This document shows positions 1 through 64,000 of a stretch of 64,000 bases of DNA, in pieces (position 1 is the stretch's first letter; each line of letters opens with the position of its first letter). The DNA is taken from the NCBI RefSeq assembly GCF_006345805.1, contig NC_043001.1, forward strand, positions 13,826,001 to 13,890,000. The letters are read 5' to 3'. The notes beneath the pieces were generated by a model that was not told where the DNA came from, searched no databases, and saw nothing but the letters and a program-made list of their open reading frames with translations. Source of the DNA: Octopus sinensis. Its lineage: Eukaryota. A program made the position numbers and the translations under genes.

Positions 1-99
1 GCGGTGCTCCAGCATGGGTGCATTCAAATGCCTGAAACAATTAAAAGAATAAAAAGAATATATAAGGCATGAGAACTGACGAATAAGATGGCATACATT

Positions 100-482
100 A
101 TAGGACATCACCACGCAACCACATGGTTCCGGGTTCAGTCCAACTGTGTGGTACTACTATAGCCTAAGGCTGACCAAAGCCTTATAAGTGGATCTGGCTG
201 GCGGAAATGAGAGAAGCTCTTCGCATATATACTTGTGTGTGTGTGCGTTTATGCGTATGTCTGTTTGTCTCCCCGCCATTGCTTGATAACCGATGCTGAT
301 GCTTTTCTTTCGCCATAACTTAGCGGTTCGGAAAAATAAAGCGATAGAATAAGTAATAGGCTCACAAAGAATAAGTCCTGGCGTCGATTTCTTCGACTAA
401 AACACTTGCGAGTAAATGAAACCATGCGGTGCTCCAGCGTGGTCGCAGTCAAATGACCGAAACAAGTAAAAGAATAAAAGAA
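100..482 (+). mobile_element. tRNA-derived SINE family A (CORE-like segment, internal (TG)/(TA) microsatellite), diverged copy; the tail of another copy lies at 1-60
   Basis: ggttccgggttcagtcc box-B-like head and tail gcggtgctccagc...aaatgac.gaaacaagtaaaagaataaaag, shared with more than 10 copies in the window. Confidence 0.8.
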
Positions 483-516
483 CAAAAGTATATATAGACA
501 GACATACAGAGAGGGG

Positions 517-565
<49 letters not shown>

Positions 566-867
566 TGTATTATTCTGTACATTCTACTTTTGATACTAAG
601 TTTATACAAATTGTTTTGTTTGCTTGCTCATACAACCAGGCTCCAGATTTCTGTAATAATGGTAACAATAACAAACTGGATTCAATTTTCTTCCACAAAA
701 AGTAGTAAGCAAAGTTGCAAATTAGTTTCCGAATTCACTGCCAATTTCAATGCGGTTAATACACATATATCTCTGATAACTTTCAATCACTATACTTGAA
801 ATCTCTGAAGAAATACCATTTATTACGTTATATATCATTGTCAAAATGAATATATAAAATGATATAT

Positions 868-1193
868 AACGGAACAGCCTGCTCGGGAAATTAACGTGCA
901 AGTGGCTGAGCACTCCACAGATACGTGTACCCTTACCGTAGTTCTCGGGGAGATTCGGCGTGACACAAGGCTGGCCCTCTGAAATACAGGTACAACAGAA
1001 GCAGGGAGAGAGGAGGAGCGGAGAAAGTTGTGGTGAAAGAGTATAGCAGGGTTTGCCACAACCCTCTGCCGGAGCCTCGTGAAGCTTTAGATGTTTTGCT
1101 CAATAAACACTCATAATGCCCTATCTGGGAATCGAAAACGCGATCCTTCGATCGCGAGTCCTCTGTCCTAACCACCGGCCATTACGCCTCCAC
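868..1193 (-). mobile_element. tRNA-derived SINE family C
   Basis: Reverse complement of the copy at 57752-58137: tRNA-like head gtggaggcgtaatggccggtggttagg..., body ...ccccgagaactacg.taagggtacacgt. Confidence 0.8.
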
Positions 1194-1428
1194 ACTGCAA
1201 AATATAAGAATATGGTTTTCAACTCAGGACTGTTGGTTAGACTTCGAGTAATTCATAGTCAATAATTAAATTGATTCTTATTAGGTAATTAAAAGATCGA
1301 CAAGAAATACCGAATGTCTCTTTTGGGAAAATATCTTTTCTCCATTTGCCAGAATCATATAAATTAATCTATTCTTGAATTAAAATCTTCTATACAATCG
1401 CTCCTTTAGGTTGATTATTCCTGTGTCG

Positions 1429-2076
1429 GGATCCTAACCTTTTGACCTACAGATTTAAAAAATAATTTTTTTGTAACTAAACACTTTCAAACTTTGAACA
1501 CTGGTAGAATGTGTCATATAAAACATATTTTACTCTTAGCATTTTTGAGAAAAACTTATATTTACGAAGTTATTTCACGTTAAAGTTGTCCTATTTCGGT
1601 AATTTCAACCAATCAATGACGTGTATTCAGCTGAATAATGTTACTGCAGTTGTTTGTCAACAACAACTTCTTCTGGCGTTGTATATTTCGTTTGTCACTG
1701 TTATTTATGTTAACCCTAACCCTAAAACCTTAACCCTAACCCTAAAACCTTGACTCTTACCCTAAAACCTTAAAACCAGTACGAATGCACGAAAGATGCC
1801 ACAAATAACAGTGACAAATGAAATATACACCACCGATAGTTGTTGTTGACAAACAACGGCAGAAATTTTATTCAGCTGAATACACGTCATTGATTGGTTG
1901 AAATTACCGAAATACTACAACTTTAACGTGAAATAACTTCCTAAATATAATCTTTTCTCAAAAACGCTAAAAGTAAAAGATGTTTTATATGACACATTCT
2001 ACCAGTGTCCTAACTTTGAAAGTGTTTAGTTACAAAAAATCATTATCTAAATCTGTCGGTCAAAGGGTAAAGATCC
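1429..2076. mobile_element. Fold-back non-autonomous DNA transposon with ~280-bp TIRs and internal (CCCTAA)-like repeats
   Basis: Ends GGATC...GATCC; 1429-1709 is the approximate reverse complement of 1800-2076; spacer 1711-1777 reads taaccctaaccctaaaacc... Confidence 0.85.
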
Positions 2077-2446
2077 CAATATAGAGACAAATTTACGTAC
2101 TTTCCTGGGTTTTTGAAAAGCATTTCGCATTAGATAATAGTTTGTTTCATTTTATTGTAATTCCTGGCAACTGCTACGAAAATATTAATGGCTAGTAAGA
2201 ACTCCGTATTTCGTTTTACAACCATGATAATACGACTCAGTTATCAAAGTATATGTCGAAACATATATTAGGAAACAACGTAGATTTTTTTTCTCAGCCC
2301 AAGAAAACCTTGCAACAATTTTGACCTCAAACTTTTCGGTTGGATGTAGTCCAAAGCCATGGATTTTAACGGGCGAGGAAACGAGATATAATTTCCATTC
2401 TTTTACCAACGACATTTATGCCATAACAGAAACGTGTTTACTGTGT

Positions 2447-2680
2447 AAGGCGGCGAGCTGGCAGAAACGTTAGCGCGCCGGGCGAAATGCGTAGCCGTAT
2501 TTCGTCTGCCGTTACGTTCTGAGTTCAAAATCCGCCGAGGTCGACTTTGCCTTTCATCCTTTCGGGGTCGATAAATTAAGTACCAGTTATGCTCTGGGGT
2601 CGATGTAATCGACTTAATCCGTTTGTCTGTCCTTGTTTGCCCCCTCTATGTTTAGTCCCTTGTGGGCAATAAAGAAATAA
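2447..2680 (+). mobile_element. SINE family B (tRNA-like head plus gcctttcatcctttcggggtcgataaattaagtaccag domain), single unit with TSD
   Basis: Head taaggcggcgagctggcagaaacgttagc, tail tgtgggcaataaagaaata; flanked by agaaacgtgttt(a/g)ctgtg duplication. Confidence 0.9.
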
Positions 2681-3796
2681 GAAACGTGTTTGCTGTGGTT
2701 TCGATTTTCTACCAAGTGATTCGATTGCCTTCTTCTAGCCTAACTTCATATTCTGACGTATGCATTTAATCAATTTAACTTTACCAGTACTATAAACTTA
2801 ATTCTAAATGCAAATATTTCAGTTTTGTTTTATTTCAAATTATTCGGATAAAAAAGAATAAAATTAGTTCAATAAAATACCTTTGAAGTGCGATGTAAAA
2901 TCTTTACTTTTTGATTTGCATTCTTTTGCTTAAAATTGCTATTAGTAATCTTGAAAAATAACAATGCCTTTCATTTATCTATGTAAAAAGATTTATTGTA
3001 AAAGTTTGATTTAACTGTCTTTACACACATTTGTTGATAAAAAAAGACTATTTTCCATAAATTATCTTAAATATAACATTTTAAATAGCGAAAATGCTGT
3101 AATGATTGTACTGAAAAAAAATTGTTAAATAACATGAATAATTTAAGAATGTATTGTTTTAAAGAGTCTTCTGTCAGCTTATCTTTATTAAAATGACAAT
3201 GGCTACTTCAGAAAGCAGGAAATGGTTGGGGTCAGATGAACTACTAATGGCAAGTTGTCTGAAAGTTTCTAAAGCAATTGACGGACGTAAGCCACGACAG
3301 ATGACGTTCAAATTATCGGATATTAAATTAAAAGTGGTAAAACAGAATAAAAATAGTGGCGGTTTTCCTGATAGGTATTTCATCGTGGTAAATATTATAT
3401 GAAGCACAAAAATAAAGGGAACCAAATTTATATTTTCTACTTTGTAAATATTTTAGTAGACTAAATCCATTAAAATATCAATATATTTGTTGTTTCCATC
3501 AGGATTATTAGAATTGTACTTGACACGGTTTTTCTGATATGCGTTTTTTTTCTATTTTTCATAAAATATTTTTTTAAAGAAATTTTATTATTCTTATATA
3601 ACGAAATATGATGTTTTTTCTTTAGCTGCTAACTTGATGTCATGTCATGTAGACACTTTAGTAAGACGTGTTCAACAGTTTATTAAGTTGTGTCAAAACA
3701 ATTATTTTTTTCCGTAATTAATGACTTTGAAATAATAGATAAGTTAATTATAATAGGTGTCAATTTAAAGAGTTACGGTGATCATATAGACAGCCA

Positions 3797-4003
3797 CTCT
3801 TTCTTCGTGTTTCTTTTGTACCTGTATTTCAAAGGGCCGTCCTTGTCACACACTGTGTCACGCTGAATCTCCCCGAGAACTACGTTAAGGGTACACGTGT
3901 CTGTGGAGTGCTCAGCCACTTACATGTTAATGTCACGAGCAGGCTGGTCCGTTGATCGGATCAACTGGAACCCTCGTCATCGTCGCAACCGACGGAGTGC
4001 CAC
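3797..4003 (+). mobile_element. SINE family C, 3' part
   Basis: Matches 57945-58135. Confidence 0.75.
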
Positions 4004-4121
4004 GATTAAACAGCTGCTTTTGGTTTTCCTCCTGACTACTTTCACATATGAGTTATGACGTACAATATCAATGAAAATTAGTCGAAAAATTCGAATTCAA
4101 TGAAGAGATGACGTTAGAATA

Positions 4122-4457
4122 GTGACCCCCTTCGGTCAGACACTGAGCATGGGTTTGCACCTAGAGAGTTACTCTCTGAGGCACAAGTCTGGGCAAGGTT
4201 GTTTCATGGAAGACCAGCAGTCGCCCATGCATACCGGCCTCCCCTCTCCACGTCACCGATGTTGTCCAAGGGAAAGGCAAGGGCCGATACAGCTTGGCAC
4301 CTGTGACGTCGCAACTCATTTCTACAGCTGAGTGAACTGGAGCAACGTGAAATAAAGTGTCTTGCTCAAGAACACAACACGCAGCCCGGTCCGGGATTCG
4401 AGCTCACAACCTCACGATCGTAAGCTCGACGCTCTAACCACTGAGCCACGCGCCTTC
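4122..4457 (-). mobile_element. tRNA-headed SINE family D with RTE-5'UTR-like body; partial copy at 15469-15630
   Basis: Minus-strand head gaaggcgcgtggctcagtggttagagcg...cgaatcccgg; CORE-like tgtgttcttgagcaagacactttatttcac; body repeated at 15469-15630 with TSD aatgcatattt. Confidence 0.75.
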
Positions 4458-4641
4458 GCTGATGAGGGTAAGGGGATGAAATATTTATAACAAATATATT
4501 TATATTGAAGTTAAATGTGAACTTAAATGCATGTGCTTATTGGCAATATGACCCTCTCAAATTTATCCAAAACATGTCTGACTGCACTGAAAATAGATTT
4601 TGCATAAGGATTCTTATTGAAGTGATTATATATTTTATTCC

Positions 4642-4988
4642 GGTACCTAATTTTTTAACCCTAACCCTAACCTTAGTTTGTTTATAAAAATAATTTATTT
4701 ACTTAGTTTAAAAAATTATTTACTTTGCGTTTTATTTTCTTTGTTCGAAAAATATTTAATTTGTGATAAAAAATTACATACATCGTTTCAAAAAATAATT
4801 TATTTACTTAATTTAAAAAATTATTTACTTTGAGTTTTATTTGCGCCGTTCGAAAAATATTATTTAACTTTCTTTGATATGTATTCAGCCTTGAAATACA
4901 AACATACGCGCAAGTCGTTGTAGGATCGACTACTTACGACTAGCTTGCGCGTGTGCGCGCTCCGCGACCACTGTTCGCTAGTAGTACC
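4642..4988. mobile_element. Non-autonomous DNA transposon, Merlin-like termini, 9-bp TSD, containing (TAACCC)3
   Basis: Begins GGTAC and ends GTACC; ttttattcc on both sides (4633-4641, 4989-4997); internal ~75-bp duplication and a palindrome near 4907-4951. Confidence 0.7.
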
Positions 4989-5220
4989 TTTTATTCCTGC
5001 CTGCGTAAAACTCCAAAAAGCCAGATATTTAGAGGAAGTGTATATTTGATTAAATGACTCCCTAACAATTGAGAGCATTTTAGCAGATCATCCCTGGAAG
5101 GATTAAAGGCGCAGATGGGATGCCAGGATTCAAACTCGCACGCGAAACAGTTACGAAAGGGTTATATGTCGCGTTTAGGCCACAAATTAGTAGTAATTCT
5201 GAGGAAAGCGTTGTCCGTCA

Positions 5221-5815
5221 TAAGGCGGTGAGCTGGCAGAAGCGTTAGCACACCGGGCGAAATGTTTAGCGGTATTTCGTCTGCCGTTACGTTCTGAGTT
5301 CAAATTCCGCCGAGGTCATCTTTGCCTCTCATCCTTTCGGGGTCGATAAATTAAGTACCAGTTACGCACTGGGGTCGATATATATATGGACGTAATCCGT
5401 TTGTCTGTCCTTGTTTGTCTCCACTGTGTTTGGCCCCTTGTGGGTAGTAAAGAAATAGGTATTTCGTCTGCTGTTACGTTCTAAGTTCAAATTCCACCGA
5501 GGTCGACTTTGCCTTTCATCCTTTCGGGGTCGATTGAAAAAGTACCAGTTACGCACTGGGGTCGATATAATCGACTTAAGCAGTTTGTCTGTCCTTGTTT
5601 GTCCTCGCTGTGTTTGGCCCCTTGTGGGTAGTAAAGAAATAGGTATTTCGGCTACCGTTACGTTCTGAGTTCAAATTCCGCCGCGGTCGACTTTGCCTTT
5701 CATCCTTTCGGGGTCAATAAATTAAGTACCAGTCACGCACTCGGGTCGATGTAATTGACTTGAGCCGGTTGTCTATCCTTGCTTGTCCCCTCTATGTTTA
5801 GCCCCTTGTGGGCAA
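5221..5815 (+). mobile_element. SINE family B, one head plus three tandem body units
   Basis: Body restarts at ggtatttcg directly after ...aaagaaata near 5458 and 5642. Confidence 0.9.
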
Positions 5816-6686
5816 ACAATGTAGCTATCAAAGAATATGTGGAAAGATTGACTCTCTTAGGAAATAAGTTTTTCCCAGCCCAAGAAAATCTTGCATCAGA
5901 TTTGATCTCAAACTTCTCGGTTGGTGGTGGCCATGTATTTTAACGGACGAGGAAACGAAATATAATTTTTATTCCTATACCAACGACATTTATGCCATAA
6001 CAGAAACGTGCTTACTGAGGTTTCGATTTAAACTCGCACCCCAAACAAGTACCAAACGGTAATATTTCGCGTTTAGGCAATAAATTAGCAGTAATTTTGA
6101 GGCAAGCGTTGTCTCTCGCCATTTTCCTCAGAATTTGATGTGTACTTTGATTTATCGACCCACGAAGGATTAAATGCAAAGTGGTGAGAACCGCATGACA
6201 ATCTCTTTCTCATTGTGAATTTCTGGCACAAGGCGAGCAATTTCAGAGATGTGGAATAGTAGTACCCTAGTACTGAACTGATATATATTTTACAATCCCG
6301 AAACGGCGAAATTCAAAGTCGACCTCAACAGAAATTGATCTGTGAAGTAGAAAGCCGGAATAAATGCATCCAAGCATTCCGCCCACTCGCTACCTCTTGA
6401 TAGTCGTTTTAAATTTTGGCACAGCAATTTTTAAATTGGGAGTGGGTTAATCAATTACATCGATCCCGGTGCTTGACTCCTACAATATTTTGCTGATACC
6501 TGCTTGATGGATGGCAAAGTGGATTTCAGGGCTTGTTGAATTCAGAACGTAAAGAACTGGAGGAAATGTTGTTTGATGCGTTAAAGATTCTGCCAGATAC
6601 CAACCTTCTGCAGTTGGAACAATCCAAATATTACTTGCTGCTCGATTGGCCATCAGAAAAAAACTCCAGACCTTAATACTGATATT

Positions 6687-7505
6687 GGATCTTTTCCTTT
6701 GAACGGCAGATCGATGAATTAATTTTTTGTAACTAAACACTTTCAAACGTCGGACACTGGTAGTATGAGTCATATAAAACATCTTTTACTGTTAGCGTTG
6801 TTCAGAAAAGTTTATATTTTCAAAGTTATTTCGTGTTAAAGTAGTCGTATTTCGGTAATTTCACCCAATCAATGACGTGTACTCAGCTGAATAAAATTGC
6901 TTCCGTTGTTTGTCAACAACAACTATCGGCGGTGTATATTTCGTTTGTCACTGTTATTTATGACATCGTACGTGCGCTTGTACTGGTTTTAGGGTTAGGG
7001 TTTTAGAGTTAGGGTTGGGGTTTTAGAGTTAGAGCTACGGAAAACAGGGAAAAATGAAATTGGAGGGTAAGGTGGGCAAAAAAGTATTTCCGAAAATAGT
7101 GGCTGAAAAACAAGGAAAAAAACTTAAAAGCAGTAGAAATGCTCGAACGATTATGGTGATGCCATGAAGTAAACATGCTTCAGATAGACTCGTTTATTCA
7201 TACGAACGTAACTGAGATGAACTATGTCATAAATAACAGTGACAAACGAAATATACACCGCCGGAAGTTGTTGTTGACAAACAACGGCAGTAATTTTATT
7301 CAGTTGAATACACATCATTGACTGGGTGAAATTACCGAAATACGACTACTTTAACACGAAATAACTTTGAAAATACAAACTTTTCTCTAGAACACTAAGA
7401 GAAAAAATGTTTTATATGACACATTCTACAAGTGTCGGAAGTTTGAAAGTGTTTAATTCAAAAAAAAATTAATTTCTCGATCTGTCGTTCAAAGGGTAAA
7501 GATCC
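6687..7505. mobile_element. Fold-back DNA transposon (same family as 1429-2076) with 8-bp TSD and internal TTAGGG-like repeats
   Basis: GGATC...GATCC ends; ctgatatt at 6679-6686 and 7506-7513; ~280-bp TIRs; ttagggttagggttttagagttaggg near 6989-7035. Confidence 0.9.
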
Positions 7506-8130
7506 CTGATATTATATTGTATTAGTGCAAACCTTCTGCTGTTCATTTTTTTTTTTTTTATTATTTCTCTGACTGACATGTATTTATGAAGTACACACAT
7601 GTGTCTCTATGCAGATGGATATAATAAAAAGTGTCATTTTTCGAACTGCAACAAACAAATTCTCTCACGTGTAAATTTATTATCGCTTCAGTGGGGAAAA
7701 TGGATTTATATAGCATCAAAACTATACTAATAATGCCGTAAATATATAGGAATAATCGGGGAACATTATTACGAAAACTCCCCTTTCTAGTGTATATTAA
7801 GTATGTACATTAAAGGATTTTAGAAGTCAATGTTGGGTTTAAATGTGGCAATATACAAACTATTACAGAAAAGTGAATACGATGCCATTAAGATATAAAA
7901 AACAAGTAAGCATGAATATGGTGGGGGGGGCGTTTTCTTTTGAAAATATGAAATAACGATATTTTTTATTAAGAGTAATAAATAGAGAGATCTCAGATAA
8001 CTGAAAACATAGGAAGACCAATGGGAAAGCAAATGACAACACGGACAGACAATATAAGTTTAGAGATTGTTAGTTTCACACAATGTGCCTCATGTGAGGA
8101 GCATCAAAATATGCGCAAGTTATACGTATT

Positions 8131-8145
8131 ATACATAAAAACATA

Positions 8146-8176
<31 letters not shown>

Positions 8177-8189
8177 CACACACACACAC

Positions 8190-8220
<31 letters not shown>

Positions 8221-8267
8221 CCATTAATACATATACATATATATGTAAATGTATATATGTATATATG

Positions 8268-8345
<78 letters not shown>

Positions 8346-8348
8346 TAT

Positions 8349-8380
<32 letters not shown>

Positions 8381-8666
8381 CATAGATACATGCATAGAAA
8401 TATACATATATCTATATACATACATTATATATATATATATACATACATATATACATACACATATAAACATACATACACATATGAACATATATATATATAT
8501 ACATATATAATTATATACGTACATATATATACGTACACATACATACATATATACATATATATATACATACACATGCATATATATACATACACACACACAT
8601 ATATATATATACATACATATAAACATATATATATAGACAAACATATATACGTAAACATATATATAT

Positions 8667-8707
<41 letters not shown>

Positions 8708-8845
8708 AGCAAATATACCCATACATATATATATATACATATGCATACATTTATTTATTTATATATATATACATACATATATACATACACACACACACAT
8801 ACATATATATTTACAAAGAGAGAGAAAGAGAGAGCATATATAGAC
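8131..8845. repeat. Compound (CA)/(TA)/(TACA) microsatellite, ~700 bp
   Basis: Direct inspection; it explains the Y/I-rich ORFs here. Confidence 0.95.
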
Positions 8846-9232
8846 AGTTAATATTAGAATAGCAAAACAACAAAAGAATTACTTATATTGTTGTCTCTAT
8901 GTATTATGTGGTACTTGAAAGTTATGAGAACTGTGGGGGAAACATTTTATTGTAAAGAAACTCTCTTGCAATCCCAAATTGCTAATACGGAGATAAAATT
9001 GGAATGTGTTTAGATATTTCTAAATTAGTTTCGAATTTTATACAAGAGATGTTCATTGCAGACGTAAGTAAAATCTTTTGTGGTTTCCATAAAAATATCT
9101 GGCTCATAGATGTATGTTTATATATATATAATATAGATCTATATAGGTAGATAGATAGATAGATAGATAGGTAGATAGATAGATAGACATGCACACTCTC
9201 TCACACACGGAAGCATATATGAGCATGCATAT

Positions 9233-9282
<50 letters not shown>

Positions 9283-9632
9283 ATTAAATTAGAGATAAAA
9301 CCACTATTAGGCAAATCAAACAGTGAAAAACAGAAGCCAATACATAAAATTAATTTAAAAATATAAAATTTGAAAATTAAAAAATTATTTAAATAATTTA
9401 AACTTATAAATTTTAAATATATATATACAAATATATATATATTTGTATGTATGTATGTTTTTATATTTATATATGATTTTATTAATTAATTAATTAATTT
9501 TTTTTTATATAAATATCAAAAGTATTAAAAGTTTAATAAAAGATAAATATATATATATGTGTACACACACATTTATATATACGCACGTATATATGTATTC
9601 ACACACTAATATATGTATATACATACAAACAC

Positions 9633-9680
<48 letters not shown>

Positions 9681-9744
9681 TATATATAAACACACACACA
9701 CACTCACACACACATATATATATATGTATATATTTTATACACAT

Positions 9745-9790
9745 ACAGTGTGGCCCAAAAGTAGGATTACAGTAATCACGTAGGCACTTT
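9745..9790 (+). mobile_element. Tc1-like terminal inverted repeat fragment
   Basis: TA followed by cagtgtggcccaaaagtagg, a typical Tc1 end; no partner end found. Confidence 0.35.
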
Positions 9791-9907
9791 AAATTTCTTT
9801 CAATACATTTCGTTAAATTTTACTTTCTATCTTACAATTAACTATATCAACATAGAATAAAGATTTAATTTTTTTTAGAAAGAACTAAATTTTCAATATA
9901 TATCAAT

Positions 9908-10098
9908 ATGTGACCGCGTGTGTATCGTTGGCGATTTCCTTTCTCCATCTTCTCTTCTTTGGACTCTTCTACATTTCTGACGAAGAGCTCCGCCCGAAAT
10001 GTAATATCCTCCTACTTTCTTTCCTTTCATGAGCGTCCAATAACACTATACATCTTCCACGTCCACGCGTTGTTGTGTTTTCTCTTTGTTCATGTTAC
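9908..10098 (+). mobile_element. PLE-type pseudo-LTR fragment with degenerate minimal hammerhead; second copy at 10436-10592
   Basis: ctgacga-agagctccgccc-gaaat-gta at 9977-10003; the copy has ccgacga-agagctccgctc-gaaac-gtc at 10467-10493; both end at (TA)n. Confidence 0.6.
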
Positions 10099-10116
10099 TA
10101 TATATATATATATTTA

Positions 10117-10434
10117 TATCTGTAAATGTAATATGACAATTATTCGGTAGCCATGATAAAACTCCGAGTTTCGGATGCCGAGGCGGAAAACCACGCCGCT
10201 ATCTCTTCAGTTATCCGGCCGTCAGAAAAATACTATGAAAAATTACCAAGTATTTTTCCGATGGCCGGATAACTGAAGAGATGGTGGCGTGGTTTTCCAC
10301 CTCGGCATCCGAAACTCGGAATTATATCATAGCTACGGAATAGTTGTCACATATGACATTTACAGATAAATTCATCTATTTACATAATATCGAGGTCTCT
10401 TTCATTCTTTTGTTGTCTTACCATTTTATCAATA
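10117..10434 (+). mobile_element. Fold-back PLE derivative (inverted pLTR pair plus tail) with a hammerhead in each arm
   Basis: 10117-10234 is the reverse complement of 10249-10368; unpaired tail 10369-10434; starts at (TA)n. Confidence 0.75.
10155..10215 (-). ncRNA. Type I hammerhead ribozyme motif
   Basis: gataa-CTGAAGA-stem II-GAAAC-tcgga-GTT-ttatc; stem I gataa/ttatc pairs perfectly. Confidence 0.7.
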
Positions 10435-10620
10435 TCTCGGGATCTTTCTTTCTTTCTCTTATGTTTCCGACGAAGAGCTCCGCTCGAAACGTCATACCCT
10501 CCTTCTTCCATTTTCCTGAGCGCCTAATAATAATAATACTGTAATTGTTCCACGTGTTGTTGTTTTTTCTGTTTTCCCGTTTGGATTAACCTTATATATA
10601 TATATATTATATATATATAT

Positions 10621-11050
10621 AACGTAAGGGGGATCAGCCATCTGAATGTGGCTAGGGACAGGGCGGGGTGGTGGGGGTGTTACTGATGCTTTTAGCCCCA
10701 GGCGATCATCAACGTCACCAGAAGGACTGACACCATATCAGTGTCCTTGTTTGCCTGTAAAGGGAGGTCATCCTCCCTCGAAGATACGGATACTACATAC
10801 GGACCGGTTTCGAGGTCATTGCCTCTTATCAACGTGTATCTTCGAGGGAGGATGACCTCCCTTTACAGGCAAACAAGGACACTGATATGGTGTCAGTCCT
10901 TCTGGTGACGTTGATGATCGCCTGGGGCTAAAAGCATCGGTAACACCCCCACCACCCCGCCCTGTCCCTAGCCACATTCAGATGGCTGATCCCCCTTACG
11001 TTGTCGAGCAGTTACTGTTTATATCTCGTTCAGAGATTTATTATTGTTTT
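10621..11050. mobile_element. Young fold-back PLE derivative: 167-bp arms, 48-bp loop containing a hammerhead, 48-bp tail, inside (TA)n
   Basis: 10621-10787 vs 10836-11002 differ by one mismatch by eye; (TA)n on both sides. Confidence 0.8.
10799..10835 (-). ncRNA. Minimal type I hammerhead motif, U3-A8 core variant
   Basis: acg-TTGATAA-gagg caatga cctc-GAAAC-cg-GTC-cgt. Confidence 0.7.
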
Positions 11051-13544
11051 ATATATGATATATATATATATATATATATATATAATCTGTATGTGAACTT
11101 TAGTGTCGTTATAGTGAATCATTTTATTTCTTTCGAGTCTCTGCACTCGGAAAGCAATTACCTGCGAAGTCAACATACTTATTTGCCATTTTTTTCGGTG
11201 TAGGTAAAAAGGTGTGAAACACACGATTCTTGCGGTGGCAGTCGGTATGGCAAGCGGCATATGTTCTAATTCTTACATACAGATTTCCTAAACTAAATTC
11301 ATCAGCGATAAACAGTGAGACTCCAGACAGATTGCGACAGGGACATAGCGTTAATAATCTGGAAATCTGATTGACAGACAAACAGACAGACGGACAGATG
11401 GATGGATGGATGGATGAATGAAAAACACATAAATATATATATTATAAAACTGAAGAAAATGTTTTGAGAAAATATTTGCTTTTTTTTATCAAATTATGCT
11501 ATCGGTTTCCATTGTTGTACAAAATGATTTATTCATGTTGTAAGAGAAGGTAAAATAAAGTCAAATATATTAAATTATATTAACTGTTTAGTGATATAAG
11601 ATCTGGAAATTGCATTACGTTTCTCACAAAGTTCACAGAGCTGTGAGTTGTTCATAGTTCATGCTCAATGTAGGGTGTGTTGTGAGGCTTCTGAATTTAT
11701 CTAGATTTGGCAAACACAATTTGGTGGAGAAGCTCTCTTTACAACATCCTGATAATGGCTTCAATCGCAGTCCGTAGGATCTCGGCTGTACGTCTTCTAC
11801 CACTGCTTTAGATCTATTAAAGGTATGTGAATGGAACATGGTTGAGGTTAACTGAACATTCATAATCTATACGCGTGGTGTAAATTATTAATGTTCTGAG
11901 ATGATACGTTCAGCCTCGTTTAATGTAATCGCTCCAAATCTCCTTTTAGCCCATCTGTTGCTAAACTTCTAATATCCTCGGGCGACCAATTGCCTTATGA
12001 GCCCATCCTACATATACGTGTATGTACGTGTGCGTGCGTGTGTGTCTATGTATGTGTTTTAATGCCTGTGTTATTCCCTCCCACCGCTTGACAACCGGTA
12101 TTGTTTTATTAACGTTCACATAACAGCTTTTCAACAAAGTAGTCTTCTATTATATGCACTAGGCTAAAAACCATAAAAACAAATAGTTGTGCCGGGGTCC
12201 GATTTCTTTTCTTAAAACCCTTCAAGGCGGTGCTCCAGTGGGGCTGCAATTCAACGACTGAAACAAGTAAAAGATTAAAAAAGTGATATAGAACTTGTGA
12301 TTATGATTCTTTTCTGGGTGCGGTGTCTTCCTTTATATATGGAGAGAGAACAAATCTCAAATATCTTAGTGTTGTGATTTAACGCACTATACGACTTGAA
12401 CCAGCATACGCTATATCCAAAAGCATTCAAGACGTAACCACTCCGCTCCTACTAGACTAACCAATGCGTCCATTTTCTTCAAAGAAGCAATACGAACTTT
12501 GAGAGACATTTTACTGCTGTATCTCATAAAATGAACGATTACATAGACACTTCTTCATTGTTTCAATTATAATTTATAAATTTCATGGACCGACATTCCG
12601 ATTTTTTTATTAAATAATGAAACAATATCTTTTATCATTTATATGAATTTTTCATTTATTTTCCATAATAACTTGGACATGTTTGTGTTTTTCAGCCGTT
12701 GTGATTAAGATTAATGCTAGTTATATTCCTACAGTGTTTCGGGGCTTCTTTAATTTTATTTTATTCCAGATTCATCGAGATCTAAATACATTACCAAGCT
12801 AGTAATTTTTGGAACCAATTACGGCCACATGTGAAACAATTCATATTTCAATTTTTGTTTCTGTTTTTTTTTTTTTTGAGAAAATGTGAGTATGATATAA
12901 TTACGGAGACTTGGAAACAATTTGTTTGTGCAAGCGCAGTCGGTTGAAAACCTCGCATAACCGACGTCAGCATGAGTCAGGGTTCACCAGCAGAGAATGC
13001 GCACTTTTTCGATATCTTCTTCGCAGTGTACCGACCCTCGGCTGACTCATTCAGGATCATCATCACCATTCAAACTGTGGGGTGGTGTATGTGAGACTTG
13101 CCATATAGACAAACAGTTACCCGTCTCACATCCACCCATCATTTCTCCAACCAGGACTTCGTCATTCTTTTCCAACCAAATCAAATAGCTGGCCCTCAGG
13201 ACTGTTGCCTATATATTCATTATAAATACCGTCTGGCACATTCGAACGGGAATATCAGATTTGTCATTTTTCGCCACCGGAGAACACCTCTTTCATAGTC
13301 AATGTATGTCATTAACACACATCGCCAAACAGTATTCAGTGGTTTACCAGTGACAGGGGACTTCGTGACACCGCAGTGTTTTGACCACGATGTACGATTC
13401 CTCAGCCAAAAACTTCCCACCTATAAGCAGGAGCACGAGCACTTTTTTATAATAAGCAAACAGGTAATTTGCTGGTGCGTTCAGATGTCTGCCAAGTGGA
13501 TCAAAATTCATTGAATTCTGACAGTACAATAAGTATCTATATAA

Positions 13545-13980
13545 TAATCTTTTCTACTACACGCACAAAGCCTGTAATTTGGGGGGAGGGTCCAGTCGCA
13601 CAGATCTACCCCAATACGTAAGAGGTACGTAATTTATCGATCCCGAAACGATGAAAGCCAAAGTCGACCTCGGTGAAGTTTGAACTCAGAACATAAAGAC
13701 AGACGAAATAGTGCTAAGTATTTCGCCCGGCGTACTAAAATTTCTTATTTCTTTACTACCCACAAGGAGGTACACACAGAGGGGACAAACAAGGACAGAC
13801 AAACGGATTAAGTCGATTATATCGACCCCCAGTGCGTAACTGGTACTTATTTAATCGATCCCGAAAGGATGAAAGGCAAAGTCGGCCTCGGCGGAATTTG
13901 AACTCAGAACGTAACGGCAGGCGAAATGCCACTAAGCATTTCGCCCTGCGTACTAACGTATCTGCTAGCTCGCCGCCTTA
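13545..13980 (-). mobile_element. SINE family B dimer
   Basis: Reverse complement of family B consensus, two body units. Confidence 0.85.
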
Positions 13981-14896
13981 CTATCTATACAATAATGCAT
14001 CTGTTATCGTTGGTACGTCTTGACAGATTCGAACTTCAGGTCACTGATGTATTTTACCAACAAAAAGAATCTAACCCTTATTCCATCTTAAAGAAATTTA
14101 ATTGTATTTTTAAGAAGTGCAGACAATATATGCCAAGCATTTTATAATTAATGAAGTTCTATGCAAAATCTCCGTTCGTCGAGGAGTAAAATTGTCAGTG
14201 AGTTACATAATTAATTGAGTCTTTTTAAAAAATGCAGCAAATATTGAACTTTTTAATCCTCACTTATGAAATAAATAGTCGTATCAAATGGAAAGAAAAC
14301 GAACACTTTTTTCTACTTTCCTATCCTCCTCTCTAAATTATAAATAACGAAATACGATGTATGGAGTTGACACATCGATGTGGGGGGTCTCATAAAAGAT
14401 TTACATTAAAGACAATACAGATTTGTTTTTTCGTTTGGCTGTTTAATATCGATTACATTTTTGTCAATGTTTTCACAGGTGTTTTATTTTCAAAATCACT
14501 CATTGTTTTAGATATTACCATTGGTGAATATTTGATGTTAATGTTTTGAAAAGCTGACACATGTACGTCGAGTTAGCCGTCTAGCCTATCTTCACTAACC
14601 ACGTTCACCAACTGTCTAAATCTAATGTTGCTTTCTGTCATACGACACTATTATATTTTACAAAACATTAACAAATATTGACAAGGTTGATATGATGCAA
14701 AACTATAATTAAGTAAAAAGAAAAAAGGAAAAATTAATCAACTAAATTATTAATAATATGAAGTGTTTTTTAGTATTTTTTCCATATTGTCGATGTTTAT
14801 ATGATTCCAAGTAATTTGGAATGTCGAATTCATTGCACACAACTAATTCGTTCCCACAGTATAAAAAAAATTAAATAATTCATCTCTATTAGTATT

Positions 14897-15127
14897 TATT
14901 TTTTTACTACCCACAAGGGGCTAAACACAGAGGGGACAAACAAGGACAGACAAACGAATTAAGTCGATTATATCGACCCCAGTGCGTAACTGGTACTTAT
15001 TTAATCGACCCCGGAAGGATGAAAGGCAAAGTCGACCACGGCGGAATTTGAACTCAGAACGTAGCGACAGACGAAATACTAAGCATTTCGCCCGGCGCGC
15101 TAACGGTTCTGCCAGCCCGCCGCCTTA
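14897..15127 (-). mobile_element. SINE family B with TSD
   Basis: Flanked by attcatctctattagtatt duplication. Confidence 0.9.
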
Positions 15128-15656
15128 TTCATCTCTATTAGTATTGCACCACATCATATGTATGCAAATATATATGTATGTATGTGTGAATGCACGTATG
15201 TGTATACACGTGTGTGTGTAAAGGTAAGATCCAAGGATCAAGGCGTAGGAAGATAGTAAGTTTCGAGCAGTCCGTAGAATGTATATAAAACAACTTTCAG
15301 CAACAATCATGGTTTATTGAGGCAGAAGGTTGTAAATTTTTCCCGCTAAAACAATTATTTTGCAGCTTAAAGTTAAGAGGAGGTTTTGCTGTCTATGTGA
15401 ATAGAAATCCCAAATTAGGGAATCAAGTGGATCAAATTTTATCTACTCCATTCCCTAATGCATATTTGCTGAGACCCCCTTCGGTTATGAATGACCAAGG
15501 GATTGAACCTAGAAAGTTACCCTCCATGGCACAAGTCCGGACAAGGTTGTTTATGGAAGACCAGCAGTCGCCCAAACATACCAGCCTCTCCTCTCCACGC
15601 CACCAATGTTATATCAAAGAGAAAGGCAAAAATGCATATTTATATATGCATTTAAC

Positions 15657-16065
15657 CTATCCGACATAGAGCCATGCTTGAAATGTTATTTCTTCCCCTA
15701 TTTTTCCATCTAAAACTTTCATTTAGACCAGGGATGGTGAAAATCTCGCCCGCGGGAACAATTGCGCTCGTGAGACCATTTTATTGCGCCCGTAAGCTGA
15801 AGTAATCATATATACAAAATATACTCTTTACTCTTTTACTCGTTTCAGTCATTTGACTGCGGCCATGCTGGAGCACCGCCTTTAGTCGAGCAAATCGACC
15901 CCGGGACTTATTCTTTGTAAGCCCAGTACTTATTCTATCGGTCTCTTTTGCCGAACCGCTAAGTGACGGGGACGTAAACACACCAGCACCGGTTGTCAAG
16001 CAATGCTAGGGGGACAAACACAGACACACAAACACACACACATACATATATATATGTATACATAT
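15657..16065. repeat. ~400-bp near-identical local duplication of 19765-20190 (flank plus SINE A 3' half)
   Basis: ctatccgacatagagccatgcttgaaatg...tacaaaatatactcttttac followed by the SINE A tail at both sites. Confidence 0.9.
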
Positions 16066-16241
16066 TACGGTGAAAAAAATTTATATACACAGATATATGA
16101 CCTAAGTTCGACCCCTTATTCGCATAATCACCGAATCTGGAACTTAACTATGGTCCATCCATAGGAATTATTCAACATTACCTGACACCTTTGGATCTCA
16201 CTGACACCACTACCTCTCATAACTCCCTCTCTATTTCTCTA

Positions 16242-16290
<49 letters not shown>

Positions 16291-16790
16291 TATATATATA
16301 TATATAATATATATATATATACGCACACATATGCATATGTATATATTCTATTCTTTCATTTGTTTCAGTCATTTGACTGCGGACATACTGGAGCTCCACC
16401 TTTTAAAGTAAATGTAGTAGGATGGTGGTTCTTGTACCCTTAAAGTGGTTGCCGTTTTAAAGAGATTGATATTTTATTTCTTTACACTGTTGATTTGTTC
16501 TTCATGGTTGGTTACACGTATGATTCTCCTTAGCTGGACACGAATATATGCGCGCGCGGGCACAAACACACACACACATTTATACATTCACATACATACA
16601 CATATATAAAATCTACAAACGCTCACGTATTGGGGGAAAATTTTTGGGGAAAATTTGCGGTTAAAATGTTCGAAAAATTTTGGGGTAGAATTTTCGGTGA
16701 AAATTTTAGGGGAAAATATTCGGTGAGAACTTTCGAAAAATTTTCGGGTAAAATTTTCGGTGAAAATTATCGAAAAATTTTGTGAAAATT

Positions 16791-16913
16791 GCCAAAATCA
16801 CAAAGTATGGAAGGCCAGCGGTGCCAAAATCACAAAGTATGGAAGGCCAGCGGTGCCAAAATCACAAAGTATGGAAAGCCAGCGGTGCCAAAATCACAAA
16901 GTATGGAAAGCCA
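16791..16913 (+). repeat. 32-bp tandem repeat, ~3.8 copies
   Basis: gccaaaatcacaaagtatggaa(g/a)gccagcggt starting at 16791, 16823, 16855 and 16887. Confidence 0.95.
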
Positions 16914-16939
16914 TTGGGGAAAATTTTACCCAAAACTTT

Positions 16940-17012
16940 ACGGCATGAATTTACGCTTGCATGGCTTAAGCTTTGAGACAAGCATATGACTTCTTGCAGG
17001 ATCAACCAGGTA
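16940..17012 (-). rRNA. 18S rRNA 5'-end fragment (non-functional orphon), preceded by GC-rich putative 5'ETS at 17013-17170
   Basis: Minus strand reads TACCTGGTTGATCCTGCAAGAAGTCATATGCTTGTCTCAAAGCTTAAGCCATGC, matching the universal eukaryotic 18S start with a few substitutions. Confidence 0.9.
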
Positions 17013-17794
17013 TCACCGACGACACACGTTTAAAAACGAAGCCCGGCAGTTCGGGAAGTAGCCGCCGCCAAGCGGAAAAAAGAAGACGAATCGGCGTGCC
17101 AAAATCTGAGGCGAGCGACTAGGGCTCGGCCGGTCGGCGGCTGTTCGTATACGCGCGTGCCTCCTCCGACGAAAAATTTTTAGGGAAAAGTTTAGGTGAA
17201 ATTTTTCGAAAAATGTTTGGGGAAAGTTATCGGTTCAAATTTTCGAAAAGTATTTGGAGAAAATTTTCGAAAAATTTTTTGGATAAAATTTTCAGTGAAA
17301 ATTTTCGAAAATTTTTTGGGTACAATTTTTAGAAAATTCTCACCGAAAATTTTCTGTGAAAATTTTCAAAAAATTTTTTGGTAAAATTTTCATTGAAAAT
17401 TTACGAAAAATTTTTGGGGAAAATTTTCGGTGAAAATTTTCGAAAAATTTTTGTGTAAAATTTTCGATGTACAAGGACCTATGTCAGAATATCACCCCAT
17501 AACCAGTGAAAAAGAGAATATCACTGACTAAGGTAAGTCCATGTCAAGTAAAATATGTTTTGTATGATTTTATTTCTGGACAAGGCCTACAAATATATGC
17601 TTAGTATAAAATATATGCTTAGTATAAAAATTTGAAATTCGATAAAATAGAATGGAAATTTGATTCGAAACGGCATGGAGGAAGGTGGTAAACAACTTTC
17701 TGGTTCAGAGAAGTAGTATGCGTTGTATAACTGCAGAGCAGATCGGTGAGCTAGAACTCAATCTGATAGTGGTTGCAATATGTTAGTGAACAGG

Positions 17795-18145
17795 CAAACA
17801 GGCAGAAACGATAGCACGCTGGGCGAAATGTCTAGCGGTATTTCGTCTGCCGCTACGTTCTGAGTTCAAATTCTGCCGAGGTTGACTTTACCTTTCATCA
17901 TTTCGGAGTCGATTAAATAAGTACCAGTTACGCACTGAGGTCGATATAATCGACTTAATCCGTTTGTCTGTCCTTGTTTGTCCCCTCTGTGTGTGTTTAG
18001 CCCCTTGTGGGTAGTAAAGAAATAGGTATTTCGTCTGTCTTTAAGTTCTCAGTTCAAATTCCGCCTAGGTCGACTTTGCCTTTCATTCTTGATAAATTAA
18101 GTACCAGTTCCGTACTGGGGCCTTGTGCCTAGAGTAGGAAATAAT
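17795..18145 (+). mobile_element. SINE family B dimer
   Basis: Family B consensus. Confidence 0.85.
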
Positions 18146-19930
18146 ATGTTAGCAAACAGTCTTTCGAATGATGCCTATTTATGGGTCTTTGTGAGTCGAG
18201 TTTGATATATTTTTCTCTTTGGTTGTAACATCAGTGATCTCAGAATATAAACGTTATTCCAAGAGTCTTAGGAAATATTCACATATGAGAATATTTCTTA
18301 TTCTGAATCTTGTGCCTTCCTATAATAACGGCATTGTGCTATTATTATTTTCTTAATTTATTTGTTTTTATTTATCAATTTGAAGTCAATGTATTTTAAA
18401 CATACTTGAAACTTTGTTCAGCTGCAATGTAAATACATCATCAAACATTTTCTCTAATTCTTTTTCATTTCGTTATTGTTGTATACTATAGATATTCTAA
18501 TATCCTACAGATATTGTATTATCTTACAAATATTACTTTCTCTCTTGATGGTATATATTTTAATAATCAACAGTATCTACCTAGCATGACGTTGGATATT
18601 ACTTTTTTTATACCATTTAATAATACCGCATGCGAGTCTACTGCTGACAAACGCTTATAAGTTTTAGAGAGCTTATATTTTCAATTAGATATTAAAATCT
18701 TCCTCTACTGTAAGTTAATTCAATAGAACAAAACGCCCGTATCCAAAATACGATATTCAGACAAAGAAAAAACTTTAACTGGTAGTTTAAGCTTCCGGAG
18801 GATTTTGTATATTAGTTTGAATACGAAGAATACGAGTAAACAATATCTGTTTTTATTTCGTTCTACTTTATTTTCTTTGAGAAAACCCGTTACATTGTGC
18901 ATATGTACTTAAGTAATTGAATATTGCAAACATCAAAACCACAATAAAAAAAAAGCTTAGCTATTCTGCCTTCCACTAAACTTTCATACAACGTTAACAT
19001 TAAACTAAATAACTATTTTGAAAATATTCGCGATTTTTATTTGGTTTTATTTATTTACGACTCAGAAAAATATAGGACCCATTGTTTCGGCTTTCGATGC
19101 AAGTTTAAACATTTAATTAGACCACTTCTAAAATATTATTTCATTTCAAAGCGTTATATATAATCAGTTTTCTTTGTATTTCTGTCATTTGTACAAAGCT
19201 TTGTTCCCTAAAAATTGTAAGCTATAGAACTTTTTCTCTGATAGAGGCATAATTTTTCCTTATCAACTATTTTAATGGTTTTCTGTCTACAGAATACGAA
19301 CCATTTTCGGAGATTAGCAGTCAGTTGTTATGAAAACGATAAAAGGAATGTTTTTATTTTTTCATAACGTTCATAAACTTTTGAATGTAAATATTCCTCT
19401 GTGTATGTAGATCTCTATAACAGTATATGTACAACGATTCACCATAAGCATGACTTTATGAACGTATGAAAATATGTACTTACGAATGCATTCATCTGTC
19501 TGATGTCTGTCTAAGTACATATCTATTTTTCAATCAATCAGTCTATATCTACTTATATCTATCTGTAGATAGATAGATAGATAGACAGATAGATAGAGAT
19601 ACGTGTGTGTCAGTACCTGTGAAAATTGTATTCGTTATGCTCAATGAATTGCGATCATATTGGGTCACAATGTTAGGTTAGTCGCATTTCTTTTCTCATT
19701 TACACAATTTGAGATATATATTCAGTCTATCTGCTTCTTCTTCTTTCTCTTTGGATTTTTTTCTCTATCCGACATAGAGCCATGCTTGAAATGTTATTTC
19801 ATCCCCTATTTTTCCATCTAAAACTTTCATTTAGACCAGGGATGGTGAAAATCTCGCCCGCGGGAACAATTGCGCTCGTGAGACCATTTTATTGCGCCCG
19901 TAAGCTGATGTAATCATATATACAAAATAT

Positions 19931-20147
19931 ACTCTTTACTCTTTTACTCTTTTACTTGTTTCAGTCATTTGACTGCGGCCATGCTGGAGCACCGCCTTTA
20001 GTCGAGCAAATCGACCCCGGGACTTATTCTTTGTAAGCCCAGTACTTATTCTATCGGTCTCTTTTGCCGAACCGCTAAGTGACGGGGACGTAAACACACC
20101 AGCACCGGTTGTCAAGCAATGCTAGGGGAACAAACACAGACACACAA

Positions 20148-20183
<36 letters not shown>

Positions 20184-20361
20184 GTATACATATATACGAC
20201 AGGCTTCTTTCAGTTTCCTTCTACCAAATCCACTAACAAGGCATTGGTCGGCCCGGGGCTATAGCAGAAGACACTTGCCCAAGATGCCACGCAGTGGGAC
20301 TGAACCCGGAACCATGTGGTTCGTAAACAAGCTACTTACCACACAGCCACTCCTGCGCCTA
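19931..20361 (-). mobile_element. SINE family A, full length
   Basis: Head taggcgcaggagtggctgtgtggtaagtagcttg...ggttccgggttcagtcccact, CORE-like atcttgggcaagtgtcttc, tail (gtaaaaga)n. Confidence 0.9.
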
Positions 20362-21418
20362 CTATAATAAATTTTTCAATTATAATAAATAAATTTTATA
20401 ATAAATTTTTCAATTATAAAATGTATACAATATTCGTATGCCTATTTGCGACATAGGTCCCGTTTCTACTACGACTTAAAACGGTTAGACTCGAACAGAA
20501 AACCGTCCGGTAATTGCCATTTGAATGGAAATTTTGTTATCACTATAAAACACATATTTATTTATTTCTGGTACACAGGGGACTAAACATAGAGGGGACA
20601 AACAAGGACAGACAAAGGGGTTAAGTCTATTACATCTACCCAAGTACGTAACTGATACTTAATTAATCAACCCCGAAAGGATGCAAGGCGAAGTCGACCT
20701 CGGCGGAATTTGAACTCAGAACGTAACGGCAGACGAATTACTGTAAAGCATTTCGCCCGGTGTGCTAACGTTTCTGCCACCTCACCGCCCTACTATAAAA
20801 CACATATTGCTATGCTTGTACCACCCCTTTGAAACCCAGCTACCCTCTAGCAGAAAAATATAGAATACCTCGTAAGAAATATAAACGTCCTTAATTAAGT
20901 GGCGGTACTAATGAAGACGTTACACGTTAATTTAATATCTTAAACTCATCTTCATTAATGTACATCAAATTTTACATAGATACACACAAGATTTACACAG
21001 ATATAAGATGTAGAAATTGTGACCAGCCCTCGGATCTTTCTCTTTGGAAATTTTTGACCGCCACACTAAAAATCCACCCCAACCCCGATTTAGACAGTTC
21101 CCGTCTAAATGACCTTTCTTGTTTTTCTTGTTTCTTTGTATTTTGAATTCTTATATATATATATATATATATATATATGTAGATAGATAGACCGTTAGAT
21201 GAATGGATGGATAGATAGATGTTTAGTGTCTATGTATATACACGAATATAACCGTTCAGTATTGACTCTCAAGAGAAAAGTCTACTCGATATCATTGTAG
21301 AGATTAATAATATTATATTTTCGTGGATTAAGTCTCTGCTTACTCTGAATTTTGCCTGTATCTGCACTTGGTTTTCAGACAAGTTTCAGCTAAATAAAAT
21401 AGTGTAATATGTACATTG

Positions 21419-21826
21419 ATAAGGCGGCGAGCTGGCAGAAACGTCAGCGCGCCGGGCGAAATGCTTAGCGGCATATCGCCTGCCGTTACGTTCTGAGTTC
21501 AAATTCTGCCGAGGTCGACTTTGTCTTTCATCCTTTCGGGGTCGATTAAATAAGTACCAGTTACACACTGGTGTCGATGTAATCGACTTAATCCGTTTGT
21601 CCTTGTTTGTCCACTCTAAGTTTATCCCCTTGTGGGTAATAAAGAAATAGGTATTTCGTCTGCCGCTACGTTCTGATTTCAAATTCCGCAGCGGTCGACT
21701 TTGCCTTTCATCATTTCGGGGTAGATTAAATAAGTACCAGTTACGCATTGGGATCGATGTAATCGACTTAATCCCTTTGTCCTTCCTTGTTTGTTCCCTC
21801 TATGTTTAGCCCCTGGTGGGCAATAA
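21419..21826 (+). mobile_element. SINE family B dimer (further copies at 20565-20790 -, 29245-29890 +, 30525-30960 -, 40584-41430 mixed, 48569-48987 +)
   Basis: Family B consensus. Confidence 0.85.
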
Positions 21827-22471
21827 ATTATATCCGGTCCCTATCGTAGGATATGAAGATGGGATGAAGAAGAAAAAGGAAAGGAGAATAGAAAGGAAAG
21901 AAGAAAGAAAGAAAGCACGACAGAAAGAGATAAAGATAACGAAAAAGTAGAAGGGGAGGAGGAAGAAGGAGGAGGAGAAATAAAGGGTGTGATGGAAGGT
22001 GGGTGTTAGAATGGTGGAAGAATTAAATGGGGAAAATATTTCAATTGAGTAACGAATGAGTATATGGATAAGCTTGGAACCAGTGACGAAAGAAACAGCG
22101 ATTACATTTAAATGTCGAGATAGACAAATGAATAAATGATAAACGATTATAGTTAGATGACAATTAAGATGAACAGAAGTAAAAAGCAAAAGCGACATGA
22201 AGAGGAGAGTGTGCTGATTTAGAGGAATGGTCAATTATCCAAAGGTACGTTGGAGGCAATTAAAGAAAATACAATTTTAAAAAACATCAGAGAAGTTAAA
22301 ACAATACAAATTAACCAGCTGCTATGGTTTTCCTATTGAAGTCTTTTACGTTCTGCTTTGAAACGTATCACAAATTGTTACCATTCTACAGAAAACTAAA
22401 ACCGTAGGCGGCGAACTAGCAATGTCGCAGAAAAATAGAACAAATGCTTTCTATTTTTCTAAATCTTCATC

Positions 22472-22872
22472 AGACACCTACCATACTCTGAGCGCCTTGT
22501 TTCCCTGGGCATGGATTCACTGAAGCTCCAGCGTCTGTCGATGGACTTTGTAAACACCCACAAAGTTATCAACCACCTCACCAACAACAACACTGAACAC
22601 CTTTTTGATCTCCATGTGTCCAACACACGTGGACATGCCTACAAAGTCAGAAAACAACACAGCTCCCATGACTTTCGGAAACATTTTTTCACGCTCAGAG
22701 TTGCTGAAGCATGGAATAAACTGCCTGCGTCAGTTGTTGACTGCCATGACACTGCATCCTTTAAGGCACTCATGCTTTCCGAAATCCGCCGAAACTACAC
22801 CTGATTATACATACACTTTAGATGAGTTGTAGTGCACCTGTACACAATGTTTTTATTATTATTATTGTTATT
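22472..22872 (+). mobile_element. CR1-type LINE, 5'-truncated 3' end of ORF2 plus (TTA)n tail
   Basis: Translation YSERLVSLGMDSLKLQRL...NTRGHAYKV...FRKHFFTLRVAEAWNKLP matches the typical CR1/L2 ORF2 C-terminus. Confidence 0.9.
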
Positions 22873-23779
22873 AAATCCCTCCGATGTGGAATTTTGCCAT
22901 TCTTCCTCTTTGGGTCTTTGGCGTCAGTAAAGAAATAAGAAATATTAGAACAGAGGTATCTACTAATACACAACGGAATCCTTATTTTGGTGCTTGTCTA
23001 TGTACTTGGGTATTCATGTAGTATACACGTACGTGTACATACCCCGATTTATTTCTGCATGTGTGTGTGTCTGTCTGTGTGTTTTTGTGTACGCATGTAT
23101 GTATGGGCATTTTATGTGTGCGTATATATATTTATTTGTATATGTTTGTATATACTCCTTTTATTTGTTTCAGTCATTTGATTGTGGCCACGCTGAAGCA
23201 CCGAAAGTTTTAATGCCCTTTATTATGTTTTTGTTATATGTATATATATATATATATATATAGTGTGCGTGTGTGAGAAAGAATAAGTCGTATGTGGAAA
23301 TTAAATTCTACTCTGAACTTATAACATCTCTTCATTTTCTAATTGTTAACAACATTTTACATAAGATTTTATCTTATACATGTCTATAGCGAACTTTCTA
23401 CTTATAGAGGGGTAGGTAGTTAGGTAGGTAGATAGATAGATAGATTATATATGTATGTGTGTCTGTATTTATCTATGCATATAATATATTACACTATGCC
23501 TCTAAGGTTGTATGTGTGTTGCCGGGTGTATGTATAAAGGAAATTAGAAATTAAGCAACCGATAAATGCGGAACGGGGAAAATAATTATTCGTAATCATA
23601 TGCAAATTTGCTGCAACACGATTAAATTTGCAGTAAATAGATAATTTAGCATAACAGACATTGTCAAATTTATGAGGAGTTAACATTGCTAAAATTTATA
23701 ATTTTGATGCGTGTATAATTTTGATTACATATGGTATTTTTGGAGGACATGTTTGTATCTTTCTTTGTATGCGTGTATC

Positions 23780-24303
23780 TATAACGTAAGTATGTATGTA
23801 TATATAAATATACATACATATACTTTTGTATTTTCTTTTCAATTCCTTTATATATATATATAACTGTATATGCATCTATGTATATCAACATATATAACAT
23901 ATATATACATACATGTAAATATATATATATATATACATGTAAATATATATATATATAACTGTATATGCATATATATATATATATATCAACATATATAACA
24001 TTTATATATATATATATACATGTAAATATATATATATATATATATACACAGGTAAATACATATATATATATATATATATATAAATGAAAGAACAAAAAGT
24101 CAAAAGTATGTGTATATATATATTGAGAGAGAGAGAGAGAGAGATCTTTGTTTGCATATGTATCTGTATATGTACATTGTGGATAAGTAGTTAAGTATGT
24201 ATATACGCGTGTGTATATACATAAATCTCTTGGGCACTTCGAAGTGTATTATATAACGAGAATAACTGTCTCTCATCTATAAACTGGATACATCTATATA
24301 TAT

Positions 24304-24362
<59 letters not shown>
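23780..24362. repeat. (TA)n-rich compound microsatellite
   Basis: Direct inspection. Confidence 0.9.
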
Positions 24363-24365
<3 letters not shown>

Positions 24366-26065
24366 ACAAGTTAATATAATCACACACAATCAACTACCTA
24401 ATATACCACCTGCACATTTATGTATGTATAATAGTTTAAAAAACCATGTTAACTTTACATAAATTGGACAACATGCACAGTTTTTCTATTAAGTACACAT
24501 TTCACAACGTTTCAAGCCAAATTACAAGTAATTCTGTCTATTCTCTTAAATATCAAATTTATTTTTATTTTATTCACCGTTTTGTCTTTTATTTTTCATG
24601 TTTCACGCATTAGGTGGCCGCCCTGCTGGAGCACTGCCTTGAAAAAATTTTAGTCGAATGAATTGGCCATTGTACTGTTTAGTTTTTAAACCTGGTACTT
24701 ATTTTATCGAGCACTATTGCTGAACAGCTCAGTTACAGGTCCATAAATACACCAACACCGGTTGCCAAGCATGTTGGGTGAACGTTAAGAGGAACAAAAC
24801 ATTTAGCGATAGTCCATGTGTCTTTACGTTTTGAGTTCAAATTTCGCGTACATCAATTTTGCCATTCATCACTTTGGGTCGATAAAATAAGTAATCGTTA
24901 TAAGCTGGAGTTGCATTAATCGACTTAAACTCTCCACAAAATTGCTGGTCTTGTGCAAAAAGTTTAAATCAATATTTTGTCTGCAAAAGGAAACAAATAT
25001 CCTAATATTTCACAATTTAGATTTGCTAAGGCGGGAAACCGACAGAATCCTTAGCACGCCGGACAAAATACTCAACGGCATTTCGTCTGTCATTATTTTC
25101 TGAGATCATATTCTGCCGATGTGAACTTTACCTTTCTTCCGTTCGTGATCTATCATTCAACAACTACCGTAGTTGAATATTCTTGAGGCCGCAACTTACG
25201 TACACGCAGCATCTTTCAGGGCTTTGTTGCTATTCAGTTCTAAACCAAATTGAAGTTTGTTAACATTGTTGTAGAGGGCTGGTCCCTGACTACATAGATA
25301 AATTGAGATTTGGTCCACTTGGCAAAAGTTTACACCAAAATTTATAGCAACGTTATATGTGATTAAGTAACGTCTCCACTTAATTTTTGATGTAAATAAC
25401 TTTTTTTATCTTAAAAGCAAAATATATTCATATTGGCCTCAACGATAGAAGAAAGCACGAGGAATTTCATAGTTTTGATCCCATGCAAGAAAAATTAGTA
25501 TAAAAAGTTGGGAAATAAAATATCATGAATAAATATATAAGGCAAAAAATTGGATTTAAGTATAATAAACTTTATTTAAAAAACAAACTATATTTTGAAT
25601 AAGCTTAAATGATAGAGCTCAATTCGAGGAATTTCATATTATCAATGAAATTTTAAAAGAAAATTTTAAAAGAAAAGTTAGGAGTGTTTCTCAAATTTAA
25701 TGGTACTTTTAAGATATGTCACTGGCATCATTGAGGTAAAGAAATAATTATCAACGATACCACTAATTTGTATCAAAAAAGTTGTGAGGTATCGTGAAAA
25801 AATATAAAATTGGATTTAAGTATAATTAACATTTTTTTATTTTAAAAACACACTTGTGAGGTAAAATATCATGAAAAAATATATAATTGGATTTGAGTAA
25901 AATTAACAGTATTTTATTTTTAAAACAAACTATATTCTAATTGAGCTTAAATAATAGAGCTCAATTCAAGGAATTTTATTTCTATTTCTTAATTTTATAA
26001 TGAATTAATGTTAATAAAGTGCTATTCAAAAACTAATCGTATTATTTTTTTAGATTAAAACTTTT

Positions 26066-26859
26066 GAATCTTTTCATGGGCAGCTCTATTGTTTAATTTT
26101 CTTTAACTAAACACTTTGAAACTTCGTATATTGTTAGAATTTGTCGTATGGAACATCGTCTTTTACTCGTAGCGTTATTGAGAGAAGATTCTATTTACGA
26201 AGTTATTTCGTGCTAAAGTTGTCGTATTTCGGTAATTTCAACCAGTCAATGACGTGTATTCAGCTGAATAAAATTACTACTGTTGTTTGTCAACAAATCT
26301 CGGCGGTGTATTTTTCGCTTGTCACTGTTATTTATGGCATCGTTCGTGCGTTTGTACTGGTTTTAGCTTAAAAAAATATACAATTTTCTACTTAGGGCTA
26401 AGGTTAGGGTTGGGGTTTAGGATTAAGGTTACGGAAAAAAGTAAAAAAATATTGGAGAGGTAAGGGGGGAAAATTTCAGGAAGACAGAGAAAGAAACCTA
26501 AATGCAGTAGAAATGCACGAACGATTGTGATGACACCATGAAGTAAACATACTTCAGAAACACTCGTTTACTCATACAAACGTAACTGAGCGGAAATATG
26601 TCATAAAGAACAGTGACAAACGAAATATACACCGCCGGAGGTTGTTGTTGACAAACAAGGGAAATAATTTTATTCAGCTGAATGCACGTCATTGAAATTG
26701 GTTGAAATTACCGAAATACGTCAACTTTAACAAGAAATAACTTTGGAAATATAAACTTTTCTCAACAACGCTAAGAGTAAAATATGATTTATACGACACA
26801 TTCTACCAGTATCCGAAAAAAATGAATTAATCGAGTTGCCCTTGAAAATGTAAAGATCC
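26066..26859. mobile_element. Third, older copy of the telomere-repeat fold-back transposon
   Basis: Same TIR sequence (actaaacactt...ggtaatttcaacc...gtcactgttatttatg); ttagggctaaggttagggttggggtttagg at 26392-26430; ends taaagatcc. Confidence 0.8.
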
Positions 26860-27029
26860 AAGCATTTTATTTTGATTCAATAATAATAATAATTCAATCA
26901 CAAAAGTGAAATAAATTAAAATATTATTTAGAAATTTATTATTCAATTTTCAATAACGTAAAATCTTAAATTATTTATTGACACATTATTAATTAGCATA
27001 ACATCATACCCTGGAAAAAACATGGATTA

Positions 27030-28178
27030 CATGAAAAAATGCGAGCAAGAGAAATAATATTCTTAAGATTATAGACCTGGAAAATTACAAGACAAGTTAT
27101 TGCACTTGGAAAACTTCAGGACAAGTCATTACATCTGGTAAAGTATAGAACAAGAATATTTTTACTTAAAATATTGCAGCTAAGCATAAAATTTGAATAT
27201 CAAAAATAGTTCTATTTTAATTTACAAAGTAATATAATAATTAAAAAGGTACCATCATTTTGTTAAAATGTTGACACACTAGAATACTTTAAAAAAATTG
27301 ATAGTCAATAGTACCAATGTAGCTAAAGTTTTATGCAAAATAGAATAGCATATTTTTTTGTTCCTTCACGAGGCACTCCTGGGTCATAGGGCCGGTTTCC
27401 CGGTTTCTTTGGCATATAGGTTCCTCACTGGACGGGACTCCGGTCTGTCGCAAGTGAGCTGTAAGATGCAGGAGGAAAGAATGAGAGAAAGTTGTGGCGA
27501 AAGAGTCAGCAGAAGTTCGCCATCACCTTCTGCCTGAGCCGCGTTGGGGTTTAGGTGTTTCGCTCATAAATACACACATCGCCCGGTCTGAGATTCGAAG
27601 CCGCGATCCCTCGACCGCGAGTCCGCTGCGCTAACCACTAGGGCCATGTGCCTCCACAGAATAGCATATATGATAGGCATTGGGTTAAGACTAAAAATGT
27701 GAAGACGTAGCAATAACTCAAGCAAATTGTACTGTGAATTTATTGTTATAATTAGATTTTACTGTAATATATAACTAATTTTTGCATTATTCTATTTATT
27801 GAACTAAATATTTACTGTTATTTTTATAACCTATTTTCAAATTTCTAATTAATAATTTTTAAGAATGAATTTTTTTTTAAAGTGCAAAAAATATTTCGAG
27901 TTATTTTTAATTTTTAATTGAAGTAACAAGTAATAAAAAATAGTAATTATTTGCAATAAAAATTTTTGCTTCAATAAAAGTTCATATTTTCTCAATCTAT
28001 ATATTTTATTTGAAATATCATCCTTAGCTGTAATATTTAAAGTAAAAAGTTTCATGTTCCGTACTTTACTAGATGTAATAACTTGTCCTGAACTTTTCCA
28101 AGTGTAATAAATTGTCCTGTATTTTTCCAGGTTTATAATCTTAAGAATATCATATTTGCTCTTGCTTGCATTTTTCCA
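27030..28178. mobile_element. Old AT-rich fold-back element with ~170-bp sub-repeated TIRs, interrupted by a SINE
   Basis: 27030-27200 is the approximate reverse complement of 28010-28178; SINE C variant at 27355-27657 (-) with TSD agaatagcatat. Confidence 0.65.
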
Positions 28179-31100
28179 TTATTAACGTACGTCCCTTTTG
28201 AGTGCTGGCGTTGAGGTGAAATACGCCTTCCCCGGAGATTCTGGCCGTGTGCCAAAATTTGAAACCAATATTTGCTAAGGTGGTAAGTCGGCAAAATCGT
28301 AAACACATCGGACAAAAAATGTTTACTGGCATTTTTTTTTAATCATTACGTTCTGGTTTCAAGATCGCGCCATGATCAAAATTAACCTTCCATCTTTTCG
28401 GGTCAATAAATCACCAATACTATTGAGGCCACACTGTTATCGACTAATCCTGCCTCCACTAAAAATTAGTAGCCTTGTTCCAAAATTGGAAAATACAACT
28501 CTGAAATCTTACATTAAGTTAATGGTTTCAAAGTTTAGTGAAACGTCAGCAATTTCAGCGAGAAAGAGTAACTTCGTTACATCAACTCCAGTACAAGACA
28601 ATTGTTTTATTTTACCGACGTCATAAAATTGACGGAAGGCAATGTCGACCTTGGCGGCATTTTTACAAGGAATGTAAAGCCGTGAAAATGCCGTTAAACA
28701 TTTTGTCTGGGTGTGATCGAGTCTGCCAGTTCACCGTCTCACGTCAAATTAATAATCCTGTTTATTATAGACAAAAGGCCTGAAATTTTGGAGGAAGGTC
28801 CTAGTCGATTCCAAAAACCCCAGCGCTCAACTGCTACATATTTCATGGATCCCGAGAAGATAAAAGACAAGATCGACCTGGGAAGAATTAGAACTCAGAA
28901 CGTGAAGACGGACGAAATACCGATAAGTATTCTGACCAGTGTGCTAACGATTCAGCCAGTTTTTAGCCTTCATCAACTTGATAATCCTTTCTACTCTACG
29001 CACAAGACCTGAAATTTTGGGGGAGCGTTGTAGTCTACTACGAACCCCAGGATGCATCCAGTAGTCATTCGACCCTGAAAGAATGAAAGTTGACCTTATA
29101 TTTTTATAATGAGACGAGTTTTCAATTATTTCTTTGAGAGATATTAATTCTTTTATGCCCTCTCCTACTAGTTGTTGTTCCTATGTTAATTACTCTCTTA
29201 TCCATAAGGCTTCCTTGTGGCCATTATTCTGTTATTTTGTTCATGTGGCGAGCTGGTAGAACCGTTAACACGCCGGCGAAATGCTTAGCTGTGTTTCGTC
29301 TGCCGTTACGTTCTGAGTTCAAATTCCGCGCAGTTCGACTTTGCCTTTCATCCTTTCGGGGTCGATAAATTAAGTACCAGTTACACACTGGGGTCTCAAT
29401 GTAATCGACTTAATCTGTTTGTCTGTCCTTGTTTGTCTCCTATGTTTAGCTCCATGTGGGCAATAAAGAAATAAGAAACGTTAGCACGCCAGACGAAATG
29501 CTTAGCGGCATTTAGTTCGTCTTTACGCTCTGAATTCAAATTCCGCCGAGGTCGACTTAGCCTTTCATCTTTTCGGCATCGATAAATTAAGCACAAGTTA
29601 CGTAGTGGTGTCGATCTAATCGACTGACCCAACTCCCACATAATTTTGGGTCTTGTGCCTAGAGTTTAAACGATTATTTTGTTAAGGCGGTGAGCTTGCA
29701 GAATCATTAGCACACCGGACGAAATTCTTAAGGATATTTCGTCTGAGTTGAAATTCCACTGTGGTCGGCTTTGCATTTCATCCTTTAGGGTCGATTAAAT
29801 TTGTACCAGTTAGACACTGGGGTCGATGTAATTGACTAGTCTTCTCCCCACAAGCTGGAGGCCTTGTACCTCCAGTAGAAAGGATTATTCTACGATTTTG
29901 CTATTTTCCGAGTGCGGAACTATTTTGGTACTTCTGTTATGTGCTTTTTCACTAGTGTACATCATGTCGTTAAGGGTATTCGTATTACAATTGTAAGGTC
30001 GTGAGTTCAATTCCCGGCGACGCGTTGTGTCCTTCAGCAAAAAAACTTTATTTCCCTTTACTCCAGTGCACTCACCTGGCAAAAATGAGCTGTACCTGTC
30101 ATTCGAAGGAAAAGGCTTGTCGCATTGTGCCAGGTTCTTCCCAAGAACTGCATTAACAATACGTTAATTTCACGAGTAGGCTGTCCCGTGCATCAGACCG
30201 ACCGACTGGAACACTCATAGTTGCAAGTAACGGGGAACCAGTTTAGTATGCCCTTTACAGCAAATGGTATGTGTTCAGTGATCCAAGACTTACGTGTTGA
30301 TTCTATTAGATTTGGAAATATATATTTAATCATTTCTTTCCAGAGCACCAATGAATTGTACCGTGATCAGCATTTATTTCTATCGTACGGTTAATTTAAT
30401 AATAATGAAATTTACTATATCAACTTTATTGCACGTTCTGTAATGATGTTTAGTAAAAAATAAATATTTCCCCCTAAATCTTACTGTTAGTGTCGTAAAA
30501 GTGTTGAATCGTACTAGCATGTTTAATATTCCTTTCTAGTCTAGGCACAAGGCCCGAAATTTTGGGGGAGGAACCAGTCGATTAGATCGACCACTGTGCG
30601 CAACTGGTACTTAATTTATCGACCCCGAAAGGATGAATGGCAAAATCGACCTCGGCGGAATTTGAACTCAGAACGTAAAGACAGACGAAAGACCGCCAAG
30701 CATTTTGCCCGGCGTGCTAACGTTTCTTATTTCTTTACTACTCACAAGAGGCTAAACATAGAGGGGACAAACAAGGGCAGACAAAGGAATTAAGTCGATT
30801 ACATCAACCCCAGTGCGTAACTGGTACTTAATTTATCGACCCCGAAAGGACGAAAGGCAAAGTCGACCTCGGCTAAATTTGAACTCAGAACGTAACGGTA
30901 GACGAAATACGGCTACGCATTTCTCCCGGCGTGCTAACGTTTCTGCCAGCTCGCCACCTCTGTATGTTTAATATTTAACATATTTGGAAATATTATAACC
31001 TTGATCATTGTCTTAGAGTGATCGAGGATATAATGATCATTATTATTATGATAATTATACCCTTCCATACTTTATTCCGTACGCAACTTCATCGTATCAT

Positions 31101-33780
31101 ATAATTCGGCTTTGTCCAAAGTTATTTTGGAAAATTCCACGACTATCAAACTAAGGAATCCAAATAAATTTTTCGAAGTAATTCAATGTAATTCGCCATC
31201 ACTTCTTATGATTTCAATAAATTATGACGCTTGGCTAATATCGTTAATACACCATTTGATTAATCTGTCGAACCAATTGTCTTATCACTATGTGATTACT
31301 AACGCATTTCTATTTTTGTACAGGAATTAATTCTGCCATAAAACTAATTGGTACCTTGTTCGATTTGAACTCAAATGATTTGAACCTACATTGTTATTTA
31401 GAAATCTTTTTAAACAAACTAAACATTTCTTTTATTCTAAACAATCAATGTATTATAAAGTCATTATAAAATCTGTCCATTAATGATGTACATTGTTCAT
31501 TTTATTGGAAGCTATTTTATTCAGTAGATATTAACGCTAAGTAGCTTATGTCCGCTTAATTGGAAATGCCATTAAAGTATAATACTTACTGAATGATTTT
31601 ATAATATATCTATTGTAGTAGATTGATTGTTTTAGCGAGAATAGTTTAAACAAGCAATAATTTATGAGAAAGATTTGTTTTTTTAAATAATTTTCCATCT
31701 CAAGTCAATCCTAATTGAGCAGACATATAACAAGAGTTCGATCATGCTTTTTAATAACGTCTTCTTAATGAGAACCGAGGACTATTTAGGGATATTTTCG
31801 GTTTGAACGGCAGTTTTTAACATAATTTCTAGGTAACTAATGTCATCTATTTTGAAGCTTCCTGTCACAAATATTCATTTGAGTTATGCAATTATCTTAC
31901 AAGTTTATAGTCAAATTTATTCTCCATTTCTACAATTTGTCCATATGCAAAAATATTATTGTGCATAATTAAAACTGTCATATGCTCTTCGGCGCTCATT
32001 TTATTTAAAAGTGATTTAAAATGTTCTGCAATGACGAAAGACAACGGCATTTAGGATAATCGCAATTGAATCTGGCGGAATATATTAAATTGAATAAGTA
32101 TGTTATCGTTCTGATTCCTGCTGGTTCTTGTCCACATGGCGATATATAATCACTTGGCAGATATCATCATTCCTCTGCAAATACTTTGTTTACTAAATTT
32201 AAAAAGAATAGCCAACAGCTCTTATTAGATTCGTTTGTCCGACACAGCTTTAACTGACGATGCACAACAAGGTCGAAACGCCGAATGTTTCAAAGCCCCT
32301 TTACAGTAATGAATCAAGCGTCTTATGAACAGACATTGTCATTGGCGAAAATGTTCTCCAACGACGAAAACCAAGAGTAACGCAGTAACAAGCATATTCA
32401 TATTTGAATCTACAGAAACGCATTAAGATTGGATATGTATACTATTTCTTTGATTCCCGTTGTCCACCGTAAATAGCACAATGTATTTGATTTCCAAATA
32501 CGACATGTCTCGTTATACGCAGTGTCAACATTTTCCAATAAATCTGTATCAAAATGGCTAAACTTTGACTTCATAATAAAATGCTTTATAAAACTATATA
32601 AAAGATTTTCATGCGGCAAAAGGAAAATTGATAAATTTCCCCGAAAATGGCTGTCATATTTTTTATATTGTAATTTGATGAATGACATTTCAAAAGATAG
32701 CACAGATCTCTGAATTGCGTTATATTAAGCTGATTTGATCTCATGACCCCTAAAATGCCTGCTAAAGGAGAAGTCTTGTTGGACATATATTTTATATTGA
32801 AAATACAGAGATGAAAATTTAATCTATTTTGTTTAAAAGATTTCATAGATGGAACCCGATATCTTACGAAACTGGAGAAGACATCCTCGATTTTTCAACG
32901 CTACACAATATACCGATGCTTACTTCATTAATCGGTCAAAGTTGAATAAAAGGTTGAACCAGATTCTCTAAGTTTTGATTTTGTAACACATTTCAGTGAA
33001 TTAGGCGATGTAAACAAGTCTGAAGCAATTACTGCACTTCGATAAAATATTGTAGTTTTGATCTCTGAAATCAATTTTTCGCTAAATTTAGATTTCAGGT
33101 CATAGAGTGCATCATCTGAAAAATTTAGAAGCTAAAACATAATTTTTATAATGAACAGTTTTTAGTGAAATATTGATCTCATATAAAAATCAGAAGTATG
33201 ACGGGAAATTTATTTTAAAGTACTCGAAAACAAAATGAGTTTTACATTAATTGCATATATGACTAAATATTACGGTTTAATGCATATATGAATAAATGTT
33301 ACGGATTAATGCAGTACACACTTGTAATCTACTTTCTAATTAGACTATTTGCATAAGAATAAGCTGCTTATTTCAAAAGATACAGTAATCTTCGTAAAAT
33401 TATACAGAGATCTTCAGTTCAGTTCATTAGTCTCATAAGTAGTAAATTTCGTTCTAACTGTATTTTGAAAGCTCATCTAACTGGTAGAGAAAGTTACAGA
33501 ATAAAGTTATTGAAATTTTTGGTTTTGTCTTTGTCTCTTAAAAATCATTTGGAGTTAGCATGGGCAAAGAAGCAAGGTGTTTGCTGGTTTGATAATGAAA
33601 GATTAAGAGATGCAGTTGTTAAGACACACTTTATATCTTATTTCATTTTTCTTTATTGCCCACAAGGGGCTAAACATAGAGGGGACAAACAAGGACAGAC
33701 ATCCGAAAGGATGACAGGCAAAGTCGACCCCGGCGGAATTTGTACTCAAAACGTAAGCACAGACGAAATACCGCTAAGCA

Positions 33781-33821
<41 letters not shown>

Positions 33822-33968
33822 AAAAGCAATAAAGATTCAAGTTAATTTAAATGAATTTACTTGAATATGGTACCTAACTTAGATGCACCAAAAAAAACTA
33901 TACGGTTTTAACAATACAGTAATGTGGGGTGATTATAAGCGAGAAAGAAGCAACAAGAATGGATAGGT

Positions 33969-34059
33969 TTTTAGTACAATCGTTTCATACAAGGACAGGC
34001 TTTATTAAAAGTTGCAAAGATTGCAGCATATAAACGTGTCCCGTACTCATCAGCTAAAA
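33969..34059 (-). ncRNA. Type I hammerhead ribozyme in the sense pLTR
   Basis: ttttag-CTGATGA-gtacgggaca...tgtccttgtat-GAAAC-gatt-GTA-ctaaaa. Confidence 0.8.
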
Positions 34060-34210
34060 TACATGTGAGTTCTCTAGACATCCTAGTGGTTGAGGCTATA
34101 CTCATGAAGTAATGTAGATAATTCAGTAACATAAACAGATTTCCAAAGTTCATTAAAGTTCTTTAAAGATGATGTACAGTCTTATCACAGAATTTTAAAA
34201 AAGTTATAAT

Positions 34211-34501
34211 AGCATCACAGAGAAGGTGACTTAATCCATAGTGTACATATGAATTTCCAGAGATATGAGGAGGGATTACATACTCACAGACGACAAATTT
34301 ATCCATTGTTAATCACAACGAGGTGGGTCTCAATTCCTGCTTATTAGCATTACAGAGAGGGTGAATGAATCCTTTGTATAGATGCACAATTTCCAATAGT
34401 GTAGATGTAAATTTCCAGAGAAATGAAGAGGAATTTCATATTCACAGGCGATAAATTTATCAATGGTTGAACACAATGAGGTAGGTATCAATTCTTGCTA
34501 T
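34211..34501. repeat. Two diverged ~140-bp direct repeats inside the PLE 3' region
   Basis: agcat.acagaga.ggtga...atttccagaga.atga...caattc.tgct occurs at 34211-34345 and 34346-34501. Confidence 0.75.
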
Positions 34502-35526
34502 ATGATTAGGTATTTGCCACATTAATCACATTACTGATATTTTCAAGAGACTGTAGCTATTTAACTTTTAAAGGCTGAAGGGCTTTCTAGAGAGGCAAAG
34601 AACAGAAAAGGGAAGGAAAGAGAAGAAAAGAGAGAAAATAAAGGAGGAGGGAGCAAAAGGGGGGGACTAAAAGAGAAGAGAAAAGGAAAAAGAAAAAAAG
34701 AAAAAGAGAATAAGAAGAAGAAAAAGAAAAAAGAGAAAAGAGAAAGAAGGGAAAAAAAGAAGAAAAAGAAAAAAAAGAAAAAAGAGGGTTCTAGTTATAC
34801 AGAACAATTAGTAGACGGCAAGTCTGGTTTTAATTTACAGGCATCTAGGAACTAGAGGAGAATATTATTCTTTGACCAGTAAAACAGCTAATTTATTGCT
34901 GTTGAAAGCAGCTATGAATTTAAAGAGAATCTAAAGAGATAACACGGTCAGGGGTTTAGGGGTCAAAGGCTAAAATCAAAAGAAAATACATTAGGAAAAT
35001 CTAAGTATAATCTTATCAAAAAGTCATTAAAATTTATTTATTTAATTTATTCATTTTACTGTCTTAAGGAGTTGCCGTTATTATTCATACATTGACGGAT
35101 TACAGGTCAAATCTTAGAAGATCATTTACAAGGTGTTAGGGAATTGTCTATCATAATTACGATAATCATATTATCACCGAGGGAGTAGCCTTATTTATTT
35201 AATTTTGAAATAGAATTATGGGGCTTTAGTAACTCATTTTATTTTATTAAAGTTATGCTACTTAAATTAGATTAAGTTAAGAATTAAAATTAAAAATTAA
35301 AATTAAGACTTAAAATTAAGATTTAAAATTATGAGTTTGAAATTAAATAAAGCCTCAATTAAGCAGCGTATAAGTACTATTCATTTCCCTGTTCTCAAAA
35401 AACTGAAGCAGATATAAGGAAAAAGATAACTGTATTGTGAGAACTCTTAGTTATCTACTTAAAGCAGTGCTATACTAGTAAAGATCAAGTTATATCTATC
35501 TATCTATCTAGTTACGAATATTCTAA

Positions 35527-36429
35527 TCATTTAAAATATTTTAAAGTCTTCAATTTAGCGTGGACACAAACTTGACCTAGTTCGATATGGTTATTCAATA
35601 AGTTTCTATGTTTTCTATGCTTTAGAATTTCATACGTCTCCATGGAGCATAGTTGGCAACCAACCCTGCTATTTTTATACGGAATTGCTCTCCTAACTAT
35701 TTCCCAATTAAGGTTATAATTATTATTATTATTTTTGAGTTCCCAGATTTTGTTTGAAAGTGTGGTGGTACCAGCTTTATGACGTAATTTAAAAGACGAG
35801 ATGTGATTTCTAACTCTGGCTAGAAAATTAATTGTACATCCAATGTAAAAATATTTGTTATTCTCCGTGGATATGGTACATTTATAGATTACATTATTTT
35901 CCCCGCATAGACCAGGTGCCGGGCATTTTGATTTTATTCTACACTTACACACAGGAGGAACAACTTCAGGTTTTGGATTATTCTTGGGTAGATGTCTTAG
36001 GTTCCTATTATTTTGATTATCATGAGTATAATTGTCCTTATTGTTATTAATATTTCTATAGTTGGTGCTGATATCTAAAGTATTGCTATTATTTATTGAT
36101 CCTTCTGTTTCATGTTTTAGGTCTAAAGTCCTACCGTGATTTCTTATATTATTGGTAATGTTACTATTATTATTAGTCTTTTTATCCGACTGTATATTGT
36201 TGTTATAGATATCACTGATATTTTCATTCTCCTTATTTTCTCCATTAGCCTTATTTCTATTATTTCTATTATTAACATTATTACTTCTATTAATATCGGT
36301 ATTGTTATTATTACTATTAATGTTAATGTTATTAGTCATTCTGTGGTTACTAATTTCACCCATGTTTTGATAGTTACTATTGCTGTTTTTATTGTTGGTA
36401 GTATTATTATAATTGCTATTGGTATTCAT
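35527..36429 (-). CDS. PLE GIY-YIG endonuclease domain preceded by a ~150-aa Asn-rich linker
   Basis: CKCRIKSKCPAPGLC...VIYKC...YIGCT..F..R..NH.SSF...T.LSNKIW.LK...W.I...A.PY...CQLC..E...I, the Cys-rich GIY-YIG signature of Penelope-like (Naiad/Neptune-type) elements; 300 codons without a stop. Confidence 0.9.
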   Translation of the reverse strand: MNTNSNYNNTTNNKNSNSNYQNMGEISNHRMTNNININSNNNNTDINRSNNVNNRNNRNKANGENKENENISDIYNNNIQSDKKTNNNSNITNNIRNHGRTLDLKHETEGSINNSNTLDISTNYRNINNNKDNYTHDNQNNRNLRHLPKNNPKPEVVPPVCKCRIKSKCPAPGLCGENNVIYKCTISTENNKYFYIGCTINFLARVRNHISSFKLRHKAGTTTLSNKIWELKNNNNNYNLNWEIVRRAIPYKNSRVGCQLCSMETYEILKHRKHRNLLNNHIELGQVCVHAKLKTLKYFK

Positions 36430-36564
36430 GCTGATATTATTATTTTTATTTCTATCTTTCCTGAACTTTAATGAACTTTGGAAATCTGTTTATGTTACTG
36501 AATTATCTACATTACTTCATGAGTATAGCCTCAACCACTAGGATGTCTAGAGAACTCACATGTA

Positions 36565-36655
36565 TTTTAGCTGATGAGTACGGGACACGTTTATATGCTG
36601 CAATTTTTGCAACTTTTAATAAAGCCTGTCCTTGTATGAAACGATTGTACTAAAA
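36565..36655 (+). ncRNA. Type I hammerhead ribozyme in the inverted pLTR
   Basis: CTGATGA at 36571-36577, GAAAC at 36638-36642, GTA at 36647-36649, stem I ttttag/ctaaaa. Confidence 0.8.
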
Positions 36656-37249
36656 ACCTATCCATTCTTGTTGCTTCTTTCTCGCTTATATATATATATA
36701 TATATATATACATTCTTTTATATCCACTTCCACCACTACGTTATAGAAGTTAGAAAATTATTTATGAATATCACAATGGTTTTCTACCTCTTGTATCCAT
36801 CACCTGATTTTCAATTCATATTGTAATTTTTTAATACCTAAAATAGTTAACATTAAAATATAGAAATTCTTATGAATTTACCACAGCAAGTATTTTCTTT
36901 CTCGGTTCTGTAACATTAACAAATATTCTTATTTTTTTAGTCCTTCCTCTTAGACTTATTTCACACAAACGAATGTAATCATTTTTAACTAATAATAAAT
37001 CTTTTCCCCCATTATATTCACCTAAAGATTACTCCCTCACAACCCTAATTTTTTTTGTCATTTGAATTTCAAGTAACTTATATAAAATTATACTAACTAC
37101 TTGTATTTCTCATTCAAGGAATTTTTTTCAACAATTTCTTTTTAATATACACCATAATTTATTGTCGTTATTTTCATTGTATACCACTCATAACTGTCAA
37201 ATCATATCTAAATTTAAATACAGCTATGCTGTCCCATTGGACGCTTATG

Positions 37250-37327
<78 letters not shown>

Positions 37328-38878
37328 TAGATACATGTATGTATGTATATATACACACACACACATATATATATATATATGCATGTATATTGATAAATGC
37401 TTTATATGGAATGTATATCACTATATTACTTGTCTTCATATAAACAGAATGTTTCTTAAAATTTTTTCCCATATATTTCCAAATATCCATTAGCAACATC
37501 AGTTTTAGTTCATACACAATTAGAATCAACACTACACAAGCATGTTTTTATCTTTCATCTTTCATAATCGTATTATGAATATCCGAATGCTATATGACTC
37601 TCACTCCATCTAGTCTTCTGTAACAATGTAATGTTCTTTTTGATGACTTCTTTTGGTACTGAAGAGAACTGTAATATGTAATTAATTTAATTATAATTAA
37701 ATTAATTTTTAATTTTTTCTATGTTTCTTACATCTAAATATTACCGTTCGAAACGATCGTATGCATGAATTAAAATTTTATAAAACTTTTAACACCTACT
37801 CTTCTCCATGTTTGAGTTACTATAGGATGCGTGTTCTATAAATGCTCATAACACACCTTATACCCACACATATATATATATATATAAATATATGCACATA
37901 CATACATATATAATATGCATATATGTATGCATGCTCTGTGTTTGACTCTGCAATCGCTTGACATCTGGTGCTGGCTTTTCTCCCTCTCCACAGCTTAGCA
38001 GTCCGGCAAAGGAGACGATAGAATAAATACCATATACTGGGGTGGATTTGTCTGTCTAAAATCTTCAAAGAGGCGCCCCAGCATGGTCGCAACCCAAACA
38101 CTGAACCAAAAAAAAGCAAGATAAATAACAGGGAATGGCATCTATGGAGACGAAGTTAACGTCTGAAAGGAAGAGCATTTTTGTTGAATGCCTCTGTGAG
38201 ATACCGCTTACAATATACATAAATGAATCAGATTATTTCATTTGCAAAGTGTTCCTAAATCTCTATACAGATAAATCTTATATATCTTTTTTTATATAAG
38301 CGATTTTTTTCTATGGTGAATATATATTTTATATTCATATTAAGATACCACTGAGCTAGTATGAATTATCTCAAAAACTATATGATATCACTGAAAAATG
38401 GCCACTCAAATAATTTCATACGTATGACAATTTGACACACTACACTAAGGATATTTTGCTCTATCAAAATTCAATACATAACTATTCACTGCAGTGATAA
38501 ATCATCAATATATAAAGAATCTGCTTTCAGAATAAAATAAAGAAAATACATTATTCACATTGGAGCACCTCTGATAAGTTAAATAAGTTAACTGATAAGT
38601 TAAATACATAACTACATACTAATTATATTGAGAGCAGAGATAAAGATAAAAATATCAGCGGCAAAAATGCCAGTTCTTTTAGTAAGAGATTTTAAAGAAT
38701 AATATGTTATTCAGCTTTAAAACTTTACTGTTTTGACTGAGTGGATTTAGATTAAGTTTAATATATGTGAATGTCTCTTGATGCGAAATATTTTTTATCC
38801 AGATTGACGGATCTTAACAATATTTGCAGATATGTTTTATGCAGTCGTGAATGATCAATATATCTGTTGAGGGTATTA

Positions 38879-39242
38879 TCTCTCTATATATAAATGGCAA
38901 AATGTCTGCGTGTGTGTCCTTTATACAAATCCACAATTTTTCAGTTAGAGGGCTCGCACTTTGATGGTCATTCAAAACCGTCCAAGGGTGGTCGTGCACA
39001 TCTTTACATTTTCCAAGTCAACCCGCTAAGCCATTAAAAAATCAATTGAAGGGGTTTTTTGTGAATATTTTCTATCCAAAACCCAATCAAAATGCCCGAA
39101 ACTTGACACGCCAATTGAATGCCAGCTAGCTGCATGTAATTGGTCGGAGATTTGGACAGTACTCGCGTGTGTGTGCGCACGCACGCAGCTGTATATGCAT
39201 GCACTAGCACTATGACCCGGCGTTGCCGGGTCATATTTCTAG
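38879..39242 (+). mobile_element. Non-autonomous Helitron
   Basis: 5' TC after A; 3' hairpin tatgacccgg-cgttg-ccgggtcata (39211-39235), then CTAG followed by T; no TSD. Confidence 0.85.
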
Positions 39243-39879
39243 TATTATTCTAAATAGAGAAACTGCTTTCCTTCTTTACAGCCTTGAATGACTATATTAT
39301 ATTATTTACAAATGCTAATAGACTAAATTATCCAATGTATATCTCTTTGGAGCGCTTTAATATATTTTTCTCACTTGTTAAAAATAATACTTCAGAGAGA
39401 GAAGGGCATCCTTGTGACCTCACTTCATTTTATAGATATAATATTACTTGTACGGTTACAATTACACTAAAAAAAATCCCTTAAATCTAACCCTAGACTA
39501 TGTCTAACAAATATATAACAGGGATGAAGAGATCATCTTTACACATAGTTGCCCTTTGTACATAATTGCTTCTTAGACATAGTTGTCCTGAAACATTGCT
39601 AAACAAGGAATCTTTGCCAAACAAGGAAAAGTTCGCTGGAAAGCATATCAGCCTTATTACAACCATCCAATTCAAATGAAAATAAAAAAGGAATTGCTAT
39701 TATATCAGCCTAAAAGTGTTATGTCACCTTAAATTTTGAGACCGAACCTCGCCGAAGTTAACTTTGCCCGTGTGTGTTTTGATGGCATCAAATACAGTAA
39801 TTAGAATACTTATCAAACACTAATGTCGACATGGTCCACAAGAGACTTCATCCCAAAACCTGTCGAAAAAGATTTGTAA

Positions 39880-40044
39880 TAGGCATAAGAGTGGCTGTGT
39901 GGTAAGTAGTTTGTTTGCGAACCACATGGTTCCGAGTTCAGTCTCACTACGTGACACCTCGGGCAAGAGTCTTCTACTATAGCCTCGGGCCGCTCAAAGC
40001 CTTGCGAGTGGATTTGGTAGACGAAACCTGAAAGAAGCCCGTCG

Positions 40045-40098
<54 letters not shown>

Positions 40099-40303
40099 TG
40101 TCTGTCTGTCTGTGTTGGTTCCCCCACCATCGCTTGACAACCGATGCTGGTGTGTTTACATCCCTGTAACTTAGCGGTTCGGCAAAATACACCGATAGAC
40201 TAAGTACTGGGCTTACAAAGAATAAGTCCTGGGGGCGAATTTTCTCGACTAAAGGCGGTGCTCCAGCATGGCCACAGTCAAATGACTGAAACAAGCAAAA
40301 GAG
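39880..40303 (+). mobile_element. SINE family A, full length (others at 12030-12280 +, 37930-38125 +, 49976-50372 -, 55836-56235 -)
   Basis: Family A consensus. Confidence 0.9.
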
Positions 40304-41428
40304 TGATGTTACTTTGCTTCTCTCACTTTTTAATCGCTTTACTTATGAAATATAACCGAATACAAAAGATCGAATTTTCTTTAACGAAATGTTTATCACG
40401 ATATCATAAATTTATGTAATAAAATATAATAGTATTTCTAACTCCTCGTCCACTTATTATCAATGACGTTCTCAGCTAACATCTATGGTTCGAACTGATA
40501 TGTTTTGGAGAACTTATGGGGTGTGGAGTATTATGTGTAGTTTCCAGAAATCCCTAGCTTAGCAGTGGCACCTAGATATCATGCCTATTTCTTTACTACC
40601 CACAAGGGGCTAAACACAGAGGGCACAAACAAGGACAGACAAACGGATTAAGTCGATTACATCGACCCCAGTGCGTAACTGGTACTTAATTTATCGACCC
40701 CGAAAGAATGAAAGGCAAAGTCGACCTCGGCGGAATTTGAACTCAGAACGTCACGGCAGACGAAATACCACTAAGCATACCACTAATAATGCAGCGAGCT
40801 GGCGGAATCGTTAGCACGCTGGATGAAATGCTTCGTGGTATTTCGCCCGTTGCTCCGATCTGAGTTCAAATTCCGCTTTGCCTTTCATTCTTTTGACTTT
40901 GCCTTATATTCTTTCCGGGTCGACTAAATAAAGTACCATTTGCGCACCCGGCGTAATCTCTTACTCCAAATTTGAGACCTTGAGCTTCCAGTAAAAAGGT
41001 TATTGTTATTAATAATAATAATAATAATAATAATAAGGCGAGTTAGCAGAATCGTTAGCACGCCGCGCGAAATGCTTAGCTGTATGTCGTCTATCTTTAA
41101 GTTCTGAGTTCAAATTTCGCCGAGGTCGACTTTGCCTGTCCTACTTTCGGGCTCGATTAAATAAGTAGCAGTTACACACTGGGGTCGATGTAATCAACTT
41201 AATCCGTTTGCCTGTCCTTGTTTGTCTTCTCTATGTTTAGTCCCTTGTGGGTAATAAAGAAACAGGTATTTCTTCTGTCGTTACGTTCTGAGTTCAAATT
41301 TCGCCGAGGTCGACTTTGCCTTTCATCCTTTCGGGATCGATTAAATAAGTGCAAGTTTAACACTTGGGTCGATATAATCCACTCACTCACTCCCCCATAA
41401 AGGCGGCCCTTGCGGCAAAATTTGAAAC

Positions 41429-41462
<34 letters not shown>

Positions 41463-41480
41463 TTATTATTATTATTATTA

Positions 41481-41935
41481 TATGAATACTCACAGCGTAT
41501 TTTGCTGGTTGTGTTGGATAGTGTCAGCTGTCCACAGCCAGCAGACTAAGGTGACACTTGTTAATGCTGATTTTTGTAGGTGTTCTTGCACCGATCTTTT
41601 TCACCCATGCTGGTAGCTGAATGCTGATACTTCCAGATGCACCAATGACTAGTGGTATCAGGTCTACTCTCTTCATTGACCACAACCTTCGTATTTCCCA
41701 CTTCAAATCGTCATACTTGTTTATTTTTCCTTCTTCTTTCACATAGAACCTGTTCTCACCGGGGGGCGTGGTATCTCGATTATCATACACATTCTTTCTG
41801 TTTTTATTCACCACCACAATGTCCGGTTTCTGATGCTGGTCGGTTGATCGCACTGGCTCATTGCATCCCACAGGATTTTGCAATTCTCATTTTCGGTAGC
41901 TCCTTCTGGACTTTGTGCATACCACGACTCTGCCC
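41481..41935 (-). mobile_element. R4/Dong-clade non-LTR retrotransposon 3' fragment (restriction-like endonuclease, frameshifted), abutting (TAA)n
   Basis: WYAQSPEGATENENCKILWD / KPDIVVVNK...KEEGKINKYDDLKWEIRRLW...IPLVIGASG; its 3' end runs into the TTA array at 41431-41480. Confidence 0.85.
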
Positions 41936-42182
41936 CCTATAGAAGGCACTTAGCCAAACGTCGCCCAGTGTGGTAGTAGGACTGATCCTGAAACCACGTA
42001 ATTTCAAAAGGATCTTCTTAACCACTCGACCATGTCTACTGGAAAATGTACACTTGATATACACCTGACGTCAAAAATGATATGAAACCGACACAACCGA
42101 AATTCATCTTTCGTTATATAAAATGGCGACTGTGATGATCTGGATACAAAATATGGAGTTTGAGCTCCAATCGAGCAACAAT

Positions 42183-42786
42183 ACCTATTTCTTTACTACC
42201 CACATGGGGCTAAACACAGAGGGGGCAAACAAGGACAGACAAACGGATTAAGTCGATTACATCGACCCCAGTGCGTAACTCGTACTTATTTAATCGGCCC
42301 CGGAAGGATGAAAGGCAAAGTCGACCTCGGCGGAATTTGAACTCAGAACGTAACGGCAGACGAAGTACCTATTTCTTTACTACCCACAAAGCGCTAAACA
42401 CAGAGAGGACAAACAAGTACAGACAAAGGTATTAAGTCTATTATATCAACCCCAGTGCGTAACTGGTACTAAATTTATCGACCCAAAAAGGATGAAAGGC
42501 AAAGTCGACCTCGGAGGAATTTGAACTCAGAACGTAACGGCAGACAAAATACCTATTTCTTTACTACCCACAAAGGGCTAAACAGAGAGAGGACAAACAA
42601 GGACAAACAAACGGATTAAGTCGGTTATATCGACACCAGTGCGTAACTGGTCCTTATTTAATCGACCCCGAAAGGATGAAAGGCAAAGTCGACCTCGGCG
42701 GAATTTGAACTCAGAACGTAGCGGCAGACGAAATACGGCTACGCATTTCGCCCGGCGTGCTAACGTTTCTGCCAGCTCGCCGCCTT
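42183..42786 (-). mobile_element. SINE family B trimer with TSD-like flanks (tcgag.aacaatacc)
   Basis: Three tandem body units and one head. Confidence 0.9.
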
Positions 42787-43059
42787 TCGAGTAACAATAC
42801 CATTAGCAAGAATAGTATTTTTGTAGTTTAGCAGATTATATAATTCTAGTTATATAAACTGCTACAGTCGCAATACATTTTGTGTGATTAGGGTTTTGTG
42901 CTCACGATCTGAAGATGGTGGTTTCATAAATCCGGCTTTTGCGTTAATCCTTCGGTAAAACACTTCATTTTACCTTGCTCCAGGCCACTCAGCTGATTAA
43001 TGAGCAACTGTCTAATGAGTAATTTTTATTTTAATGGACAGTTTAAAGAGAATGTTGTA

Positions 43060-43660
43060 ATCTTGGACTCTTATAAGCCATGGAAACCAGGCAAACGGTC
43101 ATATGAGTCCTAAGACTCAGACAGTAGCATCCTGCGGTTACTGCTGCTACCACTACACATGCTGCTACTGCTGCACCTGCTACCGCTGCACCTGCTACCG
43201 CTGCACCTGCTACCGCTGCACCTGCTGCTGCTGCTGTTGTTGTTGTTGTTGTTGTTGTTAAGCAACAAGGCGGGTAAGGGTGAGCAGGTAATGGTCTAGG
43301 TCTTAGAGGCGGAAGACTCCCAGACCTTTGAAAGAAAATCTTTGGTCGTCTTGTTGTAGTCGAGGGCTCTTCGATGACGCCTGACACCACTGGGAGGTGG
43401 CCCTCGAAGTCGCTGGAAATGGAAATCTCCAGGTCCAAATTCTTGGACGGCTACTGCTGCTGCTGCTTATATAACGATGATGATGACGATGATGATGACG
43501 ATGATGATGTCGTTGATGATATCGATGAAGAAGATGTTTCTGACCAATTGTTTCCGTTGTTGTTACCTCTAGTTGATTGAAATTACAACTGTTTCCTTCT
43601 GCTTTTTCTCCTCCTTTCTTTTTGTTGTTGTTGTTGTTGTTACATTTCCCCATCTCATCC
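43060..43660 (-). pseudogene. Decayed low-complexity (Gln/Ser/Asn-rich) coding-like segment of an unidentified protein
   Basis: Higher GC and trinucleotide runs; frame reads M*QQQQQQKERRRKSRRKQL*FQSTRGNNNGNNWSETSSSS...YKQQQQ*PSKNLDLEISISSDFEGHLPVVSGVIEEPSTTTRRPKIFFQRSGSLPPLRPRPLPAHPYPP. Confidence 0.5.
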
Positions 43661-43787
43661 CTGATTAGATAGGTCGATAATTATAATTAATGATCTCCGT
43701 TATGCTCATCCGATAATTCGGTATAACAGAGGGTACGTTGTCGAAACTGTTTGTAGGATATTTGAGGATGATATGGCTGCTATTTCT

Positions 43788-44029
43788 CGTGGAGGCGCGT
43801 GGCTTAGTGGTTAGGGTGTCAGACTCATGATCGTAAGATTGTGGTTTCGATTCCTGGACCGGGTGACGCGTTGTGTTCTTGAGCAAAACACTTCATTTCA
43901 CGTTGCTCCAGTCCACTCAACTGGCAAAAATAGTGTAACGTTGCGATGGACTGGGAACACATACGCCATTGAAACCGGAAAACCGAGCCTATGAGCCTGG
44001 CTAGGCTTTAAAAGGCGCATTTATTTTAT
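43788..44029 (+). mobile_element. tRNA-headed CORE-like SINE with 16-bp TSD
   Basis: Head gtggaggcgcgtggcttagtggttagg...ttcgattcc; tatggctgctatttct on both sides. Confidence 0.85.
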
Positions 44030-44849
44030 TATGGCTGCTATTTCTAGCAAATTTCATGACCACGGAGAGGCACTTCATTATTTCAAATCATATCGATTTA
44101 TCAAATTATCATTTCGTGGCGAGTGGAATAATCTCTTTTTAACAACACAGTAATATCTGAAAGTATAAGTTATAGAAATCTTAACGAATGCTGTCAAAGA
44201 ATACTTTTAAACAATAATTTTAACTTCTGAATACAGATTTTATGGTTACATTGATAGGTTTTTCAGTAGCTTATGTATTACCACAATAAGTATTATAATC
44301 TGCAAACACAGATTAGCGATCGTCACGAATTTCTCAAGCTGTTAATAGGTTTTTCTGCAGACTACATACATGTTTGGTACGCGGCGATTGTATACATAAA
44401 TCATAACAATATTCGTGTCATTTATTTCCAATGTCTACTCCCAACAGTTCTTAAACGGAGAACTTGTTAAATCCAAACTGTTGCATAACTTTATTTCTCT
44501 ATAACATCGCATTTGTCTTCCTATTTCTAAATTTCTAAGCAAGAATTAATTATATATATTTATCAACACTGTGTGTGTGTGTGTGTGTGGTGTGTGTGTG
44601 TGTATGTAATTCTAGTTTAGAAATAAACTTTCAGATATTACTGTGTTGGTAAAAAGAAATGATTCCATTCGCCACGAAATAATAATTTAATCAATCGATA
44701 TGATTCGAAATAATGAAGTGCCTCTCCATGGTCAGGAAATTAACTGGAAATAGCAGCTATATCATCCTCAAATATCCTACAGATTCGACAGCATACCCTC
44801 TGTTATGCAATAGTTTGGATTTAACAACTCTGTTTAAGAAAAGTTGGAA

Positions 44850-44893
<44 letters not shown>

Positions 44894-45310
44894 GCAATAA
44901 AGAGTGGAATATAATTAATTTAATAAAATTAATAAATTTCACCTAGTAGATTTATCGGTATGGAAAAGACCATATTTGGTAAGGTTTATAATAATTATAA
45001 TTAAGTGTTATTTGCAACAAGTTGCTCAAAACCACATACCGAAAATATTAGAAATAGCAGCCAAATTGATCACTATTTCTTCTACTAATAAAAAATCTCC
45101 ACGAAATCCCAGCCTATGGAAATCCATAGGCTGGGATTTCGTTGTTTTCCTCCTTTTTTGCCATATACAGGTTACAAATTCTATTTGTTTGTTTGTGGAG
45201 ATTTTTTATTAGTAGAAGAAATAGTGATCAATTTGGCTGCTATTTCTAATATTTTCGGTATGTGGTTTTGAGCAACTTGTTGCAATTAACCCTTAATTAT
45301 GATTATTATA
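44894..45310 (-). mobile_element. Fold-back PLE-type derivative in (TA)n with nested perfect 20-bp hairpin
   Basis: 44987-45102 is the reverse complement of 45195-45310; hairpin 45101-45142; arm resembles 63010-63100. Confidence 0.65.
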
Positions 45311-45313
45311 TAT

Positions 45314-45356
<43 letters not shown>

Positions 45357-45358
<2 letters not shown>

Positions 45359-45582
45359 CAATCAGTAAGTTGTCATTATAGTACTCGGAGTATGGAATGT
45401 CGGAACGAAGAGTTGCGATGTATTCTCGTTGGGTATTAATGACAGTGCATCGTAGATCTTTGCTCCGACATTCGAAACACCGAGTACTATATTGACAACT
45501 TACTGTTTGCTCTGAATTATAAAATCTATAAATAATCCTATATTTACCTAATATCGAGGCCTCATTCTTTTGCTGTCACTTA
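45357..45582 (+). mobile_element. Short fold-back plus tail in (TA)n, tail related to 10369-10434
   Basis: 45363-45422 is the approximate reverse complement of 45446-45505; tail tttac.taatatcgagg.ctc...cattcttttg.tgtc. Confidence 0.65.
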
Positions 45583-45632
45583 TTATATATTATATAAATA
45601 TATAAATTTGAAAATTATATATGTATGTTTAT

Positions 45633-45676
<44 letters not shown>

Positions 45677-45803
45677 GGTGCGGCGTGTGTTTTATATGTG
45701 TATGTATACGTACATATGTCCTTATTTCTATGTATGTATGCACGTATGTATGTTTTGTATATACTCATATATATAGTGTAAACATAATACACATAACTAT
45801 CTC

Positions 45804-45847
<44 letters not shown>

Positions 45848-45855
45848 ATATATAT

Positions 45856-46392
45856 CAGCAAAACATTAAGATTTGAATTTATTTGAATATGGTACTTAAC
45901 TTAGATGCACCAGAATTCATTTATGGTATTAACCATAAAATTATGTGGGGTGATTATAACCAAGTGGATCGTAGATTAGTACAATTGTTTCATACTATAA
46001 GTTCCAAGAGGCATGAGGAAGATGCTGGTATACCACGGTTAAGTTCTCATCTCCAGCATCTCATGACCAGCATCTTTCCTCATGCCTCTTGGAACTTATA
46101 CCCATATATTTATGAGTAGATTTATCTTCTCTGGGATGTTAATAATCAATTTAAAACTTTGTATGTTGGAAAACATATATAGTCTGCTTGGAATCTTACT
46201 TCAGATTCATGGAATCACTACTATAACTTCATAAGATATTTACACTCTCTAAGATATCTGGAAAAATATATGTGATTTAGCTGATGAATACTTGACATTA
46301 TATTTGCTGTAATATTTGCAGCTTGAAATAAAATGTTTATTGTATGAAACAATTGTACTAATCTACCATTCCATTATTGTTGCTTTTTTCTT

Positions 46393-46398
<6 letters not shown>
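45856..46398 (-). mobile_element. Non-coding relative of the 33819-36689 PLE (tail, partial pLTR, hairpin, inverted pLTR)
   Basis: ttgaatatggtac.taacttagatgcacca and atgtggggtgattataa shared with 33861-33938; hairpin 45996-46100. Confidence 0.8.
46277..46361 (+). ncRNA. Type I hammerhead ribozyme
   Basis: ttag-CTGATGA-atac...gtat-GAAAC-aatt-GTA-ctaa; palindromic stem III acaattgt. Confidence 0.75.
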
Positions 46399-46466
<68 letters not shown>

Positions 46467-47084
46467 ATGCATGCCCATAGATGATATATGCAGTGCAGAG
46501 ATAGCATTAGATGCAACTAAACAGAGCTTATTCTGTGAAAGGATTCTTTCATCAGCTTTGGACTTGGAAAGCAGATGATTTCCTCGCGGGGTGGTGCCAA
46601 GTCACACAAAGATCAGAAAGTGTTGAAACAGAAACATACGCGTACAAACACACGCAAATGCCAACATGCATGGATATATACATACAACACACACAAATAA
46701 CTTCATAGATTTTCGCGTGTTGTAGCTGTGGTGTTCTTCGAAGACTCACGATCAAAGAAATTACAAAGCAATTCCTACTTCTCTTCACCGACTTTCTCTT
46801 GTTCTTCTTTTTCTTCGTTTACACTTTTCTTATTGAGCGTGAGTGAGCGTGTGTATGACATTAAACGGCGGCCGTTTGCGAGCTCTAATCCGGGAGTTCT
46901 AGAATTGTGGAGAGCATGGAGTCACCCCATAATAGTTCTCCCAGACGGTAGTACCTCTCAGGGTCCTCTATAAGTTAAATAGATTCTTGTAAGGATGGAC
47001 TGCAGTCCGTAACTTCGCTGAAAGGAACCAATCTGGGGAAAGGTAAACTTCGAAATTACTACCGTCCTCCAACATGATCTAAGC

Positions 47085-47380
47085 CAGTGGTTCCCAAAGT
47101 GGGCGATATTGAAAAAAGGGACGGTGGAAATTCCAAGGGGGTGTTGAAGAAAAGGGGGACGATGATGAGGTAGTGATTCATGTAAAAAGTGGGGTGGTAA
47201 TGGGGTGGTGATTCATGTAAAAACAACAAAATGATGGGTTCATTAGGTTACGTTTTATTTGTGAAATACAGTTGCTTCAGAAAGAGGTCTGTTTGTAAAA
47301 GTTAGTTGGTGGGTGGAGCCGCTAGGATTGTGACCCAGGTTTCAAGTGGGCGGCAACCTGAAAATGTTTGGGAACTACTA
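47085..47380. mobile_element. hAT-type MITE
   Basis: TIR cagtggttcccaaa / tttgggaactacta; degenerate 8-bp TSD atctaagc / atcaaagt. Confidence 0.7.
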
Positions 47381-47554
47381 ATCAAAGTGAACACGAAAGA
47401 GCATGGCTGATGAAAATCCCATGAGATGTGTCTAAGAACATCGATTCATACTGGGCGGGGGTAGTCATTTATCTCACGTAACTGCATAATTTTCTGCGAG
47501 TGGAGGTGGTAGAAGATGCACACACACACACAAACATACATATATATGTATGTA

Positions 47555-47597
<43 letters not shown>

Positions 47598-47605
47598 TAT
47601 ATATA

Positions 47606-47981
47606 TATTTATCAAAAGAAAAACATGATGCAAAAGATTTAGCGGTACATATGTTTCTGGATTTTATTAGACGGTTAATATCAATGCATAATTGATGTAA
47701 TATGTATGTCAATAACCTTCTTCAGCGGCACACAATTACAATAATTATTATAATGTAACACATGTCCTTGAAGTAGTGATTGTGCGCGGCTGAAGAAGGC
47801 TATTGACATACATATTACATCAATTATGCATTGATATAAACCGTCTAATAAAAGCCAGAAACATATGTACCGCTAAATCCTTTGCATCATGTTCATCTTT
47901 TGATAAATATACTCTATCACCTACACCACTAACTGGCATATACATGTGCTTACAATTATCAAGTATTCACCCTGAATTTTT

Positions 47982-47986
<5 letters not shown>
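47606..47986 (+). mobile_element. Fold-back PLE derivative (inverted pLTR pair plus tail) in (TA)n
   Basis: 47606-47740 is the approximate reverse complement of 47775-47909; tail 47910-47986. Confidence 0.8.
47786..47873 (+). ncRNA. Type I hammerhead ribozyme
   Basis: gcgg-CTGAAGA-aggct...agcca-GAAAC-atat-GTA-ccgc; palindromic stem III acatatgt. Confidence 0.8.
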
Positions 47987-48018
<32 letters not shown>

Positions 48019-50519
48019 ATTTATTCGTAGAAATGCGTTCACATATGTGTGTGGATGTGACGCACTATGTGTTTATAACCTACTCGATTAATGAGTACAA
48101 AGGATTCTGGGACACCGATGTTTAGACATCCTTTGTCTATGAACACAGTCGTTTTAAATAAGAAGCTGTTCTTTTGTGAGGAGTACGACAGCGATTGGCA
48201 TATTTGCGTTCGAATATGCCAAAACGTATTAAAAATAATAAGCAGGCCATAGTTTCAAAAATCTTTGTACATTCTACATATAACGATATACCATAGGTTT
48301 TAGATATCAGCACAGATCAGCAAGCGGTATACTTGCTGCATGTATAATATAAACCAAACCACCGCTTCTTGTTGGTCTGGGTACTTGTGACTGACGGGAC
48401 ACGACATGTCGAAACACCGGTGTCCAAGAATACCTTGTCCTGATGAATTGAGTTGGTTGTGAACACATAATCGTCGCAAAGGAGAAATTGTTCTGCTATG
48501 ATGAAGTCTACAGCAATTTTCACACACACACACACAACACACACACACACACACACACACGTACGTTGATAAGGCGGCGAGCTGGCGGAAACGTCAGCGC
48601 ACCGGGTGAAATGCTTAGTGATGTTTCATCTGCCGTTACGTTCTGAGTTCAAATTCCGCCGAGGTCGACTTTGCCTTTCATCCTTTCGGGGTTGATAAAT
48701 AAAGTACCCGTTACGCACTGGGGTCGATGTAATCGACTTAATCCGTGTGTCTGTCCTTGTTTGTCCCATCTGTGTTTAACCCATCGTGGGTAGTAAAGAA
48801 ATAGGTATTTCGTCTACCGTTACGTTCTGAGTTGAAATTCCATCGAGGTCAACGTTGCCTTTCATCCTTTCGGGGTTGATAAATAAAGTACCAGTTACGC
48901 ACTGGAGTCGATGTAATCGACTCAATCCCATTGTCTGTCCTTGTTTGTCCCTTCTGTGTTTAGCCCCTCGTGGGTAATAAAGAAATATATACAGACAAAT
49001 ATATGTTGATATAAGGCTACTTTCATTAGAAATATTATAGACATAATTTGAAAATAATTATTGATGTTTATTGTCATTTGAACTCAGAATGCTGGGATCT
49101 ACAACGTGATACCATGCAGCCTTTACTTGAAATGTCACCACATGTACGATTATGTTTTCGAGAGTGTGTCATGATTAAATGCAAAATCATCACACTGGGA
49201 TTAAGACTTGCAAATATGTTAAACCTCTTCTTTGACTTTCTTGGATCTTCGTCTCTTTCATTGCGCTTAAGTTATAAATGGGTGACGAAAAGAATGGGAT
49301 AACAGATGATCATTTCACGTTTACTCTATTCACTGCTAAAATTTATTTACCAATCAAATATAGGTTTGAATGGTTTTATTGATAAATCAGCTGTTACAGT
49401 GCTTCTTCACAAAGCATGTTAATAAAAGGGTTTGATGTTATATCGATCGAATGCAAAGGAATAATCCAAATGTAAACATGATGAACGAGAAGTTGAAATC
49501 GGAACCTACATTATTAAGAAAAGTGTTGATATAGTTCAAATCACCTTTACTGACCTCTAACTTCTTACATTCATAATCCTCCTTTCTTTTCTCTCTCATC
49601 CATTGTACTCTTCTGTCAATTCTCACCTCGTCCATATTTCCTATTCGATTTCTTCCTTATTCAATGGGCAACCAAACAGAAACAGAAACAGAAACACATC
49701 TGAATAGACTCATAAAGTATGCATACATCCACATACGTAATTACATACGCATCCGCGCATATCTGTATAACTACATATGTTATTGCCTTGTAATATCTCT
49801 TCAATCAGGGAGCCCAGCCACACAACTTTATATGCTAAGACATCATAAAATTGATAAATATTTTTCAATATGTACAGCTCCAAATACAATATGTGCAACA
49901 ATCGGAAGTTAATATCCTAACTTGTCCTGTTTGGGACAGGGTTTCAAATCCTGTTACAACCTTATAGTGATATCGCTCTTTTACTCTTTTACTTGTTTCA
50001 GTCATTTGACTGTGGCCACGCTGCAGCACCGCCTTTAGTCGAGAAAATCGACCCCCAGGACTTATTCTTTGTAAGCCTAGTACTTATTATATCGGTCTTT
50101 TGCCGAACCGCTAAGTTACGGGGACGTAAACACACCAGCATAGGTTGTCAAGCGATGTTGAGGGGACAAACACTGACACACAAACATATACATGCACATA
50201 CATATATATATACATATATACGACGGGCTTTTTTCAGTTTCCGTCTACCGAATCCACTCACAAGGCTTTAGTCGGCCCGAGACTATAGTAAAATACATTT
50301 GCCCAAGTTGCCACGGACTGAACCCGGAACCATGTGGTTCGTAAGCAAGCTACTTACCACACACCCACTCCTCAGAGTTACTTTTATGTGTTGCCGGTCG
50401 GTGGGATTGTGGTCCTCTAAAATTTTCTTTTTAAGGTTTTTAATATTTGTAAAGTCATATTGTAGCCATTATTATGACCGGTTGCAACCCGGACCATAGC
50501 AACAAAGTCTACCCGCCAC

Positions 50520-50529
50520 ATTATTATTA

Positions 50530-50574
<45 letters not shown>

Positions 50575-51331
50575 TATTATGATTATTATTATTACTATTA
50601 TTATTATTATTACTATTATTATTATTATTATTATCATCATCATCATTATTATTATTACTATTACTATTATTATTATTACTATTATTATTATTATTATTAT
50701 TATTACTACTATTATTATTATTATTATTATAATTATTATTACTATTATTATTATTGTTGTTATCTTTGTTGTTGTTGTTGTTGTTGTTGTTATTGTTATT
50801 ATTATTATTATCATTGAGTGAGAGAGCAGTGCATGCCATCAAATTGACACTGCAGTAAAATATACGAATCCCAGTATACCCATCATGACTACCCGTCTGA
50901 TAAGGTTTCACTAGGCACATGCATCACAACCATATGTGCGTGACATGGTGATCTCGTATCAAGATAAATAGCACATGACCTTGCAGGTGAGGCCCAGTTA
51001 GAATTTTCTTCTGGCCGAGTGACCCATCCTGCTCAAAAGGTCCCTGAGTAAGGGTTGTTTAAGGATGTTGAACGAACCACCCATGTTTCCAGAGGTGAAT
51101 TATCCAAACTCCAAAGAATTTCTTTCAACACATGACTATGATGCTCCCCTACTACTTCTGCTCATGATAAGAGATGCACATATCGTCAGCCACTAAGAGA
51201 CATGGTCAACTTGTTAAGGTCAAACAACTGACAAGCAAATCTGTGGTATTGAGCAGAATATTTGTTGTAGCCCATCTTTTATATCAAGACAAAACAATGT
51301 ACATGATAACACTTCCAAATTATTATTATTA

Positions 51332-51364
<33 letters not shown>

Positions 51365-51441
51365 GGAGAAGAAGGAGGAGGAGGAGAAGAAGAAGAGAAG
51401 AAGAAGAAGAAGAAGAAGAAGAAGAAGAAGAAGAAGAAGAA
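50520..51441. repeat. (TTA)n arrays (50520-50812, 51320-51363) plus (GAA)n, enclosing a ~500-bp unclassified interspersed sequence
   Basis: Direct inspection. Confidence 0.85.
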
Positions 51442-52016
51442 ACGTTCAGTAGTTGTTAGGAAATATAAAAAGGAAGCGGAAACTTGACATTTAGAGTTAG
51501 GATGGCTAAGTCGGTTTCTCGCTTGAATATTTGAATAACGAGTTGGAATTTAATTAGCGAATAACAGAAGAAAATTAAGAATCAAACTTCTGGGAGTGCT
51601 ACTTAGTATTAATTGAAGTCATTGGAGCCTGAATGAAGAAGAATGAGACGTGAGAATAGATGTTTGTATAAACGGAAATGACAGGTTAAGTGGTCTGGAT
51701 TAACTGAAAAGGTCACGTCAAAACACGCTTTCCTCTAAGATTTTGGATACAAATTTTCTGAGGAGAATATGTATTTACTCTTAAAATACTATTGGAGATC
51801 TCTAATTTACTATCATGTTGCATGGAGCCCGAAAGGTCTTATAAGGACCCACAGTGGCCATATGGGTCCCGGTTGAGAAACGCTGCCATAATATAAACGG
51901 TTTGTATTCGGTTGTACCTATCTCAGCTACGGTAAATGGTAAAAGACATAAATGATGGAGGCCAGAACATAAGCCTTTGATAGGTTTTTAATTGTAACAG
52001 AATACATTGCAATCAG

Positions 52017-52580
52017 TGCGCAGGAGTGGCTGTGTGGTAAGTAGCTTGCTAACCAACCACATGGTTCCGGGTTCAGTCCCACTGCGTGGCATCTTGGGCA
52101 AGTGTCTTCTGCTAGGGCCCCGGGCCAACCAATGCCTTGTGAGTGGATTTGGTAGACGGAAACTGAAAAGAAGCCCGTCGTATATATGTATATATAGGTG
52201 CAGGAGTGGCTGTGTGGTAAGTAGCTTGCTAACCAACAACATGGTTCCGGGTTCAGTCCCACTGCGTGGCATCTTGGGCAAGTGTCTTCTGCTATAGCCC
52301 CTTGCCGACCAATGCCTTGTGAGTGTATTTGGTAGACGGAAACTGAAAGAAGCCTGTCGTATATATGTATATATGTGTCTGTGTATGTGTTTGTGTGTCT
52401 GTGTTTGTCCCCCTAGCATTGCTTGACAACCTATTCCCGTCACTTAGCAGTTCGGCAAAATAGACCGATAGAATAAGTACTGGGCTTACAAAGAATAAGT
52501 CCCGGGGTCGATTTGCTCGACTAAAAGGCGGTGCTCCAGCATGGCCGCAATCAAATGACTGAAACAAGTAAAAGAGTAAA

Positions 52581-52583
<3 letters not shown>
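52017..52583 (+). mobile_element. SINE family A with tandemly duplicated 5' half
   Basis: 52020-52196 is near-identical to 52200-52370. Confidence 0.9.
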
Positions 52584-52613
<30 letters not shown>

Positions 52614-53271
52614 TCCTTTCATGCTTATTCGTTTGATCTTTCGTTTCCCCTATCTCACATTTCTCTACCTGCTCTTCTTGCTCACTTTCCCCGCCTCTTT
52701 TCCCTTCCCTGTGTCCCTGTCATTTTTTCTCGATCCTCCTTAATTCTTGTGTTCCTCTGCCTCTACCTCTCTCTCTCTCTCTCTTCTCTCCCCACGTGAC
52801 CGTTGTTCGGCCAAGCCTGACCTTTCTTTTTTTGGTTCGGCCGTCGTCCGTGCAACATCTCTATTTCTCCATGTGCCTGTGAAATCTTGTATCCCTGTCG
52901 TAAGGCACTACTTCCACACACGCCAGCTTAATTTAATTCGCCCTTGGTCGAAAGACATCTGTTGCTATGTCCTGTTATTTGTATTTGTGTATCTTTCTCC
53001 GTTTTTTACGTCCTTGTTTTCGTATACTTTCGCTGCTTTCTTCCAAGGAATCTAATGCTCTCAGTTTAGTTTTTCTTTGGAATTGACCAGTTTGGAGCAA
53101 TCTCGAGTATGACCTGCTGAAATTGCAAAGATAATCTGGAACTCAACTTAGGAAAGAAAACTCCGAATGACCCGTCTTTTTTTTTTTGTAACGTCAGAGG
53201 GATGTTTTGTTGTCCCTTTTTTGTATCACCTAACTGTCTGAATGTTTGCGTTCTTGTCCCATTTTGTAATT

Positions 53272-53320
<49 letters not shown>

Positions 53321-53431
53321 CATAATAATATACATATATATATACATATACATACATACATACACTACATACGTATATATATACATATATATATATACAT
53401 ATACATACATACATACACTACATACGTATAT

Positions 53432-53542
<111 letters not shown>

Positions 53543-54968
53543 CTTGTGTGTGTGTGTGTGCTTGTCTCTGTGTGTGTGTATACACTCACATGTGCATGAG
53601 TATGTAAGTTTTATTGCAAGATTTCTTGCCAATAGAGAAAGAGCCGTTTCTAACCAATTATGCATTTACTAATGAATTACTGCACGAAAATACAAAATAA
53701 GGCTCTTTCGTTGGAATTTCAATATCAACAGCGTATTTTTCTATGTATGTATATATGTAAGTATATGTGCAGATTTGTATATTTTGTTTTATGTATGTAT
53801 TCTCATGCATATATTTGCATATCTAGACATGCTCATATATATTTAAATAATAAATTACTGGAAAGATTTAAATATTTTTTACAGTTCCAGTGATGGATTG
53901 GATCTGTAGTCTTCGAATTAGCTTTCTCCTTTCTGGTCTTGAGAAGCCTAATTGCACGTATGTATGATGTATGGTCGTATGATGTATGATGTATGGTCGT
54001 GCACAGACACGCACAAGTTGAATAGTTTCAATGTATTCGCATGTAAATACATAATACATCTCATAGCTCTTAGTGTAATTGAAGAAAAACGGACGCTAGA
54101 CAAAGGTGTCGATGTGAGTTGAAAACTTAAAACGAATTAAAATAAAAACAAAGTTAAAAGGCAAAAGATAAGCAAATAATTCGTCTCTGGTAAATTAGAA
54201 ATAATGGCTTCGCGAAGCAAAATATTTTGTGACTTTTGAAGTAGAAGCACGTGAATAGGAACATATTCCCCGAGGAGAGCATTCAAATATCTATAAAAGG
54301 TGTAATTTTTCTTTTTTAATTTTACTCAAGTGCGAAATATTGTAAATGGTATGGGGCGGAAATTATGGACTTCGGACAAATTGATGGAGAAATGAAGCGA
54401 CAACGGAAATAGAATTGGCTTTCGGGGTTAGTGTATAATAAATGTCAAAATGTTTCCGCTGAAGTCAACTTTGACTCTTATCCTTTCGGAATTAATAAAA
54501 GTAAAGTGTTTGTCACGTGGTGAAGAAGATGACATTGATCAACCCCCTCCCCTTAAAATTTCTCGCTTTGTGCACGACATTTATTGTATCTCTTGCTTGT
54601 TTCAGTCATTGGACTGCAGACATGCTACGGAACCGACTTCAGGTGTTTAGTCGAACAAATTTGTGCATATTTGAAAGCCTGGTACTTATTGTATGTCATC
54701 AATGCCGAAAAGCTAAGTAACATTAACGTAAACAAACCAACATCGGTTGCAAAACGTTGGTAGGAAACAAACAGAAGCACATGCATATGTATATATATGT
54801 CTTAGGCCAACAGGTCTTGGAGTCTGACGATATACCATAAAGTTCAACCCTTTATGAACGGGAAACCCAGAGTAACCCATAGACAGGCTTTCCCCAGTAA
54901 CAAACATCGCTCTACTTCTTAAATTGTGCTTCTTCTCGTATTTATGTTTTGTAAAAGCGAGACATATA

Positions 54969-55018
<50 letters not shown>

Positions 55019-55747
55019 ATATATATGATAGGCCTGCTTAAATTTTCATCTACAAAATCGCCGCGCATATCTTTGGTCGGCCAGGGTCTATAATAAAAGA
55101 CACTTTCCCATGATGCCACGCAGTAGGACTGAACCTGGAACCATGCGGCTTGAAGCAAACTTCTTTCCAGACAGCCTTGCCTGTGCATATATAAATGTTG
55201 GAGTTCAACTCTATCATAAGGGCTGGCAGCGGTACCACAAATGCTTGCCCTTTCGCTTCTACTTTTCGCGCCTGGACCAATTCGACTCACCTTAGAGAAC
55301 CTGCTCTTGATGAACAGACTAGCCAGTACCGTTGTGATGCCGAATTTAGCGCGGACACGGGTTCACCAAGGCAGACCGACAACTAGGTGTGTTATCCTCA
55401 AACCCACTAACCACCCACTAAACTAAGCCCCCAGGTAGCCGTATCACAGGAACACACCACACTTCCCAGTCATCACTAATTTACTTAATCATCTCCGTGC
55501 TGGGGCACTAACATGACCTGATTATTGGAAAAAATTGTACATATATTATTTGTTTTGTTTGTACATCTACATTTTTTGTCATTGTTTTCGTCATACTCCT
55601 GTACGTTCATTCTCTATTTCCTGTAGTTGGTCGCCGCTGGCGCCCCCAAAATTTCATAATATCATGGTTAAAGGCGTGAAATAGTTATGATTTTTCGAAC
55701 AATGACTGATGAGGGAGTAGCAACGTCTTGTATGTGAGTTTTCCGTT

Positions 55748-55837
<90 letters not shown>

Positions 55838-56871
55838 TCTTTTACTCTTTAATCTTTTACTTATTTCAGTCATTTGACAGTGGCCATGCTGGAGCACAGC
55901 CTTTAGTAAAGCAAATCGACCCCAGAACTTATTCTTTGTAAGGCTAGTACTTATTCTATTGGCCTCTTTTGCCGAACCGCTAGGTTACGGGGACGTAAAC
56001 ACACCAGCATCCGTTGTCAAGCGATGTTGGAGGAACAAACACAGACACACAAACACATATACACCTACATATATACATATATACGACGGGCTTCTTTCAG
56101 TTTCCGTCTACCAAATCCACTCACAAGGCCCGAGGCTATAGCAGATGACACTTGCAGAAGGTCCCACGCAGTGGGACTGAACCCAGAACCATGTGGTTTG
56201 TAAGCAAGCTACTTACCACACAGCCACTCCTATATATATATATGTATGTATGTATATATATAGAGAGAGGGGAGAAGGAGAGACAACGAAGAGCTTCCAC
56301 ACAATTTTCCTCTACCAAATTTAGTTACAAAGCAACGGTTAACCAGAAGCGATAAAAGACACTCTCCCAAGAGCCGGCATCTATTTAAACAATAATTTAA
56401 AAAGGAACTAAACGTTGTAAGTAAAAAACCAAGTTAGTAAAAGGTTAAACACGTTTTGAAAAGGTGCTACTTTAAACAAGAACAGGCCTGTCGTTTGACT
56501 TTGCTGCCTGGGGAACTTCAAATGAGTACCTTCGCATGCAGTAAACAACTTTGGGCTATGCGCAGATATTTATATTTATAAACAACTTCTAAAACACAAT
56601 TTCACTTCACTAATCTCTCCGTTCACGTCAGCTACAGCCAAAAGGCTCTAATTACTGAATGAGTACACATACGGAGTTTCCTTTCTAATTTTCTACTGCA
56701 TCCGTACAGTCAGACATTACTGACGCACCATCATGCGCTGAGATAAAATGTCTTCCGGCTTTATCCAGCATCTTCATTACTTTGAATAATTGTATAAGCC
56801 AAACTTTCGGCCGTAGAGACTCTGCTCACAGTTGAAGCGATAAAACTTTCTGAGGCGATCCCACCTTTCTA

Positions 56872-57437
56872 TTGGGTTGTCCGGAAAGTTCATGCCGATT
56901 TATAATAGTTTACCTTTCGACTTATTTTAGAACATGTTTGAGTCCATATAATAGGATTTGACTACATCTCCATTTAGGGCACAGTTTAAGCTATCTTTTC
57001 GTGGAAGAAGGTTTATGTTCCTATAACCTGTGTTAATTTTGTAACCCTTTAAAATGGAAGATAAGAAAGTTCATTTTCGGCACTGGTTGCTTTGGGAACC
57101 TGACAAAAATTGCTGTAGCTCAGCTGGGATGTGTTACCCCACCCTCCATATTCACCAGATATTGTTCCTTCGGATATCCACTTATTCAGGTCTCTGCAGA
57201 ATAGTATTAATGGTAAAAATTTCAATTCATTGGATGACGTAAAAAGATTCCTTGATGAATTCTTTGCTATGAAACCACCTCAATTCTGGGAGGAAGGTAT
57301 TTTCAAGTTAAAGGAAAGATGGAGACGCATTGTGCAAGAAAATGATTCATATTTAGTTGATTAAAAATGTAATGGCAAGTATTTATTGACCTTTTTCTTT
57401 CTTTTAAAAATCGGCACGAACTTTCAGGACAACCCAA
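56872..57437 (+). mobile_element. Internally deleted mariner retaining the transposase C-terminus
   Basis: TIR ttgggttgtccggaaagttc.tgccgattt with TA TSD; MEDKKVHFRH joined to HPPYSPDIVPSDIHLFRSLQN...GIFKLKERWRRIV. Confidence 0.95.
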
Positions 57438-57439
57438 TA

Positions 57440-57700
57440 CAAACTTCACATCCATTGAAATGTTTTCAGTATTAGTCAGATCGCAAGTTCCATCACATTT
57501 AATTGCAAAGAAAGGGATATCTGCGTGACTAATAACATCACTCATGCGATTCAAAACAACATTTTTCATAAGTTGGGTCAATTCATTTTGCATCATAACA
57601 GATGTGTACGATGCATTTTAGCGGGTGGTGGGATACCATCGAGAATATTACTTTCAATTTGGAATCTTTTCTTACTGTAAAAAAAACCGTAAAACTAGTT
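57440..57700 (-). pseudogene. hAT (ZMYM1-like) transposase fragment interrupted by the mariner
   Basis: QNELTQLM...FFAIKCDGTCDLTNTENISMDVKFV resembles the QNELI...FSI.ADET.D....EQ.S..VRFV motif. Confidence 0.6.
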
Positions 57701-57751
57701 AAGAAACTTAATTTTCATTATCTTTGTCAAGACAGGTGATATTATTATAGT

Positions 57752-58141
57752 TGTGGAGGCGCAATGGCCCAATGGTTAGGGCAGCGGACTCGCGGTCATA
57801 GGATCGCGGTTTCGATTCCCAGACCGGGCGTTGTGAGTGTTTATTGAGCGAAAACACCTAAAGCTCCACGAGGCTCCGGCAGAGGATGGTGGTGATCCCT
57901 GCTGTACTCTTTCACCACAACTTTCTCTCACTCTTACTTACTGTTTCTGTTGTACCTGTATTTCAAGGGGCCGGCCTTGTCACTCTCTGTGTCACGCTGA
58001 ATATCCCCGAGAACTACGTTATGGGTGCACGTGTCTGTGAAGTGCTCAGCTACTTACATGTTAATTTCACGAGCAGGCTGTTCCGTTGATTCGGATCAAC
58101 CGGAACCCTCATCGTCGTAACCGACGGAGTGCTTCCATCCA
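57752..58141 (+). mobile_element. SINE family C, full length
   Basis: tRNA-like head gtggaggcgcaatggcccaatggttagggcagcggactcgcgg...ttcgattcc. Confidence 0.85.
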
Positions 58142-58764
58142 ATCCAGCTTCGAATTATGTGAGAAGGATACTGAATGGTAGTATGGTCACAATGGTATTC
58201 GAGTTGTAGGGGTTCTGTCACAGTATAAATATAAGAAAATATACAAGTAGAAGGGTACACACAAGTGTACAAAAATTTACCGACAATATAGAAGAAATAT
58301 AATCTGATAAGGAGAAGAGTGTGTGTATGTTCAGTCATACGTGTGTAGAGACATATTTACGCATGAGATACAGGAATTCTTGTAGATATACGATTAAGGC
58401 GCAGGAGTGCGTAACCGACGGAGTGCTTCCATCCATTATTATAGTAATTACGCCAATGCTCAAGTTAATTAACTTATTAAAACTGAATCACTTCTTCAAA
58501 AGATTGTAAATAATACCCATTATTTATTACTTATTTGTTTTTCGTTGACCTTTGATCCCCATTGTAAATACATTGATTACTTGTTCTGCGTTTCTGCCCC
58601 TCCGAATTTTCATAACATTTTTATGTGCGACAGAATTCTCATGCTTACTAAAAAAAGAACCTTTGTTTTTTGACAAAGCATTTTTTGACAGCATTCTGCG
58701 ATGTACAAAAATGACAACAGTAAAAGAAAGCTGCCTTAGAATTCTTACCAAGGTCTGGCATTGA

Positions 58765-59565
58765 GGTGGAGGGCAGAGCTCCACGTTGTTACAAGTGTGG
58801 CCTGAGGGGTCACATAAGAGCCTTCTGCCCTCCCCCAGGGAAAGAAATGGATTCCGAACCACAAAGAGAGAAGCAGAAACCAGAGGAGAAGGAGACAGTA
58901 GAAGAAGAAGAGAATACACAGAAATGGAAGGAAGCTGGAAATAAGAGGAAGAGAAGAATACGAGGAAAAGAAAATAACATGGAACACCAATCTACCCCAA
59001 AACCACCCACACCCTCTGAGTCCCACCCTATCCCTGCAAACAGTGAACCCACCCGCTCCCCCCCCCCAACAAGAAAACAAAAGAAAAAAAATAATACAGA
59101 CAGACAAGAGATTGAATTCGATATCAGGCCGTACATTTGTACTATGACTGAACAGAAAGAAGTTAAAAGTCTAATGGAAGAGTATAAATGGTATGAAGTT
59201 GGTGAGACTAGGTATGCTGTGTTTGAAAAGAAGAACATAGATGAGTTTATGGTGAGGTGTGAAAGGGAGAATTGGGAGGTGAAGGATATAAGAATGAGCG
59301 ATGAATTCGTGGAAAATATGGATGAGTATTTCGGAGTAAGAATGGATATGGAATTTATTCGTATTGGCAAAGAACATTCAAGTGACGATGAAAAACAAAG
59401 GACAGGTAAGTGATGCTAACGGATGGGGCCGTTGGTATCGCTTTCATATAATCATTTTTTTCACTTAACAATTCATTTTTCATAAATTTTAATTATAATG
59501 TTCTATGTCCCCATGTCTTGTGGTGTCCCCCTCTGTGTCGCCCCCTGGTGGGTAATAAAGAATCA
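58765..59565 (+). mobile_element. 5'-truncated ORF1-only non-LTR retroelement with 16-bp TSD
   Basis: caaggtctggcattga at 58749-58764 and 59566-59581; 3' end resembles the SINE B tail. Confidence 0.85.
58766..59413 (+). CDS. Gag-like ORF1 C-terminal part with CCHC zinc knuckle (5'-truncated)
   Basis: CYKCGLRGHIRAFC followed by charged/basic and Pro-rich segments; open from the first bases of the insertion. Confidence 0.75.
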   Translation: MEGRAPRCYKCGLRGHIRAFCPPPGKEMDSEPQREKQKPEEKETVEEEENTQKWKEAGNKRKRRIRGKENNMEHQSTPKPPTPSESHPIPANSEPTRSPPPTRKQKKKNNTDRQEIEFDIRPYICTMTEQKEVKSLMEEYKWYEVGETRYAVFEKKNIDEFMVRCERENWEVKDIRMSDEFVENMDEYFGVRMDMEFIRIGKEHSSDDEKQRTGK

Positions 59566-60253
59566 CAAGGTCTGGCATTGAACTACGAAGCACAAAAAAT
59601 GTCTCGGTTCTTTTACTGTATGGTTTGTGATAATTTTCGTTGACATGACATCATATTTAATCCAATTAATTCAAGATTTGGGAAACACATCAAGTTCTGC
59701 AGACTGCATAATATCAGCTGGTAAAGAAGTTAAAGAATGGCATAATGTTGCAGATTCAATTAAATGTGGTTTATTTGAAATAGAAGAAATCTACTCGGTC
59801 TCGTCATTTTCGCAGAATTTGGAAGTTTAAGAATTTCCAACCGAAAGCATTGACAAGATTGATTTTCGTCGTTTTATTCCTTTTTAATTTCATCAAAATA
59901 CAACTATCATTGCTTTCTAATTTGAATAAAATGCAATTATTTTAGAGCAAGGACACTAAAAATGATTTTAAAGAAAAGCAAACTCCCAAGAGTTAACATT
60001 TTCAAAACTAGAATGTTCAGGAATTTTCTCTAAGACTAGACGAAATGTCTTGTTGCGACTCAGTATTTTTAAGCTGTATGATGATTCCGATCGGGGAGAT
60101 AACACTATAATTCAAGTAGTGACGGCAAAATACCATGATGGAAAATCTGAAGAACTTTTTAGCTTTTTCGGTGACAGGTGAAGAAAAGAAGTCAAATTCT
60201 CATTACTAGCGGAACGGGTTTCTAAGTGAAAGCAATCAATTTCTAATTCTCTC

Positions 60254-60314
<61 letters not shown>

Positions 60315-60491
60315 CACCGTGATCACCGTGACCGACCAGGCTATCAGATGTTGTTACACACCGCTGGTCACAACGCGCTTCGTTTAGCCTTCAATGACGC
60401 CACCCTGCCGGCTAAGCGAGCAAGGCCAACAGAAGAAAGAGTGTGGCGAAAGAGTACAGCAGGGATCGCAACCACTGGGCCATTGCGCCTC

Positions 60492-60526
<35 letters not shown>

Positions 60527-61020
60527 TATATATATATTATATATATATATATATAATATATATATTATATATATATATAATATATATATATATACATAAA
60601 TACATACATAAATACATACATACATAGACGGATAGATACATACATACATAGATAGACAGATAGATAGATACATACATAGATAGATTAGGTTGATAGAAAG
60701 ATGTGTGTGTATCAGCGTTTGTAGTTGTGTGTGCGTGTGTCTTCACATACATATATGTGTGTGTTTGTGTGTGTGTACATACATATACCCAGTCGTGTGA
60801 CAGTGCAGAATGGTGTTCCTGTTTGTGGAGTAGATAAGTAACATCCGGTTTCTTTTCTCTGCTGAGTTTGATTGAGTATTTTTTCATGAAATGTTAACAT
60901 GATCATTATATGTTCTAAATGGCGCCAATATGAACAGCAAACCCCTATTCATATGTCCGTGTGTGTCTTTAAATCTTGCAAAAGATGTTTGACATTGTCA
61001 CATTCTTTGAAGGAAGAAAT

Positions 61021-61570
61021 TCTATAAACTGTTAATAGTTATTGCCAAGCTAATATGGCAGTCCAGAAATATAGGACGAATGCTGCCGTCGATTAGCTCC
61101 AAGAGGCCATTGCCTCTAGCTAGATATGTGACACACGAACCTGTGTCCATTATAACCTTCGAACAGGGGAGGTCAGTAGCTTCCCCTTCCTGGTCAGGCA
61201 CCTGCAGACTAGTTTCAGGGTATTTGCCCTTTATCAATGCAGAGCAGCCGAACCCAACAGGCGTCGCTACTAACCGTCTGTTCGAAATATTATGTACCTA
61301 AATTCCACGGAATACCTGGTTTTCAAAAAAAGAAACATTTATATATCTAAGCTTCTCTAAAGGAGACTACTGGATATTAATAGTTATCTCCAATCTAATA
61401 TGGCGGTCCAGAAATATAGGACGAATGCTGCCGTTGATTAGCTCCAAGAGGCCATCGCCTCTAGCTCGCTATGTGACACACGAACCTGTGTCCATTATAG
61501 CTTTCGAACAAGGGAGGTCAGCCATCCTTTACAGAGAATTAGAAATATTAATATTTCTATTCTATAAACT
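61021..61570 (-). mobile_element. Partial tandem pLTR-type repeat with hammerhead
   Basis: 61032-61156 repeated at 61377-61521; hammerhead motif between the copies. Confidence 0.65.
61202..61242 (-). ncRNA. Minimal type I hammerhead motif, U3-A8 core variant
   Basis: ctgca-TTGATAA-aggg caaata ccct-GAAAC-ta-GTC-tgcag. Confidence 0.75.
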
Positions 61571-61751
61571 ATTAACCATCTAAAAAAAAACAATGTTTTG
61601 AAAAGCAAAATGACTCAAAGACTTTGTGAGCAAGCGTTTTACTTATTCGAATTTCCAAAAATGTGTGTTGGAAAAGAGATCAGTGAAAACACACAAACGA
61701 CGAAATATTCATTGAAAAATTTCGTGTCAGTCTGTTTTCTTTTCTAAAATA

Positions 61752-62324
61752 TTGGGTCGTCCGGAAAGTTCGTGTCGATTTCTATAGGAAGGAAAAAGGT
61801 CAATAAATACTTGCCATTACCCAAGTTATACCAGGTGCTCATGAACGACGGATTTTGATAGGTTGAGGCTTTCTGCCAATTCTCGGGTTGTGCAATGTGG
61901 GTTACTCGCAAATAATGACTTGATTTGGTCTTCATCTGTAGTGGATGGTCTGCCTGATCGGTCTTTATCAATAAGGCTACAATCTCCAGCTCGGAACCTT
62001 GCGAACCACTTCCGTACAGTTCTTTCGGATAAAGAAACATCACCGTAAACTGCGCATATTTCTTTGGTTGCTTGTGAGGCATTTTTCCCTTTATGGAAAA
62101 AGAAAAGCATCAAGTGCCGAAAATGACTTTCTTATCTTCCATTTTAAAGGGTTACAGAATTAACACAGGTTATAGGAACAGAAACCTTCTTCCACGAAAA
62201 GATAGCTTAACCTGTGCTCTAAATGGAGGTGCAGTCAAATCCTATTTTATGGACTAAAACATTTTCTAAAAGAAGTCGAAAGGTAAGCTACTATAAATCG
62301 GCACGAACTTTCCGGACAACCCAA
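61752..62324 (-). mobile_element. Internally deleted mariner retaining the N-terminal HTH domains
   Basis: Same TIRs and 5' region as 56872-57437; KGKNASQATKEICAVYG...TVRKWFARFRAGD...RSGRPS...TTRELAESL. Confidence 0.95.
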
Positions 62325-62373
62325 TTGTTGATAATTTCTAACAAACACCGTCTTCAAATGTATACGAGTATAT

Positions 62374-62568
62374 AGAGAGTGCTTAAAAGTTCCTGGTTAT
62401 AAGAACATTGCGAAAGGCTTTCCGAAATCTTTTGCAGGGCTAAGGAAAACTGAAGGGCGTCTGTAATAAGTATGTGAATCTCAGAGAGGAACATGTTGAA
62501 TAAAATAGTAATTAACTAATCCGTCTGTATATCTTTACCCAAAGCCAGGACATCTTCAGCACCCCCTC
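62374..62568. mobile_element. Mariner-type MITE, diverged
   Basis: gagagtgcttaaaagttcctgg ... ccaggacatcttcagcaccccctc inverted ends. Confidence 0.55.
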
Positions 62569-62577
62569 AAAACCACA

Positions 62578-62610
<33 letters not shown>

Positions 62611-62612
<2 letters not shown>

Positions 62613-62857
62613 ACCATCATCAGTATCTAACTCCTTACAAACTTTGTAGACGAAAGATCTGGCAGCTTTTAAAAGTCGAGATATTTCTAAATCGCTATAC
62701 TCAGCTTTTATAACCACAATAACAGCATGTCTCTTCATTCCTTGAGTAAGCTGAGGGTCTGCCATTATTGTTTTCTGAAACAAAGATTATACGGAGTTAG
62801 CAAAAAATGCAGCTTTGACCCCAAAATGTATGTCCTCAAATATTTTACGCACCTGTA

Positions 62858-62860
<3 letters not shown>
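62611..62860 (-). mobile_element. Tc1/maT-like transposon 5' fragment
   Basis: MKRHAVIVVIKAEYSDLEISRLLKAARSFVYKVCKEL HTH-like peptide; candidate end TA-caggtgcgtaaaatat. Confidence 0.5.
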
Positions 62861-62939
<79 letters not shown>

Positions 62940-63179
62940 GTATATATATATATATGGTGCGTAAGGTATTTGAAGATATATATATATATAAATATACTAA
63001 GCAATAAAGGGTTTAGCAACGAATTGCCTTACCACATACCGAATTTAGAAATAGCAGTCAAAGAGTTATAGCTATTCTTCTACTAAAAAGGGAGATCTCA
63101 GTAAAAACAGCTTGGAAGGCAGACACAAACAGGTAAGAGAGAATGAATTGACGGCAATCTATCATACAATTTTAAGTTA

Positions 63180-63279
63180 TCTACGGACGCACGTTTCGAA
63201 ATCAAGTTTTTAGGAAAGCATAAGAATTAAATATTAAATAATTCTACCTTACCAAAACTTCTTTTCTCTTCAGCGTAGA
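63180..63279 (-). ncRNA. Type I hammerhead ribozyme with long stem II, within a (TA)n-flanked PLE-type fragment (~62993-63497)
   Basis: tctacg-CTGAAGA-gaaa...tttc-GAAAC-gtgc-GTC-cgtaga; 6-bp perfect stem I. Confidence 0.8.
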
Positions 63280-63522
63280 ATACTATAATCATAAATGATT
63301 ATATATTGAATTTTGAGATACTAGAAGGCACCAACTCAACTCAGTATCAGAGCGAGCTAGAATCCGCAACTAGTATCACCAAATTCAATGTGTGAATGAA
63401 AAGATTGTGTCACCAGCCCCTTCCCACCCGCGTGTAGCCAAAACAAGATGCTGTGGTCATCTACTGAGATAAAATATGGTTATCCGTAATAATGAAGTGT
63501 ATATATATATATATATACATAC

Positions 63523-63576
<54 letters not shown>

Positions 63577-63842
63577 TTCAATTTGACGACTCCACTAGAA
63601 TGGACGAAAGCGCTAATATATGATATACGATGTATAAAAACATGTAACATACAATAAATATCTGTAAATATAAAACCATCCGAACTTCTGAATACCTCTT
63701 CCTTCTAATATAAAATTACCTGTACATCATCTCCAAGCCTTCTAACACACACACACGCACACACACACACATACACACCACACACACACATATATATATA
63801 TATTATATATAATATATATTATATTATATATATATATATATC

Positions 63843-63878
<36 letters not shown>

Positions 63879-64000
63879 AAGTAAAAAAAAGTACTGGTTG
63901 TCTGGCATGGTTTGTCCGATGTTACATATATCGGACGGGTATGTTTGATTCTTAGTACTTTCAAATCTAAATCAGAAGAAATCTCTGAGCTGATGAAGGA

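What the first reader, a model, noticed from the sequence alone, without database searches (positions are those of the whole stretch)
10799..10835. Compensatory U3-A8 hammerhead core in two unrelated elements (also 61202-61242)
Seen: both motifs read TTGATAA instead of CTGATGA, with different but perfectly paired stems I and II and palindromic stem III (accggt, actagt). Established: positions 3 and 8 form a Watson-Crick pair in the active hammerhead fold, so C3U plus G8A restores pairing. Inference: the same double change in two sequence-unrelated families argues for selection on catalysis and a rare natural core variant that standard CUGANGA searches miss.
Basis: partly seen in the sequence, partly recalled or inferred. 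Interest (0 to 1): 0.8.

Follow-up and report, generated by a model that had tools for sequence, protein, structure and literature searches.

The report
U3-A8 hammerheads in 360-bp retrozyme repeats
Both motifs are real hammerhead-shaped RNA elements in two mobile 360-base repeat families, and their swapped core pair (U3-A8) is a published variant that is the commonest of the four core forms counted in this genome; one family also keeps about 20 dispersed copies with a mismatched core, likely a frozen halfway step back to the usual C-G pair.

Summary
Confirmed, on the minus strand: both sites are type I hammerhead motifs with a U3-A8 core. Each lies in a ~360-bp non-coding repeat with tandem and inverted copies, like animal non-LTR retrozymes. 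U3-A8 is family-fixed, not decay: 64 of 68 matches in family B, none C3-G8. It is not rare here: of 7,724 pattern matches, 4,861 are U-A, 2,010 C-G, 467 C-A and 386 U-G. Nor is it new: natural U3-A8 cores are in PMC3088659 and, about 1,300 hits, in Schistosoma Penelope elements (PMC4209133); this scan also noted the variant on other DNA. Corrections: stem I of the 10799 copy has only 3 contiguous pairs, because an inversion junction cuts it (70 of 78 family variants have 6). The extra finding: lineage A holds 192 U3, 60 C3-G8 and 20 C3·A8 mismatch matches; the mismatch copies are an amplified subfamily that sits between the two on the tree, probably in the order U-A, C·A, C-G (AU p 0.016). Cleavage is untested.

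The parts
10799..10835 (-). Type I hammerhead motif, family A, CAATGA-loop subfamily: U3 at 10832, A8 at 10827, stem II 10812-10825, GAAA 10808-10811, C17 at 10802 (predicted cut between 10802 and 10801); stem I shortened to 3 bp in this copy
10621..10832 (-). Family A repeat, unit positions 1-211, 97% identical to a full 360-bp unit; ends in a (TA)n tract
   Evidence: blastn against the natural unit of L012
10836..11050 (+). Inverted, 5'-truncated second copy of family A (unit 46-259, no ribozyme); makes a 167-bp inverted repeat around the hammerhead; ends in a (TA)n tract
61201..61243 (-). Type I hammerhead motif, family B: U3 at 61237, A8 at 61232, stem II 61217-61230 (A10.1-U11.1, loop CAAATA), C17 at 61207; stem I 5 bp plus U·G
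61032..61522 (-). Family B repeat, partial tandem of about 1.4 units (unit 61-361, then 1-206), 82-86% identical to the 361-bp unit of L076

Best explanation
Both sites are type I hammerhead motifs with a family-fixed U3-A8 core inside two ~360-bp non-coding dispersed and tandem repeats, which are likely non-LTR retrozymes that likely borrow a Penelope-like element's enzymes to spread. Shown: motif anatomy, unit length, tandem and inverted copies, (TA)n ends, 3-8 covariation. Inferred mechanism: a transcript through a tandem array carries two hammerheads; their short palindromic helix III pairs between copies to make a double hammerhead; U3-A8 replaces C3-G8 as the pair that holds nucleotide 8 in the active site; cutting after C17 releases a 360-nt unit that can close to a self-paired circle and be reverse-transcribed into AT-rich DNA. 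Selection keeps 3 and 8 paired over the long run but is loose enough that one source element with a C3·A8 mismatch spread before A8 changed to G. The two window copies are single, truncated insertions and are probably not themselves active; the 10799 copy has a broken stem I inside a long hairpin.
For: Anatomy: (6-bp stem I in 70 of 78 A and 17 of 21 B distinct 71-mers; palindromic helix III in 74 of 78 and 21 of 21). Units of 360-361 bp between same-strand cores. Of 152 family-A cores held, 38 have a tandem and 58 an inverted neighbour. Circular folds of two natural units: -115 against shuffles -90±5 and -131 against -86±5 kcal/mol. Genome-wide counts U-A 4,861 (control 265), C-G 2,010 (350), C-A 467 (136), U-G 386 (225). 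Papers: type I hammerheads in 350-390-bp tandem repeats give circular RNAs in mussel (PMC7229834); dimer model and U3-A8 in Penelope elements (PMC4209133); natural U3-A8 and a cited in vitro activity of covaried cores (PMC3088659); inverted 5'-truncated copies and (TA)n targets are Penelope traits (PMC8557442).
Against: No cleavage, strand or circle was shown here. [quoted passage not shown] The C3·A8 subfamily (22 copies, 17 loci) shows spread without a Watson-Crick 3-8 pair, and hammerhead mutants did not impair Penelope insertion in vitro (PMC11167929). The minimum-energy folds of single copies do not give the hammerhead core. No reverse transcriptase partner sharing these units was found in the 120-140 loci screened. 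Copy counts are not independent events: the odds ratio is driven by a few large families.
Confidence: 0.8

Rival explanations
1. The units are pLTR remnants of autonomous Penelope-like elements, and the hammerhead works (if at all) in processing the full-length element's RNA.
For: Penelope hammerheads lie in pLTRs and mostly survive as truncated singles (PMC4209133). Inverted 5'-truncated copies are common here. A GIY-YIG fragment lies at window 35527-35994 (Pfam E 0.0012, below cut-off).
Against: Head-to-tail units are exactly 360-361 bp with no coding sequence between cores, up to seven in a row at about 360-bp spacing (C1:28192959-28195156). The GIY-YIG query hit only 1 of 140 loci, a family-C locus. 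The stems match the 'canonical' retrozyme type (6 and 4 bp), not the minimal type.
Confidence: 0.12
2. Cleavage is no longer needed: the core is a relic, and U3-A8 is only inherited from a few successful source elements.
For: The amplified C3·A8 subfamily; insertion without cleavage in vitro (PMC11167929); U-A not rescued in one construct (PMC9901934); C-to-T and G-to-A are the commonest private changes in these copies (69 against 29 for the reverse).
Against: Of the families seen (A, A's C-G branch, B, C, D, F, G) all but one subfamily keep a Watson-Crick 3-8 pair although the patterns did not require it; the mismatch lineage gave rise to the re-paired C-G subfamilies; stems I-III vary between families but stay paired. 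No repeated U·G family among the first 100 of 386 U·G matches.
Confidence: 0.07
3. The two motifs are decayed C3-G8 copies or chance matches.
For: Both changes are transitions, the commonest kind of decay.
Against: Family B: 64 of 68 U-A, 0 C-G. No C3 copy with the CAATGA loop among all 80 C3 matches of lineage A; 20 of 20 exact matches to the window's subfamily have A8. Controls 0.
Confidence: 0.01

Closest known systems
U3-A8 hammerheads of Schistosoma mansoni Penelope-like (Cercyon) elements, Cervera and De la Peña 2014 (PMC4209133; parts 1-2 of the main text read, supplement file 2 searched)
   Same: Same U3-A8 core covariation, type I topology, palindromic short helix III, about 1,300 mostly single genomic hits, some opposite-strand pairs.
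   Different: Those are minimal hammerheads with 7-8-bp helix II and no real helix III. Here helix I has 6 bp, helix II 4 bp and helix III a 4-nt palindromic insert, in 360-bp tandem units, and U3-A8 outnumbers C3-G8 under the pattern used.
Animal non-LTR retrozymes, Cervera and De la Peña 2020 (PMC7229834; one section and passages read); Li et al. bioRxiv 10.64898/2026.07.22.740005 (part 1 read)
   Same: Non-coding tandem repeats of about 300-390 bp with one type I hammerhead per unit, highly self-paired units, link to Penelope elements.
   Different: Circular RNA and cleavage are not shown here; the passages searched mention no U3-A8 core and no cephalopod; the supplement of PMC7229834 could not be read.
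Natural U3-A8 core variants, Perreault et al. 2011 (PMC3088659; passages read)
   Same: Same covariation, reported in several natural hammerheads.
   Different: There a rare variant among many; here thousands of genomic matches and a recorded mismatch intermediate.

Membership tests
Type I hammerhead ribozyme | Core boxes YUGANRA and GAAA, with U16.1-H17 cleavage site | tested here: met
   (core is the U3-A8 variant; GUC site)
Type I hammerhead ribozyme | Helices I, II, III closing a three-way junction, helix I open | tested here: met
   met for the families and for copy B, weak for window copy A (3 bp)
Type I hammerhead ribozyme | Watson-Crick pair between positions 3 and 8 | tested here: met
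   U-A in both copies; genome-wide covariation; not met in the C3·A8 subfamily
Type I hammerhead ribozyme | Match to an Rfam hammerhead model | tested here: not met
   No hammerhead hit in the window at E<=1 or in 4 loci at E<=10, two of them with C3-G8 cores; the models miss this short-helix-III class whatever the core
Type I hammerhead ribozyme | Self-cleavage after position 17 | not testable with these tools
   Only assembled contigs were served
Non-LTR retrozyme | Non-coding unit of 150-400 bp with one type I hammerhead, in tandem copies | tested here: met
Non-LTR retrozyme | Highly self-paired unit | tested here: met
   (2 units, about 61% paired, 5 and 9 SD below 60 shuffles)
Non-LTR retrozyme | Accumulates as circular RNA | tested here: inconclusive
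   Joints going back 358-359 nt in one run guessed to be RNA fit circles and genomic tandems alike
Autonomous Penelope-like element | RT and GIY-YIG ORF between pLTRs that carry the hammerhead | tested here: inconclusive
   No such ORF in 140 loci of 1.4-3 kb; no genome-wide search for a full-length partner

The most novel reading that the evidence does not exclude
Family A is a fossil record of two-step compensatory evolution inside a ribozyme active site: U3-A8 (oldest) changed to a C3·A8 mismatch that was itself copied to at least 17 loci, and then to canonical C3-G8 (youngest). The mismatch element would have spread by cleavage in trans from intact relatives, by slow residual cleavage, or by A-to-I editing of A8 to give a C-I pair; changes along this branch are mostly A-to-G and T-to-C (10 against 2), the reverse of the private changes of copies (29 against 69). 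The three natural subfamilies give a ready-made test of whether retrozymes need to cut themselves.
Probability: 0.6. Interest if true: 0.62.

Novelty: new member of a known kind. Interest (0 to 1): 0.38.

Why it matters
Two things matter more. First, under one pattern U3-A8 makes up about two thirds of hammerhead-like matches in a 2.7-Gb animal genome, so a CUGANGA census would undercount such genomes severely. Second, whether hammerheads of Penelope-linked elements must cleave for the element to spread is open (PMC11167929, PMC8557442); three natural subfamilies 88-96% identical with U-A, C·A and C-G cores make that directly testable.

Tried and rejected
Rfam scans found no hammerhead in the window or in four control loci; not informative about the core. 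No RNA holder was listed on record; contigs of runs guessed to be RNA cover the unit but show no strand, ends or level. Editing at A8: two contigs with G at that place carried other differences (one matches the genomic CGACCA subfamily, one also stands in a second, larger run), so no evidence for or against editing. The B/C tree dropped 13 of 69 rows (10 C-G, 2 U-A, 1 C·A) with a filter that favoured B-like rows, and has long uneven tips; I use it only to say that B and C are distant relatives. The A-versus-B forced alignment (50%) is near noise (42-47% to an unrelated unit). The paper on tolerated 3-8 exchanges (PMC1986816) and Martick and Scott 2006 (PMC4447102) are not held, so I saw no rates for U3-A8 or C3·A8. 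The general pattern needs a 4-nt helix III insert starting with C and misses family F (6-nt insert) and minimal hammerheads, so the U-A share holds for that pattern only. A single segmental duplication as source of the C·A copies was rejected: flanks differ.

Full report
Observation. The window is G000:C5:13826001-13890000 of a 2.72-Gb assembly. From its size and repeats it may be an octopus; that is recalled, not tested. Both motifs read on the minus strand. Site A has U3 at 10832, A8 at 10827 and C17 at 10802; site B has U3 at 61237, A8 at 61232 and C17 at 61207. Stem II has 4 pairs and helix III is a palindrome in both. Stem I has 5 pairs plus U·G in B but only 3 contiguous pairs in A, because an inverted copy of the same repeat joins just upstream and forms a 167-bp inverted repeat; 70 of 78 distinct family-A 71-mers have 6 pairs.

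The elements. DNA searches gave 806 and 1,495 first-look candidates, of which 40 each were scored. Same-strand cores lie 360-361 bp apart in both families. The window holds unit 1-211 plus an inverted unit 46-259 of family A, between (TA)n tracts, and about 1.4 units of family B. Of 152 family-A cores held, 38 have a tandem and 58 an inverted neighbour. One natural unit of each family folds as a circle far below 60 shuffles. No reverse transcriptase ORF linked to the units was seen in 140 loci, and a GIY-YIG fragment from the window hit one family-C locus only. This fits non-LTR retrozymes as described for mussel (PMC7229834, section read) and the dimer model of PMC4209133.

Is U3-A8 fixed? 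Yes. Family B, with positions 3, 7 and 8 free: 68 matches, 64 U-A, 2 C·A, 1 U·G, 1 U·U, 0 C-G, control 0 (counted from the full list). The window's A subfamily: 20 of 20 matches have A8, and none of the 80 C3 matches of lineage A has its CAATGA loop. Genome-wide, one general pattern gave 7,724 matches (reversed control 976): U-A 4,861 (265), C-G 2,010 (350), C·A 467 (136), U·G 386 (225). The odds ratio is 54 raw and 3.0 in the controls; U-A is 63% raw and 68% net. These are copies, not independent events, and the pattern misses hammerheads with another helix III.

Are the families unrelated? Nearly. Outside the ribozyme A and B do not align by blastn; a profile of B and C scores 18 of 22 A copies above all 66 shuffles, best E 0.015, a faint sign of deep kinship. 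A's nearest relative found is family F (934 matches to one motif; 64-69% identity over 200-260 nt), whose 7 readable cores are 6 C-G and 1 G-G. B clusters with the C3-G8 family C (tree after 13 of 69 rows were dropped). So the pair changed state at least twice between these four families, either as two gains of U-A or as returns from an ancestral U-A; the data do not choose. Families D (7 of 7 held U-A) and E (1 U-A, 1 C·A) cluster apart.

The intermediate. Lineage A has 272 exact matches: 192 with U3 (99 of the 100 listed are U-A, 1 U·G) and 80 with C3, of which 60 are C-G and 20 are C·A (full list). The C·A copies are separate insertions with different flanks at 17 loci, 8 of 22 in C·A-only tandems, about 2% apart. 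I fetched all 20 C·A, about 44 of 60 C-G and about 83 of 192 U-A matches. In a tree of 144 of 150 copies without positions 3 and 8, all C3 copies form one clade (ultrafast bootstrap 100), C·A copies branch first and C-G copies are nested (87). With 7 F copies as outgroup the root falls among the CAATGA U-A copies. On 53 rows and 254 columns the AU test rejects a root outside the U3 copies or next to C-G (p 0.016) and a tree with C-G sister to U3 (p 0.011), uncorrected for five constraints. Within-subfamily divergence agrees: 4.1, 3.2, 3.0 and 2.1% for U-A, 2.0% for C·A, 2.0, 1.6 and 1.1% for C-G. One result cuts the other way: in this direction the branch carries 10 A>G or T>C changes against 2 of the reverse, while private changes of copies run 29 against 69 (Fisher p 0.0005). 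Read backwards (C-G to C·A to U-A) the branch would match the neutral spectrum. The outgroup is distant and recombination was not tested. That C·A lies between the two paired states does not depend on the root.

Mechanism. Shown: anatomy, repeat structure, covariation, subfamily order on the tree. Inferred: cleavage as a double hammerhead from tandem transcripts, circle formation, copying by a Penelope-type enzyme. That 3 and 8 pair in the active fold is stated in PMC3884650 (passages). PMC3088659 reports natural U3-A8 and cites in vitro activity of covaried cores (passages); I could not read the cited paper. Against: PMC9901934 saw rescue only for the G-C swap in its construct (passages), and PMC11167929 found hammerhead mutants did not affect Penelope insertion in vitro (passages). 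The C·A subfamily could have spread by slow cleavage, by cleavage in trans from intact relatives, without cleavage, or by editing of A8 to inosine (heavy A-to-I editing in cephalopods is recalled, and the host is a guess). Contigs could not test this.

Novelty. U3-A8 is published for natural hammerheads (PMC3088659) and for Schistosoma Penelope elements, about 1,300 hits (PMC4209133; two such rows in its supplement). Earlier notes of this scan record the variant in phages and another repeat; I had the papers before that look-up. Seven literature searches (listings only) showed no paper on octopus hammerheads or on an amplified C3·A8 intermediate; the library lacks most subscription papers and two supplements were unreadable. 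Verdict: real and well supported, a new member of a known kind, with one side finding worth an experiment.

Noticed in passing
L125, L126, L127, L134-L136, L166, L201-L210 (G000, 17 loci): Amplified subfamily of family A with a C3·A8 mismatch core, placed between U3-A8 and C3-G8 subfamilies.
   Followed up: yes
L063, L069, L070, L074, L083, L089: Family D: AT-rich U3-A8 hammerhead family with a long stem II that starts with a U·U mismatch at 10.1-11.1; no flank similarity to A or B.
   Followed up: partly
L132, L133: Family E: another AT-rich family; of two copies held, one is U3-A8 and one C3·A8.
   Followed up: no
L231-L260: Family F: 934 matches to one motif, about 65% identical to family A, C3-G8 core with a 6-nt helix III insert; many inverted pairs.
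   Followed up: partly
L137, L138, L129: Older C3·A8 copies among families B and C; L137 branches at the base of the C group, so the B/C switch may also have passed through C·A (weak tree).
   Followed up: partly
window 35527-35994 (-), with a 237-bp inverted repeat at 33934-34170 / 36454-36690: GIY-YIG endonuclease fragment of Penelope type (Pfam PF01541, E 0.0012, below cut-off).
   Followed up: partly
G000:C1:28192959-28195156: Seven U3-A8 cores in tandem at about 360-bp spacing, a multimeric array of a B-related subfamily.
   Followed up: no
window, e.g. 2452-2651, 5227-5797, 41037-41420, 42186-42785, 48576-48959: A SINE-like repeat of about 200 bp with many copies on both strands, some in 184-bp tandems.
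   Followed up: no
window 10163-10318 and 47682-47835: Long hairpins that score against MIR4371 below the gathering score; probably small inverted-repeat elements.
   Followed up: no
window 61826-62131 (-) and 22463-22804 (+): Fragments that look like a mariner transposase N-terminus and a LINE reverse transcriptase C-terminus (by eye, recalled motifs).
   Followed up: no
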